DNA from: Gemmatimonadota bacterium
GTDB lineage: Bacteria; Gemmatimonadota; Gemmatimonadetes; Gemmatimonadales; Gemmatimonadaceae
Assembly: GCA_040389905.1 (NCBI GenBank)
Contig: JAZJZK010000007.1
Coordinates: forward strand, 383,492 to 447,491
Direction of reading: 5' to 3'
Length of the DNA: 64,000 nt
In this document: positions 1 through 64,000 of the stretch, piece after piece
Position numbering within the stretch: position 1 is the first letter of the stretch
Layout of the letters: every line of letters starts with the position of its first letter
Program-made: the position numbers and the translations under genes
The notes under the pieces: generated by a model
What the model was told of the DNA's origin: nothing
Databases searched by the model: none
The model's input: only the letters and a program-made list of their open reading frames with translations

Positions 1-680
1 TCCTTCAGGTCGAGCGCCTTCCCGTACATCACCACGGCGCGCATCGGCACCTTCTGGGTCGATGGAGCGCCCGCCTGCTGCGTACCGGTGTTGCTTGCCG
101 GGGCGCCACTGGCGCCAGTGGACGGCGCCGCGGCGGGGCTTGCGTCGCCGGTACGCCGCACCATCGCGGGGAGCTTCATGCCGGTGTTGAGCTTGGTGGC
201 CAAGTTGCCGACGCTCGACATGATGTTGTCCGCCTTATCGTCCACGCGATCCACGTGCTCGATCGCGCCCGTCTCGACGTTCACGGCCTTTGCGTCGATG
301 CGGAAGTTGCCCTTTGGATCGACCATGAAGGTGCCCCAGATCATGTGCTGCGCGCCGAGCAGCTTGCCGACCTTGATGGCCGTTTCCTTGTCGACCTGGC
401 CGCCCGTCACGAGCTTCTGCTCGTCGACCAGGCGCTGGACTTCGTCGCGCTCGATGACGCGAATACTCGAGTTCGTGGCCATGTCGGTAATGAGCATGGC
501 GGGAACGCCCTTGCTGAGACCGTCATAGTCCTTGGCGCCCGAGAACCCGTACGAGGCATTGTCGAACGCCATGATGGCGACCGTCGGCTTGGTGCTGGCC
601 TGCGCACCAGCTATGACGATGGGCGCAGCGAGGCCAGCGAACGCGGCGGCAAGCGAAACAAAACGAGCAGTGCGGGTCAT
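1..680 (-). CDS. CsgG/HfaB-like (TolB-N-like) exported protein, 3' end outside window
   Basis: Not in ORF track. Manual translation from ATG 680 (GGAGG upstream): signal peptide MTRTARFVSLAAAFAGLAAPIVIAGAQ, then PTVAIMAFDN...IRVIERDEVQRLVDEQKL...AIKVGKLLGAQHMIWG, a CsgG-like pattern. Confidence 0.75.
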   Translation of the reverse strand, partial: MTRTARFVSLAAAFAGLAAPIVIAGAQASTKPTVAIMAFDNASYGFSGAKDYDGLSKGVPAMLITDMATNSSIRVIERDEVQRLVDEQKLVTGGQVDKETAIKVGKLLGAQHMIWGTFMVDPKGNFRIDAKAVNVETGAIEHVDRVDDKADNIMSSVGNLATKLNTGMKLPAMVRRTGDASPAAAPSTGASGAPASNTGTQQAGAPSTQKVPMRAVVMYGKALDLK

Positions 681-747
681 GGTCTCCTCCGAGACTCGAA
701 CGGAATGACAACTTTTTCGTATCGGCGCATCCGCGCCGTATGGACTG

Positions 748-1617
748 CTAGATCACCAAGCTCAACCCTTCAGCTGCAGCAACCACCTGGAGCCGCGCTC
801 CCTTCGCTGCCACCAGTGCTCGGCAACTCGCCGTACACCGGTCTACCTCCTCATCCGTGCGCTCAGGACGGTGGTGAAAGAGCACCAGCTTCTCCACTCC
901 CGCTTCGATCGCAATCTCGACTGCGTCGTCGTATGTCGAATGACCCCACCCTACAAATGCGTCGTATTCCTGGGTCGTGAACATCGTGTCGTGCACCAGC
1001 ACCGATGCCCCACGTGCGAAATCCACGAACCTGTCGCGCCAACCGGGCTGATCCTCGTACTTCGCCCGCTCACTGACTTCATTGTCCGAGACGTACACCA
1101 AACCGCCTGTCCCGTTTCCATCCGTGAATCGGTACCCCAGCGCGCCACCGGGGTGCCGTACCGCCATTGCTGCAACTTCGTAGCCGTTGCCGGCGCGCTG
1201 CTCTTCGGCCAGTTCCTGAAAGTCGATTCGGGCCTGCAATTCCTCGAATGTCACCGGAAAAACGACAGGCGACATCTGGTCCTTGATCACCCGGTCGATG
1301 CTCGTCTGGAGCGATTTCGAGCCCCAGATCGTGAAGTGATTCCCCTTGCGAAACAGCGGTGCGAAGAACGGAATGCCCTGAATGTGGTCCCAGTGTGCGT
1401 GCGTGAGGAAAATGTCACCGGCGATAGCCTCTCCGTTCGCACGATCCAGTAGTGACCGGCCCAGCTCACGAATTCCCGTACCCGCGTCAAGAATGACGAG
1501 CCACCCGTCCTCGGTACGAAGTTCCAGACAGGGCGTGTTCCCCCCATACCGTACCGTCGATGGCCCCGGACTCGGAATCGAACCCCGCGTCCCCCAGAAT
1601 CGCAGCGTGAGCGCCAT
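748..1617 (-). CDS. MBL-fold metallo-hydrolase
   Basis: FWGTRGSIP, GGNTPC, LDAGTG, THAHWDHIQG, GWGHST, LFHH motifs. Confidence 0.9.
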   Translation of the reverse strand: MALTLRFWGTRGSIPSPGPSTVRYGGNTPCLELRTEDGWLVILDAGTGIRELGRSLLDRANGEAIAGDIFLTHAHWDHIQGIPFFAPLFRKGNHFTIWGSKSLQTSIDRVIKDQMSPVVFPVTFEELQARIDFQELAEEQRAGNGYEVAAMAVRHPGGALGYRFTDGNGTGGLVYVSDNEVSERAKYEDQPGWRDRFVDFARGASVLVHDTMFTTQEYDAFVGWGHSTYDDAVEIAIEAGVEKLVLFHHRPERTDEEVDRCTASCRALVAAKGARLQVVAAAEGLSLVI

Positions 1618-1707
1618 CAGTCCGACGTCTCGTCGTACGCGGGATAGTATGCATTCGCCGGTGTCGCCGGCGCGAGGGAGCGGGTCACGGGCGACGGGTG
1701 ATCTTGG

Positions 1708-2454
1708 TCACACGCGCACCTGCGAGCGCTTTTCGAGCGCTTCGCGGTTGGCGATGGCAATGCGTCGGCGCTCCACACGGATGAACCCGTTCTCCTGAAA
1801 GTCCTTCATCGAGCGCGACACGGTTTCCCGGCTCGCGCCGATCATCTGGGCAATGGTCTGGTGCGTCAACAGCTTGTCGATCGTTGGTCCGCCACTTTCC
1901 TGCGCGAGGTCGAGCAGCAGCCGCGCAATCCGTCCCGGCACATCGAGCAGCACGAGCCCACCTATTTTCTCGTCGGCGCGCCGCAAGCGATGTGATAGTT
2001 CGCACAAGAGCGCCCACGCGACTGTCGGATTCGCGTCCACTCTCCGCCGGAAATCCTCGCGGCGCAGGATGAGGAGCTGTGCATCTTCCATCGCGATGAC
2101 GTGCGCCGACCTCGGCTGGTCGTCGATGAGCGCGAGCTCACCGAAGTGGGAGCCCGGTTCGAGGACGCCAAGGATCACCTCGCGGCCGTCCTCCCCGATG
2201 AGCACCACTTTGACTCTTCCGGTGCGCAAGATGTAGAGCGAGTCGCCGGGGTCGTCCTGGAAGAGGATGACGCTGCCCTTGGGATACGAACGCTCACGGA
2301 CGAGCTCACCGAACTTCGCGAGCTCATCACGTTCGAGTCCGCGAAAGAGCGGAACCGTAGCGAGAAAATCGGCGGTGGCTTTGATCACTCGGCGGGGAGG
2401 AAGGGCAGGGAAAGGAAGTGGGGCAAACGTATTGATCGCGGTTGGGGCTGTCAA
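1708..2454 (-). CDS. Crp/Fnr family transcriptional regulator
   Basis: cNMP-binding FGELALIDDQPRSA and HTH LTHQTIAQMIGASRETVSR. Confidence 0.92.
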   Translation of the reverse strand: MTAPTAINTFAPLPFPALPPRRVIKATADFLATVPLFRGLERDELAKFGELVRERSYPKGSVILFQDDPGDSLYILRTGRVKVVLIGEDGREVILGVLEPGSHFGELALIDDQPRSAHVIAMEDAQLLILRREDFRRRVDANPTVAWALLCELSHRLRRADEKIGGLVLLDVPGRIARLLLDLAQESGGPTIDKLLTHQTIAQMIGASRETVSRSMKDFQENGFIRVERRRIAIANREALEKRSQVRV

Positions 2455-2520
2455 ACACTACTAGGGGGAAGTGATTGGGAGCGTGTCAGTTGGGCGGGCT
2501 GACAACTCGCGATGGGGGCG

Positions 2521-2785
2521 CGGGCTCAGGCCCGGGCCAACCGCCGGCTTGGGCGCGGGCTTGGGCCAGGGCTGGGGCCGGGGCTTGCCTGCAGGCGCGG
2601 GCTCGAGCCCGGGGCGGAGCTTGGGCGCCGCCCGCTGACAGCTGAAGTCTGAGCCCCCGCCCTCAGCCAGTAGTCAGCCCACGGCCGCAAGCCCCTGCCC
2701 GAGCCCGGGCCTGCAGGCAAGCCCAAGCGCGAGCCGTAGCCCCAGCCCGCGGCCGAGCCCACGGTTGGCCTCGGGCTCGAGCCCG
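2521..2785. repeat. Long imperfect inverted repeat of 6-bp periodic GGGC-rich units
   Basis: GGGCTTGCCTGCAGGC pairs with GCCTGCAGGCAAGCCC; GGCCAACCG pairs with CGGTTGGCC. Confidence 0.75.
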
Positions 2786-2887
2786 CTCCCCCATGCCTAG
2801 TTACCAGCCGGCCTCATGCCCGAGCCCGGGCCCGCGGAACCTTCGCCGTGGCGTGCGCATTGGTCGCCGTAGGCAGCGTCGGCACGG

Positions 2888-2917
2888 TTGTCTTTTAGTC
2901 TGTGCGATGTCTATATT
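2888..2917 (+). promoter_or_regulatory. Putative sigma70 promoter for the rpmE-prfA operon
   Basis: TTGTCT-N18-TATATT in an AT-rich patch 45 bp upstream of rpmE. Confidence 0.45.
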
Positions 2918-2962
2918 TGTAAGCTGTTTCCGATTCTGTACTTATTGCCAGGCAGGACTCAA

Positions 2963-3184
2963 ATGAAGACCGATATCCATCCCGAGTACGCAACCGCCAC
3001 CGTGAAGTGCGCCTGTGGCAGCACGTTCGAGACGCGCTCCACCATCGCCGAAATTCATACGGACGTCTGTGCGGAGTGCCACCCGTTCTATACCGGCAAG
3101 CAGCGCCTGCTCGATACAGCTGGCCGCGTCGAGCGGTTCCGCCAGAAGTACCTGAAGCCCGAAGCTGCCACCAAGGCGAGCTGA
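2963..3184 (+). CDS. rpmE: 50S ribosomal protein L31 (Zn-binding type)
   Basis: MKTDIHPEY...CACG...[28 protein letters not shown] upstream. Confidence 0.97.
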
Positions 3185-3187
3185 CCT

Positions 3188-4252
3188 CTGAGCCTCCGCG
3201 ACCTGCTGGGCGATCAACTCGCCCGGGCGGCGGAGGTCGAACGGCTGCTCTCCAACCCGGACACCTTCAGCGACAGCACCAAGGTCGCCGATCTGGGCCG
3301 AGAGCACCGTCGCCTCCAGCCTGTCGTCGAGCTGGCGGCTCAGCTCGAACGTCAAGAGAACGAGCTCGCTGAAGCCCGCGAGCTCGTTTCTATTGACGAC
3401 CCGGAAATGGCAGCCGAAGCAACCCACGAGGTCGCTCGGCTCAACGCGGCTATCACGGAGCTCGAGGCGCGCCTCAAGCCCGCGCTACTTCCGCACGATC
3501 CACTCGACGATCGCAACGCCATCATCGAGATTCGCGCGGGGACCGGCGGCGACGAGGCGGCCCTCTTCGCGGCCGACCTCTTCCGCATGTACACGCGCTT
3601 CATCGAGCGCCAAGGGTGGAAGCGTGAGACCATCTCGCACTCCGAAGGTACACTCGGCGGGGTGAAGGAAGCGATCTTCAAGGTGTCGGGCGCCGGTGCC
3701 TTCGGAGCCATGCGCTGGGAGAGCGGCGTGCATCGCGTGCAGCGCGTGCCTGCAACCGAAACGCAGGGTCGTATTCACACGTCGGCCGCAACGGTCGCGA
3801 CGCTCCCGGAGGCCGAGGAAGTCGACGTCAAGATCGAGGACAAGGATCTGCGCATCGACGTCTTCCGTTCGAGTGGGCCAGGTGGGCAGAGCGTGAATAC
3901 CACGGACTCCGCGGTCCGCATCACGCACATTCCCTCGGGGCTCGTCGTGTCGCAGCAGGACCAGAAGTCGCAACTCCAGAACAAGCTCAAGGGCATGGAA
4001 GTTCTGCGCGCTCGTCTCCTGGACCTGCGAGTTGCGGAAGCAGAGGCCGCGCGGTCGAAGATGCGAAAGTCGCAGGTCGGGACAGGCGATCGGTCCGCGA
4101 AGATCCGCACGTACAATTATCCGCAGAGTCGGATCACCGACCATCGGATCGGGTTTACGACGCACGATCTTGCCGCGGTGATGGATGGTCACATCGAGCC
4201 GATCATCGAAGCCCTCAAGCTGGCGGACGTCGAGGAACAGCTAGGTGACTAG
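3188..4252 (+). CDS. prfA: Peptide chain release factor 1 (start inferred at CTG 3188)
   Basis: EIRAGTGGDEA, ESGVHRVQRVPATE (PxT), GPGGQSVN, IRTYNYPQ. RF1-like N-terminus continues in frame upstream of ATG 3407. Confidence 0.93.
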   Translation: MSLRDLLGDQLARAAEVERLLSNPDTFSDSTKVADLGREHRRLQPVVELAAQLERQENELAEARELVSIDDPEMAAEATHEVARLNAAITELEARLKPALLPHDPLDDRNAIIEIRAGTGGDEAALFAADLFRMYTRFIERQGWKRETISHSEGTLGGVKEAIFKVSGAGAFGAMRWESGVHRVQRVPATETQGRIHTSAATVATLPEAEEVDVKIEDKDLRIDVFRSSGPGGQSVNTTDSAVRITHIPSGLVVSQQDQKSQLQNKLKGMEVLRARLLDLRVAEAEAARSKMRKSQVGTGDRSAKIRTYNYPQSRITDHRIGFTTHDLAAVMDGHIEPIIEALKLADVEEQLGD

Positions 4253-5282
4253 GGCGGCGAAGAGCGGGAAGGTGCAGGCCCTTCGCTTCGCTCAGGGCGA
4301 CAAAACGAGCGGAACGGCGGAAGAGCAGGTGCAGACCCCTCGACTCGCTGCGCTCGCTCGGGGTGTCATTGGCAGCGCTGTCACCCCGAGCGCAGTCGAG
4401 GGGTCTGCACCTCACGCACCTCACGCACGTGAACGCGAAGCCATCACCGTCGGCGCGCTGGTGACGCGCTTGGCGCAAATCATCGGGTCGACGGAACAGG
4501 CGCGCGACCTCCTCAGCCTCTTGCACAGCCAGCCGCGCCACTGGATCACGCTCTCGCGCGAGAGCGTTCTCTCCGAAAAGGACGTGGCCTCCGCGCTGAA
4601 TGCCGCCGAGCGACTCGCCGCAGGCGCACCAATCCAGTACGCTGCCGGTCGTGCTGCGTTTCGTCACCTGGTGCTGGCAGTCGACGAACGCGTGCTCATC
4701 CCGCGGCCCGAAACGGAACTGCTCGTTGACCTCGTGCTCGACGCAGTCCGCGACCGACCGGGGGGAATTGCCGTTGATGTCGGCACGGGGTCCGGCGCCA
4801 TCGCCGTGGCGCTTGCCACCGAAGGCAGATTCGAGCGCGTGATTGGCACCGACATTTCTCGCGATGCGCTCGCCGTCGCACGCACAAACGTGTTCCAGGG
4901 CGCGGGCGCGAACGTCGCCCCGGTTGAGCTGCGACACGGCGCTTTGCTCGAACCGGTACTCGAGCGTGGACTCAGCGCGATCGTGTCGAACCCACCTTAC
5001 ATTTCCCATGCGGAAGCGGGGGGGTTGCCCTCCTCCGTGCGCGACTGGGAGCCAGCCGTCGCACTCTTTTCCGAGGACAACGGGCTGGCGACGACTTTGC
5101 AATTGGTTCGTGCCGCGGCCGTCGCGCTGGCACCGAACGGCGTGCTCGCGCTGGAAGGTGACATGCGTCGAATGACGGCCGTCGCGGACGCCGCAGCGTC
5201 CAGTGGCTTTGCCGATGTCCGTGTACTGAAGGATCTCACAGGCCGCGATCGCTTCGTGGTCGCCAGACGACGGGAGGAGTAG
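4245..5282 (+). CDS. prmC: Release factor glutamine methyltransferase (N-terminus contains repeats; start uncertain)
   Basis: VLIPRPETE, DVGTGSGAIA, SNPPYI; follows prfA. Confidence 0.92.
   Translation: MTRAAKSGKVQALRFAQGDKTSGTAEEQVQTPRLAALARGVIGSAVTPSAVEGSAPHAPHAREREAITVGALVTRLAQIIGSTEQARDLLSLLHSQPRHWITLSRESVLSEKDVASALNAAERLAAGAPIQYAAGRAAFRHLVLAVDERVLIPRPETELLVDLVLDAVRDRPGGIAVDVGTGSGAIAVALATEGRFERVIGTDISRDALAVARTNVFQGAGANVAPVELRHGALLEPVLERGLSAIVSNPPYISHAEAGGLPSSVRDWEPAVALFSEDNGLATTLQLVRAAAVALAPNGVLALEGDMRRMTAVADAAASSGFADVRVLKDLTGRDRFVVARRREE
4270..4412. repeat. Three copies of a ~34-bp palindromic repeat; copies 2 and 3 inverted
   Basis: 4270-4303 AGGTGCAGGCCCTTCGCTTCGCTCAGGGCGACAA; 4327-4368 and 4379-4412 share a perfect 19-bp inverted repeat AGGTGCAGACCCCTCGACT. 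Confidence 0.85.
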
Positions 5283-5284
5283 GA

Positions 5285-5638
5285 ATGATCGAGGACAAAG
5301 CAAAGGAGCTCGGGCGGCTGATCGGGCAGAGCCCGGAGTATCAGGCGGTCAAGCGCGCGAACGACGCGCTCGGTGACGACCGGGACGCGGTGGCGCTCCT
5401 CAAGAAAATGGAGCAGTTGCGCGTGAACGCGCAGGCGATGATCAAGCGCGGCGAGCGCCCGACCCAGGAGATGGAGCAGGAGCTCGACGGACTCCTTGGT
5501 CAGGTGCAGGGGCAGATGGTCTACCAGCGGCTGGTGGCGGCGCAGGAGAACTTCGACAAGGTCATGCAGAGGGTGAACGACTGGATCGTGGAAGGGATCG
5601 AACGCGGCGCGGTGAGTTCGATCATCACGCTGGGCTGA
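5285..5638 (+). CDS. YlbF/YmcA-like helical protein
   Basis: IEDKAKELGRLIGQSPEYQ N-terminus, 117 aa, strong RBS. Confidence 0.7.
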   Translation: MIEDKAKELGRLIGQSPEYQAVKRANDALGDDRDAVALLKKMEQLRVNAQAMIKRGERPTQEMEQELDGLLGQVQGQMVYQRLVAAQENFDKVMQRVNDWIVEGIERGAVSSIITLG

Positions 5639-5642
5639 CGGT

Positions 5643-6326
5643 GTGACGCACGCGGCAGGTCGGCTGATCGTCTTCGAAGGCGGCGAGGGGTCTGGCAAGT
5701 CCACGCAGATTCGCCGCTTGTCGAGCGACCTCGTGGCCGAAGGCGTGGCCCACGTCTGCCTGCGCGAACCGGGTGGTACGCCACTCGGTACGGAGGTCCG
5801 TCGCGTCCTGCTCGACCGCTCGTCGGATATCGAACCACGCGCGGAGGCACTGCTGTTCATGGCCTCGCGCGCTCAGCTCGTCCAACGCGAAATCCTTCCT
5901 GCGCTTGCGCGCGGGAACATCGTGCTGCTCGACCGATTCTTCCTCTCCACGTACGCCTATCAGATCGCGGGGCACGGATTGCCGGAATCAGAGGTGCGCG
6001 GAGCCAACCGCTTCGCGACCGGTGGGCTCGTTCCCGATCTCACGCTCCTCCTCACCTTCCCCATACGGCTTGGTCTCGAGCGCGCCGGTCGGCGTGCGGA
6101 AGTACACGACCGAATGGAGTCGATGGGCGTGGCATTTCATCAGCGAGTTGGAGCGGCATTCGCAAACTTTACCGAGCCCGCATGGCAGGTGCAGCATGAG
6201 GAATGTGGGCCCATCGTTGGCGTCGACGCACGTGGTGCGGAAGAAGAGGTGGCAGCTCGCGTACGCGCCGTGCTCAGCGCATGGCCTGGTGTTCTCTCGC
6301 ATCGCCGTCGATCGGATCGAGGCTGA
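5643..6326 (+). CDS. tmk: Thymidylate kinase
   Basis: FEGGEGSGKSTQ, REPGGT, LLDRFFLSTYAYQ, PDLTLLL. Confidence 0.95.
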   Translation: MTHAAGRLIVFEGGEGSGKSTQIRRLSSDLVAEGVAHVCLREPGGTPLGTEVRRVLLDRSSDIEPRAEALLFMASRAQLVQREILPALARGNIVLLDRFFLSTYAYQIAGHGLPESEVRGANRFATGGLVPDLTLLLTFPIRLGLERAGRRAEVHDRMESMGVAFHQRVGAAFANFTEPAWQVQHEECGPIVGVDARGAEEEVAARVRAVLSAWPGVLSHRRRSDRG

Positions 6327-7904
6327 ATGAGAAGCAAGGGAGTCGTTGCGGCAGCGGTGCTCACCTGCGCGCTCGTGTCCGGGGGCTGGCTCATGGAGCG
6401 GAGCTGGACGGGATCGCACGATCTCGCGACACGCACGCACCTTTTCGATGAAGTGCTGGAGCACGTCAAGCGCGACTTCGTGGACACGATTCCGGACTCG
6501 CTCCTGTATCGTCACGCCATCGACGGCGCGCTCCGCGAGTTGCACGATCCGCATACCACGTTTCTCAACCCACGCCGCCTGAGCCGGCTGGAAGAGAGCA
6601 CGACGGGGCACTACGCCGGCGTCGGCATTCAGATGGATCTGCGCGACAGCGGCATCACCGTGGCCGCGACGCTCCCAGGATCTCCCGCCGAGCAGGTCGG
6701 GATTCTTACGGGCGATCGCATCGACTCGATCGCATCCAAGTCGGCGCGTGGCCTGACGTCCGAGGAAGCCCTGAAAGTTCTGCGCGGTCCCGCCGGCACG
6801 GAGGTGAAGGTCGTGGTCGAGCGCCCCGGCGTTGCCGAGTTACTGACGTTCACCCTCGTCCGCCGAGAGATCCAGGTCAATCCCGTACGTCATGCGCTGC
6901 TCTTGCCTGACGGGATCGGATATGTCGAACTCACCGTCTTCAGCGAGTCGGCGGCCACGGTCTTGTCGACGGCGATCGATTCGTTGCGTGCCGCTGGCGC
7001 ACGCTCGCTGGTGCTGGACCTTCGCGGCGATCCCGGCGGCTTGCTCTCGCAGGGCGTCGACGTCGCCGATCTCTTCCTCGACGCGGGACAGATGATCGTC
7101 TCGACGAAAGGGAGAATGCCAACGGAAAGCCTGACCATTCCCGATCGCGCGCCGCAGCGGTGGGTCAACATGCCGATGGTTGTGCTCACCGACAGTAACT
7201 CCGCGTCTGCGAGCGAAATTGTGGCTGGTGCGCTGCAGGATCATGATCGCGCGCTCATTGTCGGTACGGCAACGTACGGCAAGGGGAGCGCGCAGCGGGT
7301 CTTCAAGGTGGATCAGAACGCACTCAAGCTCACCACTGCACTCTGGTACACGCCGAGCGGGCGGAGCATCAATCGTCCGCGTCGGTCACCGAGTGATGAT
7401 GACGACGATGGTGGTCCACCACGAACGGACAGTGTTCCGCGCCCAAAGTTCCGCACCGATGGCGGGCGCCTGGTCCTCGGTGGCGGCGGCATCGTCCCCG
7501 ATGTCGAGGTGTCCAGAAGCCCCGTGGCGAAGGAAGACAAGGCGCTTCAAGTCGCACTCGGCGCAAAGATTCCGGCTTTTCGCGATGCGATGTTCGAGTA
7601 CGCGCTCGCATTGAAGACGTCGCGGTCGGTGACGGATCCAACCTTCCAGGTGAGTCCGGCGATGCGAGACGAACTGTGGCGTCGCATGCGGGTGCGGGGC
7701 ATCGATATTCCGCGAGCCGTCTACGATTCCGCTGGGCTTGTCGATCGCGCACTGGGTGGGCAGATCGCGCGCTATGTGTTCGGAACGCGGACCGAGTTCG
7801 AGCGCGAACTGCGGCGCGATCCGGTGATGACGCGCGCTGAGCTCCTGCTCCGTGGGGCGACGACGCCGAAGGTACTGCTTTCGCACGCCCCCTCGCCGAA
7901 ATGA
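6327..7904 (+). CDS. S41 carboxyl-terminal protease with PDZ domain
   Basis: DPHT, LDLRGDPGG, SASASEIVAGALQD, TYGKGSAQ. Confidence 0.93.
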   Translation: MRSKGVVAAAVLTCALVSGGWLMERSWTGSHDLATRTHLFDEVLEHVKRDFVDTIPDSLLYRHAIDGALRELHDPHTTFLNPRRLSRLEESTTGHYAGVGIQMDLRDSGITVAATLPGSPAEQVGILTGDRIDSIASKSARGLTSEEALKVLRGPAGTEVKVVVERPGVAELLTFTLVRREIQVNPVRHALLLPDGIGYVELTVFSESAATVLSTAIDSLRAAGARSLVLDLRGDPGGLLSQGVDVADLFLDAGQMIVSTKGRMPTESLTIPDRAPQRWVNMPMVVLTDSNSASASEIVAGALQDHDRALIVGTATYGKGSAQRVFKVDQNALKLTTALWYTPSGRSINRPRRSPSDDDDDGGPPRTDSVPRPKFRTDGGRLVLGGGGIVPDVEVSRSPVAKEDKALQVALGAKIPAFRDAMFEYALALKTSRSVTDPTFQVSPAMRDELWRRMRVRGIDIPRAVYDSAGLVDRALGGQIARYVFGTRTEFERELRRDPVMTRAELLLRGATTPKVLLSHAPSPK

Positions 7905-8341
7905 TGCGCACGCGACGAGCGACGTTCCATGACGCGCACGCCATTCGCGGATTGATCGATCTCTACGTCGAGGACGGCACGCTACTGCCGCGCACCGCCG
8001 AATTCATCGCCGCGCATGCACCGCACTTCATCGTCGCGGAGGATGACGGCCAGGTCATCGGTTGTGTGCACCTCGACGAGTACGCGCCCAGTCTGTCGGA
8101 GCTACGATCACTCGCCGTTCGTCGGGATGCCCAAGGCCGAGGAGTGGGGCGCGCGCTCGTTCTCGCGACGGAGGCGCTCGCGCGCAGTCGAGACGTTGCC
8201 ACGATTTTCGCCGTCAGCAATGACGACGCGTTCTTCGAACACTTCGGCTATGCGGTGCGACACATTCCCGAGCTCGATCGAGAGCGAAGCGAAGTGAGCC
8301 GGTACAAGGGCGTCTTCGCAAAGGATCTCGCGGTGGTGTAG
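7901..8341 (+). CDS. GNAT N-acetyltransferase (ArgA-like)
   Basis: GTLLPR, ELRSLAV, QGRGVGRALV, FFEHFGY. Confidence 0.8.
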   Translation: MMRTRRATFHDAHAIRGLIDLYVEDGTLLPRTAEFIAAHAPHFIVAEDDGQVIGCVHLDEYAPSLSELRSLAVRRDAQGRGVGRALVLATEALARSRDVATIFAVSNDDAFFEHFGYAVRHIPELDRERSEVSRYKGVFAKDLAVV

Positions 8342-8386
8342 CTCTTGCCCCTTGTGGTCAGTCCAAATCAACATGGAGCAGTACAC

Positions 8387-8623
8387 ATGTCGGAGCGGCA
8401 CAAGACGCACAACGGGCGGGACATGGACGGACACTTCAAGGTCCGGAAGGCGGACGTCGACGAACTCGTGACGGATCCGCACGGCGAGGAATTCCTTCGT
8501 GACGACGTACGTCTTGGTGGAGCGGTCGAGGACATTGGTCCGTCGGCCGGGCTTCGTGGCAAGGAGATCGCGAAGCTGGTCGAGGAGAATCGGGAAGACG
8601 TCTCCCGGACCGCGCAGAAATAG
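8387..8623 (+). CDS. Small hypothetical protein (78 aa)
   Basis: GGAG then ATG 8387; GC3-rich codons. Confidence 0.6.
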   Translation: MSERHKTHNGRDMDGHFKVRKADVDELVTDPHGEEFLRDDVRLGGAVEDIGPSAGLRGKEIAKLVEENREDVSRTAQK

Positions 8624-8992
8624 CTACTTCGGATCGAGCTGCGCGATGAGCTTTTTCGGTGCGATGAGCTTGTAGGCATCGAGCAGCAACTCGGGCAGCT
8701 CGCTCCAGTCCGCGCCCTTGTCGAGATAGACGCCCACCCATCCGCTCTTACCGACATATGGCGGCACGAAGAAACGCGTCGGCGCGTGGCGCACCATGAT
8801 CTCCTGATTCCCGGGCGCCGCCTTGATCCACACAGATTGCCGACCGTCGCCGTGATGATTGCCGGCAGCTGCGTGCATCGCGAAGATCTTGTTCTTCACG
8901 CGGAAGGTGGGTGCTCCCCACGCCTCGACCTCGTGCGCCTCAGGGAGCGATAAGCAGAGTTTGCGGAGCCGAGCGAGCGGATTCGGGGGCAT
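8624..8992 (-). CDS. MmcQ/YjbR family protein
   Basis: CLSLPEAHEVEAWGAPTFRVKNKIFA, FFVPPYVGKSGWVGV. Confidence 0.88.
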   Translation of the reverse strand: MPPNPLARLRKLCLSLPEAHEVEAWGAPTFRVKNKIFAMHAAAGNHHGDGRQSVWIKAAPGNQEIMVRHAPTRFFVPPYVGKSGWVGVYLDKGADWSELPELLLDAYKLIAPKKLIAQLDPK

Positions 8993-9037
8993 CGATGATC
9001 ACGGATGACTGCGGTAGTGGACTGAGTTCGTGAACGG

Positions 9038-9242
9038 CGTTTTACGGAGCTCGAACGGCAGATTGTACGGATTTGACGGATATGCACGGATTGCTTCAGT
9101 GCGCATCCAATCTGTCGTCGCGCAACAAACAAAACCTCAATTGGTTTTTGCAGTTGCAAGAGAGTCTGGCGTTGCACCAGTCATTCTCCTCGCAGGGCTA
9201 TCCGTGACGATCCGTAAAATCTCCGTTCAAATCCGAAAACCC
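9038..9242. repeat. Inverted repeat with ~9-10-bp periodic ACGGA / TCCGT units
   Basis: Left GTTTTACGGAGCTCGAACGGCAGATTGTACGGATTTGACGGATA aligns with the reverse complement of 9199-9242. Confidence 0.7.
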
Positions 9243-9294
9243 CACCGCTAAACGCAGTTCCATACGCCTTTCCAACACCGTCGATCAGAGAGAC

Positions 9295-9960
9295 CTACCT
9301 CTCGATCACGCGCATCCCCGGCTGGACCGTAAACTTGAACGCCGCATCGTCCACCGGCACGTTCGTCTTGAATGACGTCAGGTGCACCTTGCGCTCCATC
9401 CCACTCGCATCGACCACCATGAATTGCCGAATGGTCGCATCTGCATCGTCGATCCACACCACAGCAGACTTGAAGGGGGCACTCGACTCCGACTTTGGAA
9501 TCAGGTTGTAGCTATGCGTGGCGTGTCCACTCACGACGAGCGTGCCGGCAGCGCTCACCGTGTACTTCGTCCTCGGCGAGGTCAGGAACTGTGCACTGAG
9601 ATCGACGGTGCCCGTGCCAACCGAACTTTGCGCGGACTTGATGACCTGATCCGGGGCGCTACTCGGCAAGTACATCCACACGTACTTGCCGTCGGCCACG
9701 ATGCGATCATTGGCGGGCGCCGCGAAGGTGACGGCCAGCTTGCCGGGACGCAGTTGCTGGTACTCGCCGCTCGACGTGAGCGTGCGGCCGGTCAAGGCGT
9801 TGGTGATCGTCTGCTCGAACGTCGCGCGCGCGGTCTTGACCTTGGTCCACGCCGCGACGGCACGGTCGAGCAGGTCATCCTGGCGGCGCGGCGCACTCGC
9901 CGCGGTGGTCGTCAGCAGCGTCGCGGCGAGCGCGACGGTGATTGGCAGGTATCGAGTCAT
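9295..9960 (-). CDS. lolA: Outer-membrane lipoprotein carrier LolA-like protein
   Basis: Signal peptide, ATFEQT, RPGKLAV, IVADGKYVWMYLP, FKFTVQPGM. Confidence 0.82.
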   Translation of the reverse strand: MTRYLPITVALAATLLTTTAASAPRRQDDLLDRAVAAWTKVKTARATFEQTITNALTGRTLTSSGEYQQLRPGKLAVTFAAPANDRIVADGKYVWMYLPSSAPDQVIKSAQSSVGTGTVDLSAQFLTSPRTKYTVSAAGTLVVSGHATHSYNLIPKSESSAPFKSAVVWIDDADATIRQFMVVDASGMERKVHLTSFKTNVPVDDAAFKFTVQPGMRVIER

Positions 9961-9967
9961 GATAGTC

Positions 9968-11020
9968 CTACCCTTGCGCCGCACCGCCAGTTCCGACAGG
10001 CGCCGAGATCGAGCGCCCAATGGCCTCCGCGATCGACCGTGCTTCGCGCACCAGTCGCGCCAATTGGTCGGGATACAGCGACTGGCCGCCATCCGACATC
10101 GCCTGGTCTGGGTTCGGATGCATTTCGACGAGCAGGCCATCCGCACCGGCCGCGATTGCGGCGCGACCCATCGGAATCACCTTGTCGCGCAGGCCGGTGC
10201 CGTGACTCGGATCAGCGACAATGGGAAGGTGTGACAGCTTCTGCACGAGCGGAATCGCGGTGAGGTCGAACAGATTTCGCGTCGCGTTGTCGAAGCTTCG
10301 TATGCCGCGCTCGCACAGGATGACCTGCGTGTTACCCTCCGCCAGCAGATACTCGGCGCTGAGGAGCAGGTCGGTGATCGTTGCGGCCATCCCGCGCTTG
10401 AGCAGCACCGGCTTGCCGAGACGGCCGATGGTTCTGAGCAGCGAGTAGTTCTGCATGTTGCGCGCGCCGATCTGGATGCAGTCGGCCACCTCTGCGACGA
10501 GGTGCGCCCCCTCTTCGTCGAGCGCTTCCGTCACGATGGCGAGCCCCGTTTCTGCGCGCGCGAGCGCGAGCAGCTCGAGTCCTTTCTTGCCGAGCCCCTG
10601 GAATGAGTAGGGCGAACTGCGCGGCTTGAATGCGCCGCCGCGCAAGGCGGTGGCGCCGGCGTCGCGCACCTGTTGCGCGGCCAGTACGATCTGATGCTCG
10701 TTCTCGACGGAGCATGGACCGGCGATGATGGGGATATCCGTGCCACCAAACACCACGCCCGGCGCGATGGTCACGAGCGTGTTCTCCGGCCGCCATTCGC
10801 GCGATACCTGCTTATAGGGGCGTGACACATGGATGACTTCCGCCACGCCGGAGAGCGATTCGAGGCGTGATCCGTCGACGCGCCCGTCATTGCCGACGAG
10901 ACCAACGGTGGTCCGCTGAGCGCCGGGCATCGGGCGTGCCTCGTACCCCATCTCTCCAATCACCTCGACGACGCGCGCAATCTGCGTGTCCGTCGCATCC
11001 GTCTGCATCACGACCAGCAT
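9968..11020 (-). CDS. aroF: DAHP synthase (class I-beta with N-terminal regulatory domain)
   Basis: IAGPCSVE, GGAFKPRSSPYSFQG, IGARNMQN, ADPSHGTG. Confidence 0.95.
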   Translation of the reverse strand: MLVVMQTDATDTQIARVVEVIGEMGYEARPMPGAQRTTVGLVGNDGRVDGSRLESLSGVAEVIHVSRPYKQVSREWRPENTLVTIAPGVVFGGTDIPIIAGPCSVENEHQIVLAAQQVRDAGATALRGGAFKPRSSPYSFQGLGKKGLELLALARAETGLAIVTEALDEEGAHLVAEVADCIQIGARNMQNYSLLRTIGRLGKPVLLKRGMAATITDLLLSAEYLLAEGNTQVILCERGIRSFDNATRNLFDLTAIPLVQKLSHLPIVADPSHGTGLRDKVIPMGRAAIAAGADGLLVEMHPNPDQAMSDGGQSLYPDQLARLVREARSIAEAIGRSISAPVGTGGAAQG

Positions 11021-11787
11021 CAGTCTTCCTCGATCTCGAATGCGGCCAGGTCGCTGGCGAGCGACACCGGACCCGCATAGTGGGCCGCCACGGCGCCACG
11101 CACGTCTGTGCGCTCGACTGGCGGGTAGAAATGCGTCAACACGAGATGCCTCGGCAGTGCGGCGGCCGCGAGTGCACCGCACTGCTCCGGAGTCATGTGC
11201 TCCGGTATCGCCATCTCCGCGGGCAACGAGCACTCGCAGAGCAACAGATCCGCTCCCCGCGCCCACTCCCCGAACATGGGGTCATAACCCGTGTCGCCGG
11301 TATACACGATACGACGGCCACCGCGGACAACGGAATATGCCACACTCTCTGCGGTGTGGGGAACCTTGGTCGCGCTGAGCGTCGTTCCGTCGCCGAGCTC
11401 CACGCGCTCGCCGGGGACGATTTCCTGCACCGTCATTGGAAACCCCGGATCCGTCACCCACGCACCGAACGCGTCCGCAAGCTTCGCCAATAGCGCCAGC
11501 AGCCCCACCGGCCCGAGGACGACTAACGGCGCTGACCGCCCGGGAAGGCTGCCGTACTTCCATGCGAATACGAGCGTCGCGAAATCGCCGATGTGGTCGG
11601 TGTGAAAATGCGTAAAGGCGACGTGGGTGATCTCGCGCCACGCGATTCCGCCCTCCGCGAGCCGATGCGTGACGCCACTGCCGCAGTCGAGAAGCAATCG
11701 GACGGATCCCGCTTCGACGAGATGTCCAGCGCACACCCGTTCAGGAGACAGCGCCACCGTGCCAGTGCCCAGCGTCGTGAGTCGCAT
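11020..11787 (-). CDS. MBL-fold hydrolase (RNase Z/BN-like)
   Basis: LGTGT, LDCGSG, THFHTDH, YTGDTG, HMTP, LTHFY. Confidence 0.85.
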   Translation of the reverse strand: MRLTTLGTGTVALSPERVCAGHLVEAGSVRLLLDCGSGVTHRLAEGGIAWREITHVAFTHFHTDHIGDFATLVFAWKYGSLPGRSAPLVVLGPVGLLALLAKLADAFGAWVTDPGFPMTVQEIVPGERVELGDGTTLSATKVPHTAESVAYSVVRGGRRIVYTGDTGYDPMFGEWARGADLLLCECSLPAEMAIPEHMTPEQCGALAAAALPRHLVLTHFYPPVERTDVRGAVAAHYAGPVSLASDLAAFEIEED

Positions 11788-12821
11788 CAGGGCCAGTACA
11801 CGATCTTCTTGATTGGAATTCCCTTGCCGTCCATCGTAAGGCGGACGAGATACACGCCGCCCGGAACCTGTCGGCCATTGTCCGCCGTGCCGTCCCACGC
11901 CAACCGATCGTCACAGCCACTCGCCGCCACTTTTCGCCCGTAACGGCCGGGCTCCAGGTGCGCCGGCAATTGTCCAGGAATCAGCGTCTTCACCTTGTTG
12001 CCGCGAAGGTCCAGGATGGTCAACTCCACCTGTGCGGCGCGATGAAGGTCGAACCAGATGCAGGTGGTTTGCGACGACGGGTTGGGAAACGGGTTGGGGA
12101 AATTCTGATACAGGAGCGTCGCGTCTGGCGCACCACTTGGCGCAATGATGAAGCTCGATTCGCTGCTCGCGACGGCGCTGTCGAGCGCAAATCGAGGGTC
12201 CGCGAGACGGGCGATGACCTTCCAGCGGTAGCTCGTGTTCGCCTGCAGGGAGTCAGGTATGACGAAGACAGTGTCCGTGATCCCCAGTTGCGACCGCGTC
12301 TCTTGAAGCGCCACGTTCGTGATGGAAAGTTCGTAGACCCATGGGCCGGGTGGCGACGTGACGCTCGCACTTTTCCATGCGAACTGGGGAAGACGCGACA
12401 ACAGCGTCACGCTTGTGCGGCCATTCGGAGAGAGCAAGCTAAGCCGTCGTCCCGTACGCCCCGCAGGTAACACGGTCTGTGTGACCATCGTTTGGCCAGC
12501 GGAGTTCAGCACCGAGGCTTCGACGAAAATGTCCGCGTTCTCCGGTAGGAGGCGCGACACGGTGAAGCGTCCTTCGGGCGCCGCAATCACGGAGTCGAGC
12601 ACGACGAGCCCGAAGCTCGCATTCAGCGAGAGCCGAAGACGAACCCGAGGCTGCGTCCCCAGCGGAAAGCCGCCGGCTCGCACCGTGATCTCCGGTGCCG
12701 CGGGAAACGGATCCTCGCGCGGCAACTCGATGGCGACCGTCGTCTGCGCATCACCGCGGATGGGGAACGCCGCGACAGCCAGCAGGGCGACGACCAGTAC
12801 CAGTGTTCCGCGGACGGACAT
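11787..12821 (-). CDS. Secreted protein with Fn3-like and C-terminal FlgD-Ig-like domains
   Basis: Signal peptide; LYQNFPNPF...WDGTADNGRQVPGGVYLVRL. Confidence 0.7.
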   Translation of the reverse strand: MSVRGTLVLVVALLAVAAFPIRGDAQTTVAIELPREDPFPAAPEITVRAGGFPLGTQPRVRLRLSLNASFGLVVLDSVIAAPEGRFTVSRLLPENADIFVEASVLNSAGQTMVTQTVLPAGRTGRRLSLLSPNGRTSVTLLSRLPQFAWKSASVTSPPGPWVYELSITNVALQETRSQLGITDTVFVIPDSLQANTSYRWKVIARLADPRFALDSAVASSESSFIIAPSGAPDATLLYQNFPNPFPNPSSQTTCIWFDLHRAAQVELTILDLRGNKVKTLIPGQLPAHLEPGRYGRKVAASGCDDRLAWDGTADNGRQVPGGVYLVRLTMDGKGIPIKKIVYWP

Positions 12822-15800
12822 CAGGAAATGGCTGCGGCCTCGTCCGCTGCTGGTGTTTCCACCGCGACCTGCGCGTTCTCGTCCTCCGTCGACGGCCCGC
12901 GCATCCGAACGCTCACGAGCTTCGAAACACCGGGTTCCTGCATCGTCACACCGTAGACCGCGTCGCCCGCCTCCGTCGTGGTGCGCGGGTTGTGCGTGAT
13001 GACGATGAACTGCGTGCGCCCCTTGAACTGATTCAGCATCTTCACGAACCGGCCGACATTCGCGTCGTCGAGCGGTGCGTCCACCTCGTCCAGCAAACAG
13101 AAGGGGCTCGGCTTCGTCAGGAAGATGCCGAAGAGCAGGGAGAGTGCGACGAGCGCGCGCTCACCGCTCGACAACAGGTTGATCCGTTGCGTCTTCTTGC
13201 CACGCGGGGACGCGTGAATCTCGATGTCGCAGTCCAGCGGCGCATCGCGATTCTCGAGGCGCAGGTCGCACTCACCGCCCCCGAAGAGTGACATGAAGAT
13301 TTCGCGAAAGTTGATGCGCACCTGCTCGAACGTCGCCATGAACAACTCACGCGCCGTCGCATCGATCTCCTTGATGGCCTGCAACAACGACGTTCGCGCA
13401 TCGGACAGGTCGGTCCGCTGCGCCGCCAGGAAATCATGGCGTTTCACGGTTTCTTCGTGCTCTTCGATGGCCAGCGCGTTTACGGGACCCAACTGCTCCA
13501 ACTGCTGGCGCAGCTCGTCGGCTTCGCGCTTCAACGTCTCGTCGTCCACGTCGAGCGCGGGCACTTCGGCGATCATTTCCTCGAGCGGCCGCTTCCATTC
13601 CGTCTCGAGCCGTTCCCGGATGGCCGTGCGCCGGCCCGACAGTTCGGTGAAGCGAAGCTCGGCGTGATGTAGTTCGTCACTCACAGCGGTGGCCCGGCGA
13701 CGCACCTCGCTCAAGCCCGTCTCCGCCGCCGCCAGCATCTCGTTCGCGACGCGAACGGCGGACTCGGCGTCCGACAGGTTGGTCTCGCCATCCGTGAGCG
13801 TGGCTTCGCGTGTCTCGAGATCGAGCGTCCATGCCGCCATCTGCTCGGCGAGCGCGCCATCCGACTGTGCAAGCTCGCTCAACTCGATGCGAAGTTGGGC
13901 CAGGCGTTGCGATGCGGTGGCAACCTCGGTGGTCAGCCGGCGCTCCCGATCCACCGCCATTTGCACGCGCGCGCGGGATTGCGCCTGCTCGACCTGCCAC
14001 TTCGTGCGCCGCTCTCGCGCTTCTTCCTGCGCGTGCTCCGACGTTGCCGCGTGCTCACGTGCATCGGCGATGGCCTGCTCGCGGCTACTGGTCTCTTCGG
14101 CGATCGTCGCCGCCTCGAGGTCCAACGCATTCTGGCGCTCGGCCAATTCGAAGCGGCGCGCATTCAATCGCTCGGCAAGCGCCGCGGCGTCTTGCGCTTC
14201 CTTCGCCGCGCGCGCGACGCGCCGGCCAAGCTCTGTGTTCTGCTCGGCCGCAACTCGCGCCTGTTGCTGCGCGAGGGATGACGCCTCGGTTGCCTCGAGG
14301 ACGCGCGACTCGCTCATCGTCAACGCTTCGCGCATCGCGTCGGCTTTTTCCGACGCCACCTGCCGAGCGACGTCGAGCGCCTCGAGCTCGGATCGCAGCT
14401 CGGCAAGCTCGGCGCGGCGACGCAGCGGACCGGGGCCCGCCGTGGTTCCCGGCAGCCAGACTGCGCCGCGAGCGTCGACGAACGCGCTCCCGTGATCCAC
14501 CGAATGTACGTGGCCGAGGAGATTTCGCACCCACGCGCGCGCGGGAGCCGCCGCGTTCACCAGATGCGCGAGTGCGTCGGGCAACGGCTCGCCCGCGGAT
14601 TCCTCCGTCATCGCGTCGAGCGGGAGGAGCAGCAGTGGGCCCGGGTTCGTACTCGCATGCCACGCACGGACGGCGTCGGCGGCGGCACTGTCGCGCACGA
14701 GCACCGCATGTACCGAGTTTCCGAGGAACTTCTCGACGAGCAGCGCCGAGCCTTGATCTGCCCCGATGAAATCGGAGAGCGGGCCAAGAATCGCGCCGTC
14801 GCCAAAGGACTCGCGCTCCTGAAGCAGTCGCGATGCGGCCGGAGCAAGTCCCACGCGATCACGCTCGAGTTGCTCGAGCGCATTCACACGCCCCTGAAGG
14901 GTTGTGAGCGCCTCGTCGGCGCGGAACAGCTCCGCGCGCGCGAGCGACTCGCGTTCGCGTGTGTCCCGATCGGCGACGCGCGCGTCGTCGAGCTCAGCGA
15001 GCGCCATCGTCGCCAACTCCTGCGCCATTTCCGCTTCGGCCTGCGACGTCTCCTGCTGGCGCACGGCCAGTGCATGCGTATCGTCCAGCTGCGCGCGCTC
15101 GAGGGCGAGCGCGTCGCTCCGTTGCGTGACTTCGTCGAGCTCGCGCAGGGCACGCTCGCGCTCGTGTTCCACGCGTCGTGCGCGATCCTGAATCTCGCGG
15201 AGCCGGCGCTCGGCCGCGTCGACGGCGGCGCGAGCTTCACCCATCAGCCGGCGCACTTCGTTTTCCGCTGCCTGATGCTGCGCGAGCTCGGCGTCTGCCT
15301 GAGCCAATTCTTCCTGCACGCGCGCGAGGTCGGCGGCGGCCAGCTCGCGCTCAGCGGCGATCACCGTTCCCGTCTCCTCTCCTGCGGTTGCTTCCGCTTC
15401 CGCGCGCTGGCGACGCGATGTCGCGTTTCGCTGGCGCTCCTCCGCGACTGCCATCTCACCACGAATGCGCTGAACGCCCTCGCGTTGCGCTCCGACGAGC
15501 CGAGAGAGCTCGTTGCGCTGCGCTTCCGCCGCGGCGCGCGCATCCTGCGCCGTTTCCCGCGCCAGCTCGGCTTCCGCCATGCCGGCTTCCGTTGCGGGCA
15601 ACAGTTCGCGCAGCTCCGCGACGCGAACCTCGAGCCGCACGAGTTCCTCGCGCCAGGCTTCCATCGAACGTGCGGCGACCGACAGCTCGATCGTATAGCG
15701 TCGCGCCATGATCTCGGCGTGCCGCTCGGCGCGCCGGCGTTGGCGCGCAAGGCTGCGCACCTGGCTCGAGACTTCGTTGATGAGATCATCCAACCGCTGG

Positions 15801-16363
15801 AGATCACCCGTCGTCTCCTCGAGGCGACGTTCGGTGGTGCGCCGGCGATCGCGGTAGAGCCCAACACCAGCTGCCTCCTCGAACAACTCGCGCCGGTCGT
15901 CCGCTCGGTCGGAGAGCAGGGCATCGATCATCCGGCTTTCGATGACGACTCCGGTACCCGAGCCGAGCCCGGTTCCGCGCAGCATATCTGAGATGTCGCG
16001 CAACCGGCACGGCGCCCGGTTGAGGAAATAGTCGCTCTCACCCGACCGCGACAACCGGCGCGTGATGACGACCTCTTTGAAGGGCACCGGCAGGAGTCCT
16101 TCGTCATTGGAAAAATGCAGCGAGACTTCCGCGACGTTGACCGCGCGGCGCGCCGACGAGCCTTGGAAGATGACTTCATCCATCTTGGCGCCACGCATCA
16201 ATCGCGCACGCTGCTCGCCGAGCACCCACCGCACTGCGTCGGACACATTCGACTTGCCGCAGCCATTTGGTCCGACGATCGCCGTGACCCCGGGCTCGAA
16301 GACGAGGTCGGTGGCATCCGCGAACGACTTGAATCCTTGCAACTCGAGCTTGGTCAACCGCAC
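12821..16363 (-). CDS. smc: Chromosome segregation protein SMC
   Basis: GFKSFAD, GPNGCGKSN, coiled coils, hinge, LLSSGE, LLDEVDAPLD. Confidence 0.97.
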   Translation of the reverse strand: MRLTKLELQGFKSFADATDLVFEPGVTAIVGPNGCGKSNVSDAVRWVLGEQRARLMRGAKMDEVIFQGSSARRAVNVAEVSLHFSNDEGLLPVPFKEVVITRRLSRSGESDYFLNRAPCRLRDISDMLRGTGLGSGTGVVIESRMIDALLSDRADDRRELFEEAAGVGLYRDRRRTTERRLEETTGDLQRLDDLINEVSSQVRSLARQRRRAERHAEIMARRYTIELSVAARSMEAWREELVRLEVRVAELRELLPATEAGMAEAELARETAQDARAAAEAQRNELSRLVGAQREGVQRIRGEMAVAEERQRNATSRRQRAEAEATAGEETGTVIAAERELAAADLARVQEELAQADAELAQHQAAENEVRRLMGEARAAVDAAERRLREIQDRARRVEHERERALRELDEVTQRSDALALERAQLDDTHALAVRQQETSQAEAEMAQELATMALAELDDARVADRDTRERESLARAELFRADEALTTLQGRVNALEQLERDRVGLAPAASRLLQERESFGDGAILGPLSDFIGADQGSALLVEKFLGNSVHAVLVRDSAAADAVRAWHASTNPGPLLLLPLDAMTEESAGEPLPDALAHLVNAAAPARAWVRNLLGHVHSVDHGSAFVDARGAVWLPGTTAGPGPLRRRAELAELRSELEALDVARQVASEKADAMREALTMSESRVLEATEASSLAQQQARVAAEQNTELGRRVARAAKEAQDAAALAERLNARRFELAERQNALDLEAATIAEETSSREQAIADAREHAATSEHAQEEARERRTKWQVEQAQSRARVQMAVDRERRLTTEVATASQRLAQLRIELSELAQSDGALAEQMAAWTLDLETREATLTDGETNLSDAESAVRVANEMLAAAETGLSEVRRRATAVSDELHHAELRFTELSGRRTAIRERLETEWKRPLEEMIAEVPALDVDDETLKREADELRQQLEQLGPVNALAIEEHEETVKRHDFLAAQRTDLSDARTSLLQAIKEIDATARELFMATFEQVRINFREIFMSLFGGGECDLRLENRDAPLDCDIEIHASPRGKKTQRINLLSSGERALVALSLLFGIFLTKPSPFCLLDEVDAPLDDANVGRFVKMLNQFKGRTQFIVITHNPRTTTEAGDAVYGVTMQEPGVSKLVSVRMRGPSTEDENAQVAVETPAADEAAAIS

Positions 16364-17802
16364 TAGAACACTCTCCCCATTCGATATACCAGCGTCGGCG
16401 TGAGTCCTGCGCCGCGCACGGCGGCCGTAGCGAGCGCTGCTTGCTGCGGGCTCTCGTACGCGCCGAAGTAGATGTTGGCTATGAGGTCGGACTGACGCAG
16501 CGCATAGATCGGATCGCCCTGGCCCGCCAACCGCCTGAGTCGCGACGGAACATCCGCCACGGGAACGTCTGCCTGCACCAGAAAGGCAAAGGGTAACGAG
16601 GCGACACTCCCGGCATCAGGAGCGAGGACCTTTTGAGTGCGAAGCTGCACGAGCAGCGCCTCGGCGCTGGCGCGTGTTGGCTGCGCACCCGCTACAAGAA
16701 AATACCGACCTTGCGCGTCGACCGCGTATGTGGCTGCGGCGGCATTCAGAAAGCGTCCGCGAAGGCTCAGCAATGCGCCCGCTTTCGTGTTCGTCGCTTC
16801 CAGGCGCACGGCCCACGCCGCGGCGCCCGCGGAATCACGCGGATTCAGGACGACCAGCGGGGCATTGGCCGAATCGGGCACCGCAACGGCCGCATTCGCG
16901 CGCGCGATGCTGTCGCGCCTGGCGCTGTCCGCGCGCAACTTCATGCGAACCCGCTCCGCGGTACGCTCCGCCTCCAACTCGAGCGGCGATTTGCCACCAG
17001 GCAGACCGATCAGCCGTCCCACGGTCGAGAGAGGCCGGCCGGCAAGCCAGAGCCCGGCGAGAGAAAGCGAGAGGGTGAGAAGCACCCCCGCCGCGATTCC
17101 CGCGATCATGACATTTCGGCGTGTGCGAACTGACCGGGGGCGCGGAATCCGCACCGCCGCCAATGGCGCGTCCCCAGCCATGCTCATGCGCGGTGCTCGT
17201 ATCAACGTCGATGGTCGCGCGGGCGGCTCTTCCCTCGCCGCGGGCGCCTCCCGCACCGGCGTCGAGGCGCGCATCGGCTTCAACCAGGCCAGCGACTGCG
17301 CGACGGGAATCTCGGACGGCACCTTGTTCCCGACGATGACGAGGCCATCGGACGCATCGACCAGATCGCGTAGGCGCTCGGCAGTCACCGGCGCGACAAG
17401 AATCAGCAGGGCACCCACTTCACGGAAGCCCGTCATGAGTCGCTTCCAGCGCGGATTCCCGAATAGTTCCTCGTACTCGATGGGCGAAATACCGCTCGGC
17501 AGGATGAACAGCTCGCCGTCTTCCGGTACCGGATAGGCGATGCGGTTCAGCGACACCCCGAGGCTGAAGCTATCCGTGATGCCGTGCGCGTCGTCATCGT
17601 GAACAAGCGCCGTCAGGGGCGGCGCCTCGCCGAACAGGTCGCCCACCACGACACGCCGTCTCGACGACTGCGCACGCGCAACACCGAGCGCGACCTCCGC
17701 CGTTTCGGTCGAGTCTACCCCGACGATCACGACAGCATGACACGCGTCCAGGGTAGCGCCGAGCGCACGCCCTTGATCCGCCCAGGAGAGCGGAAGGTTC
17801 AC
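16363..17802 (-). CDS. Membrane protein: MinD/ParA-like N-domain, one TM, SPOR-like C-terminus
   Basis: VALGVARAQ..RRVVVGDL..., ELFILPSG, hydrophobic helix, IYFGAYESPQQA. Confidence 0.55.
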   Translation of the reverse strand: MNLPLSWADQGRALGATLDACHAVVIVGVDSTETAEVALGVARAQSSRRRVVVGDLFGEAPPLTALVHDDDAHGITDSFSLGVSLNRIAYPVPEDGELFILPSGISPIEYEELFGNPRWKRLMTGFREVGALLILVAPVTAERLRDLVDASDGLVIVGNKVPSEIPVAQSLAWLKPMRASTPVREAPAAREEPPARPSTLIRAPRMSMAGDAPLAAVRIPRPRSVRTRRNVMIAGIAAGVLLTLSLSLAGLWLAGRPLSTVGRLIGLPGGKSPLELEAERTAERVRMKLRADSARRDSIARANAAVAVPDSANAPLVVLNPRDSAGAAAWAVRLEATNTKAGALLSLRGRFLNAAAATYAVDAQGRYFLVAGAQPTRASAEALLVQLRTQKVLAPDAGSVASLPFAFLVQADVPVADVPSRLRRLAGQGDPIYALRQSDLIANIYFGAYESPQQAALATAAVRGAGLTPTLVYRMGRVF

Positions 17803-19271
17803 GGACCTCCCTCGTAGACCCAGAACTGCTGCTTGGATTCGCGTCCGACGCGCTCCGCTTCCTCCCGCGTGGGGTAGGGACCCAGGACGACGCGGTAGAT
17901 CGTTGATCCATCTCGCACCGACGGGACGACGCGCGCCGCGTCATTCCCCACCTTGATCTGCGCTGCCAGATCGCGCGCCTTGTCCTGCGCAAGGAGCGCT
18001 GCGAACGAAACGGTGAATCCCGCCGGGTGACGTGGGGCGGTGTCCTTCGGTGCGGGAACGATCGGCACGACCGTTGACGACTCGGGGCGCGCGCGGCCGC
18101 CGTCTGCCGGAGAGGCAGCGCCGGAATCCGGATTCCCGAATTGTACCGGCTTGTCGAGCCGTGCATCGCGCGGCCGGAAACCCGTCCACCGAAATGCAAA
18201 CCAGAAATCCGCCGCGCCGCCCTTCACGCGCGATGTTTCGCGCAAGGTTTCGCCATCGACAAGCGCTACGTCGTCGCCATCGGCAAGCGCAATACCGCCG
18301 TCCGGGGCGACGAACGGAAGATCTTCCCGCCATGCCGACGCCACGGCACCAATGACCCGGTTCGTTCCGAGCGCGATGACGAGCACGCTGTCGGAACCCT
18401 CCGGGCGCGCCAAGAGATAACGGCCGAGGGGATCCACCCGCAGGTCGGCTGCGTGACGCGCGATATCGATGCTGCCGCCAATGGCCTCGCGGAAACGATC
18501 CACGATCTCGACCGTCGTCCCACTCTTGGTGACGACGAACAGCCGGTCGCCACTCGGCGTCGCCTCGAGCACCTCGATCTCGTCGTCGAAACGAATACTC
18601 GTAGCGCGCTGCATGGTGCGCGTGCGGACCCCGGTCAGCTCGCGACCTGACCCGAGGTACAGGCGGTCGGCAACCTGCGTGCGCAGCGTGCGATTGACGC
18701 GCGACAACACGACGGAATCCGCGATCTTCGACGCGGGGGGCCGCAGTCGCCAGATCACACTGCTGTCACCGTGTTGCGCAAGGATCAGCAACGTGGCGTC
18801 AGGCTGCGGAAACACCGCACGCGCTGGCAGACGCGGACGCCAGCGGAATGGGCCACTCGGTCCGTAGCGTTCGACGAATCCGTCCGACGCAATGCCGTAG
18901 ATGTTCGACCCATCCCACGAGGCGAGGCTGGCGAGCTTGGTCTTGGTGACATTGCCAGCCACACCCTGACGGAAGTCCAGCCGCGCCGGCGCACCCTTCG
19001 TGTCCACGTACGAGATGATCCCCGCCTCTTCGTCGAACGCCAGCACACGCTCGGGCGAAGGCGCTGCCGAGGCGCGCCAGACGACGGTATCGAGTTTGGG
19101 ATAGGAATAAACGCGGGCTTCTCCGCCGGTCTTGGCGATGCGAAGCACAAGATGGTCCGGACCGCGCGGCGTCGTGACGGACGCGGTCGAGTCGGGCGTT
19201 TTCGGCGCGGACTTATCGTCGCGTCCGCACGCCGAGAGCGCGAGCACCAGCGTGAGCAGCGTCCATCGCAT
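17799..19271 (-). CDS. SPOR-domain lipoprotein with probable beta-propeller
   Basis: Lipobox LSAC; C-terminal YRVVLGPYPTREEAERVG. Confidence 0.78.
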   Translation of the reverse strand: MRWTLLTLVLALSACGRDDKSAPKTPDSTASVTTPRGPDHLVLRIAKTGGEARVYSYPKLDTVVWRASAAPSPERVLAFDEEAGIISYVDTKGAPARLDFRQGVAGNVTKTKLASLASWDGSNIYGIASDGFVERYGPSGPFRWRPRLPARAVFPQPDATLLILAQHGDSSVIWRLRPPASKIADSVVLSRVNRTLRTQVADRLYLGSGRELTGVRTRTMQRATSIRFDDEIEVLEATPSGDRLFVVTKSGTTVEIVDRFREAIGGSIDIARHAADLRVDPLGRYLLARPEGSDSVLVIALGTNRVIGAVASAWREDLPFVAPDGGIALADGDDVALVDGETLRETSRVKGGAADFWFAFRWTGFRPRDARLDKPVQFGNPDSGAASPADGGRARPESSTVVPIVPAPKDTAPRHPAGFTVSFAALLAQDKARDLAAQIKVGNDAARVVPSVRDGSTIYRVVLGPYPTREEAERVGRESKQQFWVYEGGP

Positions 19272-19323
19272 GGTCACGAAGATCCCTCGGCGGAACCGGT
19301 TGGAGTGGGTCGGCCTCTGCCCG

Positions 19324-19704
19324 TCAGCGCGTGGCGTCGGCCGTAATCGGTACGACCTTCGCATCCGCCCAGAGCCGCTCGATCTGATAGAAGTTGCGCA
19401 GCGTGGGATGAAATACGTGCACCACGAAATCCACATAATCCAGCAACACCCACCGGCCCTGGGACAAGCCCTCCGCATGGTGCGCCATCTGGCCGGTTTC
19501 CTTCTTCAAATCCTCCATCACCGAATTGCCCAGCGCGCGAACGTGCGTATCCGACGTGCCGCTTGCGATGAGGAAGTAGTCGGTCATATCCGACACGCCC
19601 TCGAGGCTCAGCAGGACGACGTCATTCGCCTTGCGGTCGAGGAGAATGGCGGCGGCCCTCTGCGCAAGCTCGGCAACCTGGGATTTTTCGGCGATTCGGG
19701 ACAT
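19324..19704 (-). CDS. rsfS: Ribosome silencing factor
   Basis: DRKANDVVLL, DYFLIASG, WVLLDYVDFVVHVF, FYQIERLW. Confidence 0.95.
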   Translation of the reverse strand: MSRIAEKSQVAELAQRAAAILLDRKANDVVLLSLEGVSDMTDYFLIASGTSDTHVRALGNSVMEDLKKETGQMAHHAEGLSQGRWVLLDYVDFVVHVFHPTLRNFYQIERLWADAKVVPITADATR

Positions 19705-19734
19705 TCAACGAACTCGGCTGGTGAAAACAAACTT

Positions 19735-19994
19735 ACGTACTCGGTACTCAGTACAACCACCAACGTACGAGGTACCCGGAACTGGGTACCCTGACTGGCA
19801 TCCAACCCAAGAGGAGCCATCGATCCAGGAGTCGCGGATAAGTGCACCTTCAAACGCAAAACGCGGTGAAGCGAAGCGACACCCGGCTTTCGATGGCTCT
19901 TCTTGGCCTCAATGCAAGTCCGCGTACGTGGTACAGGGTACGTCGTACGTCAGTCCCGCGGTCTGGGCTTCGTACGTGGTACCCCGTACGTCGG
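19735..19994. repeat. Two clusters of 7-bp periodic GTAC repeats, roughly inverted
   Basis: ACGTACTCGGTACTCAGTAC...CGTACGAGGTACC and CGTACGTGGTACAGGGTACGTCGTACG...CGTACGTGGTACCCCGTACG. Confidence 0.65.
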
Positions 19995-19997
19995 TAA

Positions 19998-20441
19998 TTA
20001 CTGCTTGATCACCCAGACCCTGATTTCCGGCTTCACATCGGCATGGAGCTTCACCGGGACGCGGTATACGCCCAACGCCTTGATCGGATCGTGCAGGTCG
20101 ATCAGTCGCTTCTCGATATTGAAGCCCTGCGCGGCGAGCTGTTCCGCGATATCGGCCGACGTCACCGAGCCGAACAACTTGCCTTCCTCGCCGACGCGCG
20201 CCGAGAAGGTCAGCTGGACCTCCTCGAGCCGCTTCGCGAGCGTTGCCGCACTGTCGCGGCGCTCGTTTTCGGCTGCCTCGAGCCGCGACCGCTCCGCAGC
20301 GATGCGCTTGAGGTTGCCAGGTGTCGCTTCGTACGCGTAGCCGCGTGGAAGCAGGAAATTGCGAGCATAGCCGTTCTTGACGGTCACGACGTCCCCCGGA
20401 TGTCCGAGGCTCTCGACCGCTTGCCGAAGAATGATTTCCAT
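19998..20441 (-). CDS. rplI: 50S ribosomal protein L9
   Basis: GDVVTVKNGYARNFLLPRG, GKLFGSVT. Confidence 0.98.
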   Translation of the reverse strand: MEIILRQAVESLGHPGDVVTVKNGYARNFLLPRGYAYEATPGNLKRIAAERSRLEAAENERRDSAATLAKRLEEVQLTFSARVGEEGKLFGSVTSADIAEQLAAQGFNIEKRLIDLHDPIKALGVYRVPVKLHADVKPEIRVWVIKQ

Positions 20442-20456
20442 GAGTAGAACCTCAGA

Positions 20457-21497
20457 TTACGTGGTAGGGCGCGCACGACGGCGCCAATCGGCCCAGGTGT
20501 CTCCCAACCCAAGCCCGAACGCGGCAAGTGCAAGGAGAATGAAGCCGAGCACGGCAATCGTGCTCAACACAGGCCAGAACAACATGGCGAACCCGACGAG
20601 CAGCAGGATGGCGAGCGCACCTGGAGCCATGAACCAGGAAAGCACTCCGAACCCGCGAACTGCGTAAAGCGCGCCGAAAAAGACGAGCAGGTTGCGACCC
20701 GCGCCACCAAGGAAGCCGAGAGCTGGCACGAACACGATTGCCAGACCCACGATCAGACCCCAGACGAGCTGGTCGTTGAACCGAAATTCCTTCAACAAGC
20801 CCAGCGGCGTGCCGAGGCGCGTCCGCGAGAGCCGGTGGTACGTCGCCCACGCCAGGGCCAGCGCAATGAGCGATTCGAGAATCAGCAGGGAAGGAAACAA
20901 CCCCGTCCCCGTTTGGGCGAACAATCGAAGCTGCTGCTCGAACTCGTCTTGCAGCGGCCCCATTTGTGGTAACGCTTCGATGATGTCCGGATGCTCCTTC
21001 ACGAAGGCCCGGAACATCGTCATCGACTCCGTATTGCGGCGAGCGAACTCCACTGTCAAAGCCTCGCGAGCGCGCGTCGGTGTGAGCGGACCATTCAGGC
21101 TCAAGCCGAGCACGAGCACGAGCGACAACGACAGCGTGACCAACGCACGAGAGAAGAACGGCTTCTGGCCTCCAAACAGGCACACCAGGCCGAATCCTCC
21201 CGCCAGCAACAGACTCCAACCGCGCACGAGATTGTAAAACGATCCGGGCACGGTGGGCTGTACGAGCACGAACGCCGCCAGCCCGACCCACATGAGTGCG
21301 AGTACCAGCCGTCCACCCGCCCACCATCCAACGAGGCAACACGCCGCGAGCGCGGGGAGGAGGAGCAACAGCGTCTCCTCGACCGGTAGCAGCGCGCGCA
21401 ACGGTGGCATCCATGGGATGAAGAGAAACGCCGCGAGCGCGAGGAGGAGCTTGCCCCACCCGCGCTCTGCCGGCGCCGGTTGAACGGCGTCCTGCAT
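20457..21497 (-). CDS. DUF2232/YybS-like membrane protein
   Basis: Multiple TM helices, GLGDTWADWRRR C-terminus, located between rpsR and rplI. Confidence 0.75.
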   Translation of the reverse strand: MQDAVQPAPAERGWGKLLLALAAFLFIPWMPPLRALLPVEETLLLLLPALAACCLVGWWAGGRLVLALMWVGLAAFVLVQPTVPGSFYNLVRGWSLLLAGGFGLVCLFGGQKPFFSRALVTLSLSLVLVLGLSLNGPLTPTRAREALTVEFARRNTESMTMFRAFVKEHPDIIEALPQMGPLQDEFEQQLRLFAQTGTGLFPSLLILESLIALALAWATYHRLSRTRLGTPLGLLKEFRFNDQLVWGLIVGLAIVFVPALGFLGGAGRNLLVFFGALYAVRGFGVLSWFMAPGALAILLLVGFAMLFWPVLSTIAVLGFILLALAAFGLGLGDTWADWRRRARPTT

Positions 21498-21499
21498 CG

Positions 21500-21721
21500 T
21501 TATCCCTGCAAACCCCGCGTGTACGGCAGCAGCGCCAGATAGCGCGCGCGCTTGATCGCGGTGCTCAGCTGACGCTGATGGCGCGCGCACACGCCGCTCA
21601 GGCGGCTGGGCAGGATCTTCCCATGATCGGTGATGAACCGGCCGAGCGTGCGCTCGTCCTTGTAGTCGACGAAACGAACGCGCGTTTCGCAGAACGGGCA
21701 AGCCTTCGATGGTCTGCGCAT
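21500..21721 (-). CDS. rpsR: 30S ribosomal protein S18
   Basis: [33 protein letters not shown]. Confidence 0.98.
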
Positions 21722-21724
21722 GGT

Positions 21725-22090
21725 CTACTCCTCGTCGTCGTCGTCGTCTTCGCCACGCTTCTTCGCGAGGGCGAGCTCTTCTTCCGTCATCGGCGGTGCA
21801 CCGACTTCGTTCTCGAAGATGGTGAGCAGATGGCGAATGACACCCTCGTCGAGCTTGAGCGCGCGCTCGTACTCGGGGATGCCCTGCGACTCGGCTTCGA
21901 ACCGCGCGATGACATAGTAGCCATTCTCGCGTGAACCGATGGGGTACGCCAGCTGGCGGCGGCCCCAGTGATCGACCTTCATTTCCCCGGACGTGCCGAG
22001 GAGTTGGTGGAAGCGGTCAAGCTTCTCGGTGACGGCGCTATCTTCGAGCGTGGAGTCGAAGATATAGACCGCCTCGTATGGACGTGGCAT
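21725..22090 (-). CDS. rpsF: 30S ribosomal protein S6
   Basis: RPYEAVYI, WGRRQLAYPI, VIRHL, acidic tail. Confidence 0.97.
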   Translation of the reverse strand: MPRPYEAVYIFDSTLEDSAVTEKLDRFHQLLGTSGEMKVDHWGRRQLAYPIGSRENGYYVIARFEAESQGIPEYERALKLDEGVIRHLLTIFENEVGAPPMTEEELALAKKRGEDDDDDEE

Positions 22091-22155
22091 GTCCTGGCAA
22101 TCCTCCCTTTGGACGTATCCGCCCCCCGCTGGTTGCCGAAGCAGGGGGAGGGTGA
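22091..22155 (-). promoter_or_regulatory. Candidate S6:S18 ribosomal leader
   Basis: CCCUCCC can pair with the SD GGGAGG; CCA just before the SD. Confidence 0.4.
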
Positions 22156-22337
22156 GTTTTCGCGCCGCTCGTGCGGCACTGCTGCGGTATGACAGCCCCT
22201 AAAGATAAGCGCCGCAACGCCTTTTGGAAGGGTTTCCCGCCCATCCTTAAGGAAATCTAGGGTCGCCCCACCACGCTCGCAGAACGACGTGTACACTGTT
22301 CGCGTAGTAGTAGCACGACGCCGGTTCTTCCCGATTC

Positions 22338-24368
22338 ATGAACGCCGCCCCTCACATCCTCGACTTTCCAACGCCCGCCGGGACCCAGCCTGCCGCGCTC
22401 CCCTTCGCGGTGTTCGTCGTCGATCCCACGGGTCGGATCGCGAGCTGGAGCCTGGCGGCCGCGCGCGCAACCGGATACACGGCGGCAGAGGTCGCGGGTG
22501 CGGAGCTCGCCATTCTCTTCCTGCCCGATGCCCGCGTCGCCGGACACCCCTTCACTGACCTCGCCCGTGCAGCGCGCAGTGGCGTCAGCGAATACCGCGG
22601 ATGGCTCCTGCGAAAAGATTCGCAGCGAACGTGGTCCCAGATTGTACTCACCGCCCTTCGCGACGCCCGGGGGATGATCGTTTCCTTCGTGGTCCATGTC
22701 AGCGATCTCACCGAGGCGCGCGCGGAAGAGGAGCGCGTGCTGTCGCGCGCCGACCAGCTGTCGGCCCTGGACCGAACACGCAGGGAGGTGGAATCAAGTC
22801 TCAGTCTCGCGCAGCTTCTCCCCAAGATTGCCGCAAGGGCACGTGAGCTCACGGGCGCGGAGGCCGCGATCATCGAGTTGCGCGAAGGGATGGGAGAGCG
22901 GGCACGGGCGTTCGACGGGCGCGCGGACCTCGACATCGAGCTTGGTGCCGTCCTCATGCCGCACGAAGAGATGCCGGGACCGACGCCGCGCTGCCTCATC
23001 TACGATAGTCATCACGAGTCTCCGGAGATCCTCGGCGACGTGTGCGATCGGTCAGGAGTGGGTTCCATGCTGGCCATTCCGATCGTTCATGACCGAAATG
23101 GAGTGGGATGGCTCGCGGTCATGTCGCGCTCGCCGCACGCATTCGAAGAAGAAGCAGCGGCAAGCCTGGAACTCATGTCGACGCTGCTGGGTGCGCCCAT
23201 CGTTCAGGCACAAGCATCGGAGGTGCGCCGCGACCTCGTCATGGAGCGGTCTCGCGCACAGGAGGCGCACCGGGAAAGTGAAGCGCGCTTTCGCGCGGCG
23301 ATGGACGCGTCGCTGGATGCCTTCTTCATCCTGGGCGCCTATCGTGACGCCGGCGCGCTCGTCGACTTCACCGTGCTCGACGCGAACCGGAAAGCGGAAG
23401 AACTCTGCGGACTCGGCCACGGTGCCTTCTGGGGCCAGCGCCTCAGCGCTCTTCCGTCGGCGGGTGCCCAGATCGCACCACTCGCGACACTCGCGACGGT
23501 CGTTCGGACAGGCAGGGCGCTGGAGCAGGAGCGGCAGACGACCGATACCATGGGGCGCGCCCAATGGGTGCAGGAGCAAATCGTTCCACTGGGTGATGGC
23601 GTCACCGTAACGGTTCGCGACGTGACCGCGCGCGTGCTGGCCGATACCGAGGTGCGGCGCGCGCGCGAAGCGGCGGAGACCGCGAACCGCGCGAAGACGG
23701 ACTTCGTCGCGCGCATGAGCCACGAACTGCGCACGCCGCTCAACTCGGTCATCGGGTTCGCGAACGTGTTGTTGCGCAACCGACGCAGCACATTTGACGA
23801 CACGGAGCTCGACTATCTCACGCGCGTGTCAGCGGCCGGTACCCATCTGCTCGGCCTCGTGAACGACGTCCTCGATATCGCCAAGATCGAAGCGGGACAC
23901 CTGACGCTGGAGATCGCGCCAGTCGACGTGGTCGCGCTCGTTGACTCCGTCATCACGCAGATGGACACGCTTGCGGTGGCGGGTGGGCTCACGCTTCGGC
24001 TGGAGACGACAGGCGAACCGATGATCGTTCAGGCCGATGCCGGGCGGCTGCGACAGGTGTTGATCAATCTCGTCGGCAATGCCATCAAGTTCACGCCGGC
24101 CGGCAGCGTGACGGTCCGTCTCCTCGGCGAGGATGCGACAACGGGTCCGAGTATCGAAATCTCGGACACCGGCATCGGAATTCCCGCCGACCGCCTCGGC
24201 GCGGTGTTCGACGCTTTCGAGCAGGCGGAGTCATCCACCTCGCGCCGCTACGGCGGAACGGGGCTGGGCCTCGCGATCTCGCGCGCACTCTGTGACGCGA
24301 TGGGCCTCACACTGACCGTCGATAGCGCGCTGGGCAACGGCGCGACCTTTCGCATCGGGTTGCGCTAA
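22338..24368 (+). CDS. PAS-GAF-PAS sensor histidine kinase
   Basis: H-box MSHELRTPLN, N-box NLVGNAIKFT, DTGIGI, GGTGLGLAI. Confidence 0.93.
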   Translation: MNAAPHILDFPTPAGTQPAALPFAVFVVDPTGRIASWSLAAARATGYTAAEVAGAELAILFLPDARVAGHPFTDLARAARSGVSEYRGWLLRKDSQRTWSQIVLTALRDARGMIVSFVVHVSDLTEARAEEERVLSRADQLSALDRTRREVESSLSLAQLLPKIAARARELTGAEAAIIELREGMGERARAFDGRADLDIELGAVLMPHEEMPGPTPRCLIYDSHHESPEILGDVCDRSGVGSMLAIPIVHDRNGVGWLAVMSRSPHAFEEEAAASLELMSTLLGAPIVQAQASEVRRDLVMERSRAQEAHRESEARFRAAMDASLDAFFILGAYRDAGALVDFTVLDANRKAEELCGLGHGAFWGQRLSALPSAGAQIAPLATLATVVRTGRALEQERQTTDTMGRAQWVQEQIVPLGDGVTVTVRDVTARVLADTEVRRAREAAETANRAKTDFVARMSHELRTPLNSVIGFANVLLRNRRSTFDDTELDYLTRVSAAGTHLLGLVNDVLDIAKIEAGHLTLEIAPVDVVALVDSVITQMDTLAVAGGLTLRLETTGEPMIVQADAGRLRQVLINLVGNAIKFTPAGSVTVRLLGEDATTGPSIEISDTGIGIPADRLGAVFDAFEQAESSTSRRYGGTGLGLAISRALCDAMGLTLTVDSALGNGATFRIGLR

Positions 24369-24781
24369 GCGGTTTTCGCGCGGGGCGGAAGGATTCGGAC
24401 GATCGTCTCGAGCAGGAATCGCACGGCGATTGGCTTGGCGAGAAAGACATCGCAGTCCGACTTGAACTGTGTCCACGTCTCTGCCGGCATGAACTGTCCG
24501 CTCATGATGATGATCGGGATATCCCGTGTGGCGGCGTCGGTCTTGAGCGCGTGTGCGACATGCCATCCGTCCAGGCCCGGCAGGCCCACATCCATGAGGA
24601 TGAGCGCCGGTCTTTCGGCGCGCGCCACGCGAAGCGCCTCGACGCCGTCATCGATTCCGAGCACAAAATACCCGGCGGAGATGAGGATACGCGTGTAGAG
24701 CGAGCGTTGGGTCAGATCGTCTTCAGCCAGCAGTATGACGGGGTCGCGCGCGTCCATATTCAGGTGCTCGTGATCATGCAT
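24365..24781 (-). CDS. Single-domain response regulator
   Basis: LLAEDD, ILMDVGLPGLDG, FLAKP; GAGGAG upstream of ATG 24781. Confidence 0.88.
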   Translation of the reverse strand: MHDHEHLNMDARDPVILLAEDDLTQRSLYTRILISAGYFVLGIDDGVEALRVARAERPALILMDVGLPGLDGWHVAHALKTDAATRDIPIIIMSGQFMPAETWTQFKSDCDVFLAKPIAVRFLLETIVRILPPRAKTA

Positions 24782-24943
24782 CGTGGAATCGTCTCCTCGA
24801 TCGAACATGCGCCATTCTTACGTCGAGTGCCGAGGGAGCGTTGCGCGGCAACGTTCGGGTCGACGGTAGCTGGCAGGCGAGAGATGAAAAACGTAGGTTC
24901 GTCGCTCGCGTAATGGGAGTGGCATGGATCACATATCGATAAA

Positions 24944-26194
24944 ATGAGCCACTCTCGCGGACGCGCAGCGCTTCGCGCACTGACAGGTCTCGTACTGGGT
25001 CTGACCGTCGGCGTGGCCCTGTCGACGTCGGAATCACCGGCGGCCGGCGCGATACTTCGCGACATCGAGCCACTCGGCGTCATGTGGGTGAACGCGATCC
25101 GCATGACCGTCATTCCCCTGGTCGTTGCCTCGCTGATCATTGCGGTGTCTGGCACCGCGCCTGGCACCGTGGGGCGACTGGGCGTCCGGGTATTTCTCAT
25201 CTTTACCGCGCTGCTGGCCGTCATCGCCGCCATCACTGCGGTGGTCGCCCCGTGGCTTTTCGAACGGCTCGCCATCGATCCGGCCGCCGCCGAGTCCATC
25301 CGAGCGGGTGTGCCGGCGATTCAGCGCCCCGAGCTTCCGTCGTTCTCCGCGTGGCTCATCGGCATCGTGCCAACGAATCCGATCAAGGCCGCGGCCGACG
25401 GCGCGATGCTCCCGCTCGTCGGATTCTCGCTCGCCTTCGGGCTCGCACTCGGACGGCTCGACGAGCCGCGACGCGAGTTCGTCGTCGCGTTCTTCCGCGG
25501 CATCGCGGAAGCAATGACGCTTCTGGTGTCGTGGGTCCTGTCACTCGCGCCGGTGGGTGTGTTCCTGCTCGCGCTGGTTCTGGCCGCGAAACTCGGCGCC
25601 GGCGTAGTTGGTGCAGTGGGCTTTTATATCCTCGTCCATTCGGGACTCTTGCTTCTGGCGACGGCGTTGCTGTACGTCGCGGTTATCCTGTTCGCGCGAG
25701 TCGCCGTGAGGGACTTCGCACGTGCAGCGCTCCCTGGTCAGCTCGTTGCGGTTACGACGCGTTCGTCCATGGCGGCCCTTCCCGCGTTGCTCACGTCGGC
25801 CGACGCGACGCTTCGTCTCCCCAACACCGTGACGAGCTTCGCGCTGCCGCTCGCGACGTCGACGTTCCGGTTGAATCAGGCGGTGACGTGGGTTGTCGTG
25901 ACACTCTTTGCGGCCAAATTGTACGGCATTGGGATCGGACCGGGTGTCATCGCGACGATTGCCGCGACGTCGGTGCTCATGAGCTTCAGCGTGCCGGGAA
26001 TCCCGAGTGCGTCGTTGTTCATGATCGCGCCTTTTCTGGCGACGGTCGGCATACCGCCAGAGAGCATTGGGGTGTTGATCGCGATCGATCTCATTCCTGA
26101 TGTCTTCAAGACGCTGCTCAACGTCACAGGACATCTGGCGTCAGTCACGTTGCTCGCCGGCCGAGAGGAGCTCCCGCCCGTTTTGTCGCCCTGA
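24944..26194 (+). CDS. Dicarboxylate/amino acid:cation symporter (DAACS)
   Basis: IRMTVIPLV, PTNP, TRSSMAALP, PGIP, TLLNVTG. Confidence 0.9.
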   Translation: MSHSRGRAALRALTGLVLGLTVGVALSTSESPAAGAILRDIEPLGVMWVNAIRMTVIPLVVASLIIAVSGTAPGTVGRLGVRVFLIFTALLAVIAAITAVVAPWLFERLAIDPAAAESIRAGVPAIQRPELPSFSAWLIGIVPTNPIKAAADGAMLPLVGFSLAFGLALGRLDEPRREFVVAFFRGIAEAMTLLVSWVLSLAPVGVFLLALVLAAKLGAGVVGAVGFYILVHSGLLLLATALLYVAVILFARVAVRDFARAALPGQLVAVTTRSSMAALPALLTSADATLRLPNTVTSFALPLATSTFRLNQAVTWVVVTLFAAKLYGIGIGPGVIATIAATSVLMSFSVPGIPSASLFMIAPFLATVGIPPESIGVLIAIDLIPDVFKTLLNVTGHLASVTLLAGREELPPVLSP

Positions 26195-26341
26195 GCACCG
26201 CGCTGCTTGCTAGAGGCTGGTTGGTATCGGCGCGATCGTTAGGAAGCGACGGCCGGCAACGGTGTGAACTCGGGGTGCGGCGAAGGAGGGAAGGGGCTAC
26301 TGTAGAATGCACGCCTTCTTCCCTCGGACTCCTGCTCCCCG

Positions 26342-27595
26342 ATGTTGCTCAATCAGACTCCGTTTTCCTCTAGCGTTCGACTCCTACGTGGTGCGGCCCT
26401 CGCCGTCCTGACCGCCGCCACGCTCTCGTGCGAAGTCACCTCCGCTCCAGAAGGTGATCGCGACATCGCCATCGGCGGCCTCTTCTCGCTCACCGGCAAC
26501 TGGGCGACGCTCGGCGTCACGAGCAAGGCCGCACTCGAGCTTGCCGTCGCTGACGTCAACGCGGCGTATGCGGGGAGTGGGTTGCATTTCACCGCCGATG
26601 TCGCTGATACCAAGCTCGATCCGCAAATCGCGCTCACGCAGGCGACCGAACTGCGCGCGCGCGGAGTGCAGATCATCATCGGCCCGCAGTCGAGTGCCGA
26701 GCTCGCCGTGCTCAAGCCGTACGTCGATGCGAATCCGGTCCTCATCGTCAGCCAATCGAGCACCGCCGGCACGCTCGCCGTTGCCGGTGACAACATCTTC
26801 CGCCTGACACCCGCTGATACACTCGAGGGTGTTGCCGCGGCGGCGCTGATGTACAATGACGGGGTCCGCTCGGTCGTTCCCATCTGGCGCGGCGATGCAG
26901 GGAATCGCGGGCTGCATACCTCCACGCAACTCGAGTTCGGTTTGCTTGGCGGAACGACGTCCACCGGCATCGAGTACGCGGCGACCGCGACGAACTTCAC
27001 GGCGCCGGTCTCCACCGTCAGCACACAGGTCCGCGCCGCGATCGCGCAGGTTGGCGCGAACCGGGTAGGCGTGTATCTCGCGGCGTTCGACGAGGTCGTC
27101 GATGTCTTCGTGGCTGCATCAGCCGACCCGGTGCTCTCGACCGTGCGCTGGTATGGCACCGACGGCGTCGCGCTGAGCGGGCCCATTCTCGCGAGTGCCG
27201 CCGCGGTGGCCTTCGCCACGAAGGTTGGCTATCCGAATCCGATCTTCGGGTTGTCCGATGCGAGGAAGGATGTGTGGGGTCCGATCGCCGCGCGCATTCA
27301 GGCGCAGGCCAAAGTGGAGCCCGACGCCTTTGCACTCGGCGTCTACGACGCGGTGTGGCTCGCGGCAGCAGCCTATGCGGCGTCGCCTCGCCCTGCGACG
27401 ATCGACCAGCTCCGCGCGCGCTTTGTGGCGGCGACGGGGTCGCACAATGGGACAACGGGATGGACGGTGCTCAACGCGGCGGGCGACCGAAAGTTCGCTG
27501 ACTTCGACTTCTGGTCGATCGTGAAGGATGCGTCGGGCACGCGCTGGGTGCGGACCGCGCAGTACGATACGCAGCTCAAGGTCCTGACGCGCTAA
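26342..27595 (+). CDS. Periplasmic binding lipoprotein (LivJ-like type I PBP)
   Basis: Lipobox TLSC, IGGLFSLTG, ADTKLDP, IIGPQSS, YDAVWL. Confidence 0.8.
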   Translation: MLLNQTPFSSSVRLLRGAALAVLTAATLSCEVTSAPEGDRDIAIGGLFSLTGNWATLGVTSKAALELAVADVNAAYAGSGLHFTADVADTKLDPQIALTQATELRARGVQIIIGPQSSAELAVLKPYVDANPVLIVSQSSTAGTLAVAGDNIFRLTPADTLEGVAAAALMYNDGVRSVVPIWRGDAGNRGLHTSTQLEFGLLGGTTSTGIEYAATATNFTAPVSTVSTQVRAAIAQVGANRVGVYLAAFDEVVDVFVAASADPVLSTVRWYGTDGVALSGPILASAAAVAFATKVGYPNPIFGLSDARKDVWGPIAARIQAQAKVEPDAFALGVYDAVWLAAAAYAASPRPATIDQLRARFVAATGSHNGTTGWTVLNAAGDRKFADFDFWSIVKDASGTRWVRTAQYDTQLKVLTR

Positions 27596-27641
27596 ACCGA
27601 GTCGCGCAGATCCTGGCAGAAACACCGCAACTGCAAACATT

Positions 27642-27898
27642 AACCACAGAGGACACAGAGGACTACGGAAAAGCGTCTCGCAGAGGTCGCAGAGAACTGC
27701 AACAGCCGCAGAGGTCGCAGTGGACCGAGGGACCCACTGAAAACACGGCACGTTCATTATTACGCGTTCTTTTTGCAGTCCTCTGCGTGACCCCTGCCAC
27801 CTCTGCGTTCAATCAGTTGTTGTTGACCTATCTGAACGAGACGGATGCCGAACGCGATCGCAGCGCTGTATCTGCGTTGTCCTCCGTGTCCCTCAGTG
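27642..27898. repeat. Nested inverted repeats with ~9-bp periodic CAGAG / CTCTG units
   Basis: AACCACAGAGGACACAGAGG...CGCAGAGGTCGCAGAG vs CTCTGCGTGACCCCTGCCACCTCTGCG...CCTCCGTGTCCCTCAGTG. Confidence 0.7.
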
Positions 27899-28750
27899 CT
27901 CACCATCGCGCCGGCCGAGCTCCGAGTCGTACCGGAAATCAGCGAGATCCCCGACGCTCGTGAGTACGTGCGCCGCAGGCTCACCCTTCACGTAACGGTC
28001 GAGGAATGCGACGGCGTACTCGACGATGTCGTCGTGCGTCGGATTGTCTCGGCCGCCCCAGGTGAGGTGGCTCGCATTCCGAAACACGACGAGGTACTTC
28101 GCATCGGTTGCGAGATCGTACGCGCCGCCCTTACGCTGCAACGCACGCGTGATGCGGGCGTCGAGCGAGCCGCCCTGGAACATGATCGGCGCACGAATAT
28201 TGGCGAGCGATTTCTGCTCGATGAACGGCACGAGATACGGACAGAGTGCCAGCACCGCACTGGGCGATGTCGATCCGGCCCAGGAGCGCCAGCCTCCCGC
28301 GAGCGCCACCGCAGTGTATCCGCCAAGGGAGTGCCCAGCGTACGCATAGCGGCTGAAGTCGATGCGCGTGCGGAATCGAGCGTCGATCCGTAGCGCCGCC
28401 TCGATCGCATGCACGTCATTGCGACGATCGATGAACGTGTTCTCGTTCCACGTGCTCGGATCGGAAAATGAAACGTTCCGAGTGCTGGCCGGCGTGCGCC
28501 GGCGGCCGCATCCAGCATCGCCATGTCGTACCGAAACGACCCAGTACCCATTGTTTGCGAGCGCCCGGAGCAGATACCCGGGCTGCGTGGGACACCCGCC
28601 ATATCCGTGTGAGTAGATAACCAGCGGCGCGCGCCCGGACCCGGACGGCTTCCAGATTGACACCTCGCGCCCGGCCAAGGTGACGACCTGGTCCTGCGCG
28701 AAGGCAATACTCGATGTGAGCAGCAGTAGGCACGTAACGCGGCGAAGCAT
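27893..28750 (-). CDS. Secreted alpha/beta hydrolase
   Basis: Signal peptide, SHGYGG, GHSLGG nucleophile elbow, downstream Asp and His. Confidence 0.85.
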   Translation of the reverse strand: MLRRVTCLLLLTSSIAFAQDQVVTLAGREVSIWKPSGSGRAPLVIYSHGYGGCPTQPGYLLRALANNGYWVVSVRHGDAGCGRRRTPASTRNVSFSDPSTWNENTFIDRRNDVHAIEAALRIDARFRTRIDFSRYAYAGHSLGGYTAVALAGGWRSWAGSTSPSAVLALCPYLVPFIEQKSLANIRAPIMFQGGSLDARITRALQRKGGAYDLATDAKYLVVFRNASHLTWGGRDNPTHDDIVEYAVAFLDRYVKGEPAAHVLTSVGDLADFRYDSELGRRDGEH

Positions 28751-28809
28751 GCCCACCAGAGTGGCAAGCGCAGGGCCAAACCTGCGCTCGCGTCCACTTC
28801 TTGACTCGG

Positions 28810-29910
28810 CTAGACGTTGAAGCGGAACAGCAATACGTCGCCGTCTTTCACGACGTATTCCTTTCCTTCCTGCCGCATGAGGCCCTTGTCCTTCACACCC
28901 TTCCATCCGCCATTGCGGATGAAATCGTCATAGCCCGCGGTCTCCGCCTTGATGAAGCCGCGTTCGAAGTCCGTGTGAATGACGCCGGCGGCCTGCGGCG
29001 CCGTATCACCGCGATGGATCGTCCACGCCCGCACTTCCTGTTCACCAGCGGTAAAGTACGTCTGGAGGCCGAGCAGGTGGTATCCGCCGCGAATGAGGCG
29101 GTCGAGTCCTGCGCTTTCGAGTCCCAAGGTCGCGAGAAAATCCTGACGATCCTCGGGCGGTAGCTCCGCCAGTTCACTCTCGATCTTTGCGGAGAAGGGA
29201 ACGATCTCCGCCTGCTCGCCGCTCGCGGCAATCGCCGCGCGCAGCGCAATGAGGTGCGGCCCCTCTTCGCCAGACAGCTCCGCATCGGTGACGTTCGCCG
29301 CATAGAGAATGGGCTTGGTCGTCATGAGCGTGAGCGGCTTGAGCAACGCGAGTTGGTCGGCGTCGAACTTCGCCTCCCAGAGCCCCTTTCCTTCCTTGAG
29401 GAACTCATGCGCGCGCTCGAGTGTCGGCAACTCCGCGAGGGCTTCCTTGTCGCCGGTCTTGGCTGACCGCTTTACGCGATCGAGCCGCTTTTCGACCGTG
29501 GCCAGGTCGGCGAGCGCGAGTTCGAATTCGATGACCTCGCGATCGCGCACGGGATCGACGGAACCCATGACATGCAGGATGTCATCGTCATCGAAGCAGC
29601 GCACGACATGCACGATCGCATCGGTCTCGCGGATGTTCGCGAGGAACTGGTTGCCGAGTCCTTCTCCCTTGCTCGCGCCCTCGACGAGTCCCGCGATGTC
29701 GACGAACTCGACCGCGGCTGGTACGGTGCGTTGGGGCTGCACGACATCCGCGAGTGCCTTGAGGCGATCATCAGGCACGCTGACGCGGCCGATGTTGGGG
29801 TCCTTGGTCGCGAACGGATAGTTGGCGGCGAGGACGCCTGCACTGGTCAGGGCGTTGAAGAGCGTGGATTTGCCGACGTTGGGAAGACCGACGATGCCGA
29901 GTCTGAGCAT
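28810..29910 (-). CDS. ychF: Ribosome-binding ATPase YchF
   Basis: GLPNVGKSTLFN, DIAGLV, GEGLGNQFL, IHTDFERGFI. Confidence 0.98.
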   Translation of the reverse strand: MLRLGIVGLPNVGKSTLFNALTSAGVLAANYPFATKDPNIGRVSVPDDRLKALADVVQPQRTVPAAVEFVDIAGLVEGASKGEGLGNQFLANIRETDAIVHVVRCFDDDDILHVMGSVDPVRDREVIEFELALADLATVEKRLDRVKRSAKTGDKEALAELPTLERAHEFLKEGKGLWEAKFDADQLALLKPLTLMTTKPILYAANVTDAELSGEEGPHLIALRAAIAASGEQAEIVPFSAKIESELAELPPEDRQDFLATLGLESAGLDRLIRGGYHLLGLQTYFTAGEQEVRAWTIHRGDTAPQAAGVIHTDFERGFIKAETAGYDDFIRNGGWKGVKDKGLMRQEGKEYVVKDGDVLLFRFNV

Positions 29911-29975
29911 GGAAAAGACTATGAGTGCAATGGAACGATGACGCGTTTGCGTCGCTCGCGCGCGAATGTTCGCGC

Positions 29976-30344
29976 ATGAGAGACTTCAAGAAGATAATCG
30001 CCTGGCAGAAGGCGCATGCGCTCAGCGTCGCGATCGGCCCTGCCGCAGACTGGCGACGGTTCCGAAAACGACCTCGGCTCCGCTCTCAGTTGCTCCGGGC
30101 GATCGACTCGATTGGCGGCTGTATTTCAGAGGGCGCTGGCAAGCCGACAACGCCCGAGTTCGCGCGCTACCTGGATATGGCGATGTCGTCGGCGCGAGAA
30201 GTGGATAACCACCTGCTGCTGGCTCGCGATATCGACTGCATGAACGCAGACGTCGCGGAGCGCTTGCTCGCGGACGTCGATGAGATACGACGGATTCTTT
30301 TCGTGTACACGCGTGAAGTTCGCAGGCGGGCGGATGACGAGTAA
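29976..30344 (+). CDS. Four-helix-bundle protein (23S rRNA IVP / S23-like family)
   Basis: MRDFKKIIAWQKAHAL, LRSQLLRAIDSIGGCISEG, EFARYLDMAMSSAREV. Confidence 0.88.
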   Translation: MRDFKKIIAWQKAHALSVAIGPAADWRRFRKRPRLRSQLLRAIDSIGGCISEGAGKPTTPEFARYLDMAMSSAREVDNHLLLARDIDCMNADVAERLLADVDEIRRILFVYTREVRRRADDE

Positions 30345-30350
30345 TGCGCC

Positions 30351-30500
30351 GTAATCAGATGAGACAGGTGCTCAGTAGCCAACCGCAGCTAACAGAGCGA
30401 CAGGGGGTGTGGCGCTCCAGTGCATCGCACCGTGATCGCCACACCCCCTGTTGCTCTGTCGGCTGCGGCTGATCACTGAGCACCTGTCACATCTGATTAC
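30351..30500. repeat. Inverted pair of a ~64-bp unit directly after the four-helix-bundle gene
   Basis: 30351-30414 pairs with 30437-30500 (GTAATCAGAT..ACAGGTGCTCAGT...CAGGGGGTGTGGCG). Confidence 0.9.
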
Positions 30501-30512
30501 CGCGCACAAAAC

Positions 30513-31100
30513 TCAGCCCGACTTCGCCCGCGCCTGCACGTCCAGCGCCCCCTTGATCCCCTCGCGTACCCACGCCTCCACCGCCTCCGAGATCACCGGA
30601 AACAGCCCCCGAATCACCTCGCCTTCGCGCTTGCCTACTCCCCCGAGCACGTAGTCTTTCAAAGGCCCGCCGGGCGCCCGCTCCGGATCTCCAACCCCGA
30701 TCCTCAACCGCGCGTACTTCTGCGTCCCGAGTGCCTGATCGATCGACTTGAGTCCGTTGTGCCCTCCCGCTCCGCCCTCGGCTCGTACCCGCCAGGTGCC
30801 GGCGGGAATGGCAACGTCGTCGACGAGTACCATGAGATCCGTCGCCGCCGACCAGAAGGGGCGGCGTGCGTACTGCACCAGCACACCGCCGGACAGGTTC
30901 ATGTACGTCTGCGGCTTGACGAGACGGACGATTTCCTTGACGCCCGGAACGTGACCCTGCGCAGCACGCGCCTGGCCGTCCTTTTTCCACCCGTCGACGT
31001 TCCAGCGATCCGCCAGCGCATCGACGAGCCACCAGCCCACGTTGTGACGCGTGTGCTCGTACTCTTTTCCCGGGTTGCCCAGGCCAACGATCACCTTCAT
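30513..31100 (-). CDS. pth: Peptidyl-tRNA hydrolase
   Basis: VGLGNPG, TRHNVG, KPQTYMNLSG, GGHNGLKS. Confidence 0.96.
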   Translation of the reverse strand: MKVIVGLGNPGKEYEHTRHNVGWWLVDALADRWNVDGWKKDGQARAAQGHVPGVKEIVRLVKPQTYMNLSGGVLVQYARRPFWSAATDLMVLVDDVAIPAGTWRVRAEGGAGGHNGLKSIDQALGTQKYARLRIGVGDPERAPGGPLKDYVLGGVGKREGEVIRGLFPVISEAVEAWVREGIKGALDVQARAKSG

Positions 31101-31189
31101 CGGGGTTCCATCATCCTCTGAATGCCGCGACGGCTCCGCCCCGGAAGGGCGGAGCCGTCGCGTGAGTGCTGCGAGCAGTGCCAAGAATG

Positions 31190-31834
31190 TTACTTCTTCG
31201 CGTCGTCGTCTTCCTTCGCCTTGCGGATCAACTCGGGCTCCGCAGCGCCCGGCTCGGCGGCGGCTGCCTCGACGGCCGCGCGCGGCGCGATCACGGCGCA
31301 GATCGTTGCATCTTCGTCGCTCAGGATTTCCAAACCCTCGGGAACCTTGAGGTCGCGCACGTGGAGCGAGTGGCCCATCGCGAGATGCGTGACATCGACA
31401 TCGATGTGGTTCGGAATGGCCGACGGATCGACGAGAATCTCGACGCTGTGCACGATCTGCTCGAGGAGCGCGCCGCTGAGGCGGACGCCATCCGGCACGC
31501 CGACGAACACGAGTGGCACCTTGACCGTGACCTTCTCACCGGCCACGAGCTCCTGGAAGTCGATGTGGAGCACGACCTTCTTGAACGGGTGGCGCTGAAT
31601 CTCGCGGATGAGCGTGTTGCTGTTGCCGCCGCCGAGCGAGAGATCGATGACCGTGCTGCCCGCGGTGATGGTGGACAGAAGCTTGTCGAGATCGCGTGCG
31701 TTGACCGACAGGCCCTGCGGTTCGCGGGCGTGACCATAGATGACGCCGGGAACGCGGCCTGCCGCGCGCAGCTTGCGTGCGACTCCCTTTCCGGTGTCCG
31801 AGCGCGTCTCCGCGCTGAGTGATGCCTTACCCAT
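31190..31834 (-). CDS. rplY: 50S ribosomal protein L25/Ctc (long form)
   Basis: GKGVARKLRAAGRVPGVIYG, QRHP, HIDFQ. Confidence 0.96.
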   Translation of the reverse strand: MGKASLSAETRSDTGKGVARKLRAAGRVPGVIYGHAREPQGLSVNARDLDKLLSTITAGSTVIDLSLGGGNSNTLIREIQRHPFKKVVLHIDFQELVAGEKVTVKVPLVFVGVPDGVRLSGALLEQIVHSVEILVDPSAIPNHIDVDVTHLAMGHSLHVRDLKVPEGLEILSDEDATICAVIAPRAAVEAAAAEPGAAEPELIRKAKEDDDAKK

Positions 31835-31873
31835 GACTGGATTCCTGATACGAGCGTGTTCGACTGCAGCGAA

Positions 31874-31950
31874 CCGCGATGCCGGTGCTACTCTCAGGCG
31901 GCTGCGTCCGCCCTACCATGCCGGTGCTGCCAACAAGCAGCGTGTCGCGG
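31874..31950 (-). promoter_or_regulatory. Structured rplY leader containing a 5S rRNA loop E mimic
   Basis: RNA: CCGCGA-CAC-GCUGC uuguug GCAGC-ACCG-GCAUGGUAG GGCGG acgcag CCGCC UGAGAGUAGC-ACCGGCA-UCGCGG. Confidence 0.7.
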
Positions 31951-32041
31951 GGAACCCTAAACCTAATAGGAGACGGGGGTCATGGGACAGGTAGTGCGAC
32001 AAACTAGTGGAACCGGGCGGACGTCGTCCCTGTCCCCTGTC

Positions 32042-32995
32042 TCAGTCGAACAGCGACGACACCGACTGCTCCGCATGCGTGTACCGAATCGCCTTGCTGA
32101 GCAATTCACCCACCGACAGTATCGTCAGCCGCTCGAAACGCCGCTCCGGTGGCAGCAGGATCGTATCCGTGACGGCAACTTCCTTGATCGGTGCGTCCAT
32201 GAGTCGCTGCACCGCCGGGCCGCTGAAGAGGGCATGCGTCGCGCACGCATAGATGTCTCGCGCGCCGAGCCGCTTCAAGGCGTGCGCCGCCTCGCTGATC
32301 GTGCCTGCCGTGTCGATCATGTCGTCAGCGAGAATACAGTCACGTCCGTCCACTTCGCCGACGACATTGACCACTTCGCTGACATTCGGGGCCGGCCGCC
32401 GCTTGTCGATGATCGCCAGCGAGGCGTTGAGCCGCTTGGCGAAACCGCGCGCCATCTTGGCCGACCCGACGTCCGGAGCCACCACAACGGTATCCTTCAG
32501 CTGTTTCTTCCTGAAGTGCGACGACAAGACCGGCATGGCGTACAGATGATCGACGGGAATGTCGAAAAAGCCCTGCAGCTGGTGCTGGTGAAAGTCGATG
32601 CCCAGTACCCGGTCGGCACCGGCACCCACGATCATGTTGGCCATGAGCTTCGCGCCGATCGCCACGCGCGGCTGGTCCTTTCGGTCCTGCCGTGCGTAGC
32701 CGTAATAGGGCATCACGACCGTGACGCGCGCCGCACTCGCCCGCTTCGCCGCATCGATCAGGAGCATCAGCTCCATGATGTTTTCTGCGGGGGCATTGGT
32801 GCTCTGGACGATGAAGACATCGTTACCGCGAACGTTTTCATCGATTCGAACGAAGATCTCCCCGTCCGCAAACCGCGTGCAGGTGAGCTTGCACAGTTCC
32901 ACACCCAAGTGCTTCGAGATCTCTTCCGCCAACGGGCGGTTGCCGAGCCCCGACAACAGCTTGAACCCGTGCGAGGGTACGGCGAGCCCGTCCAT
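32042..32995 (-). CDS. prs: Ribose-phosphate pyrophosphokinase
   Basis: FADGE, YYGYARQDRK, PDVGSAK, DDMIDTAGT. Confidence 0.98.
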   Translation of the reverse strand: MDGLAVPSHGFKLLSGLGNRPLAEEISKHLGVELCKLTCTRFADGEIFVRIDENVRGNDVFIVQSTNAPAENIMELMLLIDAAKRASAARVTVVMPYYGYARQDRKDQPRVAIGAKLMANMIVGAGADRVLGIDFHQHQLQGFFDIPVDHLYAMPVLSSHFRKKQLKDTVVVAPDVGSAKMARGFAKRLNASLAIIDKRRPAPNVSEVVNVVGEVDGRDCILADDMIDTAGTISEAAHALKRLGARDIYACATHALFSGPAVQRLMDAPIKEVAVTDTILLPPERRFERLTILSVGELLSKAIRYTHAEQSVSSLFD

Positions 32996-33054
32996 TCGAA
33001 GCCTTGGTATCGAGTTGGTTCAGCGGCGAATCGTTCGCCCGATTGCCGCTTCAG

Positions 33055-33125
33055 TTCCCCCGCGTGGATTCGAACCACGATTCGCGGCTCCAAAGGCCGC
33101 TGTCCTGCCATTGGACGACAGGGGA
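33055..33125 (-). tRNA. tRNA-Gln (TTG)
   Basis: TCCCCTGTCGTCCAATGGCAGGACAGCGGCCTTTGGAGCCGCGAATCGTGGTTCGAATCCACGCGGGGGAA; folds as cloverleaf; no encoded CCA. Confidence 0.95.
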
Positions 33126-33187
33126 TCGTCTGGACAAAAACCTAACCACCCCGACTGGGTGGGGAAAGCGTGAAATCACCACGCTCA

Positions 33188-35899
33188 TCATCCAATGTAC
33201 GAGCACACCAGCGATCGGCCGGCGGGCGTGAAGCGACCAAGGATGCCGATGCGTCCTTCTTCGAAGGTCGCCGGGTCATTGATGTTCTCGAGTGTGAGGC
33301 GCGCCGTCCGCGTCCATTCGTCACTGCGGTCCACATCCGCCAGCCGCGTGGCCGCACGCTCCAGCGCGGCCCTTCGCTTCGGAGACACGCCACCGTGAAT
33401 CTCCGCGCCATTCCAGCATGCTCCGCGAGCAATCGCCCGGACCACGATCCAGCGCTCACTCGGAAGCAAACGCCTGTCCCCGGCGAGCCCGACAAGCGTG
33501 GTGTCGGCCGGTGACGCGCCGACGCGGCTCGCGGATGACTCTGTGACCAGTGATCGAACTACCTCATGCGCCACGATCGCCTCTTTGATCGAGCGCGCCT
33601 CCAGTTCCAGCTCGGGGAGCCCCCGCACCCGGCCGATCTCTGCCAGTGCGTGCGCGCCCGTCTGGACAATGCCGACGCCATACATGTACGAGACAGGAAC
33701 CGGATCCCCCATGAGCAGCCACCCCATGGCGAGGGTTTCACGCACGCGAGCGACAGCCATCTCGCCAGCGCCGCTGCTCAGCGCGAGCAAGGCCGCGGCG
33801 ATGTTCTCGTCCGCGAGAATCGTGAGTGAACGAAGCGCGGCCGCCGATTTGGACGGATTGTCTCTGAGCGCCGCTCGAGGCTCGAGATACCACGCCGTCG
33901 GAAGGCTGGCTGAGCGAGCCACTGACCGGAACTGAGGGAGCGCGGAGTCGGCGGCAAAGCGCGTGAGCGCCTCGCGAAGGGAGTCCGTGACAGGTGAGGG
34001 AAGTGTCGCGAATGCGCGGCCGATCAGGCTCCTGTCAGGAGGGATTGTCCGTCTCGCAGACCGGAGGGCTCGAATCTGGTCTGCGGTCGCGGCGACGCCA
34101 CGAACGAGATGCTGCCGCACCACGGAATCTGCCCGCGCCACTCGCCGCATCCCAGCATCCGTCGATTGGACCCAGCTCCGACGTTGCTGCGGCGTGAGCG
34201 GAGGCAAATTCCGAAAGTCCAGAAACATGCCGGTGAGAAACCCTGTGAACACCGTCATCACGCCGAGCAGCATGGCTGCGGACGCGAGCCACTCCACCGA
34301 CAAGAGCCGACGTCTCGCCAGCTCTGGACTGTCCGCTGGCGGCGAAACACCCACGCTCAGGAGCCAACCGCTCACGAGTTCCTGGGGCACGTGCGGGCGG
34401 CGCAGGTCACGAATTCGCCGCCGAGGCGCGCTGGCCAGGCGTGCCGCACGCTCACGGTATTCGATGACGAAGGCGACGAGCCAACCGAGGCACGCGGGTG
34501 CGAGAATCGCGGCGACATCCGCCGCACCCACGAGCCCCTCCGAGAACTCACCCTGGGAATGCAGCTTTCCGAACGCCCAAAGCGCGCCAAGGCACAGCGC
34601 CAGCGCCGATCCCACTCCGGCGATGGCGGCCGCTCGGCGCCGATTCGTCAACCACCGCTGGGCCATGGTTGGGGCGATCGCCGCAAAGCGTCCCATGCCG
34701 TTGAGCAGGTACACCGTGTCCGGGTAGGGATCGAGCAACACGTCGACCGCAACGCGCACCGGATAGCCGGAGCCGCGCGCCCAGCGGAGATGGTTGGCGG
34801 CAACACCAAACGCGATGCCCGCAGCGCAGACCAGCCCGACGGACAGCAGCGCTACCACGAATCCCGCCAACAGCCACGCCAGGTTGCCAGGCGTGCTCGC
34901 CCCGACGACGAACAGCAGGACGCCGAGTCCGATGACCATTGCCGTCAGCCAACGTACGGCAGCCACACCCGCGCCACGCATCGGCTCGAGGCCCGGCGGC
35001 GGCCACTCGATCACCTGTGCCGCCACGGAGCACGCCCGCGCAACCTCGGCCGCGGCCGGGCGGTGGGCTGGGTCCTTCGTCAACATCCGATCGATGAGCC
35101 GCGCGAAATCGGCGTCGAGATCCGGGCGAAGCGCTCCGATGGCCGGCGCCGCGTCCTTGATGTGTGCGGCGATCACGGCAACGACTGACGCGCTCTTGAA
35201 GAGCTCTCGGCCGGCGAGTAGCTCGAAGGCGACGACGCCCAGCGAATAGACGTCGGTGCGATCGGTGACCGTGTCGCCAGACGCCTGCTCCGGACTCATG
35301 TACTCAGGCGTGCCCAGCGAGATCCCCTGTCCCGTCAATCGCTCGCTCGGCATGGTACCGGGGACGGCGGCCGCACTGATTCCGAAGTCGAGTACGACAA
35401 CCCGCTCCGTACCACCTTCGAGCATGATGTTGCTCGGTTTGATATCGCGGTGGATGAGGTCTCGTGCATGCGCGGCGGCGAGCGCCGACGCAATTTCACC
35501 GACGATCCGCCGACAGCGGGCTTGCGGAACCTTCGTTCCGATCGGGCATGCCTGCGCGAGCGTCGGGCCGTCCACGTACTGCATGACGAAATAGCTCGTT
35601 CCCGAATTCGGCAGCTCGCCGACGCGGAACACGCTCACCACATTCGGATGGGAGATGGACGCCGCGGCCTCCGCTTCGCGCGCGAAGCGCGCCCGTGCCA
35701 CCGCGTCGTTCGCGCGGTCGGGTGCAAGCACCTTGATGACGACTTCGCGCTTGAGCGCCGGGTCACGGCCAACGAAGACCGCTCCCATTCCGCCTCGCCC
35801 AAGCAACCGCAGGGACTGGATCCCCGGCGCAAGCTCGGCCTCGAGCTCGCGCTGGATGGGAAGAAGGTCGGTTTGTCCGGACAGCCGCGGTGCTTGCAT
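33188..35899 (-). CDS. Hanks-type Ser/Thr kinase with multi-TM region and helical C-terminus
   Basis: GRGGMGAV, IKVL, HRDIKPSN, DFG, GTPEYMSPEQ, DVYSLG. Confidence 0.92.
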   Translation of the reverse strand: MQAPRLSGQTDLLPIQRELEAELAPGIQSLRLLGRGGMGAVFVGRDPALKREVVIKVLAPDRANDAVARARFAREAEAAASISHPNVVSVFRVGELPNSGTSYFVMQYVDGPTLAQACPIGTKVPQARCRRIVGEIASALAAAHARDLIHRDIKPSNIMLEGGTERVVVLDFGISAAAVPGTMPSERLTGQGISLGTPEYMSPEQASGDTVTDRTDVYSLGVVAFELLAGRELFKSASVVAVIAAHIKDAAPAIGALRPDLDADFARLIDRMLTKDPAHRPAAAEVARACSVAAQVIEWPPPGLEPMRGAGVAAVRWLTAMVIGLGVLLFVVGASTPGNLAWLLAGFVVALLSVGLVCAAGIAFGVAANHLRWARGSGYPVRVAVDVLLDPYPDTVYLLNGMGRFAAIAPTMAQRWLTNRRRAAAIAGVGSALALCLGALWAFGKLHSQGEFSEGLVGAADVAAILAPACLGWLVAFVIEYRERAARLASAPRRRIRDLRRPHVPQELVSGWLLSVGVSPPADSPELARRRLLSVEWLASAAMLLGVMTVFTGFLTGMFLDFRNLPPLTPQQRRSWVQSTDAGMRRVARADSVVRQHLVRGVAATADQIRALRSARRTIPPDRSLIGRAFATLPSPVTDSLREALTRFAADSALPQFRSVARSASLPTAWYLEPRAALRDNPSKSAAALRSLTILADENIAAALLALSSGAGEMAVARVRETLAMGWLLMGDPVPVSYMYGVGIVQTGAHALAEIGRVRGLPELELEARSIKEAIVAHEVVRSLVTESSASRVGASPADTTLVGLAGDRRLLPSERWIVVRAIARGACWNGAEIHGGVSPKRRAALERAATRLADVDRSDEWTRTARLTLENINDPATFEEGRIGILGRFTPAGRSLVCSYIG

Positions 35900-35921
35900 T
35901 GTCGCGTGCGGACGGAGGGAA

Positions 35922-36845
35922 CTACGAAGCGATCATGCGAACAGGTGCCACATTGGTTGCGGTGCGAGTGCGGATGACACGCGTCGTCTCGCCGACGTGG
36001 GAGAGATGACCGAGATCGTCCGCACTGATGCCGAAGACCGTCGAACCGGAGCCGCTCATCATGGCGATCGCGAATCCGGCGCCATGGAGCGAGTCGATCA
36101 GTGCACCGATCGTCGGATATCGTGCGGACACGACGTCCTCGAATTCGTTGACGCCGATGCGCGCAATATGCTCCCAGTCCGACAGGTGATCGACTTCGAG
36201 CGCGACGGCTGTCGGACGGGGGCTGGCGCTCGCCCGAGATGCCGCCAGCCAGGAATATGCCTCGGCGGTGTTCACGGAAATAGACGGTACCAACAGCGCA
36301 ACGTTGCGGACCGGAGGCGGCGTGAGCGAGAGCATGCGCTCGCCGCGGCCCCAGGCGAGTGCGTACGTCATCTCGCTCGCAAGAAACGGCACATCCGACC
36401 CGAGGGCGGCCGCAACGTCATGCAGCGCCGCCGGGCCAATGGGCGCATCCGCCATCGCATCGAGCGCGCGGAGCACAGCGCCGGCGTCGGCACTCCCTCC
36501 GCCCATTCCGCCACCGATTGGAATACGCTTCTCGATTTCTATCGCCACACCGCCGCGCATTCCGCTCGCGACCGCATACGCCCGCGCCGCGCGCAGTGCC
36601 AGATTCTGTTCTGGCGGGCCGACCAACGCGAGATCGACATCACCAGTGACGTCGACCGTGAAGGCGCCCGTCGTGCAGCGAAGGCGAAGCGTATCTGCGA
36701 GCTCCACGCGCAGGAATAGCGTCTCGAGCTGGTGAAAGCCGGTTGTCTCGCGCGCGAGAATCTGCAACCGAAGGTTCAGCTTGGCCTGCGCGTCGACCTC
36801 GACGGCCAGTGCCCCCCGCAGCGACCGCTCCGCGTGGAAACTCAC
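35922..36845 (-). CDS. ispE: CDP-ME kinase
   Basis: AKLNLRL, KRIPIGGGMGGGSAD, LGSDVPF, MSGSGSTVF; GTG start overlaps upstream stop. Confidence 0.94.
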   Translation of the reverse strand: MSFHAERSLRGALAVEVDAQAKLNLRLQILARETTGFHQLETLFLRVELADTLRLRCTTGAFTVDVTGDVDLALVGPPEQNLALRAARAYAVASGMRGGVAIEIEKRIPIGGGMGGGSADAGAVLRALDAMADAPIGPAALHDVAAALGSDVPFLASEMTYALAWGRGERMLSLTPPPVRNVALLVPSISVNTAEAYSWLAASRASASPRPTAVALEVDHLSDWEHIARIGVNEFEDVVSARYPTIGALIDSLHGAGFAIAMMSGSGSTVFGISADDLGHLSHVGETTRVIRTRTATNVAPVRMIAS

Positions 36846-37873
36846 CGGTCGCCAGGGTCCGGATGCGCGTTGCGGTCCGCCGTCTCGATCTCTCCCAGCG
36901 TGAGTCCCGTGCGGAAGAAATACCACGCGCCGATCACCGTGATGGGAAGAAAGGACAGAAAATGAAAACCGATCGCCCAGGTGGCGGCCGAATCCGGCGA
37001 CACGCCATAGAGCCCGAGGCCCTCCTTTCCGAAGTATTCGAACACGCCGAAAAAGCCCGGTGCCTGCGGTGCCGCCACGCCAATCGCGATGATGCCTTGC
37101 AGGAAGAGGGCGGCACTATATGGGGCGTCGATATGAACCGCCTTGAACGCGATCCAGAAGGCCAAGCCGTTCGTAAGCCAGTGAAGAAGCGTCCACCCGA
37201 AGACCGAACCGAAGCGGCTCGGCGAGCGGAGCACGCTCAGGCCCTGCGTCAGGGAGATGAGCGCTGCACGTCCCTTCTCCTCGAGCTTGGGCACGAGACG
37301 GCGGGCAACAAGCTCGTAGAGCGCCAGCACGCGACCGGGGAAGAGCACCAGTGCGTACATCGCGACAACGACGCCGCCAATGAACAACAAGCCGCCGAGT
37401 GCGATGCTGGACATGCTGCGCCCGAAGACGTGTGCGCCGGGAGGAAACGCGGGATCGAGCATGGCGCCGAACATGAGCATGAACACGACGACCGCGTCGA
37501 ACAACCGATCCACCGCCAGCGATGCGAAGGCCGCCGGAAACGGTACCGCCGGCGTCGTCCGGGAGAGTGCAAAGGCGCGCGCGAATTCTCCCGCACGGGC
37601 CGGCGTGACGTTGTTGAGCATCATCCCGATTGCCGTCGGGCGCCACAGTGTGCCGAAGGGAAGGTCTGGCGCGATCGGATCGAGAATTGGGCGCCAGCGC
37701 CGAGCGCGGAGGGGAAAGATGAGCGTCGCCATGACCGCAGACAGCATGAGCAGGCCGAGATTGGCCTGCCGGAGGTGCTCCATCACGCTGCGAAGTGGTA
37801 TGTCCTTGAACGCGAGATACAGGAACCCGCCGCTCAGGACGAAGCCGAGGAGGCTTCGCCAACTCGCTTTCAT
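36842..37873 (-). CDS. Lysylphosphatidylglycerol-synthase-like TM (flippase-like) protein
   Basis: RARRWR, NNVTPARAGEFAR, VDRLFD, PQAPGFFGVFE. Confidence 0.85.
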   Translation of the reverse strand: MKASWRSLLGFVLSGGFLYLAFKDIPLRSVMEHLRQANLGLLMLSAVMATLIFPLRARRWRPILDPIAPDLPFGTLWRPTAIGMMLNNVTPARAGEFARAFALSRTTPAVPFPAAFASLAVDRLFDAVVVFMLMFGAMLDPAFPPGAHVFGRSMSSIALGGLLFIGGVVVAMYALVLFPGRVLALYELVARRLVPKLEEKGRAALISLTQGLSVLRSPSRFGSVFGWTLLHWLTNGLAFWIAFKAVHIDAPYSAALFLQGIIAIGVAAPQAPGFFGVFEYFGKEGLGLYGVSPDSAATWAIGFHFLSFLPITVIGAWYFFRTGLTLGEIETADRNAHPDPGDR

Positions 37874-37882
37874 TGCGCCACG

Positions 37883-39385
37883 TCAGTCGGTGAGCGCGAG
37901 GTCGAGGAGGTCGAACAACTCAGCGAGTGCGTCGTCATCCAGCCGCGCGCCCCCACGTTTCGCTTCGTTCTTGATCTCAACCGCGCGCTTCACCGCCGCC
38001 TTACCGCGATACAGCAATACGTCGATGGGCACCGGCGGCTGCTCGGCGATGGCCCGCGGCGTACTGAGTGGCGTCACATGCAAACCGCCGAGGCTGGAAA
38101 TACCGGCGTCGAGCAACGCTCCAAGCTTCGACGGCGGCGTGGCGGACTCCTTCACCGTTGCCGCAAAGTCTGCGCTGGCCGGCTCGGCAGCGGCCTGATG
38201 GAAACCACTGAGTCGGGTCGCGAGCGTCAAGCTCGACGATGGCTGGGCCAGCACCGCCGCCATCTGATCGAGTTTCTTCAACGCTTCCGCGTCGAATTGG
38301 GCTGCGGGCTCATTGTGCCGCGCGACAAATGACGCGATGTCATGCTCGCCGAAGCTGTCCGCCGCGAGCTGAATTCCACGGAGCGCCTGTCGAAGCGCGC
38401 GTCGAACGCGCTCGCGCGTGAGCTCACCCTGCGCCGCCCGCGCGTCCGCAACGAGCCGGCGAAGGTGCTCGCCCTGACTCACCGCCTCGAGGCGGAAACG
38501 TTCGGAGGGGGTCGTCGGCGGGTTGGATGCTGCTCTGACGATGGTTTCTCCACCGTCGCCGTAGAACAGCTCGGCAATGGGCACGATGCGTTCGACGCCA
38601 GACTCGCGGACCTGAAGTGCATCCACCGTTGTCGCGAAATGCGCGAGTTCTGCGGCCGGAACACTACCATTTCCGCCGTCGCGAATGGTGCTCGCGAAGG
38701 CGCGGAGCGCGGCCGAAGCGGAAGCCAGCAGCGCGATGCGCTCCCGGCTCAGCGTCGATTCGCCGAGTTCCAGCGGTTGTGCGGCTTCCTCGGATGCCTC
38801 GAGAATGTCCGACAAGCCCGCGTAGTCCTTGACCGTGGCAAGCCCACGTAACGCCCGCACGCGGCGCAGCACGTTCGCTGCCGCGTCCCGATCGGCGGGG
38901 CGAGTGGCAAGCAACTCCAGACCTGCGCCAATGTTCGAGGCCTCGGTGGCCAGGAAGGCATCGTGGCTTTGCGTCGTGGGCGACGCGAGTGGTGTGGCGC
39001 CGCGAACGGGCACAATGGTGGCGAGTTCGTTGATTCGCGCGCGGGCGCGGGTTTCTTCCGCCGGGCCCCACGCGCGGACGCCGCGCAGGAGCACCTTGGA
39101 ATCGTCGACGGCAGCGACGACGACGCCCTTGAGCGCCGGGCCCCAGTGGAGGGTGCCATCGCGCAACCCGCGTCCCACGCGCTCGATCCCTGCGGCGATC
39201 TCGGCGAACGAGGCCAGCTTGGCCATCGTCGCAGACCCGCGCAACGCGCGCGCCACGCGCTGCATCTCCTCGGCGTTCGGGCCGGTTGCGCCTCCGGCGA
39301 GCAGCAGCGCGTCGAGTTGTTCGACGTAATCGCTGCCTTCGAGGACGAAGAAGTCGAGAAACCCGACCGGGGCCGGAACCGTCAT
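37883..39385 (-). CDS. Protein with Hpt-like helical repeats lacking the phospho-His
   Basis: FFVLEGSDYVEQLD...RVARALRGSATM; further similar repeats. Confidence 0.6.
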   Translation of the reverse strand: MTVPAPVGFLDFFVLEGSDYVEQLDALLLAGGATGPNAEEMQRVARALRGSATMAKLASFAEIAAGIERVGRGLRDGTLHWGPALKGVVVAAVDDSKVLLRGVRAWGPAEETRARARINELATIVPVRGATPLASPTTQSHDAFLATEASNIGAGLELLATRPADRDAAANVLRRVRALRGLATVKDYAGLSDILEASEEAAQPLELGESTLSRERIALLASASAALRAFASTIRDGGNGSVPAAELAHFATTVDALQVRESGVERIVPIAELFYGDGGETIVRAASNPPTTPSERFRLEAVSQGEHLRRLVADARAAQGELTRERVRRALRQALRGIQLAADSFGEHDIASFVARHNEPAAQFDAEALKKLDQMAAVLAQPSSSLTLATRLSGFHQAAAEPASADFAATVKESATPPSKLGALLDAGISSLGGLHVTPLSTPRAIAEQPPVPIDVLLYRGKAAVKRAVEIKNEAKRGGARLDDDALAELFDLLDLALTD

Positions 39386-39435
39386 GCCCGCTCCACGCTG
39401 GTGAGCCGCTACACCGCTACAGAAGAGTATCGAAG

Positions 39436-40170
39436 TTAGAGGAGGGCGCGCGCGGCGTCCATCGCTGACCGGAGCTCGCGGATGGCGGTATCGAGCCCCA
39501 CGAACACCGCGCGGGACACGACGTGGTGCCCGATGTTGAGCTCTTCGATTTCCGGAATGGCCGCAACGAGCCCGACATTGGACGTGGTAAGCCCGTGTCC
39601 CGCATGCACGGCAAGCCCGAGCGCGGCGCCGAGTGCGGCGCCCTTGCGCAAGGCGTCGATGGTCGCCGGGTCGCTCGTGTGATGCGCGTATCGCCCGGTG
39701 TGTAGCTCGACGGCGTCGGCACCAAGGTCGCGAGAGCGGGTAATACTGTCCGGGTCCGCGTCGATGAAGAGGCTGGCGCGGACGCCGGCATCCTTGAGCC
39801 GTTGAATCGACTCGCGGAGGCGGACGGGGTCGGCGGCAACGTCGAGTCCACCTTCGGTCGTGACTTCCTCGCGCCGTTCGGGCACGATCGTCGCTTCGTG
39901 GGGGCGCAGTCGCTCGGCCAGCGTGATCATTTCTGCGGTGCCCGCGATTTCGAGGTTGAATTTTGTCGTCACAGCGGCAGCAATCGCATCGATGTCGGCG
40001 TCCTGCATGTGGCGCCGGTCTTCACGAAGGTGTGCGGTGATCCCATCCGCGCCTGCCTGTTCGCAGAGGCCGACGGCGTCGACGGGGACCGGTTCGTGGC
40101 CTCGGCGCGCCTGACGGATCGTCGCGATGTGATCGATGTTGATGAGGAGGCGCTGCCGGGGGATCGTCAT
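39436..40170 (-). CDS. pdxJ: Pyridoxine 5'-phosphate synthase
   Basis: NIDHIATIRQAR, HLREDRRH, TTEGGLD, ELHTG, AGHGL, ELNIGH. Confidence 0.97.
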   Translation of the reverse strand: MTIPRQRLLINIDHIATIRQARRGHEPVPVDAVGLCEQAGADGITAHLREDRRHMQDADIDAIAAAVTTKFNLEIAGTAEMITLAERLRPHEATIVPERREEVTTEGGLDVAADPVRLRESIQRLKDAGVRASLFIDADPDSITRSRDLGADAVELHTGRYAHHTSDPATIDALRKGAALGAALGLAVHAGHGLTTSNVGLVAAIPEIEELNIGHHVVSRAVFVGLDTAIRELRSAMDAARALL

Positions 40171-40247
40171 GAGCAGGTTGCTGGTTGAAAGGTTGCCCGC
40201 AAAAGGCGCCACGCGTTAGCTTCGCACCACTACCGAGGAGATGACGA

Positions 40248-40715
40248 GTGAGAAAGCTACTGCTGTCAGGTCTGCTGCTCGCCGCCGCATGCAAATCGAC
40301 GACGACGATCGTGCCTGCTCCGGCACCCGAGCCAGCGCCCGGGGTCGTGACCTCCCCCGCGTATATCGGGCCGCGACCGGCGGTCGATGCCTTTCTCGCC
40401 GCAGTGAAGGCGCAAGATATTCAAGCACTTTCCGGTGCGTGGGGAGACAAGGAAGGTCCCGTGCGCGACAGCAAGAAAGTATCTCGTGCCGACATGGAGA
40501 TGCGAGCGCTCGTCATCCTGCGCTGCCTCCGGCACGAACGATGGCGTGTCGTTGCGGAGGCTCCCTCGATCGATGGCGAGCGGGTCTTTCAAATCGAGCT
40601 CGTGCGGGGAACTCAGAAAGGCGTCACGGACTTCTTCACAGCACAGGCGTCTGACCGGTGGTACGTTCGAACCGTCAACCTCGACGTCCTCAAGGAGTAC
40701 TGCTCAGCCAAATAG
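40248..40715 (+). CDS. Hypothetical lipoprotein
   Basis: GAGGAG RBS; MRKLLLSGLLLAAAC lipobox. Confidence 0.7.
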   Translation: MRKLLLSGLLLAAACKSTTTIVPAPAPEPAPGVVTSPAYIGPRPAVDAFLAAVKAQDIQALSGAWGDKEGPVRDSKKVSRADMEMRALVILRCLRHERWRVVAEAPSIDGERVFQIELVRGTQKGVTDFFTAQASDRWYVRTVNLDVLKEYCSAK

Positions 40716-40716
40716 A

Positions 40717-41127
40717 CTAGAATTCGCTGAGTTCGATCAGCACGCCACCGGTGGCGGAGGGATGCAGAAATGCGATGCGTTTACCTTCCGCGCCGATGCG
40801 AGGAGTTTCGTCAATGAGCCGGACGCCGGCTGCCTTGCAGCGCGCAAGGGTGCCGTCAAGATCATCGACTGCGAAACAGATATGATGGATTCCAGCGCCG
40901 CGTTTGGCGACGAACTTGCCGATGGGGGAGTCGGTGGACGCGGCTTCGAGGAGCTCGACGAGCGATTCTCCCGCCTGTAGCCCGGCGATGCGCGCACCAT
41001 CGGCGTCGTCAAGCGGCACTTCGGGCAGGCCGAGGAGGTCGCGATAGAAGGGCAGGATTTCACCGAGCGCCGGCACAGCGATGCCGATGTGGGCGATTCG
41101 GGTTGGACGTGGTGAAGCGTCGGTCAT
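40717..41127 (-). CDS. mce: Methylmalonyl-CoA epimerase
   Basis: HIGIAV, VELLE, GIHHICF, FLHPSATGGVLIEL. Confidence 0.9.
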   Translation of the reverse strand: MTDASPRPTRIAHIGIAVPALGEILPFYRDLLGLPEVPLDDADGARIAGLQAGESLVELLEAASTDSPIGKFVAKRGAGIHHICFAVDDLDGTLARCKAAGVRLIDETPRIGAEGKRIAFLHPSATGGVLIELSEF

Positions 41128-41213
41128 TGGAAGTGCGCTGAGTGATGAAGTCGCTCGTCGCTGAATACTAATTTCTGGAGGCGGCACGTGACGGCCGCCG
41201 GGAGACGTGAGGG

Positions 41214-41543
41214 ATGTCGAATGCGCAGGCGGTGACGGACGCTGACTTCGAGGGGCAGGTCGAGCAGAACCCCGGGCTCACCGTGGTTGACTTCTGGGCG
41301 ACGTGGTGCGGTCCCTGCCGCATGATCGCGCCCATCCTCGATCAGCTGGCCGTGGAGTACGCCGGGCAGGGCGTGACGGTCACCAAGCTCGACGTCGACG
41401 CCAATATCAAGACGGCGACGCGCTTCAACGTCCGGTCGATTCCGATGCTGCTGTTTTTCAAGGACGGGAAGGTCGTCGACCAGATCGTGGGCGCGGTTCC
41501 GCGGCAGGCAATCGAAGCCAAGCTCAAGCAGCACGTCGCGTGA
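41214..41543 (+). CDS. trxA: Thioredoxin
   Basis: DFWATWCGPC, RSIP. Confidence 0.96.
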   Translation: MSNAQAVTDADFEGQVEQNPGLTVVDFWATWCGPCRMIAPILDQLAVEYAGQGVTVTKLDVDANIKTATRFNVRSIPMLLFFKDGKVVDQIVGAVPRQAIEAKLKQHVA

Positions 41544-41632
41544 TCGGCTGAATCGCCGTTGCACCGTGGCTGGTCGCGGCGCACATTAGGGCCGTAACGA
41601 CTCGACGTCGCTACGGCCCTTTTTTCTTCCTG

Positions 41633-42610
41633 ATGCCTTCCACCGTCGCCGGCCTGCGCTATCCGTACTCGCGCGTTCTCTTGCCGCGCACTCGGTTGGC
41701 GTACGTGCATATCAGGAACCTGCTCTCCGACGCCAAGCGCGATCGGGCCGCGCGCGTGTCCGGCTACGTCGCCATCTGGCTGCCGGAGGAGTTCGTGGTG
41801 CTGTATCTCCAGCGCGGCGAACTGGTGAACGCGTGCGTGCACGATGGTCGCGAGTTCCGCCCGATCGGGATCGGTGCCGCCGTCGAGAAGGTGCCAGGGG
41901 AGCCCGAATACGGCGAGATCTGTTTTCACGAAGCCGACGACGAGCAACTCGCCTGCATGTATGCGACGCAGACGCTGGAGCCCACCGACTGGCCTCCCGA
42001 GCTTCGCACAACCGATCCGACTGCACTCTTTCCATACCTGATGGCCACGACCTTCGACGGCGTGGTCGAGATCGTAACCGAAGGCGAAGTGAACTATCTC
42101 CGCTTTCAGCACGGCACCGTATTCGGAGCCTTTCTGTCCGGCTCCCAGCCCGGCACCGTGGTCGAACGAGTGAGCCGCCTGTTCGAGCGTGATCGTCGTG
42201 CCCTCCACGTCGCTGTTCGGCACTGGCCGGTGCCCGAACCGCTTCCGATTCAGGCGCCGACAGGGTTGGTGCAGGCGTACCGCGACCTGACCACGCAACT
42301 CGTGCTGCGTCTCGTGGCAAGCGGTCGCGAGAGCGCGCCGGCCATCGCCGAGCATGCTCGGACGACACTGCTGTACGAGCATCCGGCGCTCGAGGGCTTC
42401 TCCTTCAACGGACGAACGCCAAGGCCAGTGGTCGCAGATGCCAATGCCGTGACCGACGCGATCGCCGCGCTGATCAACGAAGTGCTGTGGACCGCGTCCG
42501 ACCAGGAAGGCAACGGACCGGAGACGATGCTGCGCGAATTGACCTACGAACGGCGACACCTCTATCAGTCCGCAGGCCTCTTCGACCGGCTCTCGTGGAA
42601 GCTGGCGTGA
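41633..42610 (+). CDS. Hypothetical protein with two DUF4388/PATAN-like segments
   Basis: SGYVAI..VLYLQRGELVNA and DGVVEI..YLRFQHGTVFGA. Confidence 0.55.
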   Translation: MPSTVAGLRYPYSRVLLPRTRLAYVHIRNLLSDAKRDRAARVSGYVAIWLPEEFVVLYLQRGELVNACVHDGREFRPIGIGAAVEKVPGEPEYGEICFHEADDEQLACMYATQTLEPTDWPPELRTTDPTALFPYLMATTFDGVVEIVTEGEVNYLRFQHGTVFGAFLSGSQPGTVVERVSRLFERDRRALHVAVRHWPVPEPLPIQAPTGLVQAYRDLTTQLVLRLVASGRESAPAIAEHARTTLLYEHPALEGFSFNGRTPRPVVADANAVTDAIAALINEVLWTASDQEGNGPETMLRELTYERRHLYQSAGLFDRLSWKLA

Positions 42611-43440
42611 CGACCGGCACGAGTGGTACGCTGTACGTCGTCAGCACCCCCATTGGAAACATGGGGGATTTTTCTTTCCGCGCCGTCGAGGTGCTGAAGA
42701 ATGTCGCCGCGGTGCTCGCCGAGGACACGCGGCATTCGAGACACCTGCTCGACCGGTATGCGATTACGACGCCGCTCGTGCCCTACCACGAGCACAACGA
42801 GGCCAAGTCCACACCCCGCTTCGTCGAGCGACTCCTCGCCGGAGAGAGTCTCGCGATGATCTCGGATGCGGGCACACCGCTCCTCTCCGATCCGGGCGCG
42901 CGGCTGGTGCGCGCGGCGGTCGAGGCGACCATCCCCGTTTCTCCCGTGCCTGGTGCGTCGGCGCTGCTGGCGGCGCTGGTGGCGTCGGGGCTCGACGTCG
43001 GTCGCTTCACCTTTTTCGGATTTCTTCCGCGGAAGGGCAACGAGCGACGGACCACGCTTCAGGAAATCGCGGCGCTGCGTCATACGGCGATTCTCTATGA
43101 GTCGCCCGCGCGTGTCGGCGATACGCTGGACGAGCTCGCCGCCGCCGGAGCGCCCGAACGAGCAACGGTCGTCGCGCGCGAACTGTCAAAGCAATACGAG
43201 GAATTCCGGCGCGGAACGGTGGCCGCGCTCGCGGCGTATTACCTCGAGACGCCACCCCGTGGAGAAGTCGTGATCATCATTGCCGGAGCGAGTGTGCCAG
43301 AACAAGCGAGCGAAGATCAACTACGCACCCGCGCCGCGGAACTGCGCGAGAGCGGTCTGCCCGCGCGCGATGTCGCCGCGGCGCTCTCCTCGGAGCTCGG
43401 CGCGGCGCGCAATCTGGCCTATCGCATCGCACACGAGTGA
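42607..43440 (+). CDS. rsmI: 16S rRNA C1402 2'-O-methyltransferase
   Basis: LYVVSTPIGNMGD, AEDTR, SDAGTPLLSDPG, YESPAR, RELSK. Confidence 0.95.
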   Translation: MTTGTSGTLYVVSTPIGNMGDFSFRAVEVLKNVAAVLAEDTRHSRHLLDRYAITTPLVPYHEHNEAKSTPRFVERLLAGESLAMISDAGTPLLSDPGARLVRAAVEATIPVSPVPGASALLAALVASGLDVGRFTFFGFLPRKGNERRTTLQEIAALRHTAILYESPARVGDTLDELAAAGAPERATVVARELSKQYEEFRRGTVAALAAYYLETPPRGEVVIIIAGASVPEQASEDQLRTRAAELRESGLPARDVAAALSSELGAARNLAYRIAHE

Positions 43441-44129
43441 ACCGCCTTCAACGCGCGCGGCGCGCGACGTCCCTGATCGCGCTGGCTCTGGCGCTCGTAC
43501 CAGTCACCGGCGCGCGCTACGCGCCCCGTCTCACCGTCGCACGCCTGCAATACGAAGGCGGCGGCGACTGGTACGCCAATCCATCGTCGTTGCCCAATCT
43601 GCTCGCGGCCATTCGTGAGCGCACGTCGCTTCCCGTCGAGAAGACGGAAGCACGCGTCACGCTCATGGACGACAAGCTCTGGGACTACCCGTTCCTTCAC
43701 ATGACCGGGCACGGCAACGTGAAGTTGACCGACGCCGAAGTCGTGCGACTGCGGGAGTATCTCCAGCGCGGCGGCTTCCTCCATGCCGACGACAACTACG
43801 GCCTCGATGAGTCCTTTCGGCGTGAGATGAAGCGGGTCTTTCCCGATCGCGAACTGGTAGATGTTCCGCTATCGCATCCTGTCTATCATGCAGTGTATGA
43901 CTTTCCGAAGGGCCTGCCCAAGATTCACGAGCACGATGGCAAGCCGGCGCGAGGCTTCGGCCTCTTTCTCGGCGACCGTCTTGCCGTGTACTACACGTTC
44001 TCGAGCGATCTCGGAAACGGGTGGGAAGATCCTGAGACCTATCACGACCCGGTGGCGTTGCACGAGGCGGCGCTTCGCATGGGTGTAAACCTCTTCGTGT
44101 ACGCCGTTACGAGCCGGCCGCTTCAATGA
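43437..44129 (+). CDS. DUF4159 domain exported protein
   Basis: ARLQYEGGGDWY, YPFLHMTGHG, GGFLHADD, DLGNGWE, MGVNL. Confidence 0.85.
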   Translation: MNRLQRARRATSLIALALALVPVTGARYAPRLTVARLQYEGGGDWYANPSSLPNLLAAIRERTSLPVEKTEARVTLMDDKLWDYPFLHMTGHGNVKLTDAEVVRLREYLQRGGFLHADDNYGLDESFRREMKRVFPDRELVDVPLSHPVYHAVYDFPKGLPKIHEHDGKPARGFGLFLGDRLAVYYTFSSDLGNGWEDPETYHDPVALHEAALRMGVNLFVYAVTSRPLQ

Positions 44130-47100
44130 CGATTCACACGCGCGTCGATCAGGAACGCAGTCACTTCCGCAGGTCGGAACTCATCACGGGCGCGTTGCTC
44201 GCCGCCGCAGTGGCCGCCGCACTGCTCGCCCTTGGAGCGGTCGTCCTCGGGCGGGCGCGCTGGCTCGAGCTCCCGCGCGGACTCCCGCTCCTGGTCTGGT
44301 TCGTCGTGATGGCGGTGGTCGGTTTCCTCGCCTTTCGAACGCGTCGGCGACTGGAGCGCGGCTCACGGAGAGATGTCGCGCTGGCGATCGAGGAGGAGCA
44401 GGGCATTCGGCGCGGACAGCTGGTCGGGGTGCTCGAGCTCGAAGGGAAGGGCGCTCTGGCGGAGTACGCGGCGCGTGGCGTGCAGCGCACGCTCCCGGAC
44501 GGTGTTCCCCTCGCCCCAGCCATGCGCCGCGCCAGTTCGCGTCGCACGATGATCGGCGCAGGCGCGGCGGCCGCGGGTGTGCTCCTGCTGCTGACCGCCT
44601 CGCCCTTGTTTGGTGATGGCCTGCGCGCGGTGCTTCGGCCGATCGATGCATGGCGCGGCGTCCTGTTGGATCGCCCGAGCGTGGAGGGGGCTCCGGAGGA
44701 ACTCCTGCGCGGGTCTCCGCTGCACGTCACGGTGCGTGCGCCCGGACGCCGGTTCGTCTTCGTGGAAGTACGCCAGACGGGAGATGCCTGGCGCACCGAT
44801 ACTGTAGCGATCGATGCGAAGACCGGAGCGGCCCCGTGGTCGACGGACGCGCTGCGCGGCGATTTGCGACTCGTCGTGTCCGACGGCCGCGCGACGAGCG
44901 ACAGCGTGATTGTGCATGCCGCGGATCGTCCATTTGTCGGCGCCGTCACCTTGCATGTGCAGTACCCGCGCTACCTCGGGCGCGCCGATGAATCGCTGCC
45001 CGTCGGAGAGCCGCTCCACCTCCCGCGCGGCAGCGTCCTCACCGTAGCGGGCCGCGCGTCTGTGCCGCTCGCGGATGTCGCGCTCGTGGCACCCGGTGGA
45101 GCGCGCATCGCGCTGACGGCCTCCGGCCAGACATTCCGTGGCGTGTTCACGCCGGAGCAGTCGGCGGAGCTGCATTGGGCGGCACGCGGACCCGGGGGCC
45201 TCGTGCCGGACCTTCCCGAGCCACTGAGTATCGACGTGGTCGCCGATTCCGCGCCACGCGTCATCATCGCCGAGCCGACGGCAGACACGATTCTCGTTGC
45301 CGGCGAAGCGATCGGTCTCGCCCTCCGCGTCTCCGATGATCACGGGGTGTCGTCCGTGTCGTTGCGCATGCTGCGCGCGGAGGTGCGCGATGCCGCTCCG
45401 ATCATTCACCAGGTCGCCGCCGATGTCGGCACGAACTGGGGCGGCGCTGCCATTGTGAACATCGACTCGCTGCGCCTCGGTCCGGGTGACGCCATTCGCG
45501 TCCGCGCCGAGGCGGTCGACGCGTCTCCGTGGGCACAGCGCGGTGTCAGCAGGGAAATCGTGATGCGTCGCGCGACCTCGGAGGAACAGCGCACCGCCGC
45601 GCGTGCACTTGGCGATTCGGCGGTCAAGGAAGCGCTCGCTGCAGCCAGCGCGCAGAAGCAGCTCGCGCAGAAAACCGATGAGGCGGCCCGGGCGCAAACC
45701 CGCCAGGCCACGAAGGCGGAGGGGCAAGCGCCCTCCGAACGCGAAAAGAAGGCGATGAACTTCGATGCGGCCGAGAAGGCGAAGAGCCTCGCGCAGGAAC
45801 AGCGCGCGATGACCGACCGCGTCGAAAAGCTTCGGCAGGCGACGAAGCAGCTCGAGGAACAGCTCAAGGCTGCTGGTGCGCTCGACACCTCACTAGCGCG
45901 TCAGCTCGGCGAAGCGCAGGCGTTGCTCAAGAAGGCGCTCACACCAGAAATGCTCGCGCAGATGAGCAAGTTGGAATCCGCGTCGCAGCAGATGAACGGC
46001 GAGCAATCGCGCGAAGCGATGCGCGATCTGGCGCAGATGCAGCAGAAGATGCGCGAGCAGCTCGAGAAGAGCGCCGAGATGCTCAAGCGTGCGGCTCACG
46101 AAGGTGCGATGCAGACGCTCGGCGATGAGGCGAAGGAGCTTGCCGCGAAGGAACGTGAGTTGGCGGAGAAGGCTGGGAAGCCCGACGCGTCGAGAGAGCA
46201 GTCGGACGCCAAGCAGGCGGCGGACCTCGCGGAACGCACCGAACGGTTGCGCGAGGCCATGGATGAGCTCAAGCAGCGCCTGGCCAAGGACAAGGCAGAC
46301 GCAGGTGCGAGCAAGACAGATCAAGCGGCGGAACACGCCACCAAGTCGGAAGCAGAAATGCGCCGCGCCGCGAACGAGGCGCGGGCGCAGGAGAAGAACG
46401 CACAGCAGCAGCGCGCCGATTCGTCGGCGAAGGCCGGCGGTGAGCCCAAGCCCGGCGGAGAGCCGAAGCCCGGTGGTGAACCGAAGCCGGGTGGTGAACC
46501 GAAGGCGGGCGGCGAGCAGAAGCCTGGTGGTGACCCAAAGAGTGGAGGGCAGCCGAAGAGTGGCGGCGAAGGACAGCCGAAGGCCGGTCAACAGGGTGGC
46601 GGAAAGCAGCAGATGCAGGACGCCGCCGCCGAAATGGACAAGGCGGCCAAGTCGATGCAGGATGCGCGCAGCGAGCAGGTGAAGGAGTGGAAACAGGAGC
46701 TGACGTCGGAGCTCGACCAGTCCGTCCAGGAAATGATGCAGCTGGCTCGCGAGGAGCGCGCTCTCGAGCAAAAGGCGCGCGACGGACAGTCCGCTGAGGA
46801 CAAGCGGAGCGCGCAGAGCGCGGTCGAGCAGGGCGTCGACAAGGCAAACGAGCGTCTCAACAACGCGGGCAAGAAGAGCGCACTCCTGTCGCCGCGTTCG
46901 CAGCGCGCGATGTCCGACGCGAAGCAGAAGGTGCAACAGGCCACGGAGAGCGTCACGCAGCCGAATTCCAGCCAGAAGCAGGCGAGCGCGCTCGGCGATG
47001 CGGCCGATGCACTGACCAAGGCGGCGGCGTCCCTCGCGCGTGATCGTGAACGCGCGAACAGCGCCAACAGCGCGTCTGGCTTCAGTGAAATGTTGAAGGA

Positions 47101-47611
47101 GATGCAGGAGATGGCGCAGAAGCAGGGCCAGATCAACGGGCAGTCGCAGAGCCTGATGAGCATGCCGAACGGCATGAACAGCGCGGCAGGGCAGTCGTTG
47201 GCGCGCTCGCTCGCCCAGAAGCAGCGGCAACTGTCCGACCAGCTCGACGAGTCTGGAGACGGCGCTGGAGGTGATCGCGCCGCACAACTCGCGCAGGAAG
47301 CGCGGCAACTCGCTGACGCGCTCGACAACGGCCGGTTGGACGCGACCACGATGGCTCGTCAGCAACAGCTCTTTCGCCGCCTGCTCGACGCCGGCAAGTC
47401 GCTGGAAAAGGAGGAGAAGGACGAATCCGGCAAGCGCGAATCCAAGAGTGCTGCGGGTAACGATGCCTTCTCGCCGAATGCAAAGGTCGACGCGAAGGCC
47501 GCAGTGAAATTCCGCCCGCCAACGTGGGCCGAGTTACGCGCGCTGTCGGCAGACGAGCGGCGCGCGATCCTCGACTACTTCACGCGGCTGAACAGTGCTC
47601 CGACGCCGTAG
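44126..47611 (+). CDS. DUF4175-like membrane protein with long coiled-coil region
   Basis: N-terminal TMs, DSAPRV/SDDHGV Ig-like region, Q/E/A-rich coiled coils, C-terminal ILDYFTRL. Confidence 0.65.
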   Translation: MTIHTRVDQERSHFRRSELITGALLAAAVAAALLALGAVVLGRARWLELPRGLPLLVWFVVMAVVGFLAFRTRRRLERGSRRDVALAIEEEQGIRRGQLVGVLELEGKGALAEYAARGVQRTLPDGVPLAPAMRRASSRRTMIGAGAAAAGVLLLLTASPLFGDGLRAVLRPIDAWRGVLLDRPSVEGAPEELLRGSPLHVTVRAPGRRFVFVEVRQTGDAWRTDTVAIDAKTGAAPWSTDALRGDLRLVVSDGRATSDSVIVHAADRPFVGAVTLHVQYPRYLGRADESLPVGEPLHLPRGSVLTVAGRASVPLADVALVAPGGARIALTASGQTFRGVFTPEQSAELHWAARGPGGLVPDLPEPLSIDVVADSAPRVIIAEPTADTILVAGEAIGLALRVSDDHGVSSVSLRMLRAEVRDAAPIIHQVAADVGTNWGGAAIVNIDSLRLGPGDAIRVRAEAVDASPWAQRGVSREIVMRRATSEEQRTAARALGDSAVKEALAAASAQKQLAQKTDEAARAQTRQATKAEGQAPSEREKKAMNFDAAEKAKSLAQEQRAMTDRVEKLRQATKQLEEQLKAAGALDTSLARQLGEAQALLKKALTPEMLAQMSKLESASQQMNGEQSREAMRDLAQMQQKMREQLEKSAEMLKRAAHEGAMQTLGDEAKELAAKERELAEKAGKPDASREQSDAKQAADLAERTERLREAMDELKQRLAKDKADAGASKTDQAAEHATKSEAEMRRAANEARAQEKNAQQQRADSSAKAGGEPKPGGEPKPGGEPKPGGEPKAGGEQKPGGDPKSGGQPKSGGEGQPKAGQQGGGKQQMQDAAAEMDKAAKSMQDARSEQVKEWKQELTSELDQSVQEMMQLAREERALEQKARDGQSAEDKRSAQSAVEQGVDKANERLNNAGKKSALLSPRSQRAMSDAKQKVQQATESVTQPNSSQKQASALGDAADALTKAAASLARDRERANSANSASGFSEMLKEMQEMAQKQGQINGQSQSLMSMPNGMNSAAGQSLARSLAQKQRQLSDQLDESGDGAGGDRAAQLAQEARQLADALDNGRLDATTMARQQQLFRRLLDAGKSLEKEEKDESGKRESKSAAGNDAFSPNAKVDAKAAVKFRPPTWAELRALSADERRAILDYFTRLNSAPTP
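46435..46590 (+). repeat. 18-bp coding tandem repeat (GGEPKP-like, about 8 copies)
   Basis: GGCGGTGAGCCCAAGCCC and variants. Confidence 0.85.
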
Positions 47612-49316
47612 GGGGCTCGCCGCGCAACATTGCGCGGCGCTGCTTCTGGTCTCCTTGCTGCTCCTCACACCGGGTCGCGCCGACGCGCAGGAGGAGCGAC
47701 CCGAGGTCATGAAGGCACTCGACCTCGAGAACGCCGGGAAGTACAAAGAGGCCGCGATGCTGTTCCGCACGGCGGTGCGGACCGCGCCAACTCCGAATGC
47801 GGTGCTCGGGTTGGAGCGTGTCTATGCCGAGCTCGGGATGAGCGACTCGCTGCTCGCGCCACTCGACACGCTCATCGCGAATTTTCCGCGCGAGCCGATG
47901 TACCGGTCGGTGCAGCTGCGCACCCTGCAGATTCTTCGCCGTGACGAAAAGCTGCGCGACGCATTCGAGAAGTGGGTGCGCGCGTCACCCCGCGACGCGG
48001 CGCCGTATCGCGAGTATGCCCGCATCCTCATTCAACTCGGCAGGCCGGCATCCGCAGACAGCATCGTCATGCGAGGGAAGTTCGCACTCGGCAGCCTGCG
48101 TGATCTCGAATACGAGAATGCCCAATTGCGCGCCGCGATGGGTGATTGGCTGGCGAGCGCACAGTCCTGGCGACGCGCATTGGTCGATGCGCCGCATCTT
48201 GCGACCGCGAGCGCGTACGCGCTTGCGCCCGCGCCCGCGACGGCCCGCGAGGGGGTCCGTGGCGCGTTGTCCTCGCTGCCCGCAGACGCGGGCTCGCGCC
48301 GCGCGCTGGCGGAGCTGGAGCTCACGTGGGGACGCCCGCAGCAGGCGTGGGAGGCCCTTCGAACACTGCGGCCCGATACGGCGGCCGCGACGATGTGGGA
48401 GGAGTTCGGCGAGCGCGCATACGTCGAGGAACGCTGGACGATCGCGCGCGACGCACTCGTCGCTGCGCTCGCGATCCGGCGCAACAGGCCGCTCGCTGTC
48501 CGCGCGGCCACCGCCGCGATTCGCGCTGGGTCGCCGAGCCAGGTGTTCGTGCTGGCTCCGTTGGCCGAAGTGGTAGGTGACACCGCGCAGGTCGTGCGGC
48601 AGTATGTTCCGCTCCACATCGCTGCACTCGTCGCCCTCAGTCGCGCCAATGAAGCCGAGGAACTCGTTGCCAAGTACGATCGTTTTCTCGTACCGATTCA
48701 GCGGATGCGCATGGCGCAGTTGATCGCAACGGCCTGGGTTCGCGCGGGAGATATGCCGAAGGCGCGCGAGGCGCTCCGCGCCGCCGGACCAGAGGCGGAT
48801 TCGAGCGAGGCGGCAGGTTGGCTCGCATTGTACGAAGGGCGTCTGAGCGTCGCGCGCACGCTGTTGCGGACGACCACGACGCCCACAGCCGACCTCACGC
48901 TCGCGATGGGCGTCGTCACGCGTCTCAAGGGAGTCGACATTGCACCGCAACTCGGCGCGGCGTTTCTGGCGCTGGCGCGTGGTGACAGTGCCGGTGCGTC
49001 AACGAAATTCGTCGAGGCCGCGACCGTGCACGCCGAGGTCGCTCCGGCACTCCTTCTGATTGCCGCTCGTCTGCAAAGTGCGCGCGCGGTGAATGCCATC
49101 CCGATCTGGCAGCGCATCGTCGCCGACTATCCGACCGCGCCCGAAGCGGTCGAGAGCGAGCTCGAATGGGCGCGCATGTTGCGCCGGCAAGGCGATACGG
49201 CCGGTGCGACCGCGCATCTCGAACATCTCATCCTCAGCGCTCCGCAGAGCGCGCTCCTCCCTCAGGCACGACGCGAGCTCGAACTCGCGCGTGGTGCCGT
49301 TCCACCGAGATCATGA
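47595..49316 (+). CDS. Exported TPR-like protein
   Basis: Signal peptide and Ala/Leu-rich helical repeats. Confidence 0.7.
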   Translation: MLRRRRGLAAQHCAALLLVSLLLLTPGRADAQEERPEVMKALDLENAGKYKEAAMLFRTAVRTAPTPNAVLGLERVYAELGMSDSLLAPLDTLIANFPREPMYRSVQLRTLQILRRDEKLRDAFEKWVRASPRDAAPYREYARILIQLGRPASADSIVMRGKFALGSLRDLEYENAQLRAAMGDWLASAQSWRRALVDAPHLATASAYALAPAPATAREGVRGALSSLPADAGSRRALAELELTWGRPQQAWEALRTLRPDTAAATMWEEFGERAYVEERWTIARDALVAALAIRRNRPLAVRAATAAIRAGSPSQVFVLAPLAEVVGDTAQVVRQYVPLHIAALVALSRANEAEELVAKYDRFLVPIQRMRMAQLIATAWVRAGDMPKAREALRAAGPEADSSEAAGWLALYEGRLSVARTLLRTTTTPTADLTLAMGVVTRLKGVDIAPQLGAAFLALARGDSAGASTKFVEAATVHAEVAPALLLIAARLQSARAVNAIPIWQRIVADYPTAPEAVESELEWARMLRRQGDTAGATAHLEHLILSAPQSALLPQARRELELARGAVPPRS

Positions 49317-50668
49317 AGTCAACGTTGCAGGACGCTATCGCGAGCGGATTGGAGCACGGATGTCACGGATGTCATCCCGAGCGAAGTCGAGGGATCTGCA
49401 CGTTCCGTCTGGGTAAGCTGATCGTTTTTGCGATGCTGATCCTCTGTGCAGTTTCCGTGGCCCACGCGCAACGCATCCTCATCCCGATGGATGATGGACA
49501 GACCAACCACCTCAAGGCCTACGGCCTGACCTACAACGCCATGAAGACCGGTGTGCAGGCGGAGTGGCTGCTGAATTTTCGCGGCGGGTCGTTTCTTCTT
49601 CCCGATGCGCCCGAGCTCCGGCGGCGGGCGGCACTCGACGGCATCTCGTACGAGACGATCACCGACGCGCAGTTGAGCTCCATTCGTCGGGACATTGCCG
49701 CCGGCAACATGGAGAGTGTGCCGCTCGAAAAGGCGCCGCGGATCGCCGTGTATACGCCTCTCGAAGCGCAGCCGTGGGACGATGCCGTTACGCTCGCCCT
49801 CAAGTATGCGGGCATCGAGTTCACGCCGATCTACGACGATCAGGTCGAGCAGGGTGACCTGACGAAGTACGACTGGCTGCACCTGCATCACGAAGATTTC
49901 ACGGGCCAGTTCAACAAGTTCCAGCTCGGGTATCGGGACGCGCCATGGTTCAGGGATCTCGTCGCGAAGAACGCCGCAACGGCGAAAAAGCTCGGCTTCG
50001 CGAGCGTACCCGGCCTCAAGAAGGACGTGGCCGAGCGGATCCGCCTCTTCGTGGAGCGTGGCGGTTTTCTCTTCGCAATGTGCGGTGCGACGGAAACGCT
50101 CGAACTCGCGATCGCCGGCCGCGACGTCGATATCGCGGGCGAGTTTGCGGACGGCACGCCGATGGACCCGGACGCCGACAGCCGCATGCAGTGGAAACGG
50201 TCGCTCGCGTTCAAGGACGCGCACCTCGAACATTCGCCCTTCGTCAACTCGATGAGCGACATCGACGGACACCAGGTCAACGTCCCGGGACGCCGGCAGC
50301 CGCTCGGCACCTTCACGCTGTTCAACTTCTCCGCCAAGTTCGATCCTGTTCCGAGCATGCTGGTGCAGAATCACCGGAGCGTGATCAACGACTACTTCGG
50401 TGTCACGACCAGCTTCACGAAGGCGACGCTCAAGCCAGGGGATATCATACTGGCCACGGAGGAGGGCGCGCCGTGGGTCAAATACATTCACGGTGACTAC
50501 GGCAAGGGCACCTGGACCTACCTCGGCGGCCACGACCCCGAAGATCCCCAGCACGCGATCGGCAACCCGCCGACCGACCTGTCGCTGCGGAAGTCGAGCC
50601 CGGGATACCGGCTCATTCTCAACAACGTGTTGTTCCCCGCGGCGAAGAAGAAGCCTTTGAAGACCTAG
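49313..50668 (+). CDS. Exported class I GATase-like protein (family often labelled 'asparagine synthetase B'); start uncertain
   Basis: ILIPMD..QTNHLKAYG, PWDDAVTL, DWLHLHHEDFTGQ, GGFLFAMC, GGHDPED, GYRLILNN. Confidence 0.7.
   Translation: MKSTLQDAIASGLEHGCHGCHPERSRGICTFRLGKLIVFAMLILCAVSVAHAQRILIPMDDGQTNHLKAYGLTYNAMKTGVQAEWLLNFRGGSFLLPDAPELRRRAALDGISYETITDAQLSSIRRDIAAGNMESVPLEKAPRIAVYTPLEAQPWDDAVTLALKYAGIEFTPIYDDQVEQGDLTKYDWLHLHHEDFTGQFNKFQLGYRDAPWFRDLVAKNAATAKKLGFASVPGLKKDVAERIRLFVERGGFLFAMCGATETLELAIAGRDVDIAGEFADGTPMDPDADSRMQWKRSLAFKDAHLEHSPFVNSMSDIDGHQVNVPGRRQPLGTFTLFNFSAKFDPVPSMLVQNHRSVINDYFGVTTSFTKATLKPGDIILATEEGAPWVKYIHGDYGKGTWTYLGGHDPEDPQHAIGNPPTDLSLRKSSPGYRLILNNVLFPAAKKKPLKT
49370..49403. 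repeat. Copy of the ~34-bp palindromic repeat (reverse orientation)
   Basis: TGTCATCCCGAGCGAAGTCGAGGGATCTGCACGT. Confidence 0.75.
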
Positions 50669-50703
50669 TCCCTCGCCCCTCTTTCGGTGTATCTTCAGGG
50701 GTC

Positions 50704-53232
50704 ATGCCGCGCCCAGCCCCAAAGCCGCCCTCAACGCGCCGACTAGCCAACTCGGCGGCTGCGGCAATGCGCGCTGCAATCAGGCTCGCCGGGGGCCGAG
50801 AGGTGTGCTTCGTCTCCACCCTCGATGAAGATGGAGTTGTGCTCACGGCTCGCGTCGTCGCACGTGGTGACGTCGCAAGCGTGCTCGCCCTGCCTGGCTT
50901 TGCGCGACGTGGCGAGATGCTGCTCCACAATCACCCGTCAGGACTCCTCGAGCCATCTGGAGCGGACTACGACGTCGCGGCGCGAATGCACGACGACGGC
51001 ATCGGTTTCGGGATCATCGACAACGACGCAACCATGTTGTACGTCGTCGTCGAAGTGCCGCGCGCCGAAACGAAGATACGGCTCGACCCCCAAGCCGTGG
51101 CCGCCGATCTCGGGCCCAATGGCGCAATCGCAAAACAACACGTGCGCTATGAGGACCGCGCAAGCCAGCGCGCGATGGCCGCCGCGGTTGCGCGCGTGTA
51201 CAACGAGGGCGGCGTGGGACTGCTCGAGGCAGGCACGGGTGTCGGAAAATCGCTCGGCTACCTTGTGCCGGCGCTTCGCTGGGCGGCGGCCAACGGCGAA
51301 CGCACCGTTGTCTCGACCAACACGATCAATCTTCAGGAACAACTCGTCGGAAAAGATCTGCCCTTTCTTGCGTTGGCGCTCACCGATCAAAAAGTGCGCT
51401 TCGCGCTCCTCAAGGGGTGGCGCAACTATCTGTGTCTCGCCCGCCTGGAGCAGGCGCAAGGCGGTGCAGCGCAACTGTTCGACGAAGGAACCGCGGGAGA
51501 ATTGACGTCGCTCACCGCGTGGTCGAAGCGAACGTCCGACGGCTCACTCGCCGACCTGCCCGTTCCGCCTCGTCCGGAAGTGTGGGATGAAGTTTCGGCG
51601 GAGCCGGATGTGTGCACGCGCATGAAGTGCCCGCACTTCGACAAGTGCTTCCTCTTCAAGGCGCGTCGTGCCGCGGCAGAAGCGGATGTCATCGTGGTGA
51701 ACCATCATCTGCTCCTCTCGGACCTCGCCGTGCGACGCGCAGCGCAGAACTGGGACGATGCCGCAGTGCTTCCCTCGTACAGTCGGCTCGTTGTGGACGA
51801 GGGGCATCACCTGGAAGATGCCGCGTCCTCGCACCTCGGCTCCACCGTCACGCGGCGCGCGCTGCAGCGGCTCGTCGGTCGCCTCGATCGTCGCGGGAAG
51901 GGTCTCCTGCCTGCGCTCAAGATGAAGCTTGCCGCGAGCAAGGACCTTCTCAGCACCGCGAGCCTCGATCTCCTCGAGACCAAACTCGAGCCGTCCGTTC
52001 ACGGGCTCCGCGACAAGAGCGGAATGATGTTCGACCTCCTCGACATTTTCATCCAGGAGTCGGGGCAAACAGTCGTGCGCCTGACGCACGGCTTCGCGTC
52101 GCATTCGATTTGGAAAGCCGGGCTCACACTGGCGCTCGAGGACACGCTTGGCGAGATCGAGTTGCTGCAACGCGGCCTGGTACTCGTGCGCGAACGCATC
52201 GACGGGAGCGTAAAGCTCGACGAGGAAGTGGCACCGCTCATGAGCGAGTTGCGCGCGGTGACGCGCCGGTTGCAGACCGCGGGAGACGGATTGCGCCGCG
52301 CGCTCACGCCGCCGCCAGACGATGATAGCGTCCGCTGGATCGAGGTTCGAGGGCGTGAGCGCTCCGTCGCCGTGTCCTGCGTTCCGCTCGATCTCGCGCC
52401 CATCTTACGGGAAGACCTCTTCAGGCGACTCGACAGCACCATCGTCACGAGCGCCACGCTCACGGCGTCGGTGGGCGATGTCGCGTCAGACGCCCGCAAC
52501 TTCGAGTTCCTTTCCGCTCGGCTCGGTCTCGATGAGCCGGATGTCCTTCCACTGACGGCCGTGTTTCCCTCGCCCTTCGACTATGGGGCACAGTCACTGC
52601 TGGCCATTCCGTCCGACGTGCCACCACCGAATATCGATGCGGATGGTCATCGGGCTGCCGTGGTGCGCATCGTGGTCGATCTCGCCGAGGCGTCCGACGG
52701 CGGACTGTTCGTGTTGTTCACGAGCCACCGCGAAGTCAGGCAACTCGCCGCCGAGCTTCGTTCCCGCGGTACCGACCGGCGCTGGCCCCTCCTCGTACAC
52801 GGCGAGGAGAGTCGCGATGTGCTCCTCGGCAGATTTCGCGATGCCGGTCAGGCCATCCTGCTCGGCACCGCCTCATTCTGGGAGGGCGTGGATGTGCCCG
52901 GCGATGCACTCCGCGGGCTCGTCATCGCAAAACTGCCCTTCCGTGTGCCCAGCGAGCCGGTGACGGCCGCCCAGTGCGAGGCGATCGAGGCGCGCGGAGG
53001 AAACGCGTTTGCCGAGTACATGCTTCCACACGCTTCGTTGCGGCTGAAGCAGGGCTTCGGAAGGCTCATCCGTACGGGGACCGATCGTGGCGTCGTGATT
53101 ATTGCGGATCCGCGCATCGTCACGAAGCGATACGGTCGAGGACTGCTTGATGCGCTCCCGGATGCGCCAAGGGTCATCGCGCGCTGGAGTGTCGTGAAGG
53201 AGAAGGTCCAAGCGTTCTACAATTCGCGCTGA
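50704..53232 (+). CDS. DinG-family helicase with N-terminal JAB/RadC-like domain
   Basis: HNHPSG..PS.AD; EAGTGVGKS, Fe-S cysteines, DEGHH, TSATL, FWEGVDVPG, QGFGRLIR. Confidence 0.9.
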   Translation: MPRPAPKPPSTRRLANSAAAAMRAAIRLAGGREVCFVSTLDEDGVVLTARVVARGDVASVLALPGFARRGEMLLHNHPSGLLEPSGADYDVAARMHDDGIGFGIIDNDATMLYVVVEVPRAETKIRLDPQAVAADLGPNGAIAKQHVRYEDRASQRAMAAAVARVYNEGGVGLLEAGTGVGKSLGYLVPALRWAAANGERTVVSTNTINLQEQLVGKDLPFLALALTDQKVRFALLKGWRNYLCLARLEQAQGGAAQLFDEGTAGELTSLTAWSKRTSDGSLADLPVPPRPEVWDEVSAEPDVCTRMKCPHFDKCFLFKARRAAAEADVIVVNHHLLLSDLAVRRAAQNWDDAAVLPSYSRLVVDEGHHLEDAASSHLGSTVTRRALQRLVGRLDRRGKGLLPALKMKLAASKDLLSTASLDLLETKLEPSVHGLRDKSGMMFDLLDIFIQESGQTVVRLTHGFASHSIWKAGLTLALEDTLGEIELLQRGLVLVRERIDGSVKLDEEVAPLMSELRAVTRRLQTAGDGLRRALTPPPDDDSVRWIEVRGRERSVAVSCVPLDLAPILREDLFRRLDSTIVTSATLTASVGDVASDARNFEFLSARLGLDEPDVLPLTAVFPSPFDYGAQSLLAIPSDVPPPNIDADGHRAAVVRIVVDLAEASDGGLFVLFTSHREVRQLAAELRSRGTDRRWPLLVHGEESRDVLLGRFRDAGQAILLGTASFWEGVDVPGDALRGLVIAKLPFRVPSEPVTAAQCEAIEARGGNAFAEYMLPHASLRLKQGFGRLIRTGTDRGVVIIADPRIVTKRYGRGLLDALPDAPRVIARWSVVKEKVQAFYNSR

Positions 53233-53245
53233 ACGCGCAAGAGTA

Positions 53246-53379
53246 CGCCACACCCCCTGATTTTTCTGTAAGCTGTGGCTGGCAACTGAGCACCTGTCAC
53301 AGCTGACGCGTGGTGGACATCAGCTGTGGCAGGTGCCCAGCGATCAGCCACAGCCAACAGATTCTCAGGGGGTGTGGCG
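53246..53379. repeat. Second inverted pair of the 30351-type unit, opposite arrangement
   Basis: CGCCACACCCCCTGA...CTGAGCACCTGTCACAGCTGA and TCAGCTGTGGCAGGTGCCCAG...TCAGGGGGTGTGGCG. Confidence 0.88.
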
Positions 53380-53412
53380 CTCAAGAAACGACTGAAAAGG
53401 TTATCTTCCTTC

Positions 53413-54030
53413 ATGCCCAATCTCGCCCCATCGAAAATCGTGTGCGTCGGACGCAACTACGCCGCGCACGCCAAGGAACTCGGCAACGATGTTCCGAAGG
53501 AGCCGCTGATCTTCCTCAAGCCTCCGTCGAGCATCATTCGCAACGGGGAATCCATTCGTCTCCCAACAGTGTCCAAACAAGTGGAGTATGAAGGAGAAAT
53601 CGGTGTCGTCGTCGGGAAGCGCCTGACGAACGCGACCGCCGAGGAAGCGAGGGCAGCCGTTGCAGGGATCGTTGCCGCGAACGACGTGACGGCACGCGAC
53701 CTCCAGAAGTCCGATGGACAGTGGACGCGCGCGAAAGGGTTCGACACCTTCTGTGCACTGGGTGAGGTCGCTGACGCTCCGTCCGATCTTTCGTCGCTCA
53801 CCGTGACGACGCGCGTCAATGGCGTCGTGCGGCAGCAGGGCCGGGCAAGTGACATGGTTTTCGATATTCCCGCGGTGCTATCGTACGTCTCAGGCATCAT
53901 GACGCTCGAGCCTGGCGATCTCATCCTCACCGGGACGCCGGATGGTGTAGGGATCATTGCATCGGGCGATGTAGTAGAAATAGAGATCGCCGGCGTGAGC
54001 CGAGTCAGCAACCCTGTCGCCTCCGTCTAG
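53413..54030 (+). CDS. Fumarylacetoacetate hydrolase family protein
   Basis: KIVCVGRNYAAH, FLKP, EYEGE, NDVTARD, KGFDTF, TGTP. Confidence 0.92.
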   Translation: MPNLAPSKIVCVGRNYAAHAKELGNDVPKEPLIFLKPPSSIIRNGESIRLPTVSKQVEYEGEIGVVVGKRLTNATAEEARAAVAGIVAANDVTARDLQKSDGQWTRAKGFDTFCALGEVADAPSDLSSLTVTTRVNGVVRQQGRASDMVFDIPAVLSYVSGIMTLEPGDLILTGTPDGVGIIASGDVVEIEIAGVSRVSNPVASV

Positions 54031-55214
54031 TGCCGCCGTTCGCGCAACGCTTCACCACACTCCCCGAGTATCCGCTCGCGACGATTCCGCAGCGCAAGCG
54101 CGCGCTGCTCGACCGCGGCGTGGACGTGATCGACCTCGGAGCCGGAGACGCGGACCTCGCGCCACCCGCCGCCGCGCTCGAGCGCATGAAGGACGCGGTC
54201 AGTGAACCCGCACTCAGTCGCTATGGCTTCGGGATGGGCTACGTGCCCTATCGCCAGGCCGTCAGCGCCTTCATGCGCAAACGCTTCCGCGTCGAGTTCG
54301 ATCCGATGACCGAGGTCGTGCCGTTGATCGGCTCGAAGGAAGGCATTTCCCATCTTGCCTTCGCCTACATGGAAGAGGGTTCGGTCGGCATCATCCCCGA
54401 ACCGGGTTACAACGCCTATCAGGGCGGCACGCTGCTCGGGGCGGGAGAGGCATACAAATATCCGCTGCGTCCTCGCACGAAGTTTCTCGTCGAACTGGAC
54501 GAGATCCCCTCCTCCGTGTTGGACCGCGCGCGCATCCTGTACCTCAATTATCCGAACAACCCAACCGGCGCGGTTGCTCCAATCGAGTATCTGCAACGCG
54601 TCGTGAACACCTGTCGTGAGCGGGACATCCTGCTCGTCTACGACAACGCGTACTCCGAAATGGCGTTCGACGGATACGTGCCGCCCAGCATCTTCGAGGT
54701 TGAAGGCGCGCGTGACGTCGCGATCGAGTTCCACTCGCTGTCGAAGACGTACAACATGACGGGGTGGCGCTGTGGCTGGGCCGTGGCGCGACCGGAAATC
54801 GCAGGGCCGCTTGCGAAGGTCAAGTCGTTCATGGATACCGGTCAGTTCATGGCGGTACAGGCGGCCGGCGTCGCCGCCATCGAAAGCTGGGAGTCGTTCG
54901 TGCCGGCAAACGTGGCGACGTTCAAGGAGCGTCGTGATGCGGGTGTCGCGGCATTCCGCGCGGCCGGATTCGCGTGCGAAGTCCCGCTTGCCACGATGTA
55001 TCTGTGGATCAAGTTGCCGGATGGCATCGCGTCCGCTGATTTCTTCGAACGGCTCCTCGAAGACGAAGGGGTCATCGTCATGGCGGGCTCCGCCTTCGGA
55101 GCGGGTGGGGAGGGCTTCTTCCGCATCTCGTTCATCACGTCACCTGAGCGAATCACCGAAGCAGCGCAACGTGCTGGGCGCGTGCTCGCCAACATGATGG
55201 CGGGCGTTTCCTGA
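54030..55214 (+). CDS. Class I/II aminotransferase (DapL-like)
   Basis: IGSKEG, NYPNNPTG, DNAYSE, SLSKTYNMTGWR. Confidence 0.88.
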   Translation: MPPFAQRFTTLPEYPLATIPQRKRALLDRGVDVIDLGAGDADLAPPAAALERMKDAVSEPALSRYGFGMGYVPYRQAVSAFMRKRFRVEFDPMTEVVPLIGSKEGISHLAFAYMEEGSVGIIPEPGYNAYQGGTLLGAGEAYKYPLRPRTKFLVELDEIPSSVLDRARILYLNYPNNPTGAVAPIEYLQRVVNTCRERDILLVYDNAYSEMAFDGYVPPSIFEVEGARDVAIEFHSLSKTYNMTGWRCGWAVARPEIAGPLAKVKSFMDTGQFMAVQAAGVAAIESWESFVPANVATFKERRDAGVAAFRAAGFACEVPLATMYLWIKLPDGIASADFFERLLEDEGVIVMAGSAFGAGGEGFFRISFITSPERITEAAQRAGRVLANMMAGVS

Positions 55215-56050
55215 TGAAGCGTCGCGAGTCGGCACCGCTGCTGTTTTCGGTCGCGATTCACGTCGTGCTTGCCATCGTGATTCTGAATGCGGCGTTCCAC
55301 TACGATTTTTCCGGGTCGCCGCGTATCGCTCCGGATCACCCGAAGGCAGAGCGGGTGACGTACATGACAATGCCGCCCGCCGGGCTCTCCACTGGGAACG
55401 ACTCCTCGGCAAAGCGCGCGAAGGCGGCCGTCAAATCGTCGGGCCTCATTGCGCCGCTCCGCGTCCCCACCGTCGTCACGCCATCGGCTGTGGCCGTCGG
55501 CGGAAGTCCCTCAGGTGTCGCAGGCGCCAGCGGTGCGGTTGGAGGTCCCGTCAGCATCACGGCGGGCATCGTGCCGGCGCAACCGGATCCACGGCTCACG
55601 GCGGATGCGCACGCGTTCTATCCGGAGCCCAAGACGCACGCGCAGCGCGTCGACAGCGCAGTCAAGGCGAGCATCCTCGCGTACAATGATTCCGTCGCGA
55701 AGGTCCTAGGGATGAAAGGGCGCGATCCCGGCGACTGGACATTCCAGAAGAATGGACAGAAGTGGGGCATCGACGGGAGCAAGATCTATCTCGGCAAGTT
55801 TGCCATTCCGAGTGCAGTGCTCGCCGCGCTCCCCATTCGGCTTCCGCAGGGGAATCCCGGCGAAGGTCTCGCCGACCGGCTCGCACCGTCGCGGCGGGCG
55901 GACCTCCTGATTCACGCGGATGCCGCCGCACACAACGATGAGTTCAATGCGGCCGTGAAGCGCATTCGCGAGCGAAAGGACAAGGAGCGCGCGGAACGCC
56001 AGCGCGGCGAGGATCCTCGGCCCGTCGCCAATCCCGACATCGTGCCGTAA
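55214..56050 (+). CDS. Hypothetical membrane-anchored protein
   Basis: TM LLFSVAIHVVLAIV, Pro/Ala-rich linker; coupled to upstream gene. Confidence 0.65.
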   Translation: MKRRESAPLLFSVAIHVVLAIVILNAAFHYDFSGSPRIAPDHPKAERVTYMTMPPAGLSTGNDSSAKRAKAAVKSSGLIAPLRVPTVVTPSAVAVGGSPSGVAGASGAVGGPVSITAGIVPAQPDPRLTADAHAFYPEPKTHAQRVDSAVKASILAYNDSVAKVLGMKGRDPGDWTFQKNGQKWGIDGSKIYLGKFAIPSAVLAALPIRLPQGNPGEGLADRLAPSRRADLLIHADAAAHNDEFNAAVKRIRERKDKERAERQRGEDPRPVANPDIVP

Positions 56051-56070
56051 CGGGCGTCAGCCGCCCCACG

Positions 56071-56736
56071 TTAGTTGACGGCTGTATCTCCGCTCACCGG
56101 CAGCGATGGCTGCTGGTTGCCTTCCATGAAGGGCCGGAACACGCCACACACGACACCGAGCACCGCGAAGTCATCCTTCGGGCCGACTTCGATCGAGCGA
56201 TCCGCGTCATTGGCCGGCTCGAGGATGATCGTCGCACCACGGTGCATCAGCGTCTTGATCGTCGCCTCCTCACCCAGGCGCGCTGCCACGATGTCGCCGT
56301 CTTTTGCGCGAGCCGATGGCGAGACGAGCACGTAGTCGTCCGGGAAGATTCCCCGTCCCAGCATCGACTCGCCCTTCACCTTGAGGAAGAAAACGTCGTC
56401 GCCGGGGAGGAAGCGACGGTCCATGGTGATGTACGCGACACGGTGGTCTGGCAGAAGCGCAGGCTCTCCCGCATGGACACGACCATAGTACGGAACCGGC
56501 TGCGTGCTCGATTGGCCGGAATGCCCGACGATTCGAACGCCCCGCGAGCGCGATTGATCGCGCTCGATGAAACCCTTTTGCGAAAGTGATCCCAGGAGAT
56601 CACTGACAGTCTTCGTCGACTTGATGCGAAACTTCTTCGCGATCTCGCGAATGCTGGGCTGGTACGTGTTCTCCGCCAGGAAGTCGATCAGGTAGTGATA
56701 CACCCGTCGTTCCAGCGGAGTGAGGGGCTCGGTCAT
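56071..56736 (-). CDS. lexA: LexA repressor
   Basis: PSIREIA wHTH, SRGV, GRVHAG cleavage site, GESM, ATIK. Confidence 0.93.
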   Translation of the reverse strand: MTEPLTPLERRVYHYLIDFLAENTYQPSIREIAKKFRIKSTKTVSDLLGSLSQKGFIERDQSRSRGVRIVGHSGQSSTQPVPYYGRVHAGEPALLPDHRVAYITMDRRFLPGDDVFFLKVKGESMLGRGIFPDDYVLVSPSARAKDGDIVAARLGEEATIKTLMHRGATIILEPANDADRSIEVGPKDDFAVLGVVCGVFRPFMEGNQQPSLPVSGDTAVN

Positions 56737-56874
56737 GCTGCCTCACGGCATCACAAAAAGTGGTCGGACTCCGAGTCATGCCGGCGCCCGATTTCTTACG
56801 AATTCTCCGCTAATGTATGCGTCGGCGGACTCAGCGCAACACCCGTCACGGTTTACTTGTTGCAGTTCAAGTGT

Positions 56875-58326
56875 TTACAGGGCAAGCAATGCCGCGTCGA
56901 GACGGGCGAGTGAACGCTCGCGACCGAGAAGGGCGAGAACGTCAAAAATCCCAGGGCTCGCGCTCTGGCCCGTTAGGGCAACACGCAAAGGTTGAAAGAT
57001 CTTGCCCGCCTTGTCGCCAAGACCGAGCCCGTCGGCAAGGGCGCGCAACGCCGCCTCCATTTCTACCTGTTCCCACTGAGGCAGCGCCGATAGTGCGTCA
57101 CGAACGCCCGCGAGTAACGATGCGGTGGCCGTTCGATCCTTCCAGTGTTTCGCGACGGCATCGGGCGCAAGCTGGACATCATCGGTGAAATACGTCCGCG
57201 CCTGTTCGACAATCTCACTGACAGTCCGCGCACGGACCACCAGGAGCGTGAGCAGCAGCGAATACCACCCGTGACGCTGATCGAGATACTCCTGCGTCGT
57301 TAGCCCGCTGGCGACGAGTGCTGGCGACACCAGTGCTTTCAACTCCGTGACTGGAAGAAGCCGGAGGTGCTCACCGTTCATCCACTCGAGCTTCTTCGTG
57401 TCGAAAATCGCGGCCTTCTTCTGCAATCCCTTGGTATCGAATCGCTCGACCATCTGCGCGAGCGTCATCAACTCGACATCATTGCCGGGCGCCCAGCCGA
57501 GGAGCGCGAGAAAGTTGAGCATCGCGCCGGGAAGAATGCCGAGATGCTGGTAGTCGCCGACCGCCGTCGCGCCGTGCCGCTTGCTCAGCTTCTTACCGTC
57601 GAGACCGTGAATCATCGGCAAGTGAGCGAACTGCGGGAGTTCTGCGCCGAGTGCTCGGTAGAGTAAAATCTGTTTCGGCGTGTTGGAGATGTGGTCATCA
57701 CCGCGCATCACGAGCGTGATCGCCATCGCAATGTCGTCACTGACGACCGCCATGTTGTAAATCGGCGTGCCGTCGGTACGGAGGATGATGAAATCCTCGA
57801 TGTCCTTGTTCGGAAAGCTGATCGTCTCGTGCACGAGATCATCCCATTCCGTCGCGCCCTCGGGCACGCGGAAGCGCACGGTAAATGGCGAACCTGCCGC
57901 CAGATGCGCGTCGACCTCCGCCGCATCGAGCCGATCGCACCGCCGATCGTACTTGAAGCTGCCACCGGCCGCTTCCGCCGCGGCACGACGCTGCGCCAGA
58001 TCCTCCTGCGTGCAGAAGCAGCGATACGCGGCACCGCTCGCGAGCAAGCGCTCGGCATCCGCCCGGTGTCGTTCCACGTTCGCGCCCTGGTAGACGACCG
58101 TCTCATCCCACGACAATCCGAGCCAGTTGAGGCCATCAAAGATCGCGCGCGTGCTTTCGTCGGTCGAGCGCGCCTTGTCCGTATCCTCCACGCGTAGCAG
58201 GAACTGGCCGCCGAACTTCTGCGCGTAGAGCCAGTTAAAGAGCGCCGTGCGCGCACCGCCGACATGGAGGTATCCCGTTGGCGAGGGGGCGAAACGCAGG
58301 CGTGGTACTGACGGATTGGCGGCCAT
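56875..58326 (-). CDS. gltX: Glutamate--tRNA ligase
   Basis: RFAPSPTGYLHVGG, RGDDH, KLSKR. Confidence 0.97.
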   Translation of the reverse strand: MAANPSVPRLRFAPSPTGYLHVGGARTALFNWLYAQKFGGQFLLRVEDTDKARSTDESTRAIFDGLNWLGLSWDETVVYQGANVERHRADAERLLASGAAYRCFCTQEDLAQRRAAAEAAGGSFKYDRRCDRLDAAEVDAHLAAGSPFTVRFRVPEGATEWDDLVHETISFPNKDIEDFIILRTDGTPIYNMAVVSDDIAMAITLVMRGDDHISNTPKQILLYRALGAELPQFAHLPMIHGLDGKKLSKRHGATAVGDYQHLGILPGAMLNFLALLGWAPGNDVELMTLAQMVERFDTKGLQKKAAIFDTKKLEWMNGEHLRLLPVTELKALVSPALVASGLTTQEYLDQRHGWYSLLLTLLVVRARTVSEIVEQARTYFTDDVQLAPDAVAKHWKDRTATASLLAGVRDALSALPQWEQVEMEAALRALADGLGLGDKAGKIFQPLRVALTGQSASPGIFDVLALLGRERSLARLDAALLAL

Positions 58327-58335
58327 GGGTGACTG

Positions 58336-58370
58336 AGGTGCAGGCCCTGTGCTTCACTCGAGGGCGACAA
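58336..58370. repeat. Degenerate copy of the ~34-bp palindromic repeat
   Basis: AGGTGCAGGCCCTGTGCTTCACTCGAGGGCGACAA, about 10 bp upstream of the gltX start. Confidence 0.7.
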
Positions 58371-58386
58371 AGATGGAGACAAATGA

Positions 58387-58419
58387 CGAAAGCCCGCCGC
58401 GGGCGGCGGCGGGCTTTCG
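58387..58419 (-). terminator. 14-bp stem hairpin after tRNA-Ser(GCT), probable terminator
   Basis: CGAAAGCCCGCCGC-gggcg-GCGGCGGGCTTTCG. Confidence 0.65.
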
Positions 58420-58422
58420 GAG

Positions 58423-58511
58423 CGGAGAGAGAGGGATTCGAACCCTCGGTAGAAGTTACCCCCTACGCCGGTTTAGCAAACCGGTGCCTTCAGCCTCTCG
58501 GCCATCTCTCC
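58423..58511 (-). tRNA. tRNA-Ser (GCT)
   Basis: GGAGAGATGGCCGAGAGG...CCGGTTTGCTAAACCGG, long variable arm, GGTTCGAATCC. Confidence 0.96.
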
Positions 58512-58620
58512 ATGAGGCAGCACGCATAGCGTGCTGCAGGGAATGTAACCGTTCGTTCCGCGTCGCTGCAACGGGCGAGACGTCGCCGTGACGTCGCGAC
58601 AGGACGATAGTCGTTGCAGC

Positions 58621-61600
58621 ATGCTCATCTTTCTCTGTATCGCGTTCGTGCTCTCTGGCGCCGCAGGTCTGGTCTACGAGTCGATCTGGACTCGGTATCT
58701 GGGGCTCTTCGTCGGCCACAGCGCATACGCGCAGGTCCTCGTCCTGGTCATCTTCCTCGGCGGCATGTCGGCCGGGGCGTACCTTGTGGGCCGGCGCACT
58801 GAGCGCGTGGTGCGACCGCTCTTCTGGTACGCGATGGTTGAACTCGCGGTCGGCGTCATCGGCCTGATGTTCCACGACGTGTTCCTGTGGGGCACGCAGA
58901 TGGCGTACGATTCGCTGTTCCCCGCGCTCGGACCCGGCATCTCGCATTCGTTTGCGAAGTGGCTCATCGCCGCGCTGCTGATCCTCCCGCAATCCATCCT
59001 GCTTGGCGCGACGTTCCCGCTGATGACGGCGGGCGCTCTGCGTCGAAACGCGGAACGTTCGGGACGAACGATTTCTCTCCTGTATTTCGCGAACAGCCTC
59101 GGCGCCGCGGGGGGCGTGCTCGTCGCAGGCTTCGTGCTGATCGACCTCGCAGGCCTGCCGGGAACGCTCGCCGCCGCGGCAATCCTCAACCTCATTGTCG
59201 CGGGCGCGGTGTTCATGGTGTCGCGCCGCTTCGAGGCCAACGTGGTCGTGGACGGCGCCAACGACAACACCGGTGAGGTGCGGGTCCTTCGCTCCGCTCA
59301 GGACGACAAAGCACCCATGGTGCTGTCGGATCACATGGTGCAGCTGCTCCTCGCCGTCAGCTTCGGCACCGCCGTGTCGTCCTTCGTGTATGAGATCGGC
59401 TGGATTCGCATGTTGTCGCTCGTCCTCGGATCCGCAACGCATTCGTTCGAGCTCATGCTCTCGGCGTTCATCCTCGGGCTGGCCTGCGGCGCCCTCGCGA
59501 TTCGAGCGAGGAACGACGGCGCGTCGTCGTCGGTGCGGACACTGGGGTACGTGCAGCTTGCCATGGGAGCGCTCGCGGTCGTGACGCTGCCCGTGTACGT
59601 CCACTCGTTCACGTGGATGGCAGACTTCATGGCGGCCTTCACGCGCGCGCCGGCCGGCTACAAGATGTTCAGCCTCTCGCGCTACTTCATCTGCCTCGTG
59701 GTCATGATACCGGCGACCTTCTGTGCGGGCATGACGTTGCCGCTCATCACGCGGCTCCTCTTGCGTGGTGGCCGCGGCGAGCGCGCGATTGGAGAAGTGT
59801 ATGCCGTCAATACCCTCGGTTCGATCGTCGGGGTGACGCTCGCGGCCCTGGTCCTGCTCCCGCTGCTCGGACTCAAGTGGTTGCTCATCGCCGGCGCGTC
59901 GATCGACGTCGCGCTGGGTGTCATCCTGATCGCGTCTGAAATCGGTACCGGTGCGCTCTGGCCTGCGCGGCGGCAGTGGGCACCGGCACTCAGCGTGGTC
60001 GCACTGTTTTTTCTCGTCGGAGCCACGACGGACTTCGATCGCGGCGTGCTCACGAGCGGCGTCTTCCGCTACGGCACCGCGCGCGCACCACGAACACCGG
60101 ATATGGCATTCTACGCTGACGGGCGTACCGCGACGGTCAGTGTGCGGCGCATCAGCTCGAGTCATGGCCTCTCCCTCTCCACCAATGGCAAGCCCGACGC
60201 ATCGCTTGGACCGGAATGGTTTCGTCCGCCGGGTGAGCGCACCGTGTTCACGCACGATGCGTCGACGCAGGTGTTGCTGCCGTTGATCCTGCTCGCGCAC
60301 GCTCCGCATGCACGCGTTGCCGCGGTCGTGGGGCAGGGATCAGGCATGTCATCGCACACGTTGCTTCAGGACCGGGACCTGACACGCGTGGTCACCATCG
60401 AGATCGAGCCTGAAATGATTCGGGCATCGAGGCAATTCTATCCAGCGAATGCGAGCGTGTTCGACGATCCCCGCTCGACATTCGCCATCGAGGATGCGCG
60501 CTCCTATTTCGCGTCGCGCAACGAGCGCTTCGACCTCATTCTTTCTGAGCCATCGACACCGTGGGTTGCCGGTGTGTCGGGGTTGTTCACGACAGAATAC
60601 TACGCGCACGTCCGCAGGTTCCTGATGCCGGCGGGTGTGTTCGGTCAATGGCTCCATCTGTCGGAGATCAACGATGGCCTCGTGTTGAGCGTGATCCGCG
60701 CACTGGCCGAAAACTTCCCTTCGTATGTCGTGTATGCGGTGGGGAATCGTGACATCCTCATCGTCGCCACCAATCAACGAACGCTGTCGGCACCAGACTG
60801 GTCGGTGTTCCAGCGCGAAGCCATCGCGAGAGAGCTGAGCCGGATTTTGCCGCTTTCTTTGCCCATTCTCGACGCGCTGCGCATGGTCAGCGGCGCAGCC
60901 CTCGCACCGCTCACCGGTGGCGGCGGTGGAAACTCCGACTTCATCCCGACGCTCGATCTCGGGGCTGAAAAGAGTCGCTTTCTGAATGAAGGCGCTGTGG
61001 GATTCGTCGGACTCGCAAGCGATCGCTTTGCGCTGGCGCCAATCCTCGAGGAGCGAAGAACGTCTGCGCTCGGCGAGACATACACGCCGATTCAGTATGT
61101 GCCACGGCTCGAGGCCATGGAGCAGTCTGCTCGCTGGCGGACGGGAAAGTTCGCCGGCGCGTCGCAGCAAATGCTTGCCGCATTCGAGCGCGCACGGTCC
61201 GTCGATCGGCTGATCGCCGCCAATGCGCCACCCGTTGACTGGCACGTGCTGGTCGGCGCCGTGGAGGAAGCCGAGGAAGTGCGGAGCGGCGGGACCTCAG
61301 GTGTCGTGGACAGTGCGTTTTTCGCAGGAGTCTTTCGGTATCTCGATGCGCAGCACGCGCCCCGAGAGGCGCATGCGGCAATCGAATTCATTCATGGGTT
61401 GTCCGCATGGGACTTTACGCAGGTGTCACAGGCGGCCGACGTTCTCATGGCTGCGGCAGAACGAAGTGACCTCTGGATGCCCGCAGACCTGCTGCGGGAG
61501 GGCACGACCGTCGCGCGCATCAAGCTCGGCGACATGCGGGGCGCTCGCTCCGCCTTCAATGCGCTGGCGGCTCGCAGCACGCGCGATGCGAACGATGCCC

Positions 61601-61665
61601 GCCCGCAACTGTTGAACGCGTGGCTGAAGGCGGACGAAGCGCGCGTGGTGCGCGCGAGCAAATAG
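58621..61665 (+). CDS. Fused MFS-like/spermidine-synthase-like membrane protein
   Basis: SGAAGLVYE, LLGATFP, YAVNTLG, TNGKPDA, GQGSG, EIEPEM, EDAR, SEPS. Confidence 0.88.
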   Translation: MLIFLCIAFVLSGAAGLVYESIWTRYLGLFVGHSAYAQVLVLVIFLGGMSAGAYLVGRRTERVVRPLFWYAMVELAVGVIGLMFHDVFLWGTQMAYDSLFPALGPGISHSFAKWLIAALLILPQSILLGATFPLMTAGALRRNAERSGRTISLLYFANSLGAAGGVLVAGFVLIDLAGLPGTLAAAAILNLIVAGAVFMVSRRFEANVVVDGANDNTGEVRVLRSAQDDKAPMVLSDHMVQLLLAVSFGTAVSSFVYEIGWIRMLSLVLGSATHSFELMLSAFILGLACGALAIRARNDGASSSVRTLGYVQLAMGALAVVTLPVYVHSFTWMADFMAAFTRAPAGYKMFSLSRYFICLVVMIPATFCAGMTLPLITRLLLRGGRGERAIGEVYAVNTLGSIVGVTLAALVLLPLLGLKWLLIAGASIDVALGVILIASEIGTGALWPARRQWAPALSVVALFFLVGATTDFDRGVLTSGVFRYGTARAPRTPDMAFYADGRTATVSVRRISSSHGLSLSTNGKPDASLGPEWFRPPGERTVFTHDASTQVLLPLILLAHAPHARVAAVVGQGSGMSSHTLLQDRDLTRVVTIEIEPEMIRASRQFYPANASVFDDPRSTFAIEDARSYFASRNERFDLILSEPSTPWVAGVSGLFTTEYYAHVRRFLMPAGVFGQWLHLSEINDGLVLSVIRALAENFPSYVVYAVGNRDILIVATNQRTLSAPDWSVFQREAIARELSRILPLSLPILDALRMVSGAALAPLTGGGGGNSDFIPTLDLGAEKSRFLNEGAVGFVGLASDRFALAPILEERRTSALGETYTPIQYVPRLEAMEQSARWRTGKFAGASQQMLAAFERARSVDRLIAANAPPVDWHVLVGAVEEAEEVRSGGTSGVVDSAFFAGVFRYLDAQHAPREAHAAIEFIHGLSAWDFTQVSQAADVLMAAAERSDLWMPADLLREGTTVARIKLGDMRGARSAFNALAARSTRDANDARPQLLNAWLKADEARVVRASK
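59276..59310. repeat. In-frame copy of the ~34-bp palindromic repeat
   Basis: AGGTGCGGGTCCTTCGCTCCGCTCAGGACGACAAA, translated as EVRVLRSAQDDK. Confidence 0.8.
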
Positions 61666-61671
61666 GGTTCG

Positions 61672-62214
61672 CTATTTCGGCAGCTTATCGAGCATCGCCT
61701 GCGCCATGGCCATGTGGGCCTGGAATGCGGGCGCGACCTTCGTGACGAGATCCTTGACCTCCTGATTCTTGAGCGCGGGAAGCAAGGTCGTCGTCACCGC
61801 GTCGATGACGGCCTTGTGATAGGCCACTTCGTGCGCGAGGAACACGCGATCGAACGCTGCGCCTTTTGTGGCCTTGAGCTTGGCGAGCGCCGCAATGTGG
61901 TCCTTCGCCATCGCGAAATCTTTTGGCGGCGTGGGCGTTACACCGAGCTTCTTGGCCAGGTCGCGTCCTTGTTGGCGGACCGCCTTGTGGTCGCGCACCA
62001 GCTGGGTCGCGAAGTCGCGAACCTCCTTCGAGGTACCCTTCGTCACGGCGAGCTGGCCGGTCTCGATATCCCAGGTGTTTGCCGCGTCGAAGATCGCGAC
62101 GATGGTCGGATCGTCGAGCTTTGGTGCCGCTTGGGACTGTGCCTGCTTCGCGAGAAGCGCAGAGGACAGGGTCAGGATCATCGCGGTCGTGATGCGTGCG
62201 TGGCGCAGTGACAT
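61672..62214 (-). CDS. DUF4142 domain exported protein
   Basis: Signal peptide, LAVTKGTSKEVRDFA..DH, GAAFDRVF, AFQAHMAMA. Confidence 0.85.
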   Translation of the reverse strand: MSLRHARITTAMILTLSSALLAKQAQSQAAPKLDDPTIVAIFDAANTWDIETGQLAVTKGTSKEVRDFATQLVRDHKAVRQQGRDLAKKLGVTPTPPKDFAMAKDHIAALAKLKATKGAAFDRVFLAHEVAYHKAVIDAVTTTLLPALKNQEVKDLVTKVAPAFQAHMAMAQAMLDKLPK

Positions 62215-62286
62215 GGGCGCAGAATCCTCTCGAAAGTGAATGCCGTCGGCGTGATTCGCGGAAATGCGATCGTCGCGGACGAGCGG

Positions 62287-62336
62287 AGGATGCACGGTCG
62301 CCAATAATTTGTCAAGTAATTACTGGTGTTATTATT
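62287..62336. promoter_or_regulatory. Symmetric operator overlapping a minus-strand promoter
   Basis: AATAAT-N6-AGTAATTACT-N6-ATTATT (62303-62336); minus strand TTGACA-N17-CATCCT. Confidence 0.6.
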
Positions 62337-62374
62337 CGACGACGTATATTTGGCCGTTCACAGCGGAGGGCGCC

Positions 62375-63010
62375 ATGCGCTGGTGGGAAAAGCAGATCGG
62401 GGGAAAAACCCGCGGGCGGATCATCGCGCTGCTCCGCCGCGCGGAGCGCACGGTCGAAGAGATCGCCGCCGACCTGGGCGTGACGGACAATGCCGTGCGC
62501 GGCCAGCTTCAGTTGCTCGAGCGTGAAGGCCTGGTGTCGACGAATGGGACGCGCCCACATGCAGTTGGCGCCGGCAAGCCGTCGCTCGTCTATCGCGTAG
62601 CGCCAGGTTCCGACGCGGCGCTGTCGACAGCCTACGCTCCGGTGTTGATCGCACTGCTCAGCACGCTGGGCGAACGTCTGACCCCTGGCGAACTCGAACG
62701 TGTGCTACGAGAGGCGGGCCAGCGACTCGCGGGCGGGGGGCCGGTTTCGAAGTCGCTCGAGGAGCGAGTTCACGCGGCCGCTCAGTTACTCACGTCGCTG
62801 GGGGCGGAACTGGATGTCGAGCAGACGGAGACTGGATACCGGCTGCGCGGGTACGCCTGTCCGCTCGCCGCAGCGGTGGAGCGGCAGCCTCTGTCGTGTG
62901 TCGCCATCCAGGAACTCGTCGCCTCGCTGACGCAGGCTGACGTGCGCGAATGCTGTGATCGCAGCAACGGGGCGCGGTGTCGCTTCGAGATCGCCGCGCG
63001 ATCGGCGTAA
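62375..63010 (+). CDS. ArsR/SufR-like HTH regulator with C-terminal cysteines
   Basis: TVEEIAADLGVTDNAVRGQL, GKP; ACPL...C...CC...CRF. Confidence 0.82.
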   Translation: MRWWEKQIGGKTRGRIIALLRRAERTVEEIAADLGVTDNAVRGQLQLLEREGLVSTNGTRPHAVGAGKPSLVYRVAPGSDAALSTAYAPVLIALLSTLGERLTPGELERVLREAGQRLAGGGPVSKSLEERVHAAAQLLTSLGAELDVEQTETGYRLRGYACPLAAAVERQPLSCVAIQELVASLTQADVRECCDRSNGARCRFEIAARSA

Positions 63011-63013
63011 GTA

Positions 63014-63100
63014 CGGGCAGGGTGGGATTCGAACCCACGATACCCTTGCGGGTACGCCGGTTTTCAAGACCGGTTCCTTCAACCACTCAGACACCTGCCC
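63014..63100 (-). tRNA. tRNA-Ser (TGA)
   Basis: GGGCAGGTGTCTGAGTGG...CCGGTCTTGAAAACCGG, long variable arm, GGTTCGAATCC. Confidence 0.96.
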
Positions 63101-63206
63101 CAGGGACGCCTTCGCGCCCATCAGACGAAAAATCACCAGTCGCGTTCTTTCGCGCCAGTGAGCGGCGAGGCGGTCAAGCATCTGACACGCAACTCAGCCG
63201 AGGTGG

Positions 63207-63333
63207 GCACCGGCACATTGAACGCGGATCGAGCGGATATAGGGCGGATCACATCTGAGGAACAACCTCAACACAGCTTGAATCAGATTTGATCAGTTTC
63301 CATTCGCTCAATCCGCGTTCAATGTGCCGGTGC
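63207..63333. repeat. Inverted repeat with 23-bp perfect ends and periodic GCGGAT units
   Basis: GCACCGGCACATTGAACGCGGAT ... ATCCGCGTTCAATGTGCCGGTGC. Confidence 0.85.
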
Positions 63334-63370
63334 GAAGCCACCTAACGTAGAAGGCCACGACGAGGCGGAG

Positions 63371-64000
63371 TCACGCCGTGCTTGGTGCCGCTTTCTCCCT
63401 GGTCGCTGCGAGGAGCAGCGTCAGTGCCGTATAGAGCACCACGACGAGCACGAGCCACATCAGATACTTGAGCGGCATCGACTTCACGATGAACGCCGCG
63501 ATGAGGACTGCCGGAAGGCCGCCGATCGCGAGCCCCAGCACCGCCTTCGCGTTGAATGCCTTCTCCTTGATGAAGCGCGCGCTCGCGACGGGCATCAGGA
63601 AGGCGCACGACCCCATCATGATCGGGAACGCGGCCTTGGGATCCATTCCGAGCAGGTAAATGAGCACCATGCAGGGCCCGTAGAGACCGATGCCAAGCGG
63701 CATCAGTGCGCCGAGGACAAAGTTGCCGGCCAACCCGATGGCGAGCCGACTGCCTTCGAGCTTGAGGAGTGTACCTCCCTTCGGTCCGATCCCGAGCTGC
63801 CCCATCAACAGAATGGCCGAGAAGATGAGTAGCGCGAGACCCATGCTGATCTGGATGTTGCGGCGCGGCCACCCCACCGCCACGCCGGCGCCGATCCACG
63901 ACCCGATGACGGCGGCGCCGATCATGAGAATGAGCGTCATCGAGTCCACCGGCACGAGCCGCGTGAAGATGTACGCCTGCGCGATCGTGGGGATGGTATG
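63371..64000 (-). CDS. TauE/SafE-like permease, 5' end outside window
   Basis: Hydrophobic; LGALMPLGIGLYGP, AFPIMMGSCAFL, GGLPAVLIAAFIVKS. Confidence 0.75.
   Translation of the reverse strand, partial: HTIPTIAQAYIFTRLVPVDSMTLILMIGAAVIGSWIGAGVAVGWPRRNIQISMGLALLIFSAILLMGQLGIGPKGGTLLKLEGSRLAIGLAGNFVLGALMPLGIGLYGPCMVLIYLLGMDPKAAFPIMMGSCAFLMPVASARFIKEKAFNAKAVLGLAIGGLPAVLIAAFIVKSMPLKYLMWLVLVVVLYTALTLLLAATREKAAPSTA

What the first reader, a model, noticed from the sequence alone, without database searches (positions are those of the whole stretch)
31874..31950. rplY (L25) leader contains a miniature 5S rRNA with a near-exact loop E: candidate autoregulation by mimicry
Seen: 40-115 nt upstream of the rplY start, the minus strand reads GC-AUGGUAG-GGCGG(acgcag)CCGCC-U-GAGAGUA-GC (31921-31887). 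It lies in a three-way junction closed by CCGCGA/UCGCGG, with a second hairpin GCUGC/GCAGC, and is flanked by an 11-bp direct repeat (ATGCCGGTGCT at 31879 and 31918). Established: bacterial 5S loop E is GAUGGUAG/CGAGAGUAG and is the L25/Ctc binding site. Inference: this is a 5S-like decoy (helix I, stub of helix II, loop E arm) that lets free L25 control its own mRNA. I do not recall such an explicit mimic among described L25 leaders, but cannot confirm novelty.
Basis: partly seen in the sequence, partly recalled or inferred. Interest (0 to 1): 0.85.

Follow-up and report, generated by a model that had tools for sequence, protein, structure and literature searches.

The report
L25 leader copying 5S loop E
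A conserved RNA structure in front of the ribosomal protein L25 gene of many Gemmatimonadaceae bacteria copies the spot on 5S ribosomal RNA where L25 binds, so surplus L25 can probably shut off its own synthesis.

Summary
The prs-rplY spacer carries AUGGUA/GAGAGU, six of the seven 5S loop E pairs; the G72·A104 pair is not kept. A GTDB-wide scan gave 103 hits: 102 are this element (101 directly before rplY, one at a contig end after prs), one is chance. All but one titled hit are Gemmatimonadota or unnamed bacteria. Loop E never varies, while the helix above it changes through compensatory pairs. Spacing is fixed to the rplY start, not the prs stop. 'Miniature 5S' overstates it: the three-way junction is optional and the 11-bp repeat is incidental. 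Added here: an invariant loop GCAG and an invariant CUGC about 30 nt before AUG, a probable pseudoknot without covariation; and a second clade of 14 genomes with a circularly permuted loop E whose loop pairs beside the Shine-Dalgarno. Best reading: an L25 autoregulatory leader acting on translation (about 0.7); binding and repression are untested. No Rfam match; not found in the papers searched. This scan already noted such a leader in another Gemmatimonadaceae genome, and loop E mimics in Bacteroidales and Anaerolineales.

The parts
33054..33125 (-). tRNA-Gln(TTG), first gene of the cluster
   Evidence: ARAGORN; Rfam
32042..32995 (-). prs, ribose-phosphate pyrophosphokinase (upstream gene)
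31945..31950 (-). P1 5' strand CCGCGA (pairs with 31874-31879)
   Evidence: RNAalifold on 17 genus g1 leaders, with G-C to G-U and C-G to U-A changes
31926..31941 (-). P2 side hairpin, variable in sequence and optional outside the genus
   Evidence: 4 of 5 pairs with changes on both sides; no branch in 31 of 102 leaders
31921..31924 (-). helix V analogue, 5' strand CCGG (pairs with 31882-31885)
   Evidence: G-C to A-U in 1 of 47 genus-type leaders
31914..31919 (-). loop E 5' strand AUGGUA (5S positions 73-78); position 72 at 31920 is C, not G
   Evidence: same as the host 5S; unchanged in 66 of 66 with two mismatches allowed
31896..31913 (-). helix IV analogue, GGGCGG / CCGCCU (31913-31908 with 31901-31896), closing the loop ACGCAG (31907-31902)
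   Evidence: all cells paired, two pairs with compensatory changes; further swaps
31902..31905 (-). invariant GCAG of the apical loop, proposed pseudoknot 5' strand
   Evidence: 102 of 102 although the search pattern left the loop free; pairing is inferred
31890..31895 (-). loop E 3' strand GAGAGU (5S positions 98-103); A104 at 31889 is variable
31886..31888 (-). 3'-side bulge between loop E and the lower stem, proposed hinge
   Evidence: first lower-stem pair lies 3-5 nt after U103 in 82 of 102 constrained folds; hinge role inferred
31874..31885 (-). 3' strands of the helix V analogue (31885-31882) and of P1 (31879-31874)
31866..31869 (-). invariant CUGC, proposed pseudoknot 3' strand, 31 nt before AUG
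   Evidence: the only 4-mer present in all 102 downstream segments; 110 of 111 in metagenome hits
31859..31873 (-). weak P4 hairpin UUCG/CGAA with CUGC in its loop
   Evidence: predicted in 37 of 102 constrained folds; not in the RNAalifold consensus: weakly supported
31843..31846 (-). weak Shine-Dalgarno AGGA
   Evidence: sequence; median duplex with an anti-SD 9-mer -4.0 kcal/mol across leaders
31190..31834 (-). rplY, two-domain bL25/Ctc, 214 aa
30513..31100 (-). pth, peptidyl-tRNA hydrolase (downstream gene)

Best explanation
A cis-acting ribosomal-protein leader for bL25 that works by rRNA mimicry. Shown: the mRNA keeps the six upper loop E pairs under a 6-bp helix, at a fixed distance from the rplY start. 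Inferred step 1 (about 0.88): L25 not taken up by 5S rRNA binds this arm as it binds 5S. Inferred step 2 (about 0.7): the arm bends at the bulge below loop E so that the apical GCAG pairs with CUGC just past the lower stem, making a compact pseudoknot that ends 27-38 nt before AUG. Inferred step 3: bound L25 locks this fold and blocks or traps the 30S subunit at its landing zone next to a weak Shine-Dalgarno, lowering rplY translation. It does not appear to work by simply pairing off the Shine-Dalgarno.
For: Position: 101 of 103 GTDB-wide hits lie directly before rplY, one more follows prs at a contig end. Spacing: loop E end to AUG 51-64 nt (sd 2.6, n=101) against prs stop to element 20-235 nt (sd 53, n=100). 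Selection on loop E: in 15 of 15 genus g1 loci picked by protein alone the core is identical while flanks drift; with two mismatches allowed, 5 of 66 hits deviate, all by pair-keeping changes in helix IV (A-U x3, C-G, A-U) and none in the 12 loop E bases. Covariation: helix IV 100% paired, pair 82-94 A-U 55 / C-G 46, pair 81-95 G-C 90 / A-U 10 / G-U 1. Match to the target: same strands as the 5S of six family genomes and as the E. coli fragment crystallised with L25 (PMC1920249 Table 1). Protein: R11, K16, R20, R23, Y33, H90, D92 are shared with a solved ribosomal L25 (their role in 5S binding is recalled). Precedent: L25 represses its own translation in E. coli (PMC4408793); pseudoknot operators of S4 and S15 trap the 30S (PMC10931766). 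Parallel design: a separate clade has a permuted loop E with a loop that pairs beside the Shine-Dalgarno.
Against: No binding or expression data. G72·A104 is not kept (C·A 67, U-A 16, U·U 6, C·U 6, C·C 5, G·A 2 of 102), and the tandem G·U above loop E of the E. coli site is missing. The pseudoknot never varies, so it has no covariation support, and it needs a sharp bend or melting of the lower stem. Forcing the arm, or arm plus pseudoknot, gave no consistent change in ribosome-binding-site accessibility (median shift 0.0 kcal/mol, 102 sequences; up/down 17/11 and 29/28), so the repression step is not explained by secondary structure. Most of the family has no such leader (110 of 143 upstream regions; 10 of these have the permuted type). 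The leaders are kin, so counts overstate independent events.
Confidence: 0.7

Rival explanations
1. L25 binds the mimic but acts positively: in the free mRNA the 3' strand of helix IV pairs with the Shine-Dalgarno region, and L25 binding frees it.
For: A duplex below -6 kcal/mol between the helix IV 3' strand and the -20..-3 region forms in 34 of 47 genus-type leaders.
Against: Only 18 of 46 GGGAGG-type and 1 of 9 GGAAGG-type leaders show it; any CCU pairs with any SD; positive feedback runs against the known L25 case.
Confidence: 0.07
2. L25 binds the mimic but control is at mRNA level (Rho termination, processing or decay of the prs-rplY-pth message), not at initiation.
For: No consistent change in RBS accessibility; the element sits between two genes.
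Against: Spacing is fixed to the AUG; no intrinsic terminator in the spacer on the coding strand, which does not exclude Rho or a nuclease.
Confidence: 0.09
3. Loop E is only a structural module in an RNA that senses something else (another protein, or a metabolite such as PRPP from the prs gene upstream).
For: The invariant GCAG/CUGC and A of the loop have no counterpart in 5S; the lowest loop E pair is lost.
Against: It is the exact L25 target sequence placed only before the L25 gene; a second clade rebuilt the same site in permuted form before the same gene; distance to prs is free.
Confidence: 0.11
4. A neutral relic of a 5S rRNA fragment inserted before rplY.
For: Twelve of the 14 loop E bases are invariantly identical to the host 5S.
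Against: Helix IV, the loop and the flanks differ from the 5S of six family genomes; compensatory changes and invariance across eight genera show selection.
Confidence: 0.03

Closest known systems
Enterobacterial / gammaproteobacterial L25 (rplY) leader (Aseev, Bylinkina and Boni 2015, PMC4408793; Rfam RF03131 from Eckert and Weinberg 2020, PMC7247131)
   Same: Structured RNA before rplY, weak Shine-Dalgarno, same proposed ligand.
   Different: That operator is a short irregular hairpin with a GUCG loop which, in the authors' words, does not resemble loop E; it is found only with short one-domain L25. Here the protein has two domains, the leader copies loop E, and RF03131 finds nothing in this genome.
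Bacterial 5S rRNA loop E / helix IV, the L25 site (Rfam RF00001; PDB 1DFU)
   Same: A73-A78 and G98-U103 identical; a helix stacks on top.
   Different: G72·A104 not kept; no tandem G·U in helix IV; six-base loop with invariant GCAG; no L5 or L18 sites; the Rfam 5S model does not hit.
r-leaders that imitate rRNA (L20, S15, S4-Firmicutes, S6:S18 as described in PMC7247131)
   Same: An mRNA copy of the protein's rRNA site in a new scaffold, in several lineage-specific forms.
   Different: None of the passages read describes such a mimic for L25.
E. coli S15 (rpsO) and S4 (alpha operon) pseudoknot operators (PMC10931766)
   Same: Protein-stabilised pseudoknot near a start codon, proposed analogy for the repression step.
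   Different: The S4 pseudoknot includes the ribosome-binding site; here the proposed one ends about 30 nt upstream of AUG and is not shown to form.

Membership tests
L25-Gammaproteobacteria leader (RF03131) | Match to the covariance model | tested here: not met
   No hit in the genome; control rings in E. coli; no hit in the region at E up to 10
L25-Gammaproteobacteria leader (RF03131) | Short one-domain L25 and GAGA-type SD | tested here: not met
   214-aa two-domain protein; SD AGGA
5S rRNA (RF00001) | About 120-nt three-arm RNA matching the model | tested here: not met
   No hit on the leader; the genome's two true 5S genes lie elsewhere
Bacterial loop E motif | Seven stacked non-canonical pairs 72-78 with 98-104 | tested here: inconclusive
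   Six pairs match in sequence; 72·104 varies; the 3D pairs themselves could not be tested
Bacterial loop E motif | Flanked by helices on both sides | tested here: met
   Helix IV analogue stacks directly; the lower helix follows after a 3-4 nt bulge
r-leader (class) | Conserved structure 5' of a ribosomal-protein gene, with covariation | tested here: met
r-leader (class) | Lies within the rplY transcript | tested here: inconclusive
   No promoter-like site in the region and no terminator in the spacer; prs stop is as close as 20 nt; no transcript data
r-leader (class) | Binds the encoded protein | not testable with these tools
   Needs EMSA, footprinting or SHAPE
r-leader (class) | Binding represses expression | not testable with these tools
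   Needs a reporter; the computed accessibility test showed no shift

The most novel reading that the evidence does not exclude
Gemmatimonadaceae evolved, twice, an L25-sensing RNA switch in which a near-exact 5S loop E is coupled to a loop-to-downstream pseudoknot: once in the native orientation (this element) and once circularly permuted, with the pseudoknot landing beside the Shine-Dalgarno. Together with the loop E mimics that this scan noted in Bacteroidales and Anaerolineales, this would make loop E mimicry the common way two-domain L25/Ctc proteins regulate themselves, with the E. coli leader the exception.
Probability: 0.45. Interest if true: 0.75.

Novelty: new variant of a known kind. 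Interest (0 to 1): 0.62.

Why it matters
The only tested L25 leader does not visibly copy 5S rRNA and is confined to bacteria with the short protein; the 2024 review read here describes no control for the two-domain form. This element offers an explicit mimic of one of the best-solved RNA-protein sites, so binding and repression can be tested with a handful of point mutants. The permuted sister element gives a natural experiment on how the same protein-binding module is wired to a ribosome-binding site, and the variable 72·104 pair shows which part of loop E a mimic can drop.

Tried and rejected
Rfam scans of the window region and of 11 relatives' loci gave no family at its cut-off except the tRNA. 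Single-sequence folding gave no signal. Expression: no RNA holder listed, so no reads were laid. A Shine-Dalgarno sequestration switch was not found. A 10-nt complement between the end of prs and the strand after CUGC is frequent in the genus (33 of 44 below -8 kcal/mol, 9 of 56 elsewhere) but own partners pair no better than swapped ones (29 of 100 swaps as good): treated as coincidence. The direct repeat is not conserved. Covariation in the GCAG/CUGC pairing was sought in 102 genome and 111 metagenome leaders and none was found. A covariance model found no diverged copies among 100 family upstream regions beyond the 5 already seen, and none in 119 genomes of 11 other families of the phylum (stricter filters). 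The L25-5S crystal paper (PMC15747) is not held, and searches for the contact residues found nothing useful, so residue roles are recalled. One search was a mis-specified alignment and is not used. The tree is weakly supported at the deep nodes (type I clade 0.70, type II clade 0.35) and is not used to order events.

Full report
Observation. rplY encodes a 214-aa two-domain bL25. Rfam finds only the tRNA at its cut-off in 30500-33500. The genome's two 5S genes read C-GAUGGUA-C / G-GAGAGUA-G at loop E, as do those of five relatives; the E. coli fragment crystallised with L25 has the same strands (PMC1920249, Table 1 passage), and loop E has seven non-canonical pairs (PMC1976436, passages). The leader matches 73-78 and 98-103 exactly; G72 is C. 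The two strands together occur 5 times in this genome against 1.7 expected besides the real ones, so chance is excluded by position, not by rarity alone: about 1e-5 for a given 60-nt slot.

Distribution. Among relatives chosen by the rplY protein alone, 15 of 15 genus g1 loci carry the element and 0 of 12 loci from two other families do (one of the 15, L010, comes from the unpublished genome G012, and the count is 14 of 14 without it). I fetched 129 of the 138 family genomes with an rplY match (9 left out, two of them unpublished). With the genus loci that makes 143 upstream regions, of which 33, in eight genera, carry it, all or none within a genus. A pattern with two mismatches allowed hit 67 of 401 family genomes: 66 of the 71 genomes in those eight genera, and one chance site on another contig; I did not check whether the 5 misses (79-90% complete) hold rplY. 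An exact pattern over all GTDB species gave 103 hits: 101 directly before rplY, one after prs at a contig end, one chance. Titles were shown for 80; all read Gemmatimonadota or unnamed bacterium except a 2.2-kb contig labelled Burkholderiales, probably mis-binned. A covariance model hit 5 of 31 family genomes and 0 of 119 genomes from 11 other families of the phylum. On a weakly supported protein tree of 69 loci the carriers form one clade (support 0.70).

Anatomy and selection. In the 102 leaders the geometry is rigid: a 6-bp helix, a 6-nt loop A-N-GCAG, CUGC 19-24 nt after loop E and 27-38 nt before AUG; loop E end to AUG is 51-64 nt (sd 2.6) while prs stop to element is 20-235 nt (sd 53). 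The element therefore belongs to the rplY start. Helix IV is paired in every cell, with swaps at 82-94 (A-U 55, C-G 46) and 81-95 (G-C 90, A-U 10, G-U 1) in 101 distinct rows; no shuffle reached the covariation score, but the sequences are kin, so this is not a probability. The five deviants all keep helix IV pairs (79-97 A-U three times, C-G once; 83-93 A-U once) and none touches the 12 loop E bases; I did not fetch their context. The exact patterns fixed loop E, so its invariance rests on the protein-picked loci and the mismatch search. Position 72·104 is free. In genus g1, P1, P2 and the helix below loop E covary. Across all leaders a three-way junction is predicted in 66, a straight stem in 31 and a short stem in 5, so the junction is not part of the core and 'miniature 5S' is too strong. 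The repeat is a by-product of the CCGG/CCGG helix.

The proposed pseudoknot. GCAG was left free in the patterns yet is present in 102 of 102 genome leaders and 111 of 111 metagenome leaders; CUGC is the only 4-mer in all 102 downstream segments and is in 110 of the 111 (the exception runs into the middle of rplY). The base before CUGC varies in 2 of 102, which limits the pairing to four pairs and leaves helix IV intact. The upper arm (12-13 stacked pairs) and the lower stem (most often 11-12 pairs, then about 4 nt to CUGC) are of like length and are joined by a 3-4 nt one-sided bulge, as expected if the arm folds back. This is inference: no covariation was seen, and the lower stem might instead melt.

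A permuted sister element. Fourteen of 14 sampled genomes in five other genera carry, before rplY, GAGAGG on the 5' strand and AGGGUA on the 3' strand between two helices: loop E upside down, with U74 and U103 as G (five further genomes matched the pattern away from rplY, and the reversed control pattern rang about as often as those). Its apical loop has UCCGG and a CCGGA lies 15-20 nt before AUG, next to the Shine-Dalgarno; the next pair is A-U in 8, U-A in 4 and mismatched in 2, which is perhaps one compensatory event. The two types never share an rplY leader. The same design in two clades argues that the site is for L25 and that the loop pairing matters.

Mechanism. Most likely surplus L25 binds the arm (about 0.88) and represses translation of rplY (0.7 overall). 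L25 is a proven translational autorepressor in E. coli (PMC4408793: abstract, first part of the text and passages). The protein here keeps R11, K16, R20, R23, Y33, H90 and D92, shared with a solved ribosomal L25; that these bind 5S is recalled. How repression happens is the weak step: forcing the arm or the pseudoknot did not shift the cost of opening -18..+13 in any consistent way. I favour blocking or trapping of the 30S subunit by an L25-locked fold next to a weak Shine-Dalgarno, by analogy with the S15 and S4 operators (PMC10931766, passages). Rivals: another ligand (0.11), control at mRNA level (0.09), activation (0.07), relic (0.03). Whether the element is transcribed with prs is not shown; a consensus scan found no promoter-like site in the region and no terminator in the spacer.

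Known and new. It is not RF03131. Aseev et al. state that the E. coli hairpin does not resemble loop E, and the 2024 review lists control only for short-L25 species. Eckert and Weinberg list one L25 leader and have no Gemmatimonad entry in the supplements searched, two of which were cut when stored (passages and supplements). Eight literature searches (listings only, apart from the papers named) found no loop E-mimicking rplY leader; subscription journals and bioRxiv supplements are not covered. PMC2448414 held only its reference list. This scan's own notes already describe such a leader in another Gemmatimonadaceae genome and loop E mimics in Bacteroidales and Anaerolineales; they are unchecked, and their short texts mention neither a pseudoknot nor a permuted form (one title mentions a two-state switch; searches found nothing more). 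Verdict: a real, undescribed variant of the rRNA-mimicking r-leader class; function well motivated but untested.

Noticed in passing
L263-L269, L271-L274, L277-L279 (rplY leaders of genera g68, g34, g23, g37, g31): Type II leader: circularly permuted loop E (GAGAGG 5', AGGGUA 3') whose apical UCCGG can pair with CCGGA beside the Shine-Dalgarno; 14 of 14 genomes sampled in these genera; no Rfam match in the five scanned.
   Followed up: partly
L037, L041, L050, L055, L078, L085, L111, L125, L149 (genera g29, g44, g49, g70), 33-48 nt before rplY: A third conserved motif, a CCGG/CCGG hairpin on a lower stem with a 3-nt bulge and no loop E; it resembles the lower half of the type I leader and occurs in neighbouring genera on the tree.
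   Followed up: partly
window 31857-31866 with 32043-32052: Perfect 10-nt complement between the end of prs and the strand after CUGC; common in the genus but no covariation in a swap test.
   Followed up: yes
window 31825-31837 with 31979-31991: A 13-nt, 85% complement between the variable part of the spacer and the rplY start codon region; not checked in relatives.
   Followed up: no
window 31965-32044 and spacers of many relatives: The part of the spacer upstream of the element holds a long imperfect inverted repeat; relatives carry unrelated short tandem and inverted repeats there.
   Followed up: no
L001, L002, L408-L415: The 5S rRNA of six family genomes has a C·C mismatch at 81·95 beside U80·G96, where E. 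coli has tandem G·U pairs.
   Followed up: no
window 29925-30344 (+): A 23S rRNA intervening-sequence family protein (PF05635) lies on the opposite strand between pth and ychF.
   Followed up: no
L231: A 2.2-kb contig labelled Burkholderiales carries a genus g1-type leader and rplY; probably mis-binned.
   Followed up: no
L376: A metagenome contig in which the element runs straight into the middle of rplY, lacking CUGC and the start: deletion or misassembly.
   Followed up: no
L096, L155 (g18); L138, L146 (g28); L062, L071, L074 (g69): Other genus-specific conserved stretches before rplY, unrelated to the three types.
   Followed up: no
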